Below, one piece after another: positions 1-15,511 of a DNA stretch of 15,511 nucleotides (positions are counted from its first letter, which is position 1; each line of letters opens with the position of its first letter). The position numbers and the translations under genes were made by a program. The stretch lies in UHGV virus genome UHGV-1637942; one strand, given 5' to 3'. The stretch is from a virus. The notes under the pieces were generated by a model. The model searched no databases. It was given only the letters and a program-made list of their open reading frames with translations, and had not been told where the DNA came from.

Positions 1-2337
1 AATATTGCTACTGGCGGCTATCCAGTACAGCGCCGTACCAAGATAACGCGCGCTGGTTTCAACCTGCCTGATATCGATAATCCGCTTTTCCGAGAACCAG
101 AACTCAAACTGCACCGTCGGGTCATATACAGCCAGTTTCGGGACCGCTGTTATCTGAAAATACCCTGGTATCAGTTCAATAGTGACAGGCGCTGCCGGTG
201 CCGCAATCCGGAACGATACCGATGCCGGATCGCCCTGCTGCCCCCACGCATTTACCGCCCGGACCGTCAGCGTGTAACGCCCCAGCGCCAGTTGCCTGAA
301 GCGGTATGTGGTTTCCGTCGTCCGGGCCATGCTGACCAGCCGCTCACTGCCGTCGTCCGCTGCCACGGTAAGGCGAAGCAGGAAGCTCACGCCCTTCACC
401 ACCTTCGGCGTGTCCCATCGCGCCAGCACCTGATATTCCCCGCTGTCTGCGGTGACTTCGGCGGTCAGGTGCTGCACCGCTGGCGGCGTGACACCATTCA
501 CCGTGCCGCTCTGGTCGCCGTCAAAGTGCGCCCCGTTATCCACGATGGCTTCTTTTTCCGGTACATGCTGCACGGCGGTGATGGCATACGTACCGTCATC
601 GTTCTCCCGGATACTCACACAGCGGAACAGGCGCTGGCGCAGCGTCGGCAGCTTCAGCCCCCACACGCTGTATTCGGCAACGCCGTCAGGAACCCGGCTC
701 ACTTTCACCTTCACGCCGTCGGTGACGGACTGAACCTCCACGCTCACCGGATTACCCTGCCCGTCAACCAGGCTTATCAGCGTGGTGCCGGAGGATGGCA
801 GCGTGATTTCACGGTCGAGCGTCAGCGTCCGGGTCTGGCTGTTCACCGCCAGCACACGACCACCGGTGCTGATACCGGCATAGTCATCATCACAGATTTC
901 AATGACATCGCCCGGTACATGGCGAAGCCCTTCTGCGCCCACGCTGAAGTCCACGGTCTGCGTTTCCAGCAGTTCCGTTTTAATCAGCCACAGCCCGGCG
1001 CGGTGTGCCTGCCCCCGGCTGGTACAGCCAAAGGCATCCATCTTCGTGACGTTACGACCGTAACGGGCAATGGCCTGCGTATCTTCAACAAGCTCTGTCG
1101 CCGTCTCCCAGCCGTTGTTCGGGTCAATCCAGTTCACCTCAACGGCATTATGGCGGTCCTTCAGGGCGCTGAAGCTGTAGCGGAACGGCGCGCCATCATC
1201 CGGCATCACCACATTACTGCGGTTATAGGTCCACACCTTATCTGATGGTCGGTCCTGCACGAACGTCAGCGTCTGCCCGTTCCATACCGGCATACAGCGC
1301 ATCGCCGAGCAGAAATCACTGAGAACATCCCACGCCTTACGCTGTTGTGCCAGGTACGCATTAAAGGTCATCCGCGGCTCGGTCCCCCCGAAACCATCCG
1401 GGACCGTCTGGTCGCAGTACTGCCCGATGGCATACAGCGCCCACTTGTCCACATCCGCCGCCCCCAGACGTTTTCCCATGCCGTAGCGCGGGTGAGTCAG
1501 CATGTCCCACAGACACCAGGCCGGATTGTTGCTGTATGCCGGTTTCAGACTGCCGTCCCAGATACCACTGTACGTGCGTTTTTCCGGGTCATAGTTTGAC
1601 GGCACCTGGATGATGCGACCGCGGATATGGTAGTTCACCGTCATCTGCTGGCCGCCGAACTGCTCCGCATCCACCTGCAGCCCCACAATGGCCGTGTTCG
1701 GGTAGCACTGTTTCACATCGATGATTTCGGTGTATGACGACCACAGCGTCTTATTCTGCAGCTGGTCCGTGGTGCTGTCCGCCGTCTCCCTGACCATCCG
1801 GATGTTAAAGGGCCGGGGAGGCAGATTATCCAGAATCACCGAGGCCAGGAACTGCGAGGTGGTCTTGCCGTTAATGGTGACATCCTTTTCCGTCACCCAG
1901 CGGCCATTACGCTGTAACTGAATCAGAATCCGGACAGAGGAAGGATTACGGTCGCCCTTTGACGTGGTCTGCACCAGTGACTGCACCCCGAAGGTAACCC
2001 GCAGGCGGTCAATGTTCGCGGACGTAATGGTGCGCGTCACCGGTTTTGCCTTCGTCACTTCCACGCCCAGTCCGGTTTCAGCTCCGGAGGACTCAAAGCC
2101 TTCCGGTGGTGTCTGCTCCTGCTCCCCGGCACGCCAGACCGCGGTCACACCGTGTATCACGGGATTACCGTCCGTGTCCGTCAGCGGGGTTTTGTTCACC
2201 AGAATACTCTGCAGTCCCTTCACCGGACCTTCTATCGGTCCCTCACCAATCGCATCAATCACACTCATCATCTGCGTGGATTTGAGATTATCCTTCGCCT
2301 CACGAGGCGTGTGTGCCTTACCGCCACCTTTTCCCAT
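1..2337 (-). CDS. J: Tail tip attachment / host-specificity protein J (central tail fibre), N-terminal 779 codons; the 3' end lies beyond position 1
   Basis: Minus-strand frame is open from ATG (plus-strand CAT at 2335-2337) to the window edge; it is absent from the ORF track because no stop falls inside the window. My translation starts [39 protein letters not shown] and ends [16 protein letters not shown] at position 1, recognisable as lambda gpJ. SD-like GGGGAAGG lies 6-8 nt upstream. Confidence 0.9.
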
Positions 2338-2443
2338 ACAGCCTTCCCCTGAATAAATTAACCGCCACTTGCCATTCCGTACAGAAGTCGGATATCCTTC
2401 GCCCGAAAAGCATGAAACACATTTCTGCCATGCTAAAGAGAAA

Positions 2444-2475
2444 CCCCGGTATCAGCAGATACCGGGGTTTTCTTT
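2444..2475. terminator. Perfect 10-bp inverted repeat CCCCGGTATC / GATACCGGGG with a 4-nt loop, flanked by an A-run upstream and TTTTCTTTC downstream; candidate bidirectional intrinsic terminator or protein-binding palindrome
   Basis: Read directly: aaaCCCCGGTATCagcaGATACCGGGGttttctttc (stem 2444-2453 / 2458-2467). The complementary strand has the same hairpin followed by TTTCTCTTT. Confidence 0.45.
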
Positions 2476-2542
2476 CATGCCCACCGATAATCCTGTTGGT
2501 TAAAACCGGTAATGGCATAAAAATTCTGAATATCTTCACATT

Positions 2543-2570
2543 TTCACACACTGACTGTGGCGCGTATAAT
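2543..2570 (+). promoter_or_regulatory. Sigma70-like promoter on the plus strand: -35 TTCACA (2543-2548), 16-nt spacer, -10 TATAAT (2565-2570), with an AT-rich upstream tract
   Basis: Read directly: atcttcacatTTTCACAcactgactgtggcgcgTATAATttctctgcg. Perfect -10 consensus, 5/6 match at -35, spacer 16 nt. Points away from J and towards the 3' end of I, antisense to the late operon. Confidence 0.5.
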
Positions 2571-2576
2571 TTCTCT

Positions 2577-2680
2577 GCGTTAATTTTTTTGTCGTGATAT
2601 AAGAATAATTCCTTACACTTAATCTTCGTAACTCTCCCGCAGTTCCTGTCCGCGATCACTGCGGGATTTTTTTATTCTTT
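2577..2680 (+). ncRNA. Candidate small non-coding RNA of about 100 nt, antisense to the I-J intercistronic region of the late operon; family unknown
   Basis: Bracketed by the promoter (TSS predicted near 2577) and the intrinsic terminator at 2635-2680. No ATG-initiated ORF in any plus-strand frame in this interval. Contains a C/U-rich stretch (CCUUACACUUAAUCUUCGUAACUCUCCC) before the terminator hairpin. Confidence 0.4.
2635..2680 (+). terminator. Rho-independent terminator on the plus strand: 9-bp stem TCCCGCAGT / ACTGCGGGA, 14-nt loop, then TTTTTTTATTCTTT
   Basis: Read directly: TCCCGCAGTtcctgtccgcgatcACTGCGGGAtttttttattcttt. Lies immediately 3' of the I stop codon on the opposite strand (convergent). 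Confidence 0.55.
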
Positions 2681-3361
2681 TTACCCCTGCCGCCCGATAA
2701 CCACGACCTTTCCGCCCCCGCCTTCATCACGGGTGCTGATGTCCTGGGATATACGGCGGGAGCCAACCAGCATTTCCCCGTAAGGCACCGGCATCGGGTT
2801 CCCCTGGGCAATCATGTTATCCAGCGAGGAAAAGTACGTGTTCTGTCTGCCGTTATCCGTTGCGCGGTAATCCGGTGTTTTTGCCTTCGGGGCCAGCATC
2901 TGGGCCACTCCGCCCAGTATCATGCTGGCACCCAGTGAAAACAGCATCGTGGTGGCAGAAAAACTACCGGCACTCAGGGCTGTACCCCATAACGCCATCG
3001 AGCCTCCGGCCGTGAAGAAAGAGCCCACGATGGCTGCCGCCCCCAGCACAATCTGCAGTCCACCCTTTCCGGCCCCGGCCAGTCGCGGCACAATGTGGAT
3101 GACCGTTCCCTCACCCAGCTGTTCGTGAAGACGGGCGTACACCGCCTCCGGTGCCGTGTCATAACCGGCAATACGTATCTGGTACCAGCCTTCGTTCATC
3201 TGACGGCGAAAGCCCGGCATCTGCATCGACAGGGCGCGAATGGCTTCCGCTGCCGTGTTCACATACAGGCTGAGGCGGCGGCCAAATCGTTGTAAATCCC
3301 CGTGAAGGCAGATGCGTGCCAGTGGCGGTGACGCCAGACTGAATGCGTTCGTCGTTGCCAT
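2681..3361 (-). CDS. I: Tail tip assembly protein I
   Basis: ORF of 226 aa, MATTNAFSLASPPLARICLHGDLQRFGRR...GKVVVIGRQG, recognisable as lambda gpI. ATG at 3359-3361. Its 5' end overlaps the 3' end of K by about 100 nt in another frame, as in lambda. Confidence 0.93.
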   Translation of the reverse strand: MATTNAFSLASPPLARICLHGDLQRFGRRLSLYVNTAAEAIRALSMQMPGFRRQMNEGWYQIRIAGYDTAPEAVYARLHEQLGEGTVIHIVPRLAGAGKGGLQIVLGAAAIVGSFFTAGGSMALWGTALSAGSFSATTMLFSLGASMILGGVAQMLAPKAKTPDYRATDNGRQNTYFSSLDNMIAQGNPMPVPYGEMLVGSRRISQDISTRDEGGGGKVVVIGRQG

Positions 3362-4002
3362 TTTTCGGAATACCTCTCCCGTTTACTCAGTTGTTCAGGC
3401 AGATGGTGAAGCAGCTCACCGTTGCCGCAGTAAATGGCGGCATGGTTCGGTACCGAAGCACCAAAGCAGCACAGCAGAATATCGCCCGCCTGTGCAGAGG
3501 ACAGGGGCACCCGGTAAAAGCCGGTGACCGCCATATTGTCCAGGTAAAGGTTCTGGCCGTTGCGCCACCAGTCATCCTCGCGATGAAAATCCGGCATTTC
3601 AGTCCCCGCCAGATGATAAGCATCCCGGAACAGCGTGTAACAGTCCGTCACCCCGTGCTCAAAGCGCCGTCCTGTCAGATGTGGCACACAGCGGAATTTG
3701 TGAATGTCACCCCGGCAGACCAGCCACCAGGGCAGTGCGCTTTTTATCTGCAGCCGCCGGTCAGCCTCGCTCAGCCAGGGCAGCCCACCGGGATGACTGT
3801 GGACCAGTGCCACAATCTCCCCCTGCATCTCTGCCCGCAGCCAGTCTTCCGGTGCGATACGAAAATACGCCTCCGGCTCTGCAGAAATATTCACACAAGG
3901 GATATACCACTCCCCCTCCGGCGTGCTTATCACGAAGCCGCACGACTCCGCAGGCGCACACCGCCGGGCATGCGCCAGAATCGCTGATTCAGTCTGTGTC
4001 AT
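3259..4002 (-). CDS. K: Tail tip assembly protein K (JAB/MPN metalloprotease-like domain plus NlpC/P60 domain)
   Basis: ORF frame 3259..4263; I place the start at MTQTESAILAHARRC (ATG at 4000-4002), 10 nt after the L stop. Contains HSHPGGLPWLSEAD, which matches the JAMM pattern H-x-H-x7-S-x2-D, and a C-terminal DCYTL...HAAIY Cys/His pair typical of NlpC/P60. The start codon is uncertain (weak SD). Confidence 0.85.
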   Translation of the reverse strand: MTQTESAILAHARRCAPAESCGFVISTPEGEWYIPCVNISAEPEAYFRIAPEDWLRAEMQGEIVALVHSHPGGLPWLSEADRRLQIKSALPWWLVCRGDIHKFRCVPHLTGRRFEHGVTDCYTLFRDAYHLAGTEMPDFHREDDWWRNGQNLYLDNMAVTGFYRVPLSSAQAGDILLCCFGASVPNHAAIYCGNGELLHHLPEQLSKRERYSEKWQRRTHSVWRHRHWHASAFTGIYNDLAAASACM

Positions 4003-4012
4003 AAACCGGGAT

Positions 4013-4711
4013 TTACTGCGAAAGTTTATTAATGGAAAGGAAACCGCCAAAATTGCCGACATTCCTGCGCAGTTCACACCCGCGCATGCACTTGCTGCAT
4101 CTGTCCTTACGGATATCCGTGGTGGGGTTGTCGAACTCATCCGCCACCGCAGGACCGTTATACCCGCATTCATCTCCCCGGTAATCCCACATACAGGTGT
4201 TCGCCAGCATGATGCGACCGGGAAACAGCGCCCCATCCGTCTCGGTCGGTGTGGCCAGCACAAACGAGGCCGTCATGGCTGTCAGCTGCGACATCTGCTC
4301 CACCACCCAGCGGTCACTCAGCTCCTGCTCCGGGTCCGCCTCCGGATTGCCCGCAACGAAATTCACCGCATCCAGAAAACGGGCATACACCCGGCGGCGG
4401 ACCACCGTGGCCCCCACCAGACTCTGCAGGTCTTCCGCCATCCCGGTGACCAGACCGAACAGATTGGACACCGTCAGCGACGGTCTGGCACTGCTGCCCT
4501 TCCCGCTCATCTCAAAACCGCTGCCGTCAATCGGGTATGCCTGATATTGCCGCCCCTGCCAGGTGACCGGCTCCCCTTTTTCATTCAGCTCATTACAGAA
4601 AAAATACCGCTCACCGCCCTGTACCGTCAGGTCGATTTCCCAGAGTACCACCCGCGGTGACTGCTCTGACTTAACCGACTCGTTCAGACTTTCTTCGCGA
4701 ATATCCTGCAT
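4013..4711 (-). CDS. L: Tail tip protein L
   Basis: ORF of 232 aa, MQDIREESLNESVKSEQSPRVVLWEIDLTV..., recognisable as lambda gpL, with a C-terminal cysteine cluster (C-x..EC..RCSKCMRGC). Start overlaps the M stop (TGATG). Confidence 0.93.
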   Translation of the reverse strand: MQDIREESLNESVKSEQSPRVVLWEIDLTVQGGERYFFCNELNEKGEPVTWQGRQYQAYPIDGSGFEMSGKGSSARPSLTVSNLFGLVTGMAEDLQSLVGATVVRRRVYARFLDAVNFVAGNPEADPEQELSDRWVVEQMSQLTAMTASFVLATPTETDGALFPGRIMLANTCMWDYRGDECGYNGPAVADEFDNPTTDIRKDRCSKCMRGCELRRNVGNFGGFLSINKLSQ

Positions 4712-5040
4712 CAGTTCACCACCTGCTTAAACTCCGCGCTGAACTCAACGCGCAACATCCCGACCCGTGCAGACCACCCGGCACAGGTCACCTTTATCTG
4801 CCGGTATGCATAGGGTGGCTTCCACAAAAATGCCTTCCAGCCACCGTGCTCTGCCAGGAACGCTTCCAGATGCCGGGCCTCCTCCCGGGTCACGGAAAGC
4901 GTCACCCTGTATGTTTTCAGGTCAGCATTCAGCCCTGCCGCCATACGCTGTGAGTACCCGTCACCAAAACGCACTTCACGCACCGATGGCTGCGAGTTCA
5001 CCTCCATATCCGGCTTCACTTTCCAGCGAAAGGTTTTCAT
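4711..5040 (-). CDS. M: Tail tip protein M
   Basis: ORF of 109 aa, MKTFRWKVKPDMEVNSQPSVREVRFGDGYS..., recognisable as lambda gpM. ATG overlaps the H stop (ATGA). Confidence 0.93.
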   Translation of the reverse strand: MKTFRWKVKPDMEVNSQPSVREVRFGDGYSQRMAAGLNADLKTYRVTLSVTREEARHLEAFLAEHGGWKAFLWKPPYAYRQIKVTCAGWSARVGMLRVEFSAEFKQVVN

Positions 5041-7598
5041 CCACCGCTCCCTGATAACATACCGCCATCACGCAACTGCAGCCGGAGTTCATCCTGTGCC
5101 CCCTTGCGGGCCATCTCATACACCGCTTTCATCAGCTGCGGCCCTGCCCGCCCGTTGGGGCCGTCGTTCTGAATCACCACGTGATTGTTCTGATTAAAAT
5201 TAATGCCTTCCGCCCGCCGCATCTGCGCCGGACTTCCGGCACCGCCGACATAACCACCTTCCGCATAGCCCCGCATCAGGCGGTACAGGTTCCCGACACC
5301 AATCCGGCTGGTTGCCTCCTTCGTGAAGACAAACTCCCCGCGGTGGACAATCCCCGCTGGCTCATATTTGCCGCCGGTTCCCGTAAATCCTCCGGTCGCA
5401 AAATGGAATTTCGCCGCAGCTGCCTGAATGGCTGTACCGCCTGACGCGGATGCGCCGCCACCAACAGCCCCGCCAATAGCGCTGCCGATACTCCCGACAA
5501 TCCCCACCATTGCCTGCTTAAGCAGAATTTCTGTCATCATGGACAGCACGGAACGGGTGAAGCTGCGCCAGTTCTGCTCACTGCCGGTCAGCATCGCCGC
5601 CATATTCTGTGCAATACCATCAAAGGTCTGCGTGGCAGCACTTTTTACCTGCGACATACTGTCCGTGGCGCTCTCTTCCCACTCACTCCAGCCGGACTTC
5701 AGGCCTGCCATCCAGCTCCCGCGAAGCTGGTCTTCAGCCACCCAGGTCTTTTTCTGCTCTGACATGACGTTATTCAGCGCCAGCGGATTATCGCCATACT
5801 GTTCCTTCAGGCGCTGTTCCGTGGCTTCCCGTTCTGCCTGCCGGTCAGTCAGCCCCCGGCTTTTCGCATCAATGGCGGCCCGTTTTGCCCGTTGCTGCTG
5901 TGCGAATTTATCCGCCTGCTGCGCCAGCGCGTTCAGGTGCTCCTGATACGTAACCTTGTCGCCAAGTGCAGCCAGCTGGCGTTTGTACTCCAGCGTCTCA
6001 TCTTTATGCGCCAGCAGGGATTTCTCCTGTGCAGACAGCTGGCGACGTTGCGCCGCCTCCTCCAGTACCGCGAACTGACTCTCCGCCTTCCACAAATCCC
6101 GGCGCTGCTGGCTGATTTTCTCATTTGCTCCGGCATGCTTCTCCAGCGTCCGGAGTTCTGCCTGAAGCGTCAGCAGGGCAGCATGAGCACTGTCTTCCTG
6201 ACGATCGCCCGCAGACACCTTCACGCCGGACTGTTTCGGCTTTTTCAGCGTCGCTTCATAATCCTTTTTCGCCGCCGCCATCAGCGTGTTGTAATCCGCC
6301 TGCAGGATTTTCCCGTCTTTCAGTGCCTTGTTCAGTTCTTCCTGACGGGCGGTATATTTCTCCAGCGGCGTCTGCAGCCGTTCGTAAGCCTTCTGCGCCT
6401 CTTCGGTATATTTCAGCCGTGACGCTTCGGTATCGCTCTGCTGCTGCGCATTTTTGTCCTGTTGAGTCTGCTGCTCAGCCTTCTTTCGGGCGGCTTCAAG
6501 CGCAAGACGGGCCTTTTCACGATCATCCCAGTAACGCGCCCGCGCTTCATCGTTAACAAAATAATCATCCTTGCGCAGATTCCAGATGTCGTCTGCTTTC
6601 TTAAACGCAGCCTCTGCCTTAATCAGCATCTCCTGCGCGGTATCAGGACGACCAATATCCAGCACCGCATCCCACATGGATTTGAATGCCCGTGCGGTCC
6701 TGTCTGCCCAGGTCTCCAGCGTGCCCATGTTCTCTTTCAGGCGGCGGGTCTGGTCATCAAACCCTTTCGTTGCGGCCTCGTTCGCCGCCTGCAATGCCCC
6801 GGCTTCATCGCCGGAACGCTGCAACTGAGCAACATACGCAATCTGCTCCGCCGTCACGTTATGGAACTGCTTCGCCATCGCAATCAGCCCCGACGTCGGG
6901 TCAGTGGTCAGTTTTCCGAAAGCCTCTGCAACCTTGTCCACCTCCACACCGGATGCAGAAGCAAAACGCGCGACACTCTGGTTGATGGCATCAAACTGTT
7001 CACCACCACGCACACCGGCATTCACCATGGCTGCCAGTGACTCACTCGCCTGGTTAAACGTCAGCCCTGCGGCCTGTCCGGCTCTGGAGAGCGTCAGCAT
7101 GCGATCGGCAGTCAGTCCGGACTGATTACCGGAAAGAACCAGGGTTTTATTAAACGCTGAAAGCGTGGAATCTCCCTGGTACCAGGCGTACACCAGCGCA
7201 CCTGTCGCCACCGCCAGCGAGGTGACCCCGACCATCGGCAGGGTGATCGCACCGGCAAGCCCCCTGAACATGGGGATCATCCCGCCGAAGGAGTCCTTAA
7301 CCTGACCACCCTGTTGCAGCAGGATCAGCCACGGGCTTTGCCCGCCTGCAAGCTGCGTGGCCACGTCGGTGAACTGTGCAGGCAGCATACGCATGGCGGC
7401 TTTATACTGCCCGACGGAAATCCCCGCTTTCTGTGCAGCCAGCGCCTGTCGGTTCATTGACTGTTCAACGACTGCCGCTGTTTTTTTCGCATCACTTTCC
7501 GTACCGGAAAAATGACGCCTGACTCTGGCCATCTGCTCGTCAAATCTGGCCGCATCCAGACTTAAATCAACGACCAGATCGCCTACCGGTTCAGCCAT
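5037..7598 (-). CDS. H: Tail tape measure protein H
   Basis: ORF of 853 aa, MAEPVGDLVVDLSLDAARFDEQ..., with the Ala/Gly-rich hydrophobic segment and coiled-coil-like K/E/Q/A-rich centre of lambda gpH. ATG at 7596-7598 overlaps the end of the T frame by 8 nt. Confidence 0.95.
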   Translation of the reverse strand: MAEPVGDLVVDLSLDAARFDEQMARVRRHFSGTESDAKKTAAVVEQSMNRQALAAQKAGISVGQYKAAMRMLPAQFTDVATQLAGGQSPWLILLQQGGQVKDSFGGMIPMFRGLAGAITLPMVGVTSLAVATGALVYAWYQGDSTLSAFNKTLVLSGNQSGLTADRMLTLSRAGQAAGLTFNQASESLAAMVNAGVRGGEQFDAINQSVARFASASGVEVDKVAEAFGKLTTDPTSGLIAMAKQFHNVTAEQIAYVAQLQRSGDEAGALQAANEAATKGFDDQTRRLKENMGTLETWADRTARAFKSMWDAVLDIGRPDTAQEMLIKAEAAFKKADDIWNLRKDDYFVNDEARARYWDDREKARLALEAARKKAEQQTQQDKNAQQQSDTEASRLKYTEEAQKAYERLQTPLEKYTARQEELNKALKDGKILQADYNTLMAAAKKDYEATLKKPKQSGVKVSAGDRQEDSAHAALLTLQAELRTLEKHAGANEKISQQRRDLWKAESQFAVLEEAAQRRQLSAQEKSLLAHKDETLEYKRQLAALGDKVTYQEHLNALAQQADKFAQQQRAKRAAIDAKSRGLTDRQAEREATEQRLKEQYGDNPLALNNVMSEQKKTWVAEDQLRGSWMAGLKSGWSEWEESATDSMSQVKSAATQTFDGIAQNMAAMLTGSEQNWRSFTRSVLSMMTEILLKQAMVGIVGSIGSAIGGAVGGGASASGGTAIQAAAAKFHFATGGFTGTGGKYEPAGIVHRGEFVFTKEATSRIGVGNLYRLMRGYAEGGYVGGAGSPAQMRRAEGINFNQNNHVVIQNDGPNGRAGPQLMKAVYEMARKGAQDELRLQLRDGGMLSGSGG

Positions 7599-8429
7599 AC
7601 CGGACTCCTCCTGCGATCCCTTCTGATACTGTCATCAGCATTACGTCATCCTCCGTCATGTCCGCCACATCCGGGGAGGCGGGGATAACTTCATTCCCGT
7701 CCGGACCAAAACGAACACCTCCGGCAAGCCCTGCCGCTTTCTGCATCAGCACATCACCTTCAGGCTCTTCGTCAGCCTCACACCGGTTCAGCAGACTGAA
7801 ATCCAGCGGATGCATATCCGGATCGCTGAAAAACAGGCTGAGCACGGTGTACGTCAGCCCGGAAAAGTGCATATCCAGCAGAACATCATGAAAATAATGG
7901 GTACTGTAAAAGCGGTGCCAGTCGGCATACTCCGTGGATGACATCCCGGCAAGCATGGCGCGCCAGTCGGGTCGCCCCATCTCACGCGCCAGTTTCAGGG
8001 CAAAACTCAGCTCACCGTCGAACACTTTCCCGCAGAAACAGGCTCTGCAGGCCCGGCGTCCTCTGCCTGTTCGGGGGCATTATTCACCACAAACTCATAC
8101 ATACCGGACAGCCGGTACACCACGTTTTCAGCATGAGAAATTGCCTCTGTGGGCCAGGTGGTAAGCACTTCCTGCTCAATCTGTTTAACGGCTTCATTCA
8201 TGGACGGCATCTGCGTCTTCTTCGGATGGTTATGCCACAGGGACATCGCCACCAGAAACGCGCCGGTTCTGATGGCGTCTTCCACAGTAAACTTCCGGTT
8301 GCTGTCTGACTCCGCCTGTTCTGCCTGCCGTTTCATCAGGGCGAGATGCTCAATACGCTGCAGGGCTGACAGTTCAGAAAGCGTGACGGTCACGCCGTTA
8401 TATTCAAATGATTCGGTTTTCAGGAACAT
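7591..8429 (-). CDS. T: Tail assembly chaperone G-T, made by a programmed -1 ribosomal frameshift from the G frame into the T frame
   Basis: The T frame (7591..8025 in the track, FDGELSFALKLAREMGRPDW...) has no start context of its own and overlaps the 3' end of G. The slippery heptamer G_GGA_AAG in the G frame lies at 8025-8031 (minus strand). Confidence 0.8.
8007..8429 (-). CDS. G: Tail assembly chaperone G
   Basis: ORF of 140 aa, MFLKTESFEYNGVTVTLSELSALQRIEHLALMKRQ...PVSAGKCSTVS, recognisable as lambda gpG. SD GGAGAG lies 9 nt upstream of the ATG at 8427-8429. Confidence 0.93.
   Translation of the reverse strand: MFLKTESFEYNGVTVTLSELSALQRIEHLALMKRQAEQAESDSNRKFTVEDAIRTGAFLVAMSLWHNHPKKTQMPSMNEAVKQIEQEVLTTWPTEAISHAENVVYRLSGMYEFVVNNAPEQAEDAGPAEPVSAGKCSTVS
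8025..8031 (-). other. Programmed -1 frameshift slippery heptamer GGGAAAG (G GGA AAG in the G frame)
   Basis: Plus strand reads CTTTCCC at 8025-8031; the minus strand reads GCG GGA AAG TGT (..A G K C..) in the G frame. After a -1 slip the frame continues VFDGELSFALKL, which is the T ORF. Confidence 0.85.
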
Positions 8430-8444
8430 CGCTGACTCTCCGGA

Positions 8445-9185
8445 TTAACTGGCGGTGACGGTGATTTCTGCAACCGCAGCAAACTCACCATTACCGGATA
8501 CAACCGGAATGTTGACCTTGCCTGCAGCAACGCCGTTCACGGTGATGGTCATACCGCTGACCGACACGGTGGCTTTTGTTTTATCCGCAGACACCGCACG
8601 GAAGCTCTTGTCGGTTGCGCCCTCCGGCTGGAATGCCACGGTCAGCGTAGTGCTCTGCCCTTTCACTACGGAAGCACTGGCGGGTGTCACCGTCATGCCG
8701 GTTGTCGCCGTCACCGTGCTGCGATCTTCTGCCATCGACGGACGTCCCACGTTGGTGACTTTCACCGTGCGGGTGATCACTTCCTTCGCCGTCACCGCCT
8801 TACCGATACTGCTGACCCAGCCGCGGAACACATCGACCGTGCCGTTCGGGAAGCGGATTTTATAGGCACGGGTATCCCCTTCATTAAACCACGCCAGCAG
8901 CGCCTGCTGCCCCTGCTCTCCGGGCATCCACGCCAGCGTGAAGCTGGTATCTCCGGCAGATTTCTGCCCCTGCCTGGTCGCAGTCCAGTCCGCATCTTCA
9001 TCATCGAGATAGCTGTCGTCATAGGACTCAGCGGTCAGTTCGCCGGGCGTCAGGTCTTTAACTTTTGCCAGACGCGACCAGTCAACGTCTGAAAGCGGGT
9101 TCGCATAAGGGTCACCGTTCCCCTTATAAACCCACAGTGTGGTCCCGGCCCCTTTCACCGGCATTACTGGATTTGGTACAGGCAT
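8445..9185 (-). CDS. V: Major tail tube protein V (with a C-terminal Ig-like domain)
   Basis: ORF frame 8445..9215; real start at [31 protein letters not shown] (ATG at 9183-9185, SD GAGGA upstream), 246 aa. The C-terminal ~80 aa ([28 protein letters not shown]...) look like a Big_2 Ig-like domain. Confidence 0.93.
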
Positions 9186-9192
9186 ATCGTCC

Positions 9193-9588
9193 TCACATTT
9201 CATAGGTAATGACATAAGTCAGATCGGCTGAACTCCACAGGCCCGCATCATCGTCGCGCCGGTAGTCATAGCCACTGGCCACCATACTGGTGATCAAATC
9301 TGACAGTGCCGGGACATCGCTCATCACCGGATAAATCCGGGACTCCATCCACGAATCCAGCTCTGAATCCGGCACCTGAGCAGGCAGGAAAACTTCAATA
9401 TGCAGCTCCGCCTGCCAGGTATCGCTGTCCAGCTCTTCGCCCGTGTATTCAGCGCCGGTGAGATAAACGGCAACTGCCGGAAAATCCTCCTCATCAAAAA
9501 CAGCGGGGCGACCATCAAAAAGCGTCGCCCCGGTGTCATGTTTTTCCAGTGCATCCAGTACGGCTGCACGGAGTTCTGTATGTTTCAT
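9193..9588 (-). CDS. U: Tail terminator protein U
   Basis: ORF of 131 aa, [54 protein letters not shown]..., recognisable as lambda gpU. ATG overlaps the Z stop (ATGA). Confidence 0.95.
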
Positions 9589-10163
9589 CGCTTTATTACC
9601 ATCCTCAGTTGATGCTGCAGCGCATAGCCCAGCTCTTTCGGAAGACGTTCACGCCGTATCCGCTCAATATTCTGTTTAAACGCCGTGGTCAGCGGCACTG
9701 CCATCGGGATTTTCACCACATCAATGGGGTAACGTTTTTTCCCGGCCACACGCTGCATGACATGCCACCGGCCATTTTTCAGTTGCTGAATAAACGCGCC
9801 GGGAATACGACGGTTTCCCACCACAAGCACGCTGTCGCCACCTTTCAGGGATGAACGCTGCCCCTTTTTACGACGCCTGCGTCGGGACAGGACAACCCGC
9901 GCGTTACCCAGCCTGATTACGGGCAAATCCCCCCGGTTAACCTTGATTCTGGCCTGCGGATTTTTGACCGTGGCCCTTTTCAGCCTGGCCCTTTCCTTTA
10001 CCAGTTTCCGGCGTACCTTTGTCTCACGGGCAACCTGTGACGCAGACTGCGATATCGCGGATGAAGCAACGCGGTTAATGGCCATTGCGGAGGCACCGGG
10101 CACCGCCGTTTTGCTGATACGGCTGAGGTTTTCAACGGCCTGCTCAAGACCCTGTATGGCCAT
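9585..10163 (-). CDS. Z: Tail completion protein Z
   Basis: ORF frame 9585..10229; start placed at MAIQGLEQAVENLSRISKTAVPGASAMAINRV (track residue M23), 192 aa, recognisable as lambda gpZ. The upstream extension overlaps FII and is rejected. Confidence 0.9.
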   Translation of the reverse strand: MAIQGLEQAVENLSRISKTAVPGASAMAINRVASSAISQSASQVARETKVRRKLVKERARLKRATVKNPQARIKVNRGDLPVIRLGNARVVLSRRRRRKKGQRSSLKGGDSVLVVGNRRIPGAFIQQLKNGRWHVMQRVAGKKRYPIDVVKIPMAVPLTTAFKQNIERIRRERLPKELGYALQHQLRMVIKR

Positions 10164-10174
10164 ACATCCCCCTT

Positions 10175-10528
10175 TCAGCGACGACGGCTGGCGGCAGGTG
10201 GTTGCCCCCGGTTGAGCCAGAGATAACAACTCCCTCCGTCATCCGGAGAAACACGGTCCACCCAGAACATCTCGCCGTTAATGGTCAGCGTGTCACCACG
10301 CCGTACAGCACAAACCGTATCCGTAAGCACAAATAATGACGGGTTACTTCCTTCAATACGGATCCCACTACTGGCAAAACCCAGCGACTCCGGATCGTCA
10401 AAAACGCCATGAACCTCGCCGCCACGCTGTGCACCGGAGGGGAACTGCGCACTGATGCCCATCACTTCAACAATCGTACTGTCCACCCCGGCAAGGGCGG
10501 CATCAAAGGCATTCTGAAAATCACGCAT
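10175..10528 (-). CDS. FII: Head-tail joining (head completion) protein FII
   Basis: ORF frame 10175..10564; start placed at MRDFQNAFDAALAGVDSTI (ATG at 10526-10528), 117 aa, ending ...VDRVSPDDGGSCYLWLNRGQPPAASRRR, recognisable as lambda gpFII. Overlaps the FI stop by 8 nt. Confidence 0.9.
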   Translation of the reverse strand: MRDFQNAFDAALAGVDSTIVEVMGISAQFPSGAQRGGEVHGVFDDPESLGFASSGIRIEGSNPSLFVLTDTVCAVRRGDTLTINGEMFWVDRVSPDDGGSCYLWLNRGQPPAASRRR

Positions 10529-10895
10529 AAACAGCCATTCCACCATCAACGTGTGTTTTTGCATCTGAGGACATAATCAGAATCACCCGACCAACATCCG
10601 CAAGCTCAACGGATTCCCCCGTTTCACCATCAACGCCACAGAGATGGAGGCAGGTCAGAACTCTGATGCGCGTTAACGCGCCGGATGTTTCCTCACGAAC
10701 ATCATGAGCCGCGGTTTCCCGCTCCCGGATATCCATATTCATAACCTGTACATCATCGCCGGATGACTGCATTTCCTCTTCCCATTCTGCCACCCGCTGC
10801 GCTATCTCTGCGGCACTCCCGGATATATCCGGCTCACGCCCCAGAATCAGGGCCAGTTCATCAAGCCGTTTCAGATTTTGCTCTTTCGTTGCCAT
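10521..10895 (-). CDS. FI: DNA packaging / head assembly protein FI
   Basis: ORF frame 10521..10943; start placed at MATKEQNLKRLDELALILGRE (ATG at 10893-10895, SD AGGGGG 6 nt upstream), 124 aa. Acidic, in the position of lambda FI but more divergent than the tail proteins. The upstream 16 codons of the track ORF run through a terminator hairpin and are rejected. Confidence 0.8.
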   Translation of the reverse strand: MATKEQNLKRLDELALILGREPDISGSAAEIAQRVAEWEEEMQSSGDDVQVMNMDIRERETAAHDVREETSGALTRIRVLTCLHLCGVDGETGESVELADVGRVILIMSSDAKTHVDGGMAVYA

Positions 10896-10906
10896 ATCAG
10901 CCCCCT

Positions 10907-10938
10907 GTGAAAAAAGACACGGGGGCATTTCGCCCCCG
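10907..10938 (-). terminator. Intrinsic-terminator-like hairpin between E and FI: 7-bp GC stem (CGGGGGC / GCCCCCG), 5-nt loop, then TTTTTT on the minus strand
   Basis: Minus strand reads TAA(E stop)tccgtgagCGGGGGCgaaatGCCCCCGtgtcTTTTTTcacagggggctgatATG(FI). Plus-strand coordinates: stem 10920-10938, A-run 10910-10915. Confidence 0.5.
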
Positions 10939-10946
10939 CTCACGGA

Positions 10947-11975
10947 TTATTTCACCTGTACCACCACAAACTCATCCGGGTCCGGCAACACCATCAGCGG
11001 CGCGGACTGCGTCATGGTAAATTCACGGGCGGGATCCCCTACCGTCAGCCAGTGTTTCGGATAACGGGAAGAGGCCACCACACCTTCGGACAACGCCTGA
11101 GCATCCTGAATGGCACCGTAACAACGGATCCCATCTGCAGCAGTATTCCCCAGAACCAGCATGCCATCTGGAAGATAACGTTTTTCGATACCGTCTTCTG
11201 CTATATAAGACATTTTCGCCACCACAATGGCCAGATCGCCGTAATACCCCTTGAAGGACACCACTGCGCCCAGATCTTTCACTGCCGTTTCGAGTTGAGA
11301 ATTTGAACCGCGACGGGTATCCAGTTTTTCGCGGAACAGCTTAAAACCATTCAGAAGACGCCAGACGGTACCGTCCATAATGGCAATATTCACAAGACCG
11401 CTGGCCTGGTCGCAGTAGAGGTCAATATCATGTGTAGGATCGAACGTGTCACGATCCTGTTTTGACCACTCCTTACCACTACCCTGAGTGATGTTATTCT
11501 TCGTCGACCTGCCAAAATCGACCTCAATTTTCTCGAACTGGTCTCCTTCCATGGTGTATTTGCCATACAACACAGCATTTACCGCCTGCATTTCTTCCAC
11601 CTGGACAATCGCGTGCTCTTCCTGTTTGAGGTTATCGGTAATGATACGCAGACGGCGGTAAGCCGGATCATTCAGTTGAGATGGATCTTCACCAGGAAGG
11701 CGCTCAACCGCCTGCTGGTAATTAAATTCGTGTTTCGGCTTGACGTAGCCCGGACGCAACACGCGGGTTTCACCACCACGATGACGCAGCACTTTTCCTT
11801 CAACAACCGGGGAGACATAGGCCGCCACCGGCGTTTTTCCGGTAATTTTGTCCAGCATCACCTCTTCGGTGTGGAAATTCACCGTACGGCGGAAAAACAG
11901 CTCCAGAAATAGCGCACGGAATTTAACTTTTTGTTCGGTATAACCGAGTAACTGGCGGGTCGTAAACAATCCCAT
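10947..11975 (-). CDS. E: Major capsid protein E
   Basis: ORF of 342 aa, MGLFTTRQLLGYTEQKVKFRALFLELFFRRTVNFHTEEV...DPDEFVVVQVK, recognisable as lambda gpE. ATG at 11973-11975 with SD AGGA 8 nt upstream. Confidence 0.93.
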   Translation of the reverse strand: MGLFTTRQLLGYTEQKVKFRALFLELFFRRTVNFHTEEVMLDKITGKTPVAAYVSPVVEGKVLRHRGGETRVLRPGYVKPKHEFNYQQAVERLPGEDPSQLNDPAYRRLRIITDNLKQEEHAIVQVEEMQAVNAVLYGKYTMEGDQFEKIEVDFGRSTKNNITQGSGKEWSKQDRDTFDPTHDIDLYCDQASGLVNIAIMDGTVWRLLNGFKLFREKLDTRRGSNSQLETAVKDLGAVVSFKGYYGDLAIVVAKMSYIAEDGIEKRYLPDGMLVLGNTAADGIRCYGAIQDAQALSEGVVASSRYPKHWLTVGDPAREFTMTQSAPLMVLPDPDEFVVVQVK

Positions 11976-12003
11976 AAATCAGTTCCTTTCATTCAGAAAT
12001 CAG

Positions 12004-12025
12004 TCAGGCCAGCGCGGTGGCCTGA
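12004..12025 (-). other. Intercistronic RNA hairpin between D and E: 8-bp stem TCAGGCCA / TGGCCTGA with a 6-nt loop
   Basis: Read directly on the plus strand, TCAGGCCAgcgcggTGGCCTGA, lying between the D stop (12033) and the E SD/ATG. The minus-strand RNA has only a short, interrupted U-tract after it (cugauuucug). Confidence 0.4.
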
Positions 12026-12032
12026 TAACGTG

Positions 12033-12380
12033 TTACGGCAGCGCCGCGTGACTCAGGGCACTGCCAGCAAAGGCGTTGGCCTTTTTGTGTTCATCCACAC
12101 TTTCAGGCCAGTGGATTGCCTCCGTCGCAAAGGTTCCCGACTTGTAATAGGTCAGCACCTCCTCTGTGCCTTCAAGCGGCAGTACCAGTATGCCAACCGC
12201 ACTACCGGCTTTCTGTCCGTCCCAGACCACCAGTTTCCCGGTGGCTTCATCCAGCATCAGGGGCGTCAGAGCCGGTGTTGCAGAAGAAATCCCGCTGCTG
12301 CCTGTGGCGGTATGAGCCGGATCATTACCGGCAAAAATACGTACTTCCGCACGCTGTTCAGTGATGGTTTTCGTCACCAT
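12033..12380 (-). CDS. D: Head decoration protein D
   Basis: ORF of 115 aa, ...NDPAHTATGSSGISSATPALTPLMLDEATGKLVVWDGQKAGSAVGILV...YYKSGTFATEAIHWPE...ANAFAGSALSHAALP, recognisable as lambda gpD. ATG at 12378-12380 with GAGG 10 nt upstream. Confidence 0.92.
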   Translation of the reverse strand: MVTKTITEQRAEVRIFAGNDPAHTATGSSGISSATPALTPLMLDEATGKLVVWDGQKAGSAVGILVLPLEGTEEVLTYYKSGTFATEAIHWPESVDEHKKANAFAGSALSHAALP

Positions 12381-12416
12381 TTTGTTAAAACCTCATATTG
12401 ATGGTCAGCACTGACT

Positions 12417-13202
12417 TCATGGCATGGCCATGAGCATTTTCACGTCCGCATCACCGTCTGCTGACGTCTGTGGCACGCCACCCTGTACCGCTGCCGGTGA
12501 ATGGTTCGCCATGAAATGTTCAAACATGGCGGTTGTGGATGCAGAGACCGGTTCTGCCTTACCTGATCCCGCAGCCAGCACAGCCCGGGCGCACTCCACA
12601 GTCATTCCCGGGCAGGCAGCCAGCTGTTCAGCCTGCACCTCAGCCCCTTTTGCCTCATCCAGTGCCATGATCTGATCACGGAGTGATGGTCCGGCATCCG
12701 CCTGCGGTGAAGCAGCCAGGATCGGGCGGGCTTTTTCCACCGTCATCTCCGGCATCGCCGCCAGCGTTGCCGCCAGTTGTTCACGACCGTTCGCTTCTTC
12801 ACACGCCATAATGCGATCGGCTTCACTCTGCGTGGATGCCACCGGCTGCTGCGGTGCCGCCGCGGCCAGAATCGCCCGGGCCTGTTCAACGCTCATGCCC
12901 TGTTGCCCTGCCAGCATCGTGGCAAGCTGTTCACGTCCTTTCGCTTCCTGGCATGTCAGGATCCCCATCACTCGCTGGTTCTCCTGCGCGGCGGCTTCCG
13001 TTGCAGTTAATTGCGGCATAGTGCCTCCTCTGACATTACTGTTCAGCGCCGTGGCCATCACACTGATGGCATCCGACGCATTGATTAATTCATCCGCCAG
13101 CCCGGCCTCAATGCCGGACTGACCTTCAAAAACAGCGGCCTCTGTTCCTGTGACTGCATCAACAGACAGACCGGTAAACATCGCCACTTTTTCGGCAAAC
13201 AT
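12417..13202 (-). CDS. Nu3: Scaffolding protein Nu3, from an in-frame internal start within C (by analogy with lambda)
   Basis: In-frame ATG at 13200-13202 gives MFAEKVAMFTGLSVDAVTGTEAAV..., about 261 aa sharing the C-terminus of C. Placement is by analogy with lambda, where Nu3 is the C-terminal in-frame product of C. The exact start is not verifiable from sequence alone. Confidence 0.45.
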   Translation of the reverse strand: MFAEKVAMFTGLSVDAVTGTEAAVFEGQSGIEAGLADELINASDAISVMATALNSNVRGGTMPQLTATEAAAQENQRVMGILTCQEAKGREQLATMLAGQQGMSVEQARAILAAAAPQQPVASTQSEADRIMACEEANGREQLAATLAAMPEMTVEKARPILAASPQADAGPSLRDQIMALDEAKGAEVQAEQLAACPGMTVECARAVLAAGSGKAEPVSASTTAMFEHFMANHSPAAVQGGVPQTSADGDADVKMLMAMP

Positions 13203-13922
13203 CCGGCGCGCCGCATCAATCCGCTGCTGCATGTCCTGGCGAACCTCTGCCGGCAACGCTTCAAACTGATTGCCATCCACCTTGTGCGCCCCTGAGTAAA
13301 TCAGCGTGATATCCACACCGGCCTGCGCCAGATGACCGGCATAGCTGACATGGCTCATCATCACGCCAATGGAGCCGATACGGGATGTCTGGGTAACCAG
13401 CCGTCGGGAGCAGGCCGACGCCAGCAGCATGGCTGCAGAACAGGCCGTGTCATTGCACAGTGCCCAGACCGGCTTCTGCTGACGGAGGCGGTAAATCATG
13501 TCAGCGCAGTCAAACGCGCCGGCGGCCTGCCCGCCCGGACTGTCAATGTCCAGCAGTACGCCCCGCACCTGGCTATCCGCCATTGCCTGCTGAAGACAGG
13601 CGACAATACCGTCATAGCCTGTCATTCCGGAAAATGGCCGCATACCGCCCAGCCGGTGCACCAGCGTGCCGGTCACCGGCAGTACAGCAATACCGTTCAC
13701 CACCCGGTAAACACGGGCCGGTCGTTTACCTCCGGCCATGTACTCGTCCGTTTCAGCCAGCATTCCGGGAGCATCAAGCTGTACCTGTTGTTGTGGTACC
13801 GAAAGACTTGCTGCCCCTATCTCGCGCCCGAGCGCGCAAAAGAAAACCCGCGCATAGGCGGGCTCCAGAAGCAGCGGTTCATTGAATGCTGCGGCAATAA
13901 TGTGTGAAAGATTACGTCTCAC
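12417..13922 (-). CDS. C: Head maturation protease / minor capsid protein C (ClpP/SppA-like serine peptidase) with a C-terminal scaffold (Nu3-like) region
   Basis: ORF of 501 aa, ...AAFNEPLLLEPAYARVFFCA...NGIAVLPVTGTLV...GMTGYDGIV...LLDIDSPGG...SIGVMMSHVSYAG..., recognisable as lambda gpC. Apparent GTG start at 13920-13922 overlaps the portal stop by 11 nt. The C-terminal third has three tandem ~50-aa repeats. Confidence 0.9.
   Translation of the reverse strand: MRRNLSHIIAAAFNEPLLLEPAYARVFFCALGREIGAASLSVPQQQVQLDAPGMLAETDEYMAGGKRPARVYRVVNGIAVLPVTGTLVHRLGGMRPFSGMTGYDGIVACLQQAMADSQVRGVLLDIDSPGGQAAGAFDCADMIYRLRQQKPVWALCNDTACSAAMLLASACSRRLVTQTSRIGSIGVMMSHVSYAGHLAQAGVDITLIYSGAHKVDGNQFEALPAEVRQDMQQRIDAARRMFAEKVAMFTGLSVDAVTGTEAAVFEGQSGIEAGLADELINASDAISVMATALNSNVRGGTMPQLTATEAAAQENQRVMGILTCQEAKGREQLATMLAGQQGMSVEQARAILAAAAPQQPVASTQSEADRIMACEEANGREQLAATLAAMPEMTVEKARPILAASPQADAGPSLRDQIMALDEAKGAEVQAEQLAACPGMTVECARAVLAAGSGKAEPVSASTTAMFEHFMANHSPAAVQGGVPQTSADGDADVKMLMAMP
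12558..12971 (-). repeat. Three tandem in-frame repeats (period ~147-150 bp, ~50 aa) inside the scaffold region of C/Nu3
   Basis: Protein units: VMGILTCQEAKGREQLATMLAGQQGMSVEQARAILAAAAPQQ / IMACEEANGREQLAATLAAMPEMTVEKARPILAASPQ / IMALDEAKGAEVQAEQLAACPGMTVECARAVLAAGSG. The DNA units are visibly similar, e.g. ccaggatcgggcgggctttttccaccgtcatctccggcatcgccgccagcg (about 12716) and ccagaatcgcccgggcctgttcaacgctcatgccctgttgccctgccagca (about 12866). Confidence 0.7.
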
Positions 13923-15504
13923 GTGGTGTTGTCTCCTCTTCCGGCCTACGACTCTCCGCTATCTGCTGCTGATACGCCTGCGCTATCCACACCGGACGTG
14001 AGAGTCCGGCTTTTTCCCGCTCTGCAGATTCCCTGACCTGCTGGCGGAAAATGTCCTGATAATCCTCGCCCATCAGCGCCAGCTCTTTCTCATACGTGCT
14101 CAGTCCGGCCTCAATGCGCATCACTGATTCCTGAACCTCCTTGAGCCCGTCAATGGCCATTCTTCCGGCTCCAATCCACTCAGCCCGTGACCAGGCTGAT
14201 CGCGCCTGATAAAAATCAAAACGCGCCCGTGGCGGACGAATAATCCCCCGAAGAAGTGCCTCTTCCAGCCAGCAGGAAAACATCTGCGTGGCCAGCCGGG
14301 CCGCAATAAATTTTCGCCGCCCCATAAAATAGCGCCACGACTCATTGGCGGATGCGCGGGCACTTGAATAACTGACCTTCGAGTAATCACGGGACAACTG
14401 TTCGTAGGAAACGCCAAGACCGGCGGCGATATACCGCAGCAGCGCCTGTTCAAGCGCAGAAAATCCATTGTCTGAATCCTGCGCAGTCTGTAGTTTCAGA
14501 TCATCACCAGGGAAAAGGTGCGGAATTTTGACACCGCCCAGTGTCACGTTATTCGTGTCATACCAGCTGGAAAACTTCTCCAGAATATTAATAAGCGGAT
14601 TATCCTTCTGCTCCTGTGGCGCGCCGGCGATATATTCAAAGGCCTTTTCGGTATCAAGGTCACTTTCAATCGTCGCTGCATACATCGCCTTCACTATGGC
14701 CGACTGAAGCTGTGTTGCCTGCAGGGAATCGAGCATCTTCAGCCGTTCCATGACGCTGTAAAACTGATTAGCCCCACGGGTCTGCCCGTCCTCCACCGGC
14801 TCGAAAATATGCAACATGGCCGGACGCCCGGTGGGAAGTTCACGCGGGATCCGTTCCCATCGTCCACTACCAGAGAACGGAAAATCATCCTCACAGATAT
14901 GGTACGCGACGGCACGGCCATATCGATCGACCTCCACACCGGCCCGCAGAAAAGGGTTCCCCATACCGTGTCCAGGCGTGTCCACCCGTTTCGGACTCAC
15001 GGCTTTAAAACGCGTACGGAATAACTGCGTGGTTTCCGTATCCCAGACCGGCTGCACAAAGATTTCGCCGTTAAACGCATGAACGCCCACACCTTCACGG
15101 ATAAATTCCGTGAACGTGCGTTTTCCTTCCACGTCGATCTCGCCAAACATCCCTTCGGCGTATTCCGACCAGGCCGCCTCCACCTCATCGACAAAGCTTT
15201 TTGCTGCGGTCTCCCGCATCCCCAGCCAGCGCCAGTTCGGACGGTAGCTGATCAGAAACATATGCCCGACAATGTGATCCTTATGCAGAGCCACCGCATT
15301 AGCCGCTATTCCGTTATTGCGCACCAGATCATCTGCCCGGGCATTCCCCAGACGCAACGCGGGCAGCAGGGCCGCATCGGCACTCTGCGCCGGTGGCAAC
15401 CACTCCGCCATTTGCCCGCCAAATCCTGCGCCGCCCCCGTTGTAGCTGAGGCTCTCCCGAAGCGGAACGCCGTTCACATCAATCAGGACAGGCGTTCGTT
15501 TCAT
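13912..15504 (-). CDS. B: Portal protein B
   Basis: ORF of 530 aa, MKRTPVLIDVNGVPLRESLSYNGGGAGFGGQMAEWLPP...EPVEDGQTRGANQFYSVMERLKMLDSLQATQLQSAIVKAMYAATIESDLD...GRMAIDGLKEVQESVMRIEAGLSTYEKE..., recognisable as lambda gpB. ATG at 15502-15504, 7 nt from the window edge; W and terminase would lie beyond it. Confidence 0.95.
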   Translation of the reverse strand: MKRTPVLIDVNGVPLRESLSYNGGGAGFGGQMAEWLPPAQSADAALLPALRLGNARADDLVRNNGIAANAVALHKDHIVGHMFLISYRPNWRWLGMRETAAKSFVDEVEAAWSEYAEGMFGEIDVEGKRTFTEFIREGVGVHAFNGEIFVQPVWDTETTQLFRTRFKAVSPKRVDTPGHGMGNPFLRAGVEVDRYGRAVAYHICEDDFPFSGSGRWERIPRELPTGRPAMLHIFEPVEDGQTRGANQFYSVMERLKMLDSLQATQLQSAIVKAMYAATIESDLDTEKAFEYIAGAPQEQKDNPLINILEKFSSWYDTNNVTLGGVKIPHLFPGDDLKLQTAQDSDNGFSALEQALLRYIAAGLGVSYEQLSRDYSKVSYSSARASANESWRYFMGRRKFIAARLATQMFSCWLEEALLRGIIRPPRARFDFYQARSAWSRAEWIGAGRMAIDGLKEVQESVMRIEAGLSTYEKELALMGEDYQDIFRQQVRESAEREKAGLSRPVWIAQAYQQQIAESRRPEEETTPRET

Positions 15505-15511
15505 AACCTCA

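Follow-up and report, generated by a model that had tools for sequence, protein, structure and literature searches.

A predicted PasB/EcOnc22-24-type small RNA gene with a divergent body within the I-J tail-gene spacer of a lambda-like prophage

Introduction

What does a lambda-like prophage carry between tail genes I and J when these genes, which are close neighbors in lambda, lie 343 nt apart? The question is raised by a 15,511-nt stretch of viral DNA (UHGV-1637942, hereafter the window), in which the late operon (I, J) is on the minus strand. A first-pass annotation, made from the sequence alone, described the I-J spacer as AT-rich DNA harboring an autonomous non-coding unit, antisense to the late operon and delimited by its own promoter and terminator, and proposed that this unit was a moron with an RNA as its cargo. 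Here, we address which parts of that description hold, to which known RNAs the unit is related and what such an RNA might do in a lysogen.

Results

The Spacer Between I and J Is a Mosaic

The spacer (2338..2680) is bounded by the stop codon of I (2681-2683) and the start codon of J (ATG at 2337). Tail assembly gene I (2681..3361, minus strand, 226 aa) was recognized by Pfam (Lambda_tail_I, E 6e-17) and in the ORF list. The frame ending at 2337 (1..2337, minus strand) is the 5′ part of J (tip attachment, host specificity), truncated by the window edge; its N-terminal 778 aa contain the Phage-tail_3, Ig_J and FNIII-A_GpJ domains (Pfam, E 1e-41 to 1e-44), and it is 97.9% identical at the DNA level, across 1 kb, to gpJ of the EPEC E2348/69 prophage PP6. 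The GC content is 0.39-0.41 in the interval 2401-2700 vs. 0.55-0.65 on both sides. The distance between I and J and the AT-richness reported in the first-pass annotation were thus confirmed by the Pfam flanks, the ORFs and the GC profile, and its figure of ∼60 nt for the lambda spacer agrees with the lambda record, which gives 60 nt (I end 15444, J start 15505). By BLAST, the full 343-nt spacer was found in 1,445 of 5,426 complete E. coli genomes, and in none of these 1,445 genomes is it annotated; strain 7/2 (NZ_CP023820.1) and UPEC 26-1 (NZ_CP016497.1) are examples of carriers of an identical copy.

Homology with the spacers of E2348/69, Sakai and the Stx1a and Stx2c phages starts at ∼2514-2517. 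The Stx1a and Stx2c phages have only 2517-2672 in common with the window spacer (BLAST), which corresponds exactly to promoter, RNA and terminator, and the J-proximal part (2338-2516) is a separate mosaic segment. When the late strands of the window, lambda, E2348/69 and Sakai spacers were aligned, the sRNA module (2517-2680) was placed between the I stop codon and a late-strand hairpin that is also present in lambda. Extra DNA relative to lambda is present, as had been proposed, but it is not the whole 343 nt. The BLASTN comparison recommended at first pass yielded both a homology boundary (∼2514-2517) and a distribution among E. coli genomes. The alignment is not that of an ordinary I-J spacer devoid of a conserved promoter and terminator: these two elements are the best conserved parts of the spacer.

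The hairpin shared with lambda (2441..2476) has a 13-pair stem (2441-2453 with 2458-2470, AAACCCCGGTATC/GATACCGGGGTTT). It is bordered by T and A runs (2441-2470), and is therefore terminator-like on both strands, with fold z-scores of -7.1 (plus strand, 2404-2475) and -6.3 (minus strand, 2520-2441). A late-strand hairpin followed by a T-run is found just upstream of the J ribosome-binding site in all four spacers, and the lambda counterpart of the 2441-2470 hairpin is AAACCGCCtgcgGGCGGTTTTGT. The hairpin (2441-2476) lies outside the sRNA gene and recombines independently of the sRNA allele. This second strong hairpin (2441-2470) had gone unmentioned at first pass. A weak promoter-like sequence, TTGCCA-18-TATCCT (2369-2398, plus strand), and the hairpin at 2441-2476 could bound a second RNA of ∼70 nt.

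Plus-Strand Signals Delimit a Predicted 97-nt RNA

On the plus strand, the promoter region (2517..2570) comprises an A/T-rich upstream block (2517-2542), a -35 element (TTCACA, 2543-2548), a 16-nt spacer and a -10 element (TATAAT, 2565-2570). TTCACA-16-TATAAT (2543-2570) agrees with the sigma-70 consensus at 11 of 12 positions, and it is the only site with at least 11 matches on either strand of the 15.5-kb window, in which 0.04 such sites are expected from dinucleotide shuffles. At the other end of the unit, RNAfold predicts a hairpin (2635-2666) with a core formed by CCCGCAG (2636-2642) and CTGCGGG (2659-2665), followed by T7 (2667-2673). Hairpin and U7 together (2635..2673, plus strand) constitute an intrinsic terminator and a probable Hfq proximal-face site, with the last T (2673) 7 nt before the I stop codon. 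Since the late strand has A7 before this hairpin and no T-run after it, the hairpin is a terminator on the plus strand only, and a role as a late-strand terminator was discarded on the same ground. Both the near-consensus promoter and the strong plus-strand terminator noticed at first pass were recovered, the former as the sole such site in the window.

Taken from G2577, the 5′ end suggested by the position of the -10 element, to the last U, the predicted sRNA is 97 nt long (2577..2673, plus strand), an assignment supported by a covariance model (see below), the lack of an ATG and non-triplet indels among alleles. No ATG is present on the plus strand within 2577-2673, in agreement with the earlier statement that the unit has no ATG-initiated plus-strand ORF. 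The earlier size estimate of ∼100 nt was not borne out by the homologues, whose RNAs, which accumulate in lysogens, measure ∼83-85 nt by experiment, ∼14 nt less than promoter geometry predicts. A 5′ end near 2591 would match the 83-nt form annotated for PasB. Either the 83-85-nt species are processed from a ∼97-nt primary transcript, or the published 5′ ends are approximate. The first 15 nt past the predicted start (2577-2591, GCGUUAAUUUUUUUG) are kept across alleles and lie upstream of the annotated 5′ end of PasB.

The alignment of alleles revealed two elements in the body of the RNA. Three A-R-N triplets (AAG-AAU-AAU, 2601..2609, plus strand) are in the variable 5′ body, and similar A-rich triplets occur at the aligned position of other alleles (AACAAAAACAAC in PasB, AAAAAUAAC in EcOnc22). 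By analogy with the motifs of Tree et al. (2014), the triplets are possibly an Hfq distal-face site. The central block UUCCUUACACUUAAUCUUCG (2609..2628, plus strand; consensus ..CUCCUUAAC.UUAAUCUUC..) is the best conserved unpaired part of the body and a candidate seed. It is left unpaired by RNAalifold, which across 20 alleles supports the 7-bp terminator stem only, the body being unpaired.

PasB of EPEC E2348/69 Occupies the Same Position

PasB is an 83-nt RNA of prophage PP6, annotated at NC_011601.1 1466343..1466261 on the minus strand (Table S6 in Pearl Mizrahi et al., 2021, Sci Adv, PMC8550237). In the same record (NC_011601.1), I ends at 1466255 and gpJ starts at 1466496, so that PasB sits in the I-J spacer, antisense to the tail operon and 6 nt from the I stop codon. 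The target of its northern probe (AATCCCGCAGTGATCGCGGAGCT; Table S6, PMC8550237) is matched exactly over 23 nt at the PasB locus (L001) and over 20 nt in the window (2649-2668). The PasB transcript was seen by northern blot and RNA-seq, and in a Δhfq strain pasB showed a log2 fold change of -6.8 under activating and -2.4 under non-activating conditions (PMC8550237). In RIL-seq, PasB had 37 interaction partners, mostly CDS or 5′UTR, and was the second (sRNA-type) RNA in 99-100% of the chimeras; one chimera joins it to the intergenic region adjoining pasA (PMC8550237). In the motif table of that paper, PasB is credited with no common target motif (0 occurrences; PMC8550237).

The window RNA resembles PasB in its slot between I and J, its orientation antisense to the late operon and its 3′ end, 6-7 nt from the I stop codon. 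The promoter region (2517-2570) is 96% and the terminator 84% identical, the terminator core and U-tail (TCCGCGATCACTGCGGGATTTTTTT) are the same, and the 5′ leader is U-rich in both RNAs, which also share an A-rich run and the conserved ..UCCUU..AUCUUC.. block. In contrast, the body upstream of the terminator is only ∼61% identical (39 of 64 columns outside the shared terminator core), with several indels, among them 5 extra nt in the terminator loop. The variable body is at most 50% identical, and 64 of 89 aligned columns agree overall. The flanks are far closer (J 97.9%, I ∼93-96% identical between the window and E2348/69), and the sRNA body is thus an island of local divergence. The spacers differ in length (343 nt in the window vs. 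240 nt in E2348/69) because their J-proximal parts differ.

A survey of PasB variants (Zhu, Shabalina and Storz, 2026, bioRxiv 10.64898/2026.05.13.724894) used blastn with the 83-nt E2348/69 PasB as query, a word size of 28 and a query coverage >75%. Under these criteria, the window gave no megablast match at word size 28, and at word size 11 the match was 25 nt long with 30% coverage. Judged by its sequence, the window allele is a PasB homologue, yet it falls outside the “PasB variant” set of that study. The candidate seed UUCCUUACACUUAAUCUUCG agrees with the PasB region proposed by Zhu et al. (2026), who credited multiple Pas copies to repeated acquisition, not tandem duplication.

Some phages have an I-J spacer of ∼850 nt in which PasB-like units, two to four in number, follow one another in tandem, each antisense to the late operon (L286 12175-13010, minus strand; L280, L288, L293, L303, L304 and L308). 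Four units make up L286, the one array whose full sequence was analyzed, and every unit contains a TTCACATTT -35 element of its own, a -10 element, a divergent body and a terminator; in one unit the terminator stem is different. Complete copies of this four-unit array occur, unannotated, in 67 of 5,426 E. coli genomes.

EcOnc22-24 of EHEC Sakai Map to I-J Spacers

EcOnc22, EcOnc23 and EcOnc24 of EHEC Sakai were reported as Hfq-CRAC peaks, with a ∼85-nt northern signal, and as “destabilised” in Δhfq (Table S2 in Tree et al., 2014, Mol Cell, PMC4104026). We located them in the I-J spacers of prophages Sp15, Sp14 and Sp11. An exact 23-mer, GTTAATCTTCATCGTTCTCTCCC, is common to the reverse complement of the EcOnc probe and the plus strand of all three spacers (Sp15, L151 3175-3197; Sp14, L152 3206-3228; Sp11, L153 3156-3178), just upstream of a CCCGCAG...CTGCGGG-U7 terminator. 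The EcOnc22 peaks of Table S2 fall 24-84 nt from the J start in current RefSeq coordinates. Near 1.94 Mb, the Sakai coordinates of Tree et al. (2014) are ∼137-146 nt off NC_002695.2, and mapping of EcOnc needs a correction: with AgvB as control (L154 921-982), Rfam locates the gene at 1941920-1941981, and the tabulated peak is at 1941783-1941835. The identity of EcOnc22-24 as I-J spacer RNAs is settled by the published probe sequence.

The window RNA and EcOnc22-24 share slot, strand, gene architecture and the CCCGCAG/CTGCGGG-U7 terminator stem. They differ in the promoter region (72% identical, with CAATAAT/AATAAT as the EcOnc -10), in the body (47-70% identical) and in the terminator loop (GCTAACT in EcOnc, GCGATCA in the window). 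EcOnc22-24 (2014) and PasB (2021) appear, by sequence and position, to represent the same sRNA gene family at the same prophage site. Since the EcOnc and PasB probes both map to I-J spacers, two experimental studies have each arrived at this locus. Pearl Mizrahi et al. (2021) give no note of an EHEC homologue of PasB in their table, and the main text of Zhu et al. (2026) never mentions “EcOnc” (0 occurrences).

Alleles of the Family and Their Distribution

Window-type sequences were left out of the covariance model (R1), for which 11 PasB-, EcOnc22-, D-, F- and G-type alleles were used. From its first to its last position (1-96 of 96), R1 aligned with 2577-2673 (plus strand) of the window, at 62.6 bits and E 4e-10; the next match had an E value of 0.28. 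The window locus shows sequence and structure homology to the PasB/EcOnc22-24 family. It shares the location of the family, with a predicted RNA that opposes the late operon from within the I-J spacer and ends close to the I stop codon, and its gene signals, namely an own sigma-70 promoter (TTCACATTT... as -35 and a TATAAT-like -10) and a CCCGCAG/CTGCGGG terminator with U7. A single covariance model recovers all alleles of the I-J spacer sRNA family.

Across alleles, the mean pairwise identity is 0.78 in the promoter, 0.82 in the terminator and 0.47-0.54 in the variable body. The alleles are 91-104 nt long, and the body indels of 1, 2 and 5 nt are not multiples of three. Scans of IMG/VR gave 67 distinct module sequences, with at least six body classes. 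These classes combine freely with two kinds of J-proximal flank, which points to recombination at the conserved promoter. Four IMG/VR loci (L343, L358, L395 and L398) have the window-type body and terminator, with the canonical promoter swapped for an unrelated …CCTCAGGACGATAAATCCTTTCTCCCTGAAAAGAACGGCACATCC…; these copies may be promoter-less or differently driven.

Among the 5,426 complete E. coli genomes, 956 have the PasB-type RNA, 800 the window type (613 of these at ≥99% identity) and 542 the EcOnc22 type. None of the three types is annotated in the records of the complete E. coli genomes that carry it. These distribution figures cover E. coli and its phages. In the genome contig scan, the pattern CCCGCAGN{8,20}CTGCGGGATTTTTTT is a generic terminator shape, and unrelated phyla are among the matches listed.

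An Rfam search and a covariation analysis had been suggested at first pass. Rfam 15 at gathering thresholds gave 0 matches in the 15.5-kb window, and at E values up to 10 the region 2250-2750 gave only weak matches below threshold, which trace to the terminator-like hairpin (2441-2470). The PasB and EcOnc22 loci are themselves without an Rfam match, and the family is therefore absent from Rfam. RNAalifold detected no compensatory changes among the 20 alleles, the stem being invariant, partly because the loci were chosen by that stem. A full-text literature search with the terminator and body sequences found no paper.

These data suggest that (i) the window module is related along its whole length to two RNAs already detected by experiment; and (ii) its promoter and terminator are conserved around a body that differs from allele to allele.

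Discussion

The spacer between I and J probably contains, at 2543-2673 on the plus strand, a stand-alone gene for an Hfq-dependent, trans base-pairing sRNA, a divergent allele of the PasB/EcOnc22-24 family that would be expressed from the prophage. As far as can be read from the DNA, this predicted gene is a moron with a non-coding product, placed at the I-J junction of a lambda-like prophage. The host sigma-70 RNA polymerase would start near G2577 while the late operon is silent, and the terminator would halt the RNA 7 nt before I, so that antisense transcription would not run into the tail genes. The hairpin and U-tail, possibly with the A-R-N triplets, would load the RNA on Hfq, and the unpaired region 2592-2634, especially UUCCUUACACUUAAUCUUCG, would pair with host or prophage mRNAs or with other sRNAs, thereby changing translation or stability of the targets. 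Since the body is only ∼61% identical to that of PasB, the target set probably differs in part from that of PasB. The transcript and Hfq data belong to the homologues, and from them we infer expression, Hfq loading and targets of the window allele. When the sRNA body was scanned for duplexes with the 17 late-gene start regions in the window, z-scores ranged from -2.0 to +1.9 relative to shuffles, and none of these regions stood out as a phage target.

The proposal of an autonomous non-coding unit antisense to the late operon is strengthened by experiments at the PasB and EcOnc22-24 loci. The view of an RNA gene as a moron is likewise supported. RNAs of this kind, however, have already been described in the literature, even if Rfam and RefSeq annotation lack them. 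The I-J RNA moron as such is known, and the window harbors an uncharacterised, common and divergent third allele.

The late transcription unit encloses the whole gene, which is on the opposite strand, and this arrangement also suits a main role in cis. The RNA is perfectly complementary to the late mRNA just downstream of I, and during lytic growth, or when a superinfecting phage carries the same allele, RNase III cleavage or transcription interference would lower or uncouple expression of J and of the genes after it; local divergence of the body would make the effect allele-specific. Maintenance of promoter and terminator around a body of 61% identity, between flanks that are 93-98% identical, is compatible with such a role, and lambda OOP RNA provides a precedent. 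We consider it unlikely, however, that this is the main role: PasB pairs with 37 trans partners on Hfq, the behavior of a trans-acting sRNA; the window RNA ends 7 nt from the I stop codon and starts ∼240 nt from the J ribosome-binding site, and therefore covers no start site; and a single sRNA promoter is far weaker than late transcription. It is very improbable that the unit makes no separate transcript and consists of chance consensus matches or of late-operon signals such as a late-strand terminator or mRNA-stabilizing hairpins. The spacer does have a late-strand terminator-like hairpin (2470 to 2441) that is also found in lambda, but an 11/12 promoter is expected 0.04 times per window, the 2635-2666 hairpin is terminator-like on the plus strand only, and northern blots, as well as Hfq crosslinking or ligation, have revealed RNAs from two homologous alleles.

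A trans-acting RNA need not act on mRNAs directly. It might instead be an anti-sRNA or sponge in the manner of AgvB and AsxR, using A-R-N triplets to bind Hfq and titrating a core-genome sRNA. An A-rich run of the A-R-N type is present in the 5′ body of every allele (AAGAAUAAU in the window, AACAAAAACAAC in PasB), prophage sRNAs with a conserved 3′ end and a variable 5′ end antagonise GcvB and FnrS (Tree et al., 2014, PMC4104026), and PasB forms an RNA-RNA chimera with the intergenic region by pasA. We nevertheless regard this mode of action as quite unlikely. The window RNA has no sequence similarity to AgvB or AsxR, and the Rfam AgvB model (RF02702), which scored 96.5 bits at the Sakai positive control (L154), gave no match in the window, the PasB locus (L001) or the Sp15 spacer (L151); the prophage position is different (tail operon vs. 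PR′ moron site); the PasB partners are mostly CDS or 5′UTR; and the A-rich run of the window would not mimic a GcvB target, because it is not C/A-rich. A very small protein, encoded on either strand, is extremely improbable. Mechanical ORFs do extend over the spacer (113 aa on the minus strand and 94 aa on the plus strand, both from GTG), but these long GTG-started frames pass through the promoter or terminator and overlap J in a different frame, the only GTG of the ATG-less transcript meets a stop after one codon, and the allele bodies differ by indels of 1, 2 and 5 nt. The lack of an ATG and the non-triplet indels led us to reject this candidate.

In a broader and doubtful reading, the I-J junction of lambda-like coliphages might be a dedicated slot for sRNA cassettes, in which exchangeable, fast-diverging bodies are inserted in a conserved promoter/terminator frame and confer lysogen-specific, Hfq-dependent regulation. 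The allele classes in such a slot may number six or more, with one to four copies in tandem. A still more speculative possibility is that the body is directed, as an allele-specific antisense weapon, at the late mRNA of related phages that superinfect the lysogen. Were the slot reading true, the window allele would be a major member (15% of complete E. coli genomes) missed by existing surveys. The 2026 PasB survey probably under-counts the family and its spread outside pathovars, because its stated settings miss the window-type allele. With a conserved promoter and terminator, a divergent body and up to four tandem units, the locus is a convenient natural system for seed diversification of acquired sRNAs. 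Nothing in these results overturns current understanding.

Parallels are offered by AgvB and AsxR (Rfam RF02702 and RF02703), anti-sRNAs of 51-60 nt in EHEC lambdoid prophages, where the PR′ moron site that carries them adjoins stx or lysis genes. As with these RNAs, the window RNA is prophage-borne, is predicted to bind Hfq, has its own promoter and terminator, belongs to a family whose 3′ part is conserved and whose 5′ part varies, and contains A-R-N motifs. It is, however, unrelated to them in sequence and located in the tail operon. Membership in the AgvB/AsxR group was rejected on this location and on the lack of an RF02702 or RF02703 match.

Lambda OOP RNA, likewise short and antisense to a phage operon, has its own promoter and intrinsic terminator. 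It is a cis-acting RNA that overlaps the cII 3′ end and works through RNase III; no Hfq-dependent trans network is known for it, and it is unrelated to the window RNA in sequence and position. Protein-coding morons in lambdoid late regions, as outlined by Juhala et al. (2000), have their own promoter and terminator, are inserted between operon genes and are expressed from the prophage. The predicted gene in the window differs from them in that its cargo is a non-coding RNA, oriented against the operon.

Follow-up and report, generated by a model that had tools for sequence, protein, structure and literature searches.

Bidirectional intrinsic terminators of Escherichia coli combine an A-tract, a GC stem and a U-tract, and classically lie between convergent genes. 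Hairpins followed by a U-run in the late sense are also present between the homologues of the tail genes I and J in lambda, 569R4, mEp235, T1 and a set of prophages whose junctions we refer to as type B (E2348/69 PP6, Sakai Sp11, Sp14 and Sp15, and Stx1a and Stx2c phages). T1, itself virulent and non-lambdoid, has CCCGC-CUUGC-GCGGG followed by U8 at its ST34/ST33 (I-like/J-like) junction (NC_005833, 24972-24994), and the depositors of the record annotated a 'rho-independent transcriptional termination site' between these genes. In lambda (NC_001416, ~15465-15484), the I-J gap holds AAACCGCC-UGCG-GGCGGUUU and then UGUCAUUU, ~20 nt before the J ATG; searching the literature for an earlier account of a terminator at the lambda I-J junction gave nothing relevant. 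The mEp235 junction has GGCCACC-UUCG-GGUGGCU and then UUUUUA, and the type-B hairpin of E2348/69 PP6, Sakai Sp11 and the Stx1a and Stx2c phages reads CAGGCA[C/U]C...G[G/A]UGCCUG and then UUGUUUUU. Morons, promoter-gene-terminator cassettes that form self-contained units expressed in the lysogen and bounded by intrinsic terminators, have been described in the late operons of lambdoid prophages, in the form of pairs of convergent sRNAs past PR' in EHEC (PMC4104026). What Q does at PR'/tR' of such prophages is reviewed in PMC7547250, which also provides Term-seq and dRNA-seq data for Sakai (GSE143631; aligned to NC_002695.1).

Here we analyse a hairpin in a 15,511-nt stretch of UHGV virus genome UHGV-1637942, called the window throughout, with positions counted from its first letter (Table 1). 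The hairpin lies inside a 343-nt gap between I and J, both on the minus strand within the late operon, as the preliminary description had placed it. J was identified through the gpJ annotation of identical DNA in RefSeq and GenBank together with tblastn, which gave J homologues in 1664 phage records, and its leader carries a Shine-Dalgarno-like AGGGGAAGG 4-12 nt ahead of the ATG. The window shares with lambda the gene order, a Q-antiterminated late operon and a late-sense GC hairpin with A and U tracts ahead of the J ribosome-binding site, but the lambda gap is 60 nt long, its stem is shorter (5 G-C plus 3 A-U pairs), its hairpin stands ~20 rather than 106 nt from the ATG, and no PasB gene separates it from I. 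T1 likewise has a GC stem and then a U-run in the tail-gene sense at the corresponding junction, whereas its sequence is unrelated, its U8 is on one side only and its 77-nt gap contains no sRNA gene.

Table 1. Features of the I-J junction in the window and the corresponding hairpin in Sakai
Feature	Position	Strand	Details
Tail-tip / host-specificity gene J, 5' part	1-2337	-	ATG 2337-2335; runs past the left end of the window
J leader, type-A module	2338-2443	-	106 nt, from hairpin to J ATG
Putative sigma-70 promoter	2369-2398	+	TTGCCA-18 nt-TATCCT, 9/12; predicted start ~G2405; consensus match only
AAAGAGAAA (plus-strand reading)	2435-2443		UUUCUCUUU on minus; U-rich tract for late-sense transcripts entering J
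Hairpin core	2444-2467		Stems 2444-2453 / 2458-2467; 10 perfect pairs, 6 G-C at base
Hairpin loop	2454-2457		AGCA on plus, UGCU on minus
TTTTCTTTC	2468-2476	+	U-rich tract for stopping plus-strand (PasB-sense) transcripts
Second, imperfect hairpin	2478-2521	-	Directly upstream of the terminator in the late sense
PasB promoter	2543-2570	+	TTCACA-16 nt-TATAAT, 11/12 consensus; kept across PasB alleles
Putative divergent promoter	2566-2595	-	ACGACA-18 nt-AATTAT, 8/12; predicted start ~2559; consensus match only
PasB sRNA	2577-2673	+	Predicted start ~2577; published E2348/69 5' end maps to ~2592
PasB 3' end (U7 run)	2667-2673	+	After terminator hairpin 2649-2665
Tail assembly gene I	2681-3361	-	ORF and annotation of identical or near-identical DNA
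Sakai prophage Sp12 hairpin	NC_002695.2 2217497-2217520		~2217358-2217381 in NC_002695.1

Sequence reading and a pattern search confirmed the perfect 10-bp inverted repeat CCCCGGTATC-AGCA-GATACCGGGG with its flanking tracts at 2444-2467, so that the previously given span of 2441-2475 covers the element and part of its flanks. Adding the flanking A/T pairs extends it to a 13-bp perfect repeat around the 4-nt loop (2441-2453 / 2458-2470), and no other of the 67 short-range inverted repeats in the window makes a perfect hairpin-type repeat of this length. The distance to J, earlier put at 105 nt, was right within one base, but the element is not the perfect 24-bp palindrome it was taken for, because the AGCA loop is not self-complementary; what stands there is an inverted repeat whose arms, 10+10 (or 13+13), enclose a spacer of 4 nt.

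The 24-nt stem-loop alone has a predicted dG of -18.5 kcal/mol as plus-strand and -19.1 kcal/mol as minus-strand RNA, and in a 66-nt context the values are -28.7 and -32.2 kcal/mol, with z-scores of -5.5 and -5.8 and none of 200 shuffles folding equally well. Seven of the nine nucleotides after the stem are U on each strand, the minus-strand tract UUUCUCUUU being more interrupted than the plus-strand UUUUCUUUC. With a terminator score of the d'Aubenton-Carafa type, the plus strand reaches d = +32.9 (tail score 4.15) and the minus strand d = +22.3 (tail score 3.43), compared with +30 both for the terminator of PasB itself and for a trp-type control. The bidirectional terminator signature reported earlier is thus borne out, in that a GC-rich stem, a 4-nt loop, an adjoining U-rich tract and a positive d occur on both strands, and the element lies outside coding sequence between transcription units. 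A simple terminator scan of the window did not list it, apparently because greedy stem extension took in the A/T tracts. The second hairpin beside it is more stable on the minus strand (-14.7 against -11.6 kcal/mol), where it includes three G-U pairs that would be C-A mismatches on the plus strand. Elsewhere in the late operon, the sense strand carries further terminator-like hairpins, for example at 10919-10939 directly after the capsid gene; such hairpins within the late operon fit with reading by an antiterminated polymerase.

Two GenBank phage records have an ORF called straight over this probable terminator, and the products called across the hairpin are a 'hypothetical protein' of 66 aa and a 'tail fiber protein' of 77 aa. 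We rejected a coding reading because the ORFs crossing the hairpin have no Pfam or PHROG support, natural single-base indels at 2440 and 2468 would shift their frames, and RefSeq annotates no gene in the module at 2340-2516.

The gap is not the plain late-operon spacer that it had been taken for. PasB, a published Hfq-dependent sRNA gene with a near-consensus promoter, takes up the I-proximal half of it, running on the plus strand in antisense orientation to the late operon, and the whole gap is a 343-nt insertion-prone junction. PasB was placed by alignment to the E2348/69 locus and through the coordinates and Northern probe in Table S6 of PMC8550237; the reverse complement of this probe matches window positions 2650-2669. 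The hairpin falls outside the mapped PasB transcript, stops ~75-76 nt short of the -35 element of PasB, and is separated from I by late mRNA to which PasB is perfectly complementary. PasB is absent from Rfam 15, and no Rfam family reached its gathering score anywhere in the window, with generic terminator-shaped matches only at E-values up to 10. As a lysogen-expressed unit between late genes with intrinsic terminators as bounds, PasB resembles a moron, although the described morons lie at the PR' region rather than at the I-J junction, and the hairpin stands upstream of the moron promoter, not at the moron 3' end. It likewise has the symmetric stem of the bidirectional E. coli terminators, A-rich on one side and T-rich on the other, so that both strands give a hairpin and a U-run, but its flanks are a J leader and the PasB promoter, which point away from it. 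Any transcripts stopped here would therefore be read-through or short unannotated RNAs.

The type-B junctions are the closest relatives of this arrangement, with I, an antisense PasB, the PasB promoter, a hairpin, a J leader and J in the same order, and with the hairpin starting, as in the window, shortly past a conserved TTCAGAAnTTTTAT block upstream of the promoter. Their hairpin nevertheless differs in sequence and has a U-run on the late-sense strand only, their J leaders measure 35-55 nt, and they have neither the second hairpin nor the plus-strand promoter-like site. The type-B hairpin scores +12 to +25 as a terminator in the late sense and -43 in the opposite one, and it is kept although at least four different J leaders come after it. 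Because the type-A hairpin, that of the window, never varies, covariation was examined on this analogue, in which one stem pair covaries (C-G in 7, U-A in 7, U-G in 1 and unpaired in 1); sliding the partner columns lowers the share of paired alignment cells from 97.9% to 35-43%, and 4 of 500 shuffles matched the covariation score. Such a hairpin is common at I-J junctions without being universal: in ES18 the gap measures 9 nt and has none, and a sodC-carrying junction has no late-sense terminator directly ahead of J. As lambda, T1 and mEp235 have the hairpin without PasB, it appears to be older than the PasB insertion.

On this basis, we consider the hairpin to be probably a two-way intrinsic terminator, the local version of an I-J terminator that is frequent in siphoviruses with lambda-type tail tips. 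The late-sense action ahead of J put forward in the preliminary description gains strength, by analogy, from the hairpins at the same position in lambda, mEp235, T1 and the type-B prophages; our inferences are termination itself, its override by Q and the strand on which it is most important. On the minus strand, the nascent RNA would form a GC-based stem of 10-13 bp and then UUUCUCUUU, and polymerase without the Q modification would be released 106 nt ahead of the J start codon. In the lysogen, this would keep stray late-sense transcription from J. Such transcription could arise by divergent initiation at the adjoining strong PasB promoter; the sole candidate late-sense start in the gap is an 8/12 promoter match, and the source of transcription in the lysogen is hypothetical. 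During lytic growth, Q-modified polymerase would be expected to read through with mild attenuation at most. On the plus strand, the stem and UUUUCUUUC would halt transcripts from the J side heading to the PasB promoter, and the hairpin would thereby bound the antisense-oriented PasB insertion on its upstream side. Either this role or that of a short-RNA end, given the putative promoter at 2369-2398, describes the plus strand better than the earlier proposal that it stops antisense transcripts leaving J.

The distribution of the hairpin follows that of the module around it. Among 5,426 complete E. coli genomes, a 40-mer with the hairpin occurs only where the 177-nt I-J module occurs (1445 versus 1446 genomes, the latter being 27% of the set), at a median of one copy per module-bearing genome; the 3382 places found for the 40-mer are 2 x 1691, because the palindrome matches both strands. 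The module (2340-2516) is nearly invariant, with at least 99% identity in 1442 of the 1451 E. coli records that match it. None of the ~43 type-A loci that we gathered through the J protein, without selecting on the hairpin, has a broken stem. A single copy among 108 has an altered plus-strand U-tract (2468-2476), which lacks 1 nt, and the minus-strand tract (2435-2443) is polymorphic in ~10 of 108, including Sakai Sp12, where the left flank is AAAGAAAA, giving UUUUCUUU. The lower polymorphism of the plus-strand tract could mean that the plus-strand function is more constrained, and the conservation of the type-A hairpin may in part reflect recent spread. A REP-like dispersed repeat, which the preliminary description had named as a finding that would speak against its reading, was looked for and rejected: the E. 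coli copies are confined to the I-J module, and no second copy was found in the window with three mismatches allowed. The identical 10-bp stem does recur in a few IMG/VR contigs and in 58 genome stretches of the GTDB scan, nearly all of which belong to unrelated taxa, yet with different loops and flanks, which identifies these matches as convergent rather than as copies; E. albertii aside, the scan of GTDB species representatives returned unrelated and convergent matches only. No paper turned up when the full text of the literature was searched with the hairpin sequence, written as DNA and as RNA, for both strands.

The hairpin might also be the 3' end of an unannotated sRNA, either a plus-strand RNA of ~70 nt or a minus-strand RNA of ~120 nt, so that I-J would encode a two-sRNA cassette, a possibility that we hold only tentatively. 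In the first form, which is compatible with a two-way terminator and which we regard as doubtful, the hairpin would mainly terminate an RNA spanning ~2405-2475, which would lie in tandem with PasB and run antisense to the J leader. The candidate promoter has the critical -11A and -7T with a purine 7-8 nt downstream, and from the density of matches in a scan of the whole window we estimate the chance of a 9/12 match within ~60 nt of the right place at ~1-3%, whereas AT-rich intergenic DNA is full of chance promoter matches. The predicted RNA would have a typical sRNA layout, with a 5' hairpin (2409-2434), then an A-rich (ARN-like) AAAGAGAAA linker and lastly a strong terminator followed by a U tail, folding at -31.9 kcal/mol with a z-score of -7.3, and its U-tract is the less polymorphic side of the hairpin. 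However, that tail, UUUUCUUUC, is interrupted, and an interrupted U tail is suboptimal for Hfq binding. Rfam gave no family match for the region, and the type-B, lambda, T1 and mEp235 junctions lack the plus-strand U-tract and promoter, which would make the ~70-nt RNA a type-A novelty. Plus-strand RNA-seq signal over the gap in Sakai (candidate XECs209, RPKM ~60-106) agrees with such an RNA, but PasB alone could account for it. The Sakai Hfq-CRAC data list PasB homologues in Sp11, Sp14 and Sp15 and no EcOnc peak in the Sp12 I-J gap (PMC4104026, Table S2), and this absence from the peak list is weak evidence against an sRNA.

In the second form, which we judge unlikely, the hairpin would end a ~120-nt minus-strand RNA begun divergently at the PasB promoter (~2559), which could be a second sRNA or by-product transcription that has to be kept out of J. 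The divergent start is proposed because TATAAT plus T is nearly symmetric: the -10 element of the candidate mirrors the PasB TATAAT, and no other minus-strand sequence within 2300-2720 matches at 8/12 or more. The predicted RNA would contain the second hairpin, with its minus-favouring G-U pairs, an A-rich linker and the terminator (-44.6 kcal/mol, z-score -6.1), and both PasB-linked junction types retain a late-sense terminator directly past the promoter region. Against this, the promoter matches at only 8 of 12 positions and, on our reading of the alignment, its -35 is not conserved in other PasB alleles. Lambda, mEp235 and T1 have an I-J terminator without a PasB promoter, which argues that the hairpin needs no divergent RNA, and such an RNA is absent from the Sakai EcOnc peaks and from the available parts of the EPEC RIL-seq tables, which contain no I-J intergenic RNA besides PasB. 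AgvB, AsxR and HnrS (EcOnc10-12) were considered as identities for the region and rejected, because they map to the PR' / late-gene region ~17 kb off. EcOnc22-24 fall not on the type-B hairpin but on PasB homologues, once the offset of 139-142 nt between NC_002695.1 and NC_002695.2 is corrected.

That the hairpin is instead a non-terminating intercistronic mRNA element seems to us improbable. Its role would then be to guard the upstream K-I segment against 3' exonucleases or, once PasB has paired with the late mRNA and RNase III has cut the duplex, to cover the 5' end of the resulting J fragment. In favour of such a role, the stem is stable and intercistronic within a long polycistronic mRNA, PasB is perfectly complementary to the late mRNA, and the hairpin is widespread in phages including T1. 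To our knowledge, T1 has no Q-type antitermination, so that complete termination at this site would harm the phage. However, all analogues keep the U-tract directly past the stem, a feature that defines a terminator and that a stabiliser does not need, and stabilisation and partial termination are compatible with one another.

A site acting at the DNA level, whether an operator for a dimeric protein, as had been suggested, or a recombination or insertion junction, is highly improbable: the dyad symmetry is perfect over 10+10 bp, the hairpin lies at the edge of a junction that swaps cassettes (PasB, sodC, different J leaders), and one contig has an IS element inserted 22 nt from it, but the hairpins of related phages are unrelated in sequence and yet keep pairing and U-run, with a compensatory change, which points to a function at the RNA level, no regulator gene lies among the neighbouring tail genes, there is a single copy per prophage with no second half-site in the window at three mismatches allowed, and the cassette boundaries (~2516-2520 and the J ATG) differ from the hairpin position.

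Taken alone, the hairpin that we read as a two-way terminator is a routine one, and its value lies in its context. It separates two types of junction, type A, carried by the 1446 module-bearing complete E. coli genomes, and type B, represented by E2348/69, and for studies of PasB it sets the upstream boundary of the cassette. Were one of the candidate small RNAs to prove real, a widespread prophage sRNA would be added to the accessory regulome of E. coli, with Sakai Sp12 among the carriers. More broadly, the I-J junction of lambdoid prophages emerges as a structured insertion site, occupied mostly by PasB and sometimes by sodC, in which an apparently older I-J terminator has been retained.

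The inverted repeat CCCCGGTATC-AGCA-GATACCGGGG, which the preliminary description had placed 105 nt upstream of the tail gene J, was located by sequence reading and a pattern search of the window at 2444-2467. Its stem lies 106 nt from the J start codon, as this codon begins at 2337 on the minus strand. Calling it a perfect 24-bp palindrome slightly overstates its symmetry, because the loop is not self-complementary. Counting neighbouring A/T pairs, the repeat extends to 13 perfectly paired bp around a 4-nt loop, and of the 67 short-range inverted repeats in the window it is the longest perfect one of hairpin type. The folding energy is -28.7 kcal/mol on the plus strand (z -5.5) and -32.2 kcal/mol on the minus strand (z -5.8), and none of 200 shuffles folded as well on either strand. 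The stem is followed by UUUCUCUUU in minus-strand RNA and by UUUUCUUUC in plus-strand RNA, and a d'Aubenton-Carafa-type terminator score reached +22 and +33, respectively, next to +30 for the terminator of the neighbouring PasB gene and a trp-type control. With a U-tract and a positive score on both strands, sequence and comparison support the proposed bidirectional intrinsic terminator. The PasB cassette and the conserved I-J terminator that form its context had been overlooked.

The window is a lambdoid late region read from the minus strand, with a gap of 343 nt (2338-2680) between genes I and J. The plus-strand promoter and terminator unit in the I-proximal half of this gap is the published Hfq-dependent small RNA (sRNA) PasB, reported on the opposite strand between the I and J homologues of EPEC E2348/69 prophage PP6 (Pearl Mizrahi et al. 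2021, Table S6, PMC8550237); the reverse complement of the Northern probe from that table matches window 2650-2669. The start expected from the promoter (~2577) is ~15 nt upstream of the equivalent of the published 5' end (~2592), which was derived from read coverage (PMC8550237). Neither RefSeq nor the phage records annotate PasB, and Rfam 15 has no entry for it. The hairpin lies outside PasB, ending 76 nt upstream of its -35 element.

Features of the I-J junction and related loci (window coordinates unless a locus is named)
Feature	Position	Strand	Details
Left flank of hairpin, AAAGAGAAA	2435-2443		sequence read
Right flank of hairpin, TTTTCTTTC	2468-2476		sequence read
Gene I	2681-3361	minus	ORF and annotation of identical DNA
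Gene J	from 2337, past the window's left end	minus	ORF and annotation of identical DNA
PasB sRNA gene	2543-2673	plus	own promoter and terminator; antisense to late operon
PasB promoter, TTCACA-16-TATAAT	2543-2570	plus	near-consensus; I-proximal half of gap
PasB terminator	2649-2665	plus	then U7; I-proximal half of gap
Putative promoter TTGCCA-18-TATCCT	2369-2398	plus	predicted start ~2405
Putative promoter ACGACA-18-AATTAT		minus	predicted start ~2559
EcOnc/PasB homologue site, Sakai NC_002695.2	L205 834-893 (Sp11); matching places in L206 (Sp14) and L207 (Sp15)		
gp9c, 'hypothetical protein', phage ASU11	L001 1489-1689		ORF through hairpin
URC09475.1, 'tail fiber protein', phage vB_EcoS-569R3	L002 1489-1722		ORF through hairpin

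No homologue of PasB in EHEC is given in Table S6 (PMC8550237). EcOnc22, EcOnc23 and EcOnc24, ~85-nt Hfq-bound sRNAs of Sakai Sp15, Sp14 and Sp11 that are destabilised without hfq (Tree et al. 2014, PMC4104026), appear to be PasB homologues, because their coordinates land on PasB homologues after correction for the shift of 139-142 nt from NC_002695.1 to NC_002695.2, which was taken from the XECs209 ORF and stx2B/AsxR.

PasB itself occurs as two main alleles, window-type and ASU11/Sakai-Sp12-type (window 2549-2700 compared with L001 and L209), which diverge by ~10-15% over the interval that begins in the -10 region and includes the 3' end of gene I. The adjoining hairpin module, in contrast, reaches at least 99% identity, which suggests recombination with a boundary at about 2549-2564. 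Among IMG/VR contigs, one (L012, ~4960, equivalent to window 2489) carries an IS element 22 nt right of the hairpin, parting the PasB promoter from the hairpin and the J leader. Four others (L183, L189, L190 and L197) have a markedly different sequence (...ctgtaacgcccgggaatgatatctgccacgggggcgtacag...) where PasB would have its -10 region and 5' portion, upstream of a hairpin of the E2348/69 PP6-like type; these junctions may hold another sRNA allele or different cargo with the same -35 and upstream block.

Loci gathered through the J protein, without selection on the hairpin, show several I-J junction types, of which type A is that of the window. Type B (E2348/69 PP6, Sakai Sp11, Sp14 and Sp15, and Stx1a and Stx2c phages) shares PasB and its promoter but has a different hairpin, CAGGCA[C/U]C...G[G/A]UGCCUG, ~12 nt after the PasB promoter, followed by UUGUUUUU on the late-sense (minus) strand only, and a J leader of 35-55 nt. 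This hairpin and its U-run are constant although at least four different J leaders come after them; 97.9% of cells are paired versus 35-43% with partner columns slid, one covarying stem pair is C-G in 7, U-A in 7, U-G in 1 and unpaired in 1, and the terminator score is +12 to +25 for the late-sense strand and -43 for the antisense strand. Lambda lacks PasB, and its 60-nt gap holds the late-sense hairpin AAACCGCC-UGCG-GGCGGUUU, then UGUCAUUU, ~20 nt before the J ATG. The mEp235 junction carries GGCCACC-UUCG-GGUGGCU, then UUUUUA, and phage T1 has CCCGC-CUUGC-GCGGG, then U8, between I-like and J-like genes, annotated by its depositors as a rho-independent terminator. ES18 has an I-J gap of only 9 nt, and a third E. 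coli junction type, with an antisense sodC, has no such hairpin directly before J. Judged from this comparison of junction sequences, which carries the most weight in the analysis, a late-sense I-J terminator hairpin is frequent, not universal, and older than the insertion of PasB, which lies in the interval from the I stop codon to the hairpin. We conclude that the element is most likely a bidirectional intrinsic terminator, that its ancestral, shared role concerns late-sense transcription before it reaches J, and that type A gained an additional good U-tract in the sense of PasB.

In some related prophages, as in IMG/VR contig L147 (668-1500, late-sense orientation), the junction holds a sodC-like gene in antisense orientation, for a Cu,Zn superoxide dismutase whose signal peptide is of lipoprotein type, together with a remnant resembling PasB and another strong hairpin of different sequence, AGGTAAGGGGCGGGCCCCTTACCT. 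Cargo thus seems to have been inserted repeatedly at the I-J junction.

Of 5426 complete E. coli genomes, 1446 carry the 177-nt J-proximal module containing the hairpin (2340-2516), with identity of at least 99% in nearly every carrier and no RefSeq feature annotated inside it; the module was also found in 13 phage records and O157:H7 Sakai prophage Sp12. All homologous copies in IMG/VR adjoin PasB, except the one broken by the IS element. The identical 10-bp stem, joined to different loop and flanking sequences, occurs in a few unrelated viral contigs and 58 genome stretches of a GTDB scan, almost all from unrelated taxa; the E. albertii copy alone is homologous, and the others are convergent GC hairpins rather than copies. 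In six unrelated IMG/VR contigs (L064, L066, L068, L088, L100 and L101) the stem CCCCGGTATC...GATACCGGGG has an AAAC/GTTT loop and lies ~35 nt after a TATACT -10-like box, before a T-run and near other terminator hairpins, which looks like a small transcription unit making convergent use of the stem.

Compatible with termination, the hairpin could also end a small RNA of its own, as two promoter-like sites, found by consensus match, are in position to feed it in a lysogen. A predicted ~70-nt plus-strand RNA would open with a stem-loop at its 5' end and continue through an A-rich linker into the terminator, closing with a U tail; a predicted ~120-nt minus-strand RNA would start from a site whose AATTAT is the mirror partner of the PasB -10, and would contain a further hairpin at 2478-2521, with G-U pairs that favour that strand. 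The Sakai Hfq-CRAC table has no peak in the Sp12 I-J gap, and plus-strand RNA-seq signal over the gap (candidate XECs209) is inseparable from PasB. We regard such an unannotated RNA as rather unlikely. The suggested dimeric protein-binding site was rejected, as the analogues preserve pairing, not sequence. In two GenBank phage records, annotated ORFs span the hairpin and overlap the J start; they are probably spurious, given the lack of Pfam or PHROG support, natural single-base indels at 2440 and 2468 that shift their frame, and the absence of RefSeq annotation. A known RNA family was likewise rejected, as no Rfam family matches. A REP-like dispersed repeat, named in the preliminary description as grounds for refutation, is excluded by a 40-mer around the hairpin that is confined to the E. 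coli genomes bearing the module, and the terminator claim withstands this check.

In a lysogen, the terminator would stop unmodified polymerase before J, and during lytic growth Q-modified polymerase would pass it. Q passage at late-operon terminators is established lambda biology (summarised in PMC7547250); here we infer it, because Q lies outside the window. Terminator-like sense-strand hairpins elsewhere in the late operon are consistent with such read-through. Strong examples on the minus strand at 10919-10939 and 12004-12025 flank the major capsid gene (10947-11975), one of them (GCGGGGGCGAAATGCCCCCGT, then GTCTTTTTTC) directly after its stop codon, and may be further internal terminators or stabilisers. 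The hairpin belongs to a familiar class of elements and is unremarkable in itself; the sole reading to raise its interest would be a small RNA, as yet unannotated, with its end at the hairpin.

What the first reader, a model, noticed from the sequence alone, without database searches (positions are those of the whole stretch)
2577..2680. The candidate RNA is perfectly cis-antisense to the late mRNA just 3' of I and has a C/U-rich single-stranded segment
Any late transcript reading from I into J must pass through 2680-2577 on the minus strand, so the plus-strand RNA would form a perfect duplex of about 100 bp with it. That could create an RNase III substrate or cause transcriptional interference, selectively lowering expression of J (needed in few copies) relative to upstream tail genes. 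Separately, the segment CCUUACACUUAAUCUUCGUAACUCUCCC ahead of the terminator is C/U-rich and predicted unpaired, the kind of seed that base-pairs with purine-rich ribosome-binding sites in trans. Both roles are inference.
Basis: inference. Interest (0 to 1): 0.55.

Follow-up and report, generated by a model that had tools for sequence, protein, structure and literature searches.

The report
Known prophage small RNA, PasB family
The candidate RNA between tail genes I and J is a divergent copy of PasB/EcOnc22-24, a prophage small RNA already detected in pathogenic E. coli that depends on Hfq and pairs with other mRNAs, so it is largely already explained, and its antisense position to the late mRNA has no evidence of function.

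Summary
The window is a lambda-like late operon on the minus strand. I is at 2681-3361 and J starts at 2337. The 343-bp I-J gap carries a plus-strand cassette: a near-consensus promoter (TTCACA-16-TATAAT), an RNA of about 97 nt (2577-2673) and an intrinsic terminator (CCCGCAG/CUGCGGG plus U7).

This cassette belongs to the PasB family. PasB is an 83-nt, Hfq-dependent RNA of EPEC E2348/69 with 37 RIL-seq partners, and it sits at the same site. The Sakai RNAs EcOnc22/23/24 (Hfq-CRAC, about 85 nt on northern blot) also map to I-J gaps that hold a family allele. The window allele is about 74% identical to PasB. It is present at 99% identity or more in 613 complete E. coli records.

In my re-analysis, six of PasB's RIL-seq partners pair best with the homologous region. 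The trans-seed idea is therefore supported by homology.

The cis-antisense geometry is real. However, the RNA overlaps neither the I coding sequence nor the J ribosome-binding site, and nothing supports a role in tuning J.

Side findings are a conserved CRP-like box upstream, tandem arrays of 3-4 cassettes in other prophages, and a sodC gene replacing the promoter in O157-type copies.

The parts
2525..2540 (+). Conserved CRP-like box TCTGA-N6-TCACA, centred at -44.5 from the predicted +1
   Evidence: It is the only match with at most 1 mismatch to TGTGA-N6-TCACA in the window. Both half-sites are invariant in 129 of 147 family copies, the spacer has 5 variants, and the adjacent -35 region varies.
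2543..2570 (+). Sigma-70 promoter: TTCACA, 16-bp spacer, TATAAT
   Evidence: It matches 11 of 12 positions. The -10 hexamer is TATAAT, AATAAT, TATCAT or CATAAT in 127 of 148 copies. The block is nearly identical to the PasB promoter of E2348/69.
2577..2673 (+). Predicted small RNA, a divergent allele of the PasB/EcOnc22-24 family (about 97 nt; 5' end uncertain by about 15 nt)
   Evidence: It aligns with PasB of E2348/69 at the same I-J site. It is 74% identical to PasB and to the Sakai allele. Twenty of the 23 nt of the PasB northern probe match it.
2601..2609 (+). A-rich tract AAGAAUAAU, three consecutive A-R-N triplets (candidate contact for the distal face of Hfq)
   Evidence: The 58 alleles keep an A-R-N run averaging 3.4 triplets, against 1.5 in shuffled sequences, even though the sequences differ. 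Its function is inferred.
2611..2638 (+).
   Evidence: Composition is, core invariance, accessibility. The homologous region of PasB is the best pairing site for 6 of 6 RIL-seq partners tested.
2636..2673 (+). Intrinsic terminator: stem CCCGCAG/CUGCGGG, variable loop, U7 tail
   Evidence: The stem is invariant in all alleles and the loops vary.
2681..3361 (-). Tail assembly gene I; its stop codon lies about 8 nt beyond the RNA's 3' end
   Evidence: Pfam Lambda_tail_I, E = 6e-17.
1..2337 (-). 5' part of tail tip gene J, which runs off the window
   Evidence: Pfam GpJ domains. The N-terminus reads [20 protein letters not shown] (read).
2441..2476 (.). Second strong hairpin with U-tracts on both strands, in the left half of the I-J gap (not part of the sRNA cassette)
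   Evidence: The fold of 2400-2482 has z = -5.9. The left module 2338-2513 is nearly invariant in 39 copies.

Best explanation
Window 2577-2673 (+) encodes a divergent allele of the PasB/EcOnc22-24 family of lambdoid-prophage small RNAs.

It is transcribed in the lysogen from its own sigma-70 promoter and ends at an intrinsic terminator just before the I stop codon. The promoter may be assisted by a factor that binds the conserved TCTGA-N6-TCACA box, with CRP the leading candidate.

Like its characterised relatives, it is expected to be stabilised by Hfq through the U-tail, and probably through the A-R-N tract as well. It is expected to act in trans, pairing through the accessible pyrimidine-rich stretch. 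That stretch has an invariant core, AAUCUUC, flanked by the allele-specific UCCUUACAC. Targets would be purine-rich sites in host and accessory mRNAs, including start-codon or Shine-Dalgarno regions and sites inside coding sequences.

Complementarity to the late mRNA follows from the cassette sitting in the I-J moron site.

Shown here: identity of site, promoter and terminator with PasB; family-wide conservation; and the seed location in PasB inferred from published RIL-seq partners. Inferred: expression, Hfq dependence and the targets of this particular allele.
For: PasB coordinates and northern probe come from Table S6. PasB lies 6 nt after the I stop codon, antisense, between I and J of prophage PP6. 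The alignment shows a near-identical promoter and terminator with a diverged body.

PasB shows Hfq-dependent stability, was validated by northern blot and has 37 interactions. EcOnc22/23/24 are Hfq-CRAC peaks in the J-I gaps of Sp15, Sp14 and Sp11, give an RNA of about 85 nt on northern blot, and are destabilised without hfq. Identical family alleles sit 122-124 nt from the start of each peak, consistent with the coordinate shift of about +137-146 between genome versions, which I measured on AgvB1.

I recovered 58 alleles, all at the same site, with the core UUAAUCUUC and the terminator conserved. The core is accessible.

The six RIL-seq partners tested (yhhX, ler, fabR/yijD, tolC 5'UTR, ydbJ 5'UTR, rplX) all pair best with PasB positions 35-66. 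For yhhX (-28.2 kcal/mol) and ler (-22.9) the energy is at or below that of at most 1 of 120 control fragments.
Against: There are no expression data for this allele. For the window allele, predicted pairing with PasB's partners is weak or shifts to another part of the RNA, so its targets may differ. Part of the proposed seed is predicted to be paired. No Rfam model exists to score membership. Invariance of the core and stem in the IMG/VR set was partly forced by my search pattern, although the BLAST-derived set shows the same thing. No biological function of PasB or EcOnc22 is known.
Confidence: 0.75

Rival explanations
1. Cis-antisense regulator. During induction the RNA pairs with its perfect complement in the I-J spacer of the late transcript. 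That would create an RNase III substrate or cause transcriptional interference, lowering J relative to I.
For: Complementarity over the full 97 nt is certain from the geometry. The cassette sits next to the I stop codon in every allele. The late-strand spacer is highly structured, with z = -4.2. Lambda OOP RNA is a precedent for antisense-directed RNase III cleavage (my own knowledge).
Against: The RNA overlaps neither the I coding sequence nor the J ribosome-binding site; J's start codon is about 240 nt away in this gap. Family members are abundant Hfq-bound RNAs with many trans partners in uninduced lysogens. O157-type copies lack the promoter yet keep the same I-J arrangement. Some prophages carry 3-4 different cassettes in tandem, which fits a toolbox of trans regulators better than a single cis switch. 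Antiterminated late transcription should overwhelm a small convergent promoter (inference).
Confidence: 0.1
2. Sponge or anti-sRNA, in the manner of AgvB and AsxR. [quoted passage not shown]
For: An A-R-N tract is conserved by composition in all alleles. The design is a variable 5' body on a conserved 3' terminator, as in the AgvB/AsxR group. One PasB chimera involves the pasA region.
Against: There is no sequence or Rfam relationship to AgvB or AsxR, and the genomic site differs. PasB's RIL-seq partners are overwhelmingly coding sequences and 5' UTRs, not sRNAs.
Confidence: 0.1
3. Mainly an insulator. The terminator, with a leftover promoter, stops plus-strand transcription from morons such as sodC from running antisense into the tail operon, and the RNA itself has no function.
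For: In O157-type copies sodC lies directly upstream and the cassette has lost its promoter. A second bidirectional hairpin lies in the same gap.
Against: The promoter, the box and the unpaired core are conserved well beyond what a terminator needs. Relatives are abundant, Hfq-bound and have many partners.
Confidence: 0.05

Closest known systems
PasB (EPEC E2348/69, prophage PP6; Pearl Mizrahi et al. 2021, PMC8550237; Zhu, Shabalina and Storz 2026 preprint)
   Same: The site and orientation are the same: between I and J, antisense, ending a few nt beyond the I stop codon. The promoter block is almost the same, the terminator stem and U-tail are identical, the core AUCUUC is shared, and there is a pyrimidine-rich stretch ahead of the terminator.
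   Different: Overall identity is only about 74%. The body differs in its A-rich tract and in the flanks of the seed (UCCUUACAC-UU-AAUCUUCGUAAC here, UCCUUCAC-AUU-GAUCUUCAUUUG in PasB). The gap is 343 bp here and 240 bp in E2348/69. The preprint describes PasB variants as differing by only a few nucleotides. Its BLAST settings (word size 28, more than 75% coverage) probably missed this allele.
EcOnc22/23/24 (EHEC Sakai prophages Sp15, Sp14, Sp11; Tree et al. 2014, PMC4104026)
   Same: They are Hfq-crosslinked plus-strand RNAs in the J-I gaps, about 85 nt on northern blot and destabilised without hfq. The gaps hold a family allele with the same box, core and terminator.
   Different: The Sakai allele is 74% identical to the window allele. 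The link to PasB is my inference from coordinates and is not stated in the papers I read. The target is listed as unknown.
AgvB/AsxR anti-sRNAs (Rfam RF02702/RF02703)
   Same: They are short prophage-encoded Hfq-binding RNAs with a variable 5' region on a conserved 3' terminator and with A-R-N motifs.
   Different: They lie in the moron site downstream of the PR' promoter, not in the tail operon. The sequence and promoter are unrelated and there is no Rfam hit here.
Lambda OOP RNA (cis-antisense to the 3' end of cII; my own knowledge)
   Same: It is a short phage RNA with its own promoter and terminator, convergent with and fully complementary to a phage mRNA.
   Different: OOP overlaps a coding region and directs RNase III cleavage of cII mRNA. 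This RNA overlaps only an intergenic spacer, and no cleavage is known.

Membership tests
PasB / EcOnc22-24 prophage sRNA family | Encoded in the I-J gap of a lambdoid tail operon, antisense to the late genes, with its 3' end next to the I stop codon | tested here: met
   Window I is at 2681-3361(-), J starts at 2337(-), and the RNA is at 2577-2673(+). The layout is the same in E2348/69, Sakai and 15 other loci.
PasB / EcOnc22-24 prophage sRNA family | Sequence homology to PasB across promoter, core and terminator | tested here: met
   The promoter block is near-identical, the terminator stem and U-tail are identical, 20 of 23 nt of the northern probe match, and overall identity is 74%. BLAST links the alleles.
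PasB / EcOnc22-24 prophage sRNA family | Expressed as an RNA of about 83-85 nt whose stability depends on Hfq | not testable with these tools
   This is shown for PasB and EcOnc22 only. For this allele only the promoter, terminator and U7 tail can be read.
PasB / EcOnc22-24 prophage sRNA family | Single-stranded seed just upstream of the terminator that pairs with mRNAs in trans | tested here: inconclusive
   The core at 2623-2628 is predicted accessible. The homologous PasB region is the best pairing site for 6 of 6 RIL-seq partners tested. The window allele pairs only weakly with those partners.
AgvB/AsxR anti-sRNA family (Rfam RF02702/RF02703) | Match to the Rfam covariance model, and location downstream of the PR' promoter | tested here: not met
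   There is no match at the gathering threshold or at E up to 10. The same scan finds AgvB in Sakai. The sequences are unrelated.
OOP-type cis-antisense phage RNA | Overlap with the coding region or ribosome-binding site of the regulated gene | tested here: not met
   The RNA's 3' end at about 2673 stops before the I stop codon at 2681-2683. Its 5' end at 2577 is about 240 nt from the J start codon at 2337.
HnrS (EcOnc10-12) | Same locus or same sequence | tested here: not met
   EcOnc11 lies after the endopeptidase gene in the lysis region of Sp10, and its sequence is unrelated.

The most novel reading that the evidence does not exclude
The RNA has two roles tied to the prophage life cycle. 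In the lysogen it is an Hfq-dependent trans regulator of host genes, possibly under CRP control. On induction, the abundant late transcript carries a perfect 97-nt complement. That complement would titrate the RNA, releasing its host targets, and the resulting duplex would be cut by RNase III, separating the fates of the I and J messages. The I-J site would then be a selected feature of a modular cassette whose seed varies between alleles and which some prophages carry in arrays of 3-4.
Probability: 0.1. Interest if true: 0.6.

Novelty: new member of a known kind. Interest (0 to 1): 0.3.

Why it matters
The RNA itself is not new. It belongs to a family detected twice by Hfq-based methods (2014 and 2021) whose function is still unknown.

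This window adds three things. First, the family is much more diverse than published. I found at least 58 alleles with an invariant core and variable flanks, and this allele is one of the commonest, present in about 11% of complete E. coli genomes and in E. albertii. Second, EcOnc22-24 and PasB appear to be the same family. Third, the promoter carries a conserved bipartite box that suggests regulated, possibly catabolite-dependent, expression.

These points give concrete handles for working out what a very widespread prophage RNA does. The cis-antisense idea would be interesting only if experiments showed it.

Tried and rejected
- **Rfam.** Scans at gathering and permissive thresholds gave no credible family.
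- **HnrS (EcOnc10-12).** It lies at a different locus and has an unrelated sequence.
- **AgvB/AsxR membership.** Rejected.
- **Coding potential of the gap.** The mechanical ORFs at 2318-2659(-) and 2313-2597(+) are not credible, because alleles differ by indels that are not multiples of three.
- **Covariation.** The terminator stem never varies, and no consensus 5' hairpin emerged, so structure beyond the terminator is unsupported.
- **Genome contigs pattern scan.** Of 30 hits only the two E. albertii contigs carry family alleles; the 28 in unrelated taxa I take to be chance matches.
- **Full-length duplex folding.** It produced unrealistic long loops, so I replaced it with windowed duplexes plus a background set.
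- **Target prediction for the window allele.** Tested against PasB's partners only, and inconclusive.
- **Late-strand fold.** It showed no link between the PasB-complementary region and the J ribosome-binding site.
- **The 60-bp lambda I-J gap.** It has a small hairpin but no cassette.

Full report
**1. What is in the window**

The window is a lambdoid late operon on the minus strand. The ORF at 2681-3361 matches Pfam Lambda_tail_I. The frame from 2337 to the left end matches the GpJ domains. The ORF at 3259-4263 is the K-type JAB/NlpC peptidase.

I and J are separated by 343 bp (2338-2680). In phage lambda the same gap is 60 bp and holds only a small hairpin. The gap is therefore an insertion site.

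On the plus strand the gap contains these elements:
- a promoter, TTCACA (2543-2548), 16-bp spacer, TATAAT (2565-2570), matching 11 of 12 positions;
- a likely start at G2577;
- a terminator with stem CCCGCAG (2636-2642) / CUGCGGG (2659-2665) followed by seven T (2667-2673).

The predicted RNA is 97 nt. Its fold is modestly more stable than shuffled sequences (z = -2.1), mostly because of the terminator.

**2. Check of the observation**

The antisense geometry is correct. Any I-to-J transcript carries the complement of 2577-2673. The RNA should end near 2673, not 2680, so it stops before the I stop codon at 2681-2683.

The flagged segment CCUUACACUUAAUCUUCGUAACUCUCCC lies at 2611-2638 and is 75% pyrimidine. 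It is only partly single-stranded in the thermodynamic model:
- 2623-2628 have unpaired probability 0.83-0.97;
- 2612-2618 pair in a weak 5' hairpin;
- 2629-2632 pair in a weak long-range helix.

**3. Identity**

Rfam gives no match. The literature does.

Pearl Mizrahi et al. 2021 (PMC8550237) defined PasB in EPEC E2348/69. It is 83 nt, lies at NC_011601.1 1466343 to 1466261 on the minus strand in prophage PP6, and was probed with AATCCCGCAGTGATCGCGGAGCT. That position is 6 nt after the stop codon of the tail assembly gene I, antisense, between I and J.

Aligned with the window, the promoter block and the terminator stem plus U-tail are nearly identical. The body has diverged. Overall identity is 74%, and 20 of the 23 probe nucleotides match.

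PasB was validated by northern blot, depends on Hfq for stability, is higher under the non-activating condition, and has 37 RIL-seq interactions.

**4. Link to EcOnc22-24**

Tree et al. 2014 (PMC4104026) list EcOnc22/23/24 as homologous Hfq-CRAC peaks on the plus strand in Sakai prophages Sp15, Sp14 and Sp11. EcOnc22 gave an RNA of about 85 nt on northern blot that was destabilised without hfq.

All three peaks fall in the J-I gaps of those prophages. Each gap holds an identical family allele starting 122-124 nt after the published start of the peak. The published coordinates refer to an older genome version. AgvB1, located by Rfam, is shifted by about +137-146 between versions. With that shift the peaks land inside the RNA.

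I conclude that EcOnc22-24 and PasB are one family. I did not find this link stated in the papers I read. A 2021 review lists the EcOnc22 target as unknown.

**5. Family anatomy**

The gap sequence occurs in 1,669 of 5,426 complete E. coli genomes. The RNA region alone occurs in 1,780 genomes, and the window allele is present at 99% identity or more in 613 records. Canonical PasB and its one-nucleotide variants account for about 925 records.

From E. coli genomes and IMG/VR contigs I recovered 58 distinct alleles, all at the same site. The window allele is the commonest, with 30 of 147 copies, and it is also present unchanged in E. albertii.

Features of the alleles:
- The conserved parts are the upstream box and the -10 hexamer, the 5' GCGUUA, an A-rich tract, the core UUAAUCUUC, and the terminator stem.
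- The A-rich tract forms runs of A-R-N triplets averaging 3.4, against 1.5 in shuffled sequences.
- The flanks of the core and the terminator loop vary in a mosaic pattern.
- RNAalifold finds only the terminator stem as consensus structure, with no covariation because the stem never changes.
- One caveat: my IMG/VR search pattern required AATCTT and the stem. The BLAST-derived set of 17 loci shows the same invariance.

Zhu, Shabalina and Storz (2026 preprint) describe PasB variants as differing by only a few nucleotides, and they place the seed just upstream of the terminator. Their search settings would not seed on this allele. The allelic diversity shown here appears to be new, while the family is not.

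**6. How it most likely works**

I re-analysed the published PasB RIL-seq partners. I fetched six partner fragments and computed windowed duplexes.

- For EPEC PasB all six partners pair best with sRNA positions 35-66, ACUCCUUCACAUUGAUCUUCAUUUGUCUGUCC.
- Among 120 control fragments only 12% start at position 35 or later, and most prefer the G/C-rich 5' end.
- No control fragment (0 of 120) reached yhhX's energy (-28.2 kcal/mol), and 1 of 120 reached ler's (-22.9).
- By eye, UCUUCAUUUG is a perfect 10-nt complement of the tolC start-codon region. UCCUUCACAU is a perfect 10-nt complement of the yijD Shine-Dalgarno region at the fabR-yijD junction. UGAUCUUCA is a perfect 9-nt complement just upstream of the ydbJ Shine-Dalgarno sequence.

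It supports a classical Hfq-dependent trans mechanism for the family.

For the window allele the same partners pair weakly, or through other parts of the RNA. Alleles probably have partly different target sets. This is inference.

**7. The cis-antisense idea**

Nothing in the sequence supports a role in setting J levels.
- The RNA overlaps only spacer. J's start codon is about 240 nt from the RNA's 5' end.
- A fold of the late-strand spacer shows no interaction between the complementary region and the J ribosome-binding site.
- O157-type copies have lost the promoter to a sodC insertion but keep the same tail-gene layout.
- Other prophages carry several different cassettes in tandem.

The available interaction data come from uninduced cells. 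The idea is therefore untested, not disproved. A reverse version, in which the late mRNA titrates the sRNA on induction, is equally open.

**8. Side observations**

- A box TCTGA-N6-TCACA at 2525-2540 is the only near-match to the CRP core in the window. Its half-sites are invariant in 129 of 147 copies, its spacer has five variants, and the neighbouring -35 region varies freely.
- The box is centred at -44.5 from the predicted start, which is 3 bp further than the canonical class II position (my own knowledge). The CRP assignment is therefore tentative. It would fit PasB being higher under the non-activating condition than the activating one. My recollection that these conditions are LB and glucose-containing DMEM is not from the retrieved text.
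- The left half of the gap holds a very stable bidirectional hairpin of unknown role.

**9. Verdict**

The feature is real and already known in kind. It is a divergent allele of the PasB/EcOnc22-24 prophage sRNA family. The trans-seed reading is supported by homology. The cis reading is unsupported. Interest is modest.

Noticed in passing
window 2525-2540 (+): A conserved bipartite box TCTGA-N6-TCACA lies upstream of the sRNA promoter and resembles a CRP site. Its half-sites are invariant in 129 of 147 family copies, the spacer has 5 variants, and the -35 region between box and -10 is highly variable. It is centred at -44.5 from the predicted +1, 3 bp beyond the canonical class II position. 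The PasB papers do not mention it.
   Followed up: partly
L155(-) 6107-6724; L076(-) 79-694; L156(-) 1477-2291; L084(-) 700-1515: Some IMG/VR prophages carry tandem arrays of 3-4 cassettes with a period of about 220-235 bp; in L155, the one whose flanks I read, the array fills the I-J gap. Each cassette has the box, a terminator about 100 nt downstream and, in L155, a visible -10 hexamer. The RNA bodies differ, and some cassettes use a different terminator (CTCCCGT...ACGGGAG). The 2026 preprint reports only widely separated duplicate copies.
   Followed up: partly
L003 1-700 (E. coli O157:H7 ECP19-198) and 18 of 147 family copies: In O157-type copies a sodC (Cu/Zn superoxide dismutase) moron with its own terminator lies directly upstream, on the sRNA strand. 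It replaces the box and the -10 hexamer (TCCTCC instead of TATAAT). These copies may be silent or made only by read-through.
   Followed up: partly
window 2338-2513, hairpin 2441-2470: The left half of the I-J gap is a separate, nearly invariant module with a very stable hairpin (AAACCCCGGUAUC/GAUACCGGGGUUU, z = -5.9) that has U-tracts on both strands. A weak plus-strand promoter-like site (TTGCCA-18-TATCCT, 2369-2398) precedes it. It could be a bidirectional terminator, a second small RNA or a moron remnant. The 240-bp gaps (E2348/69, Sakai) instead have the hairpin CAGGCACC...GGTGCCTG with the U-tract on the late strand.
   Followed up: partly
L179 746-805 (phage lambda 15445-15504): The 60-bp I-J gap of lambda contains a small hairpin (ACCGCC-NNNN-GGCGGU) followed by a U-tract on the late strand. 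It looks like a terminator between I and J.
   Followed up: no
L028(-) 1272-1368 (Escherichia albertii NBRC 107761): The exact 97-nt window allele is present in E. albertii, and a second, sodC-type allele is on another contig (L044). The family therefore extends beyond E. coli.
   Followed up: partly

What the first reader, a model, noticed from the sequence alone, without database searches (positions are those of the whole stretch)
10896..10946. Terminator-like hairpin directly after the major capsid gene, with the FI ribosome-binding site starting right after its U-tract
Between the E stop and the FI start, the minus-strand RNA folds as CGGGGGC-gaaau-GCCCCCG followed by UUUUUU, and the FI Shine-Dalgarno (AGGGGG) begins immediately after. 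This would favour high E and D output (hundreds of copies per capsid) over FI and FII output (catalytic or low copy). It could act as a partial terminator, or as a 3' stabilising hairpin after processing. I do not know whether the homologous lambda spacer has the same element.
Basis: seen in the sequence. Interest (0 to 1): 0.4.

Follow-up and report, generated by a model that had tools for sequence, protein, structure and literature searches.

The report
Conserved RNA hairpin after capsid gene
A strong, terminator-like RNA hairpin sits just after the major capsid gene of this phage 21-type prophage; almost every lambda-family phage examined has one at the same spot, so it is a real, conserved but ordinary kind of element whose exact job is still untested.

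Summary
On the minus strand, the 51-nt spacer between the major capsid gene (phage 21 gene 7, lambda E homolog) and the FI homolog folds as GCGGGGGC-GAAAU-GCCCCCGU (10939-10919, -16.8 kcal/mol). One correction: the U6 run (10915-10910) starts 3 nt after the stem, not directly after it. The Shine-Dalgarno AGGGGG follows 3 nt later.

Lambda has a hairpin at the same place (AUGGCCC-UUCG-GGGCCAU), and so do nearly all E-family loci I fetched. Their stem sequences are unrelated. They show sense-strand G.U pairs, recurrent UUCG or GNRA loops, and one compensatory G-C to A-U change. Positional enrichment gives Fisher p = 2e-6.

U-rich tails are common but missing in several lineages. The hairpin stays with the capsid gene even where the downstream gene is not FI.

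Late transcription in these phages is by Q-modified, termination-resistant polymerase. I therefore favour a role on the RNA itself, as a barrier to 3'-to-5' exonucleases, and termination only of polymerases that lack Q. Attenuation of late transcription seems less likely. None of this has been tested experimentally.

The element is not new in kind. The N15 GenBank record already annotates the homologous stem-loop as a putative terminator, and a phage L paper says the roles of such terminators inside late operons are unknown.

The parts
10947..11975 (-). Major capsid protein gene (phage 21 gene 7, lambda E homolog), including the UAA stop at 10949-10947
   Evidence: ORF list. The region is 99.7% identical to phage 21, where it is annotated as major capsid protein. 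The protein is 62% identical to lambda E.
10919..10939 (-). RNA hairpin GCGGGGGC-GAAAU-GCCCCCGU: 5' arm 10939-10932, loop 10931-10927, 3' arm 10926-10919
   Evidence: Sequence. Terminator scan, top hit. MFE folds. Stem energy -16.8 kcal/mol. Position conserved across E-family loci.
10910..10918 (-). 3' tail GUC + UUUUUU (U6 at 10915-10910)
   Evidence: Sequence. The TransTermHP-style tail score is -3.08, which only 4.1% of positions on this strand reach.
10901..10906 (-). Shine-Dalgarno AGGGGG of the FI homolog
   Evidence: Sequence. Annotated as a ribosome-binding site in both phage 21 records.
10521..10895 (-). FI homolog (phage 21 ORF1, DNA packaging protein)
   Evidence: Pfam PF14000 Packaging_FI, E = 2.7e-16. 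Annotated in phage 21.
10940..10946 (-). Optional lower stem: UCCGUGA, just after the stop codon, pairs with UCAC-A-GGG (10910-10903) in the MFE. This partly covers the Shine-Dalgarno.
   Evidence: MFE structures. A thermodynamic prediction only; conservation not shown.
12004..12025 (-). Companion hairpin in the spacer between the decoration gene (shp, lambda D homolog) and the capsid gene
   Evidence: Terminator scan. The phage 21 D-E spacer fold is -22.6 kcal/mol, and lambda and N15 have a canonical terminator there. The same is seen across lambda-type loci. N15 annotates it as a putative terminator.

Best explanation
This is the phage 21-type version of a hairpin that lambda-family (E-type capsid) phages keep, at the same position, at the 3' end of the major capsid cistron. 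It is built like an intrinsic terminator: a G+C-rich 7-8 bp stem, a stable small loop and a U-rich tail.

Proposed mechanism (inferred, not shown):
- During lytic growth the late operon is transcribed by Q-loaded polymerase, which reads through the hairpin.
- The hairpin then folds in the finished RNA.
- After an endonuclease cuts in the single-stranded U-rich or downstream region, the hairpin blocks 3'-to-5' exonucleases.
- The decoration and capsid mRNA segment then outlives the FI-FII-tail segment.
- The hairpin acts as a true terminator only for polymerases that lack Q, such as stray transcription in a lysogen.

The existence, anatomy and conservation of the hairpin are shown. The RNA-stability role is inferred.
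For: Hairpin and coordinates.

Same position in relatives, with unrelated stems:
- Lambda: AUGGCCC-UUCG-GGGCCAU, 2 nt after the E stop.
- Also N15, phi80, an Aeromonas phage and about 30 prophage loci from Escherichia, Providencia, Serratia, Erwinia, Klebsiella, Kluyvera, Cedecea and others.
- Also 6 of 8 distant E-family phages: Chi, NotEvenPhaged, BcepNazgul, Carli, K288 and RcMrWorf.
- In most loci it is the best, or among the best 2-4, of about 44 control blocks. Fisher p = 2.2e-6 over 12 stem types.

Selection acts on the sense-strand RNA:
- G.U pairs that would be C-A on the other strand.
- C(UUCG)G or GNRA loops recur on independent stems.
- A compensatory G-C to A-U change in a 93%-identical E. 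coli/Shigella relative.
- Among close E. coli variants the loop, U-tract and Shine-Dalgarno vary, but the stem pairing does not.

The hairpin matters more than the U-tract. Tails are U-poor in the Trabulsiella and Cedecea loci and in Chi, NotEvenPhaged and RcMrWorf.

The hairpin stays with the capsid gene where the downstream gene is not FI.

Late transcription complexes resist termination. [quoted passage not shown]

Established knowledge: 3' stem-loops protect upstream segments of polycistronic mRNAs from PNPase and RNase II. Examples are malE-malF REP, the Rhodobacter puf operon and papBA.
Against: - No RNA 3'-end, coverage or half-life data for phage 21 or lambda could be found or generated.
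- U-rich tails are clearly enriched after these hairpins: median score -3.0 against -1.96 background, with half at or below -3.0 against about 4%. The neighbouring D-E hairpin of lambda-type phages is a textbook terminator with an A-tract and U7-8. An exonuclease block does not need a U-tract, so this points to selection for real termination.
- The major tail gene V, also very highly expressed, has no such hairpin.
- Hairpins also follow the low-copy genes I and J in phage 21.
- From memory and unverified: Sampson et al. 1988 attributed differences in lambda late-gene expression mainly to translation initiation.
Confidence: 0.42

Rival explanations
1. Insulating terminator. The hairpin is a genuine intrinsic terminator whose job is to stop polymerases that were not loaded with Q, such as stray initiation inside the head genes or read-in during lysogeny. 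It would then have no role in setting capsid:FI stoichiometry during lytic growth.
For: - Terminator-type anatomy and U-enriched tails.
- Canonical terminators also sit in the D-E spacer, and in phage 21 in the I-J and J-stf spacers.
- Zaworski et al. list exactly this possibility for terminators inside late operons (PMC8022706).
- It is compatible with Q read-through.
Against: - It does not explain why the hairpin survives without a U-tract in several lineages.
- It does not explain why the hairpin is tied so tightly to the 3' end of the capsid gene, whatever the downstream gene.
- In phage 21 the U-tract is displaced by 3 nt from the stem. In lambda the stem starts only 2 nt after the stop codon of a heavily translated gene; from general knowledge, that placement lowers termination efficiency.
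Confidence: 0.22
2. Partial terminator of late transcription. A fraction of late transcription complexes stop here. Capsid and decoration mRNA then exceed FI, FII and tail mRNA.
For: - Hairpin plus U-rich tail.
- The position is after the two most abundant head-protein genes.
- Partial termination is one of the two possibilities named in PMC8022706.
- Weak terminators balance expression in other phages, including T7 (PMC9163698).
Against: - Q-loaded polymerase resists termination by a steric mechanism, processively over tens of kilobases.
- The proximal tail bases are not U.
- Several relatives lack a U-tract.
- All tail genes lie downstream and must still be expressed. Two or three such sites in series would compound the loss.
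Confidence: 0.15
3. Translational insulator or FI ribosome-binding-site control. The hairpin uncouples FI translation from the very heavy ribosome traffic on the capsid gene by blocking re-initiation or 70S scanning. In this allele, pairing of flanking bases with the Shine-Dalgarno also damps FI translation.
For: - The hairpin ends a fairly constant 17-27 nt before the next start codon.
- Most other late genes overlap or are under 15 nt apart, whereas the capsid-FI junction has a spacer.
- In the window the MFE pairs UCCGUGA with UCAC-A-GGG of the Shine-Dalgarno.
- The 3' arm can pair with the Shine-Dalgarno region at -15.6 kcal/mol. Predicted accessibility of the Shine-Dalgarno is 0.43, falling to 0.11 if the first bases after the stop codon are masked.
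Against: - The pairing with the Shine-Dalgarno is not conserved. Close relatives with the identical hairpin have AGGAGG, AGGAGA or AGAGGG, and the alternative helix falls to -9.4, -4.7 and -9.4 kcal/mol with no compensating change.
- Lambda-type spacers show no equivalent pairing.
- The insulator idea predicts no need for U-rich tails, yet they are enriched.
Confidence: 0.13

Closest known systems
Phage N15 stem_loop 7053-7073, annotated 'putative rho-indep. transcription terminator' right after gene 8 (major head protein), GenBank AF064539
   Same: Same genomic position: directly after the homologous E-type capsid gene and before the FI homolog. Same build: a 7-bp G+C-rich stem and a small loop. 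N15 also annotates a second stem-loop between the decoration and capsid genes, as seen here at 12004-12025.
   Different: The stem sequence is unrelated (GUGGCCC-AUUC-GGGCCAC). The N15 tail is U-poor (CUUUCUGG), whereas this element has U6. Neither has been tested experimentally, as far as I could find.
Lambda E-FI spacer hairpin (NC_001416 7163-7180, AUGGCCC-UUCG-GGGCCAU)
   Same: Homologous junction, a 7-bp stem, and a U-rich tail that leads into the FI Shine-Dalgarno.
   Different: It starts 2 nt after the stop codon, against 7 nt here. It has an extra-stable UUCG tetraloop. Its tail is interrupted (UGUUUCUCU). It is not annotated in either lambda record.
[quoted passage not shown] 2021, PMC8022706)
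   Same: A predicted terminator inside a Q-type antiterminated late operon, placed just after the capsid-building genes. The authors say such terminators are common and that 'their roles are not known'.
   Different: The capsid gene family is different (P22-type coat) and there is no sequence relation.
T7 T-phi terminator after gene 10 (major capsid). Established knowledge, supported indirectly by PMC9163698.
   Same: A leaky terminator hairpin directly after the major capsid gene that helps keep capsid mRNA in excess.
   Different: It acts on T7 RNA polymerase with no antitermination system, and its termination activity has been shown experimentally.
Intercistronic mRNA-stabilising hairpins: malE-malF REP, Rhodobacter puf, papB-papA.
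   Same: A stable stem-loop at the 3' end of the more highly expressed upstream cistron of a polycistronic mRNA. This is the mechanism I propose here.
   Different: Those cases have measured half-lives and mapped 3' ends; this one has none. REP elements are dispersed repeats, whereas all 8 listed hits to this element (a spread sample of 2,282 places) lie at capsid-FI junctions.

Membership tests
Intrinsic (Rho-independent) terminator | G+C-rich stem-loop (about 5-14 bp, loop 3-8 nt) on the transcribed strand, downstream of a stop codon | tested here: met
   An 8-bp stem (7 G-C/C-G pairs plus one G.U), a 5-nt loop, -16.8 kcal/mol, starting 7 nt after the UAA.
Intrinsic (Rho-independent) terminator | U-tract immediately (0-2 nt) after the stem | tested here: inconclusive
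   U6 is present but starts 3 nt after the stem (GUC-UUUUUU). The tail score of -3.08 is in the top 4.1% of the strand, but well below the -4 to -5 seen for the D-E terminators of lambda-type phages.
Intrinsic (Rho-independent) terminator | Produces RNA 3' ends or stops RNA polymerase in vivo or in vitro | not testable with these tools
   No transcript-end data were available. Ten full-text searches returned no study that mapped them.
Intrinsic (Rho-independent) terminator | Effective on the polymerase that actually transcribes the region | not testable with these tools
   By published structure and biochemistry, Q21- and Q-lambda-loaded polymerase cannot form terminator hairpins in the exit channel (10.1101/651190 and PMC9388147). 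The Q gene of this prophage lies outside the window.
Intercistronic mRNA-stabilising 3' hairpin | Stable stem-loop at the 3' end of the upstream cistron, with structure conserved rather than sequence | tested here: met
   At least 12 unrelated stem sequences at the same position, a compensatory change, sense-strand G.U pairs and stable tetraloops.
Intercistronic mRNA-stabilising 3' hairpin | The upstream segment has a longer half-life, with 3' ends at the base of the hairpin | not testable with these tools
   Needs rifampicin-chase RNA-seq or Northern blots, and 3'-end mapping.
Any curated RNA family (Rfam 15) | Match at or above a family's gathering score | tested here: not met
   No hit in the whole window at gathering thresholds. 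Around the spacer there were only chance-level hits at E = 4.4 and 8.5.
REP/BIME-type dispersed repeat | Many dispersed copies in unrelated intergenic regions of the host genome | tested here: not met
   The 131-nt query matches 2,282 places in 1,543 of 5,426 complete E. coli genomes. All 8 listed hits (a spread sample) lie between a major capsid gene and gpFI. No second copy appeared among the window's hairpins.

The most novel reading that the evidence does not exclude
In the phage 21 allele the hairpin could double as a ribosome-sensing switch. The Shine-Dalgarno region of FI (CACAGGGGGC) repeats the 5' arm, so the 3' arm can pair with either partner (-16.8 against -15.6 kcal/mol). Ribosomes terminating on the heavily translated capsid gene would mask the bases just after the stop codon and the start of the 5' arm. 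That would tip the 3' arm onto the Shine-Dalgarno and shut off FI translation in proportion to capsid translation. This would be an 'anti-coupling' device that sets the capsid:FI ratio. More broadly, hairpins after capsid genes would be RNA-level stoichiometry modules that work precisely because antitermination disables them as terminators.
Probability: 0.07. Interest if true: 0.55.

Novelty: new member of a known kind. Interest (0 to 1): 0.28.

Why it matters
Lambda-type late operons are the textbook case of a single 20-25 kb antiterminated transcript. Its products are needed in amounts that range from a few copies to more than 400 per virion.

Terminator-like hairpins inside such operons are common, yet a recent expert paper says their roles are unknown (PMC8022706). 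This analysis shows three things about the hairpin after the capsid gene:
- It is conserved in position across a wide span of E-type capsid phages.
- It is maintained at the RNA level.
- It is present in about 28% of complete E. coli genomes.

That makes it a clean, mutable intergenic target. It could be used to test whether differential mRNA decay, residual termination or translational insulation contributes to capsid stoichiometry. The practical gain is modest: better annotation, and guidance on which FI start codon is correct.

Tried and rejected
- Rfam, both at gathering thresholds and with a permissive scan: no family.
- Whole-spacer folding z-score (-1.59) and raw 30-nt window energies (9th in the window). 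These do not discriminate in this G+C-rich DNA. I replaced them with compact-hairpin block controls and tail scores.
- Classical covariation on a sequence-only MAFFT alignment of 16 lambda-type spacers. The GGCCC/GGGCC core is conserved in sequence, and only one outer pair shows compensatory change. The argument therefore rests on unrelated stems at the same position, not on covariation within one family. An alignment of all 24 spacers put the 21-type and lambda-type hairpins out of register.
- Alternative helix between the 3' arm and the Shine-Dalgarno, acting as a switch. It is attractive in the window (-15.6 kcal/mol) but is lost in close relatives with the same hairpin. Rejected as a conserved mechanism.
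- Upstream in-frame starts: GUG at 10943 and AUG at 10928. The 51-nt spacer keeps the capsid and FI genes in the same frame. Some records (PhiR12_4, phi80) start FI at a GTG in the corresponding spacer, upstream of or at the start of the hairpin's 5' arm. I rejected these because the Shine-Dalgarno-plus-AUG and the M(A)TKE N-terminus are conserved, and because the lambda spacer (41 nt) is not in frame with E.
- Opposite-strand function. On the plus strand the hairpin is followed by CUCACGGAUUAUUUC rather than a U-tract, so it is not a bidirectional terminator.
- Literature. Ten full-text searches found no experimental study of this hairpin in lambda or phage 21, and the exact sequences occur in no held paper. 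Liu et al. 2013, Casjens & Hendrix 2015 and Sampson et al. 1988 are not held.

Full report
WHAT THE WINDOW IS. The minus strand carries a lambda-like late operon: portal, protease/scaffold, decoration protein, major capsid protein, FI, FII, Z, U, V, G/T, H, M, L, K, I and the start of J. The capsid region is 99.7% identical to phage 21, genus Jouyvirus. There the genes are annotated as gene 7 (major capsid protein), ORF1 (DNA packaging protein) and gene 8. The capsid protein is 62% identical to lambda E. ORF1 matches Pfam Packaging_FI at E = 2.7e-16. The finding's coordinates, 10896-10946, are exactly the 51-nt spacer between the capsid stop codon (10949-10947) and the FI start codon (10895-10893).

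THE OBSERVATION. Read 5'-3' on the minus strand, the spacer is UCCGUGA GCGGGGGC GAAAU GCCCCCGU GUC UUUUUU CAC AGGGGG CUGAU AUG. The hairpin spans 10939-10919, with 7 G-C/C-G pairs plus a closing G.U and a 5-nt loop, at -16.8 kcal/mol. It is the top hit of the terminator scan, which found 30 sites against 13.5 +/- 3.5 in shuffles. U6 (10915-10910) begins 3-4 nt after the stem, not directly after it. The Shine-Dalgarno begins 3 nt after U6.

Energy alone does not set the hairpin apart in this G+C-rich DNA. It ranks 9th among 30-nt windows, and the 86-nt fold has z = -1.59. Other measures do. Of 25 perfect hairpins at -10 kcal/mol or better on this strand, only 2 have a U-rich tail, and this is the stronger. 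It is also the best compact hairpin among the ~44 blocks tested in its 2.4-kb locus.

LAMBDA AND OTHER RELATIVES. It does. Two nucleotides after the E stop codon lies AUGGCCC-UUCG-GGGCCAU (lambda 7163-7180), followed by UGUUUCUCUGUGGAGGAG and the FI start.

I collected E-family loci from annotated phages and from one genome per bacterial species. Of 34 distinct downstream sequences, 33 have a compact G+C-rich hairpin that starts within about 35 nt of the stop codon. Examples:
- N15 and phi80: GUGGCCC-NNNN-GGGCCAC.
- Providencia: CGGCGGG-GAAA-CCCGCCG-AUUUUUAUG.
- Serratia: AGGGGC-UACG-GCCCCU.
- An Aeromonas phage: GUGGGGCC-AGU-GGCCCCAC-UUUUGUUUU.
- Cedecea: UUCAGGGC-UUCG-GCCCUGAA.
- Trabulsiella: an 11-bp stem.

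In most loci this hairpin is the best, or among the best 2-4, of about 44 control blocks. Combining one representative per stem type, and counting the one locus without a hairpin as p = 1, gives Fisher p = 2.2e-6. Six of eight distant E-family phages (about 25-32% protein identity) also have a 55-81 nt spacer with a strong hairpin after the capsid gene. These are Chi, NotEvenPhaged, BcepNazgul, Carli, Vibrio K288 and RcMrWorf. Two others, X29 and phiNP, have no spacer. The hairpin stays with the capsid gene where the next gene is not an FI homolog, as in Trabulsiella and in the Chi/Nazgul/Carli group.

THE CONSTRAINT IS ON THE SENSE-STRAND RNA. Four observations support this:
- Stems contain G.U pairs that would be C-A mismatches on the other strand. 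One example is the GCCUCCG variant in 4 IMG/VR loci. Another is the outer pair in half of the lambda-type sequences.
- The extra-stable C(UUCG)G tetraloop recurs on unrelated stems in the lambda type, Cedecea and BcepNazgul. Providencia has a GNRA loop.
- A 93%-identical E. coli/Shigella relative changed GGGGGC/GCCCCC to GGGAGC/GCUCCC, a compensatory G-C to A-U change.
- Among close E. coli variants the loop (GAAAU, GAUAU, UAAAU), the U-tract (UUUUUU, UUUAUU) and the Shine-Dalgarno (AGGGGG, AGGAGG, AGGAGA, AGAGGG) all vary. The pairing of the stem does not.

Within the lambda-type group the GGCCC/GGGCC core is simply conserved in sequence, and only one pair shows compensatory change. The case therefore rests on different hairpins held at one position, not on covariation within a single family.

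HOW TERMINATOR-LIKE IS IT? A TransTermHP-style tail score is -3.08 for this element, a value that only 4.1% of positions on this strand reach. Across 28 stem types the median is -3.0 against a background of -1.96, and half are at or below -3.0. U-rich tails are therefore selected in many lineages. They are absent in others, including Trabulsiella, Cedecea, Methylorubrum, Chi, NotEvenPhaged and RcMrWorf. Here the three bases next to the stem are GUC.

CONTEXT IN THE OPERON. In phage 21 almost all late-gene junctions overlap or are 15 nt or shorter. The four spacers longer than 40 nt are D-E (57 nt), E-FI (51 nt), I-J (60 nt) and J-stf (58 nt), and all four hold hairpins. The record's authors annotated the last two as terminators. 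The window's D-E hairpin is at 12025-12004. In lambda-type phages the D-E spacer holds a textbook terminator, AAAGGCCGC-CUGU-GCGGCUUUUUUU. The major tail gene V has no hairpin after it.

MECHANISM. Lambdoid late operons are transcribed by Q-loaded polymerase. [quoted passage not shown] Q-lambda behaves likewise (PMC9388147).

It will still fold in the released RNA. I think the most likely role is a 3'-to-5' exonuclease barrier that gives the decoration and capsid mRNA segment a longer life than the downstream RNA. Termination would then apply only to polymerases without Q. Conservation of the hairpin without a U-tract, and its linkage to the capsid gene rather than to FI, favour this view. The enrichment of U-tracts and the canonical D-E terminators favour a true termination role, either insulation or partial termination. 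The phage L paper, co-authored by lambdoid-phage specialists, names exactly these two termination options and says the roles 'are not known' (PMC8022706). My confidences are:
- RNA-level stabiliser: 0.42.
- Insulating terminator: 0.22.
- Partial terminator: 0.15.
- Translational insulator or ribosome-binding-site control: 0.13.

AN ALLELE-SPECIFIC ODDITY. In the window the Shine-Dalgarno region CACAGGGGGC repeats the 5' arm, so the 3' arm can pair with it at -15.6 kcal/mol. The MFE also pairs UCCGUGA, just after the stop codon, with UCAC-A-GGG. Predicted accessibility of the Shine-Dalgarno is 0.43. It falls to 0.11 if the stop codon and the following 12 nt (15 nt in all) are masked, as by a terminating ribosome; the size of that mask is my assumption. 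Close relatives with the identical hairpin have Shine-Dalgarno variants that lower this helix to -9.4, -4.7 and -9.4 kcal/mol, with no compensation. I therefore treat it as incidental. It may make FI translation weaker in this allele.

COMPARISON WITH WHAT IS KNOWN, AND NOVELTY. The N15 GenBank record annotates the homologous stem-loop (7053-7073) and the D-E one as 'putative rho-indep. transcription terminator'. The phage 21 records and the lambda records do not annotate theirs. No Rfam family matches. No held paper contains the sequences. The element occurs at 2,282 places in 1,543 of 5,426 complete E. coli genomes, and all 8 listed hits (a spread sample) lie between a capsid gene and gpFI.

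It is thus a new, unannotated member of a known and long-noticed kind: terminator-like hairpins after capsid genes inside antiterminated late operons. The open point is their function, and that needs RNA-end and half-life experiments I could not run.

LIMITS.
- All functional statements are inference.
- The control blocks are mostly coding sequence, which is more G+C-rich and less U-rich than spacers.
- The loci are phylogenetically related, although the stems are not.
- My recollection of the older lambda literature (Sampson 1988, Ray & Pearson, Liu 2013) could not be checked.

Noticed in passing
window 2336-2680 (between the I-homolog stop codon at 2681 and the J start codon at about 2335, minus strand): The window has a ~345-nt non-coding insert where phage 21 has a 60-nt spacer. 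It holds three features:
- a near-consensus plus-strand promoter, TTCACA-16-TATAAT (2543-2570);
- a plus-strand terminator, TCCGCGATCACTGCGGG followed by T7 (2649-2672), which together with the promoter suggests an antisense small RNA of about 95 nt;
- the strongest hairpin in the window, AAACCCCGGTATC-TGCT-GATACCGGGGTTT (2441-2470).
The insert is present in 1,669 of 5,426 complete E. coli genomes, with nothing annotated under the listed matches. It has no Rfam hit. It is not AgvB or AsxR. [quoted passage not shown]
   Followed up: partly
window 12004-12025 (minus strand); lambda 6100-6125; N15 5980-6004: There is a second hairpin in the spacer between the decoration and capsid genes. In lambda-type phages it is a textbook intrinsic terminator (A-tract, GC stem, U7-8) in the middle of the late operon.
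   Followed up: partly
window 10928-10943; L084 (PhiR12_4) 1733; L086 (phi80) 1736: The 51-nt spacer keeps the capsid and FI genes in the same frame, with in-frame GUG (10943) and AUG (10928) upstream of the real start. Some GenBank records start FI at a GTG in the corresponding spacer, upstream of or at the start of the hairpin's 5' arm. This is probably a mis-annotation.
   Followed up: partly
loci L097-L112 and L134-L142 (genome contigs): Lambda E-type capsid gene matches, all at about 59-63% protein identity to the query as lambda E is, turn up in assemblies of unrelated organisms such as Neobacillus, Kitasatospora, Bradyrhizobium, Akkermansia and Prevotella. They are often on contigs of about 48.4-48.5 kb or on low-coverage contigs. 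The one spacer I read (L097) is identical to lambda's. This looks like lambda spike-in or control DNA contamination.
   Followed up: no
hit H21, Aeromonas phage AP1 MT713136.1 250152-250396: A 254-kb Aeromonas phage record contains 245 nt that are 98.4% identical to the capsid gene of this E. coli phage 21-type prophage. This may be an assembly chimera or contamination.
   Followed up: no
phage 21 OL657228 15649-15673 and 19195-19222 (locus L149): In phage 21 all four late-operon spacers longer than 40 nt (D-E, E-FI, I-J, J-stf) contain a hairpin. The record annotates the last two as terminators but not the first two.
   Followed up: yes

Follow-up and report, generated by a model that had tools for sequence, protein, structure and literature searches.

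Three copies of a predicted three-helix unit in the protease/scaffold gene of a phage 21-type prophage

In the virus genome UHGV-1637942, the C-terminal region of a lambda-C-like head maturation protease contains three in-frame copies of a motif that lambda carries once. The stretch of DNA analyzed here (15,511 nucleotides, hereafter "the window") belongs to a phage 21-like prophage of E. coli and raises the question of what the repeated unit is, when it was triplicated, and what three copies may contribute to head assembly. The triplication itself is already known, as it is annotated in the GenBank record of phage 21, and it is largely ordinary. What the present analysis adds is a count of the unit across the family, a fold predicted with confidence for a domain that is not yet catalogued, and a natural allelic series of two to four units.

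The protease/scaffold gene and its three units

The window represents the head-tail operon of a lambdoid prophage, in reverse, because the genes neighboring the 501-aa gene are of lambda type and lie on the same strand. The upstream neighbor encodes a lambda-family portal protein (Phage_portal_2), and its end overlaps the protease/scaffold gene by 11 nt (13912-13922); genes 4 and 5 of phage 21 are likewise annotated as overlapping. The downstream neighbors encode a D-like decoration protein (HDPD), an E-like major capsid protein (Phage_cap_E), and FI (Packaging_FI), and they are followed by further genes of lambda type (FII, Z, U, V, G, T, H, M, L, K, and I). Positions 1-2680 of the window harbor plus-strand ORFs without a Pfam match (e.g., 292-1245, 317 aa). 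This region follows a lambda I-like gene located on the minus strand and is therefore probably part of a J-like tail tip gene, which would be absent from the ORF list because it runs off the left end.

Judged by its database matches, the 501-aa gene encodes an S49 protease of the lambda C type whose C-terminus is a Nu3-like scaffold region (Table 1). The match to PF01343 scores 119.6 bits against a cut-off of 24.9 (E = 1.6e-34, Pfam), and the whole protein is assigned to PHROG 53, head maturation protease (E = 5.6e-228), whereas the NCBIfam SppA domain match of the S49 region is under its curated cut-off. PHROG 8940 ("capsid assembly protein") and PHROG 8399 ("head scaffolding protein") each match three stretches of the protein. 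By homology, the protein would be expected to cleave scaffold and capsid proteins during maturation. The nested start reads GAGGAGG-CACT-ATG, leaving 4 nt between the GAGGAGG and the ATG at 13019, and the putative ribosome binding site of the phage 21 record M81255 is equivalent to 13026-13030 of the window. The nested coding sequence is annotated in both phage 21 records, as "gene 6" in M81255 and as "scaffolding protein" in OL657228.

Table 1. Coordinates of the protease/scaffold gene and its parts in the window.
Feature	Position	Strand	Details and source
Head maturation protease/scaffold gene (phage 21 gene 5, lambda C analogue)	12417-13922	minus	501 aa, GTG start; ORF list, translation
S49 serine peptidase domain, residues 146-293	13044-13487	minus	Pfam PF01343 Peptidase_S49
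Shine-Dalgarno-like GAGGAGG before the nested start	13024-13030	minus	read from sequence
Nested in-frame scaffold gene (phage 21 gene 6, lambda Nu3 analogue)	12417-13019	minus	200 aa, ATG 13019-13017; annotated start, expression putative
Unit 1, residues 314-358	12849-12983	minus	profile match 71.7 bits; contains M81255 "Tri1 box" (12849-12952)
Unit 2, residues 368-408	12699-12821	minus	profile match 72.9 bits; contains M81255 "Tri box" (12702-12812)
Unit 3, residues 415-453	12564-12680	minus	profile match 70.7 bits; contains M81255 "Tri3 box" (12558-12671)
Non-repeated C-terminal tail, residues 455-501	12420-12560	minus	translation

The motif copies are approximately 40-45 aa long and begin at residues 318, 371, and 418. 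The conserved unit (I-x-x-x-x-E-A-x-G-R-E...L-A...M-T/S...A-K/R..L-A-A) occurs three times in the 501-aa protein and once in lambda Nu3. Pairwise local BLOSUM62 scores among the units range from 81 to 101, compared to a mean of about 25 (SD 5) for composition-preserving shuffles (z = 11-15), and a profile of 41 positions built from an alignment of the units matches each of them. Unit 3 is the most diverged copy, with GAEVQAEQ in place of GREQLAxx. The spacing between the copies is 53 and 47 codons, or 159 and 141 bp. DNA identity between the copies is only 60-67%; Tandem Repeats Finder reported no array over the unit region, and a DNA repeat search of the same region found matches of 12-22 nt and none longer. 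The repeat is thus visible at the protein level only.

These results can be compared with the initial annotation, which had placed a tandem triplication at 12558-12971, a span that is exactly residues 318-455. It had described three in-frame copies separated by Pro/Gln/Ser-rich linkers in a Nu3-like scaffold region. The copies are present, their similarity stays well above background in a proper alignment, the linkers are seen in the translation, and PHROG and the phage 21 records agree on the scaffold region. The proposed DNA period of about 147-150 bp needs correction, as the spacing (mean 150 bp) is not uniform, and the description of the copies as near-identical tandem DNA repeats is contradicted by their low DNA identity.

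The 501-aa gene shares 98.9% nucleotide identity with gene 5 of phage 21 (M81255, OL657228), gapless over all 1506 nt. The gene in the window is essentially gene 5 of phage 21, with gene 6 nested in it in the same way and with three repeat regions that correspond one to one; as a prophage allele, it shows point differences only. In M81255, gene 6 includes the "Tri1 box", the "Tri box", and the "Tri3 box", which are annotated as repeat_region features and are each described as "function unknown; putative". When placed on the window by gapless alignment, the three boxes coincide with the three profile matches, and the Tri3 box starts at 12558, the same coordinate at which the initial annotation had started the repeat. 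The paper accompanying M81255 is reportedly that of Smith and Feiss in Gene, 1993. A literature search found no paper describing the phage 21 head genes, the Tri boxes, or the copy number of the unit, and prior knowledge of the triplication rests on the GenBank annotation. As far as annotation goes, the result is routine: a phage 21 gene 5/6 pair with a known triplication.

The OL657228 record also annotates two "CII binding site" features (ttgynnnnnnttgy) inside the gene. One of them, TTGCCGCCAGTTGT, falls within unit 2, at 12767-12780 of the window on the plus strand. It is antisense to a late head gene and appears to be no more than a pattern match.

Relatives, age, and copy-number variants

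In lambda, the corresponding protein has one full unit (residues 359-400), followed by a short vestige (DRLM...). The 501-aa protein aligns with lambda C through the protease and unit 1 (BLASTP, E = 5e-142, 54% aa identity). The arrangement in lambda is homologous, with the same in-frame nesting of Nu3 in C and the same position between the portal and decoration genes, and differs in having one unit instead of three. The lambda unit corresponds to unit 1, with which it shares 62% identity, compared to 56% with unit 2 and 46% with unit 3. The linker from the protease to the unit is about 36 residues longer in lambda than in the window, and the net length difference between the two proteins is 62 residues because the two extra units are offset by this longer linker. 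The length of 439 aa quoted for lambda C in the initial annotation is correct. That length had been read as consistent with "at least one" extra copy; there are two, and lambda carries a single unit rather than the same three, so the arrangement is an expansion relative to lambda.

The wider family gives a similar picture. A search of the unit profile against 1.84 billion cluster representatives recovered 808 proteins at E ≤ 0.001. Among the best 150 of these 808 matches, 60 proteins are full-length (≥380 aa), and 59 of the 60 have one unit; the only three-unit protein among them is P0090 (505 aa). Because a single unit is the rule across the wider family, the triplication is a lineage-specific expansion. 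Two distant and shorter proteins, P0100 (198 aa) and P0158 (223 aa), each have two profile matches 60-85 residues apart, although the second match in P0158 is weak (15.9 bits). These two proteins may represent independent duplications of the unit in other lineages.

Comparison with a Salmonella prophage protein (P0028) indicates that the expansion is old rather than recent. Each unit finds its best match in its positional counterpart, with identities of 84% for unit 1, 76% for unit 2, and 61% for unit 3. As the units match position for position, the triplication predates the divergence of the prophage lineages of E. coli and Salmonella. In a set of 105 unique three-unit alleles, units 1, 2, and 3 have pN/pS values of 0.12, 0.27, and 0.22, respectively, compared to 0.15 for the protease domain and 0.28 for the C-terminal tail (residues 455-501). 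With values of 0.12-0.27, each of the three units is under purifying selection. Across distant relatives, in a set biased by having been selected by the unit, the unit is as conserved as the catalytic core and much more conserved than the tail.

Copy number nevertheless varies among close relatives. A total of 81 sequences was scored, consisting of 80 IMG/VR loci, with protease domains 98-99% identical to that of the window, and the window's own protein. Complete 501-aa ORFs with three units account for 79 of the 81, in a sample that is not independent because the 80 loci were ranked by similarity to the three-unit allele. The other scored loci are one 451-aa ORF with two units and one ORF cut by the end of its contig. 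In the E. coli and Shigella protein clusters, alleles of 482 aa have a 19-residue deletion inside unit 2 ("2.5" units), and alleles of 451 and 452 aa are unit 1/unit 2 hybrids. Further alleles have 472 aa or 551 aa (four units), and there is also a diverged E. coli protein with four units. All length variants keep the C-terminal tail, which ends in DADVKMLMAMP.

In the DNA of four variants, the in-frame breakpoints fall at strings shared between the units (CGTGAACA, CACCGCAG, CTGGC-GC, and ATGAC), and these microhomologies are 5-8 nt long; the junction in the four-unit record includes an N. Short microhomologies between the units occasionally give rise to in-frame deletions and duplications, and the copy number drifts in this way. 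The region had been proposed as a hotspot of slippage or recombination between near-identical repeats. Rearrangement between units does occur, but it proceeds through these microhomologies and not through long identical repeats.

In IMG/VR, an exact pattern over the part of unit 2 that the 482-aa alleles lack had at least 120 matches, a count that overstates three-unit genes because alleles of the 451-aa type match as well (L101, L109, and L157, three of the six loci with this junction). Exact junction patterns matched 8 times for the 482-aa allele and 6 times for the 451-aa allele in IMG/VR, and the 452-aa junction pattern had no match there. Junction-spanning 80-mers searched against complete E. 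coli genomes reach 100% coverage on three-unit genes as well, which makes those counts unusable for the 482-, 451-, and 452-aa alleles. A protein search with a 201-residue query returned mostly fragments and served for spotting variants, not for frequencies. Full-length matches in all 18 of 18 deposited phage records align over 1500-1506 nt in one piece and thus have three units each. A full-length match to the gene is present in more than 1800 complete E. coli genomes, a figure that pools three-unit and shorter alleles.

In the assembly collection, the exact 482-aa protein P0266 occurs in 3592 blocks, compared to 26 for the exact protein of the window, both figures referring to single exact alleles and not to length classes. 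In P0266 (locus L084), a 57-nt in-frame deletion removes the second half of unit 2, and this allele probably belongs to a lineage of E. coli that has been sequenced heavily. In IMG/VR, the majority form appears to be the one with three units, although this is weakened by the overlap of the patterns and by the abundance of P0266 elsewhere. The capsid proteins adjoining the 2-, 2.5-, and 3-unit alleles are 94-99% identical to that of the window, and those beside the 2- and 2.5-unit alleles are intact.

Predicted fold and candidate role of the unit

The unit is predicted to form a three-helix mini-domain of approximately 45-50 residues. An AF2 model of residues 304-366, which include unit 1, is based on an 82-row alignment of diverse units and has a pLDDT of 89.3 and a pTM of 0.71; its helices span model residues 4-19, 28-35, and 42-51. 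In this model, the invariant E-A-x-G-R-E is part of the turn that precedes helix 2, and helices 2 and 3 are connected by the P-G-M-T/S loop. When the whole scaffold region (201 residues) was modeled by AF2 from a single sequence, confidence was low (pLDDT 62.6), and that model serves as a hint only. A Foldseek search of the unit model against the PDB returned nothing significant, and the best matches in BFVD (TM-scores of 0.81-0.85) belong to C-terminal regions of further S49 prohead proteases, a cyanophage protein among them. Searches of Pfam, NCBIfam, and PDB sequences gave no model or match for the unit, which is covered by PHROGs alone. The unit deserves a domain model, since Pfam and NCBIfam have none.

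The best explanation, to which we assign a probability of roughly 0.55, is that the unit is an anciently triplicated protein-binding mini-domain common to the protease and the scaffold that gives both of them multivalency. The C-terminal approximately 200 residues of the S49 protease would also be made alone from the internal start as the scaffolding protein, and the unit would be the conserved core of this shared region, present once in most relatives, including lambda, and triplicated long ago in the phage 21/Salmonella prophage lineage. Each unit may act as a binding module that tethers the protease and the scaffold inside the assembling shell, with the major capsid protein or other scaffold molecules as its partner, and three units would make each molecule multivalent. 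Since the units are common to the protease and the scaffold, co-packaging of the protease would follow under this proposal. In herpesviruses (UL26/UL26.5) and phage P2 (gpO), the protease and the scaffold share a C-terminal assembly region that carries the protease into the procapsid. The gene in the window would follow the same logic, while the protease families and sequences are unrelated or only distantly related. We know of no case of tandem triplication of the assembly module in either UL26/UL26.5 or gpO.

We infer the binding role and the multivalency from the reported partners of Nu3 and from the helical coat-binding elements of other scaffolds. The interaction map of lambda includes the pairs Nu3-E, Nu3-Nu3, Nu3-C, and Nu3-B (PMC3224144). 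Helical or helix-turn-helix elements that bind the coat protein are found in the scaffolds of P22, SPP1, phi29, and 80alpha (PMC11565965), and small helical elements near the C-terminus of the scaffold bind the N-arm of the capsid protein in such systems (PMC11565965; PMC11922011). The unit resembles the helix-turn-helix coat-binding domain of the P22 scaffold, and the elements of SPP1, phi29, and 80alpha, in being small, helical, and near the C-terminus, which is an analogy of mechanism only. It differs from the P22 domain in its three predicted helices, its repetition, and its position away from the extreme C-terminus. Searches of PDB sequences and Foldseek searches found no sequence similarity and no significant structural similarity between the unit and the solved C-terminal domain of the P22 scaffold.

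The contact with the shell could also be made by another part of the protein. In herpesvirus and HK97 proteases, the C-terminal tail is the capsid-binding element, and the non-repeated tail (residues 455-501) would be an equally plausible shell contact here. If the tail contacts the shell, the units may be flexible spacers or modules for scaffold self-association, and their number would set the reach or the packing density in the prohead. The reported Nu3-Nu3 interaction (PMC3224144) is consistent with this alternative, as are the presence of the tail in every length variant, its constraint (pN/pS 0.28), and the occurrence of two to four copies beside near-identical capsid proteins. It nonetheless seems doubtful to us, as the unit is far more conserved than the tail in distant relatives (in the unit-selected set), the model confidently predicts a compact fold and no disordered spacer, and the unit sequences are under purifying selection. 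Three copies may not be needed in any event, because the 2- and 2.5-unit alleles adjoin nearly the same capsid protein. Alternatively, the two extra units may be redundant leftovers of an old duplication, tolerated and adding nothing over the one unit of lambda. One unit suffices in 59 of the 60 full-length representatives among the best 150 of the 808 matches, and alleles with 2 or 2.5 units are widespread, as illustrated by the 3592 assembly-collection blocks with P0266. Redundancy of this kind is unlikely, however, given that pN/pS is 0.27 for unit 2 and 0.22 for unit 3 and not approximately 1, that each of the three units has been retained at its own position in both the E. coli and the Salmonella lineages, and that they are present in every one of the 18 deposited phage records with a full-length match and in an apparent majority of IMG/VR.

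The repeat might in principle be an artefact, either of composition in an alanine-rich, low-complexity region or of assembly. The region is indeed rich in Ala, Gln, and Glu, and it contains no DNA array detected by Tandem Repeats Finder. A composition or assembly artefact is refuted by the scores against shuffles (z = 11-15), by the approximately 70 bits obtained per unit, and by the profile search that also matched 808 clusters elsewhere. The same three units also occur in two independent phage 21 sequences, and the full-length gene match in more than 1800 complete E. coli genomes, with its length alleles pooled, argues in the same direction, so that the probability of an artefact is negligible. 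In the initial annotation, repeat number had been suggested as a possible means of tuning procapsid assembly. We also considered whether copy number follows capsid size. This idea is unsupported, as phage 21 has more units than lambda and yet a smaller genome (42.9 kb vs. 48.5 kb).

A triplicated protein-binding mini-domain remains the preferred reading, and it would be of use because little is established about how scaffold and capsid touch in lambda-like phages. Should each unit bind a partner, a natural series of scaffold valencies against an almost constant capsid protein would be at hand in phage 21 and related prophages, and the number of contacts required per scaffold molecule could conveniently be addressed with it. 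A bolder proposal, which we would sooner doubt than adopt, is that the unit is an uncatalogued three-helix assembly domain common to more than 800 clusters of S49 prohead proteases and scaffolds, with its copy number (one to four, possibly five) acting as a natural setting of valency. If true, E. coli prophages would constitute an allelic series (2, 2.5, 3, and 4 units) in which scaffold valency could be related to procapsid nucleation, fidelity, and protease loading.

Rearranged relatives of the gene

Several proteins with units have undergone larger rearrangements. The top match of the unit profile, P0046 (270 aa), has an N-terminal region of about 55 residues resembling the start of a DNA methyltransferase (…DLIVCDPPYG…), and a scaffold region with three units follows immediately. 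The fusion probably represents a prophage ORF that is chimeric or has been rearranged. On a 5.6-Mb E. coli contig, P0233 (657 aa) has five units through a tandem duplication of 156 residues that takes in the last part of the protease domain, the first two units, and half of the third. The two copies of the segment differ slightly (LTDELVN vs. LADELIN), and the duplication may have arisen by recombination of two prophage alleles or by misassembly.

Two kinds of E. coli fusion proteins, P0312 (721 aa) and P0317/P0319 (577 aa), both break right after ...ARAVLAAGSG, the end of unit 3. Past this point, they run into unrelated sequences, one of which has a repeated HTH/HxH motif. The shared break may reflect either large prophage deletions with the same endpoint or a recombination-prone site.
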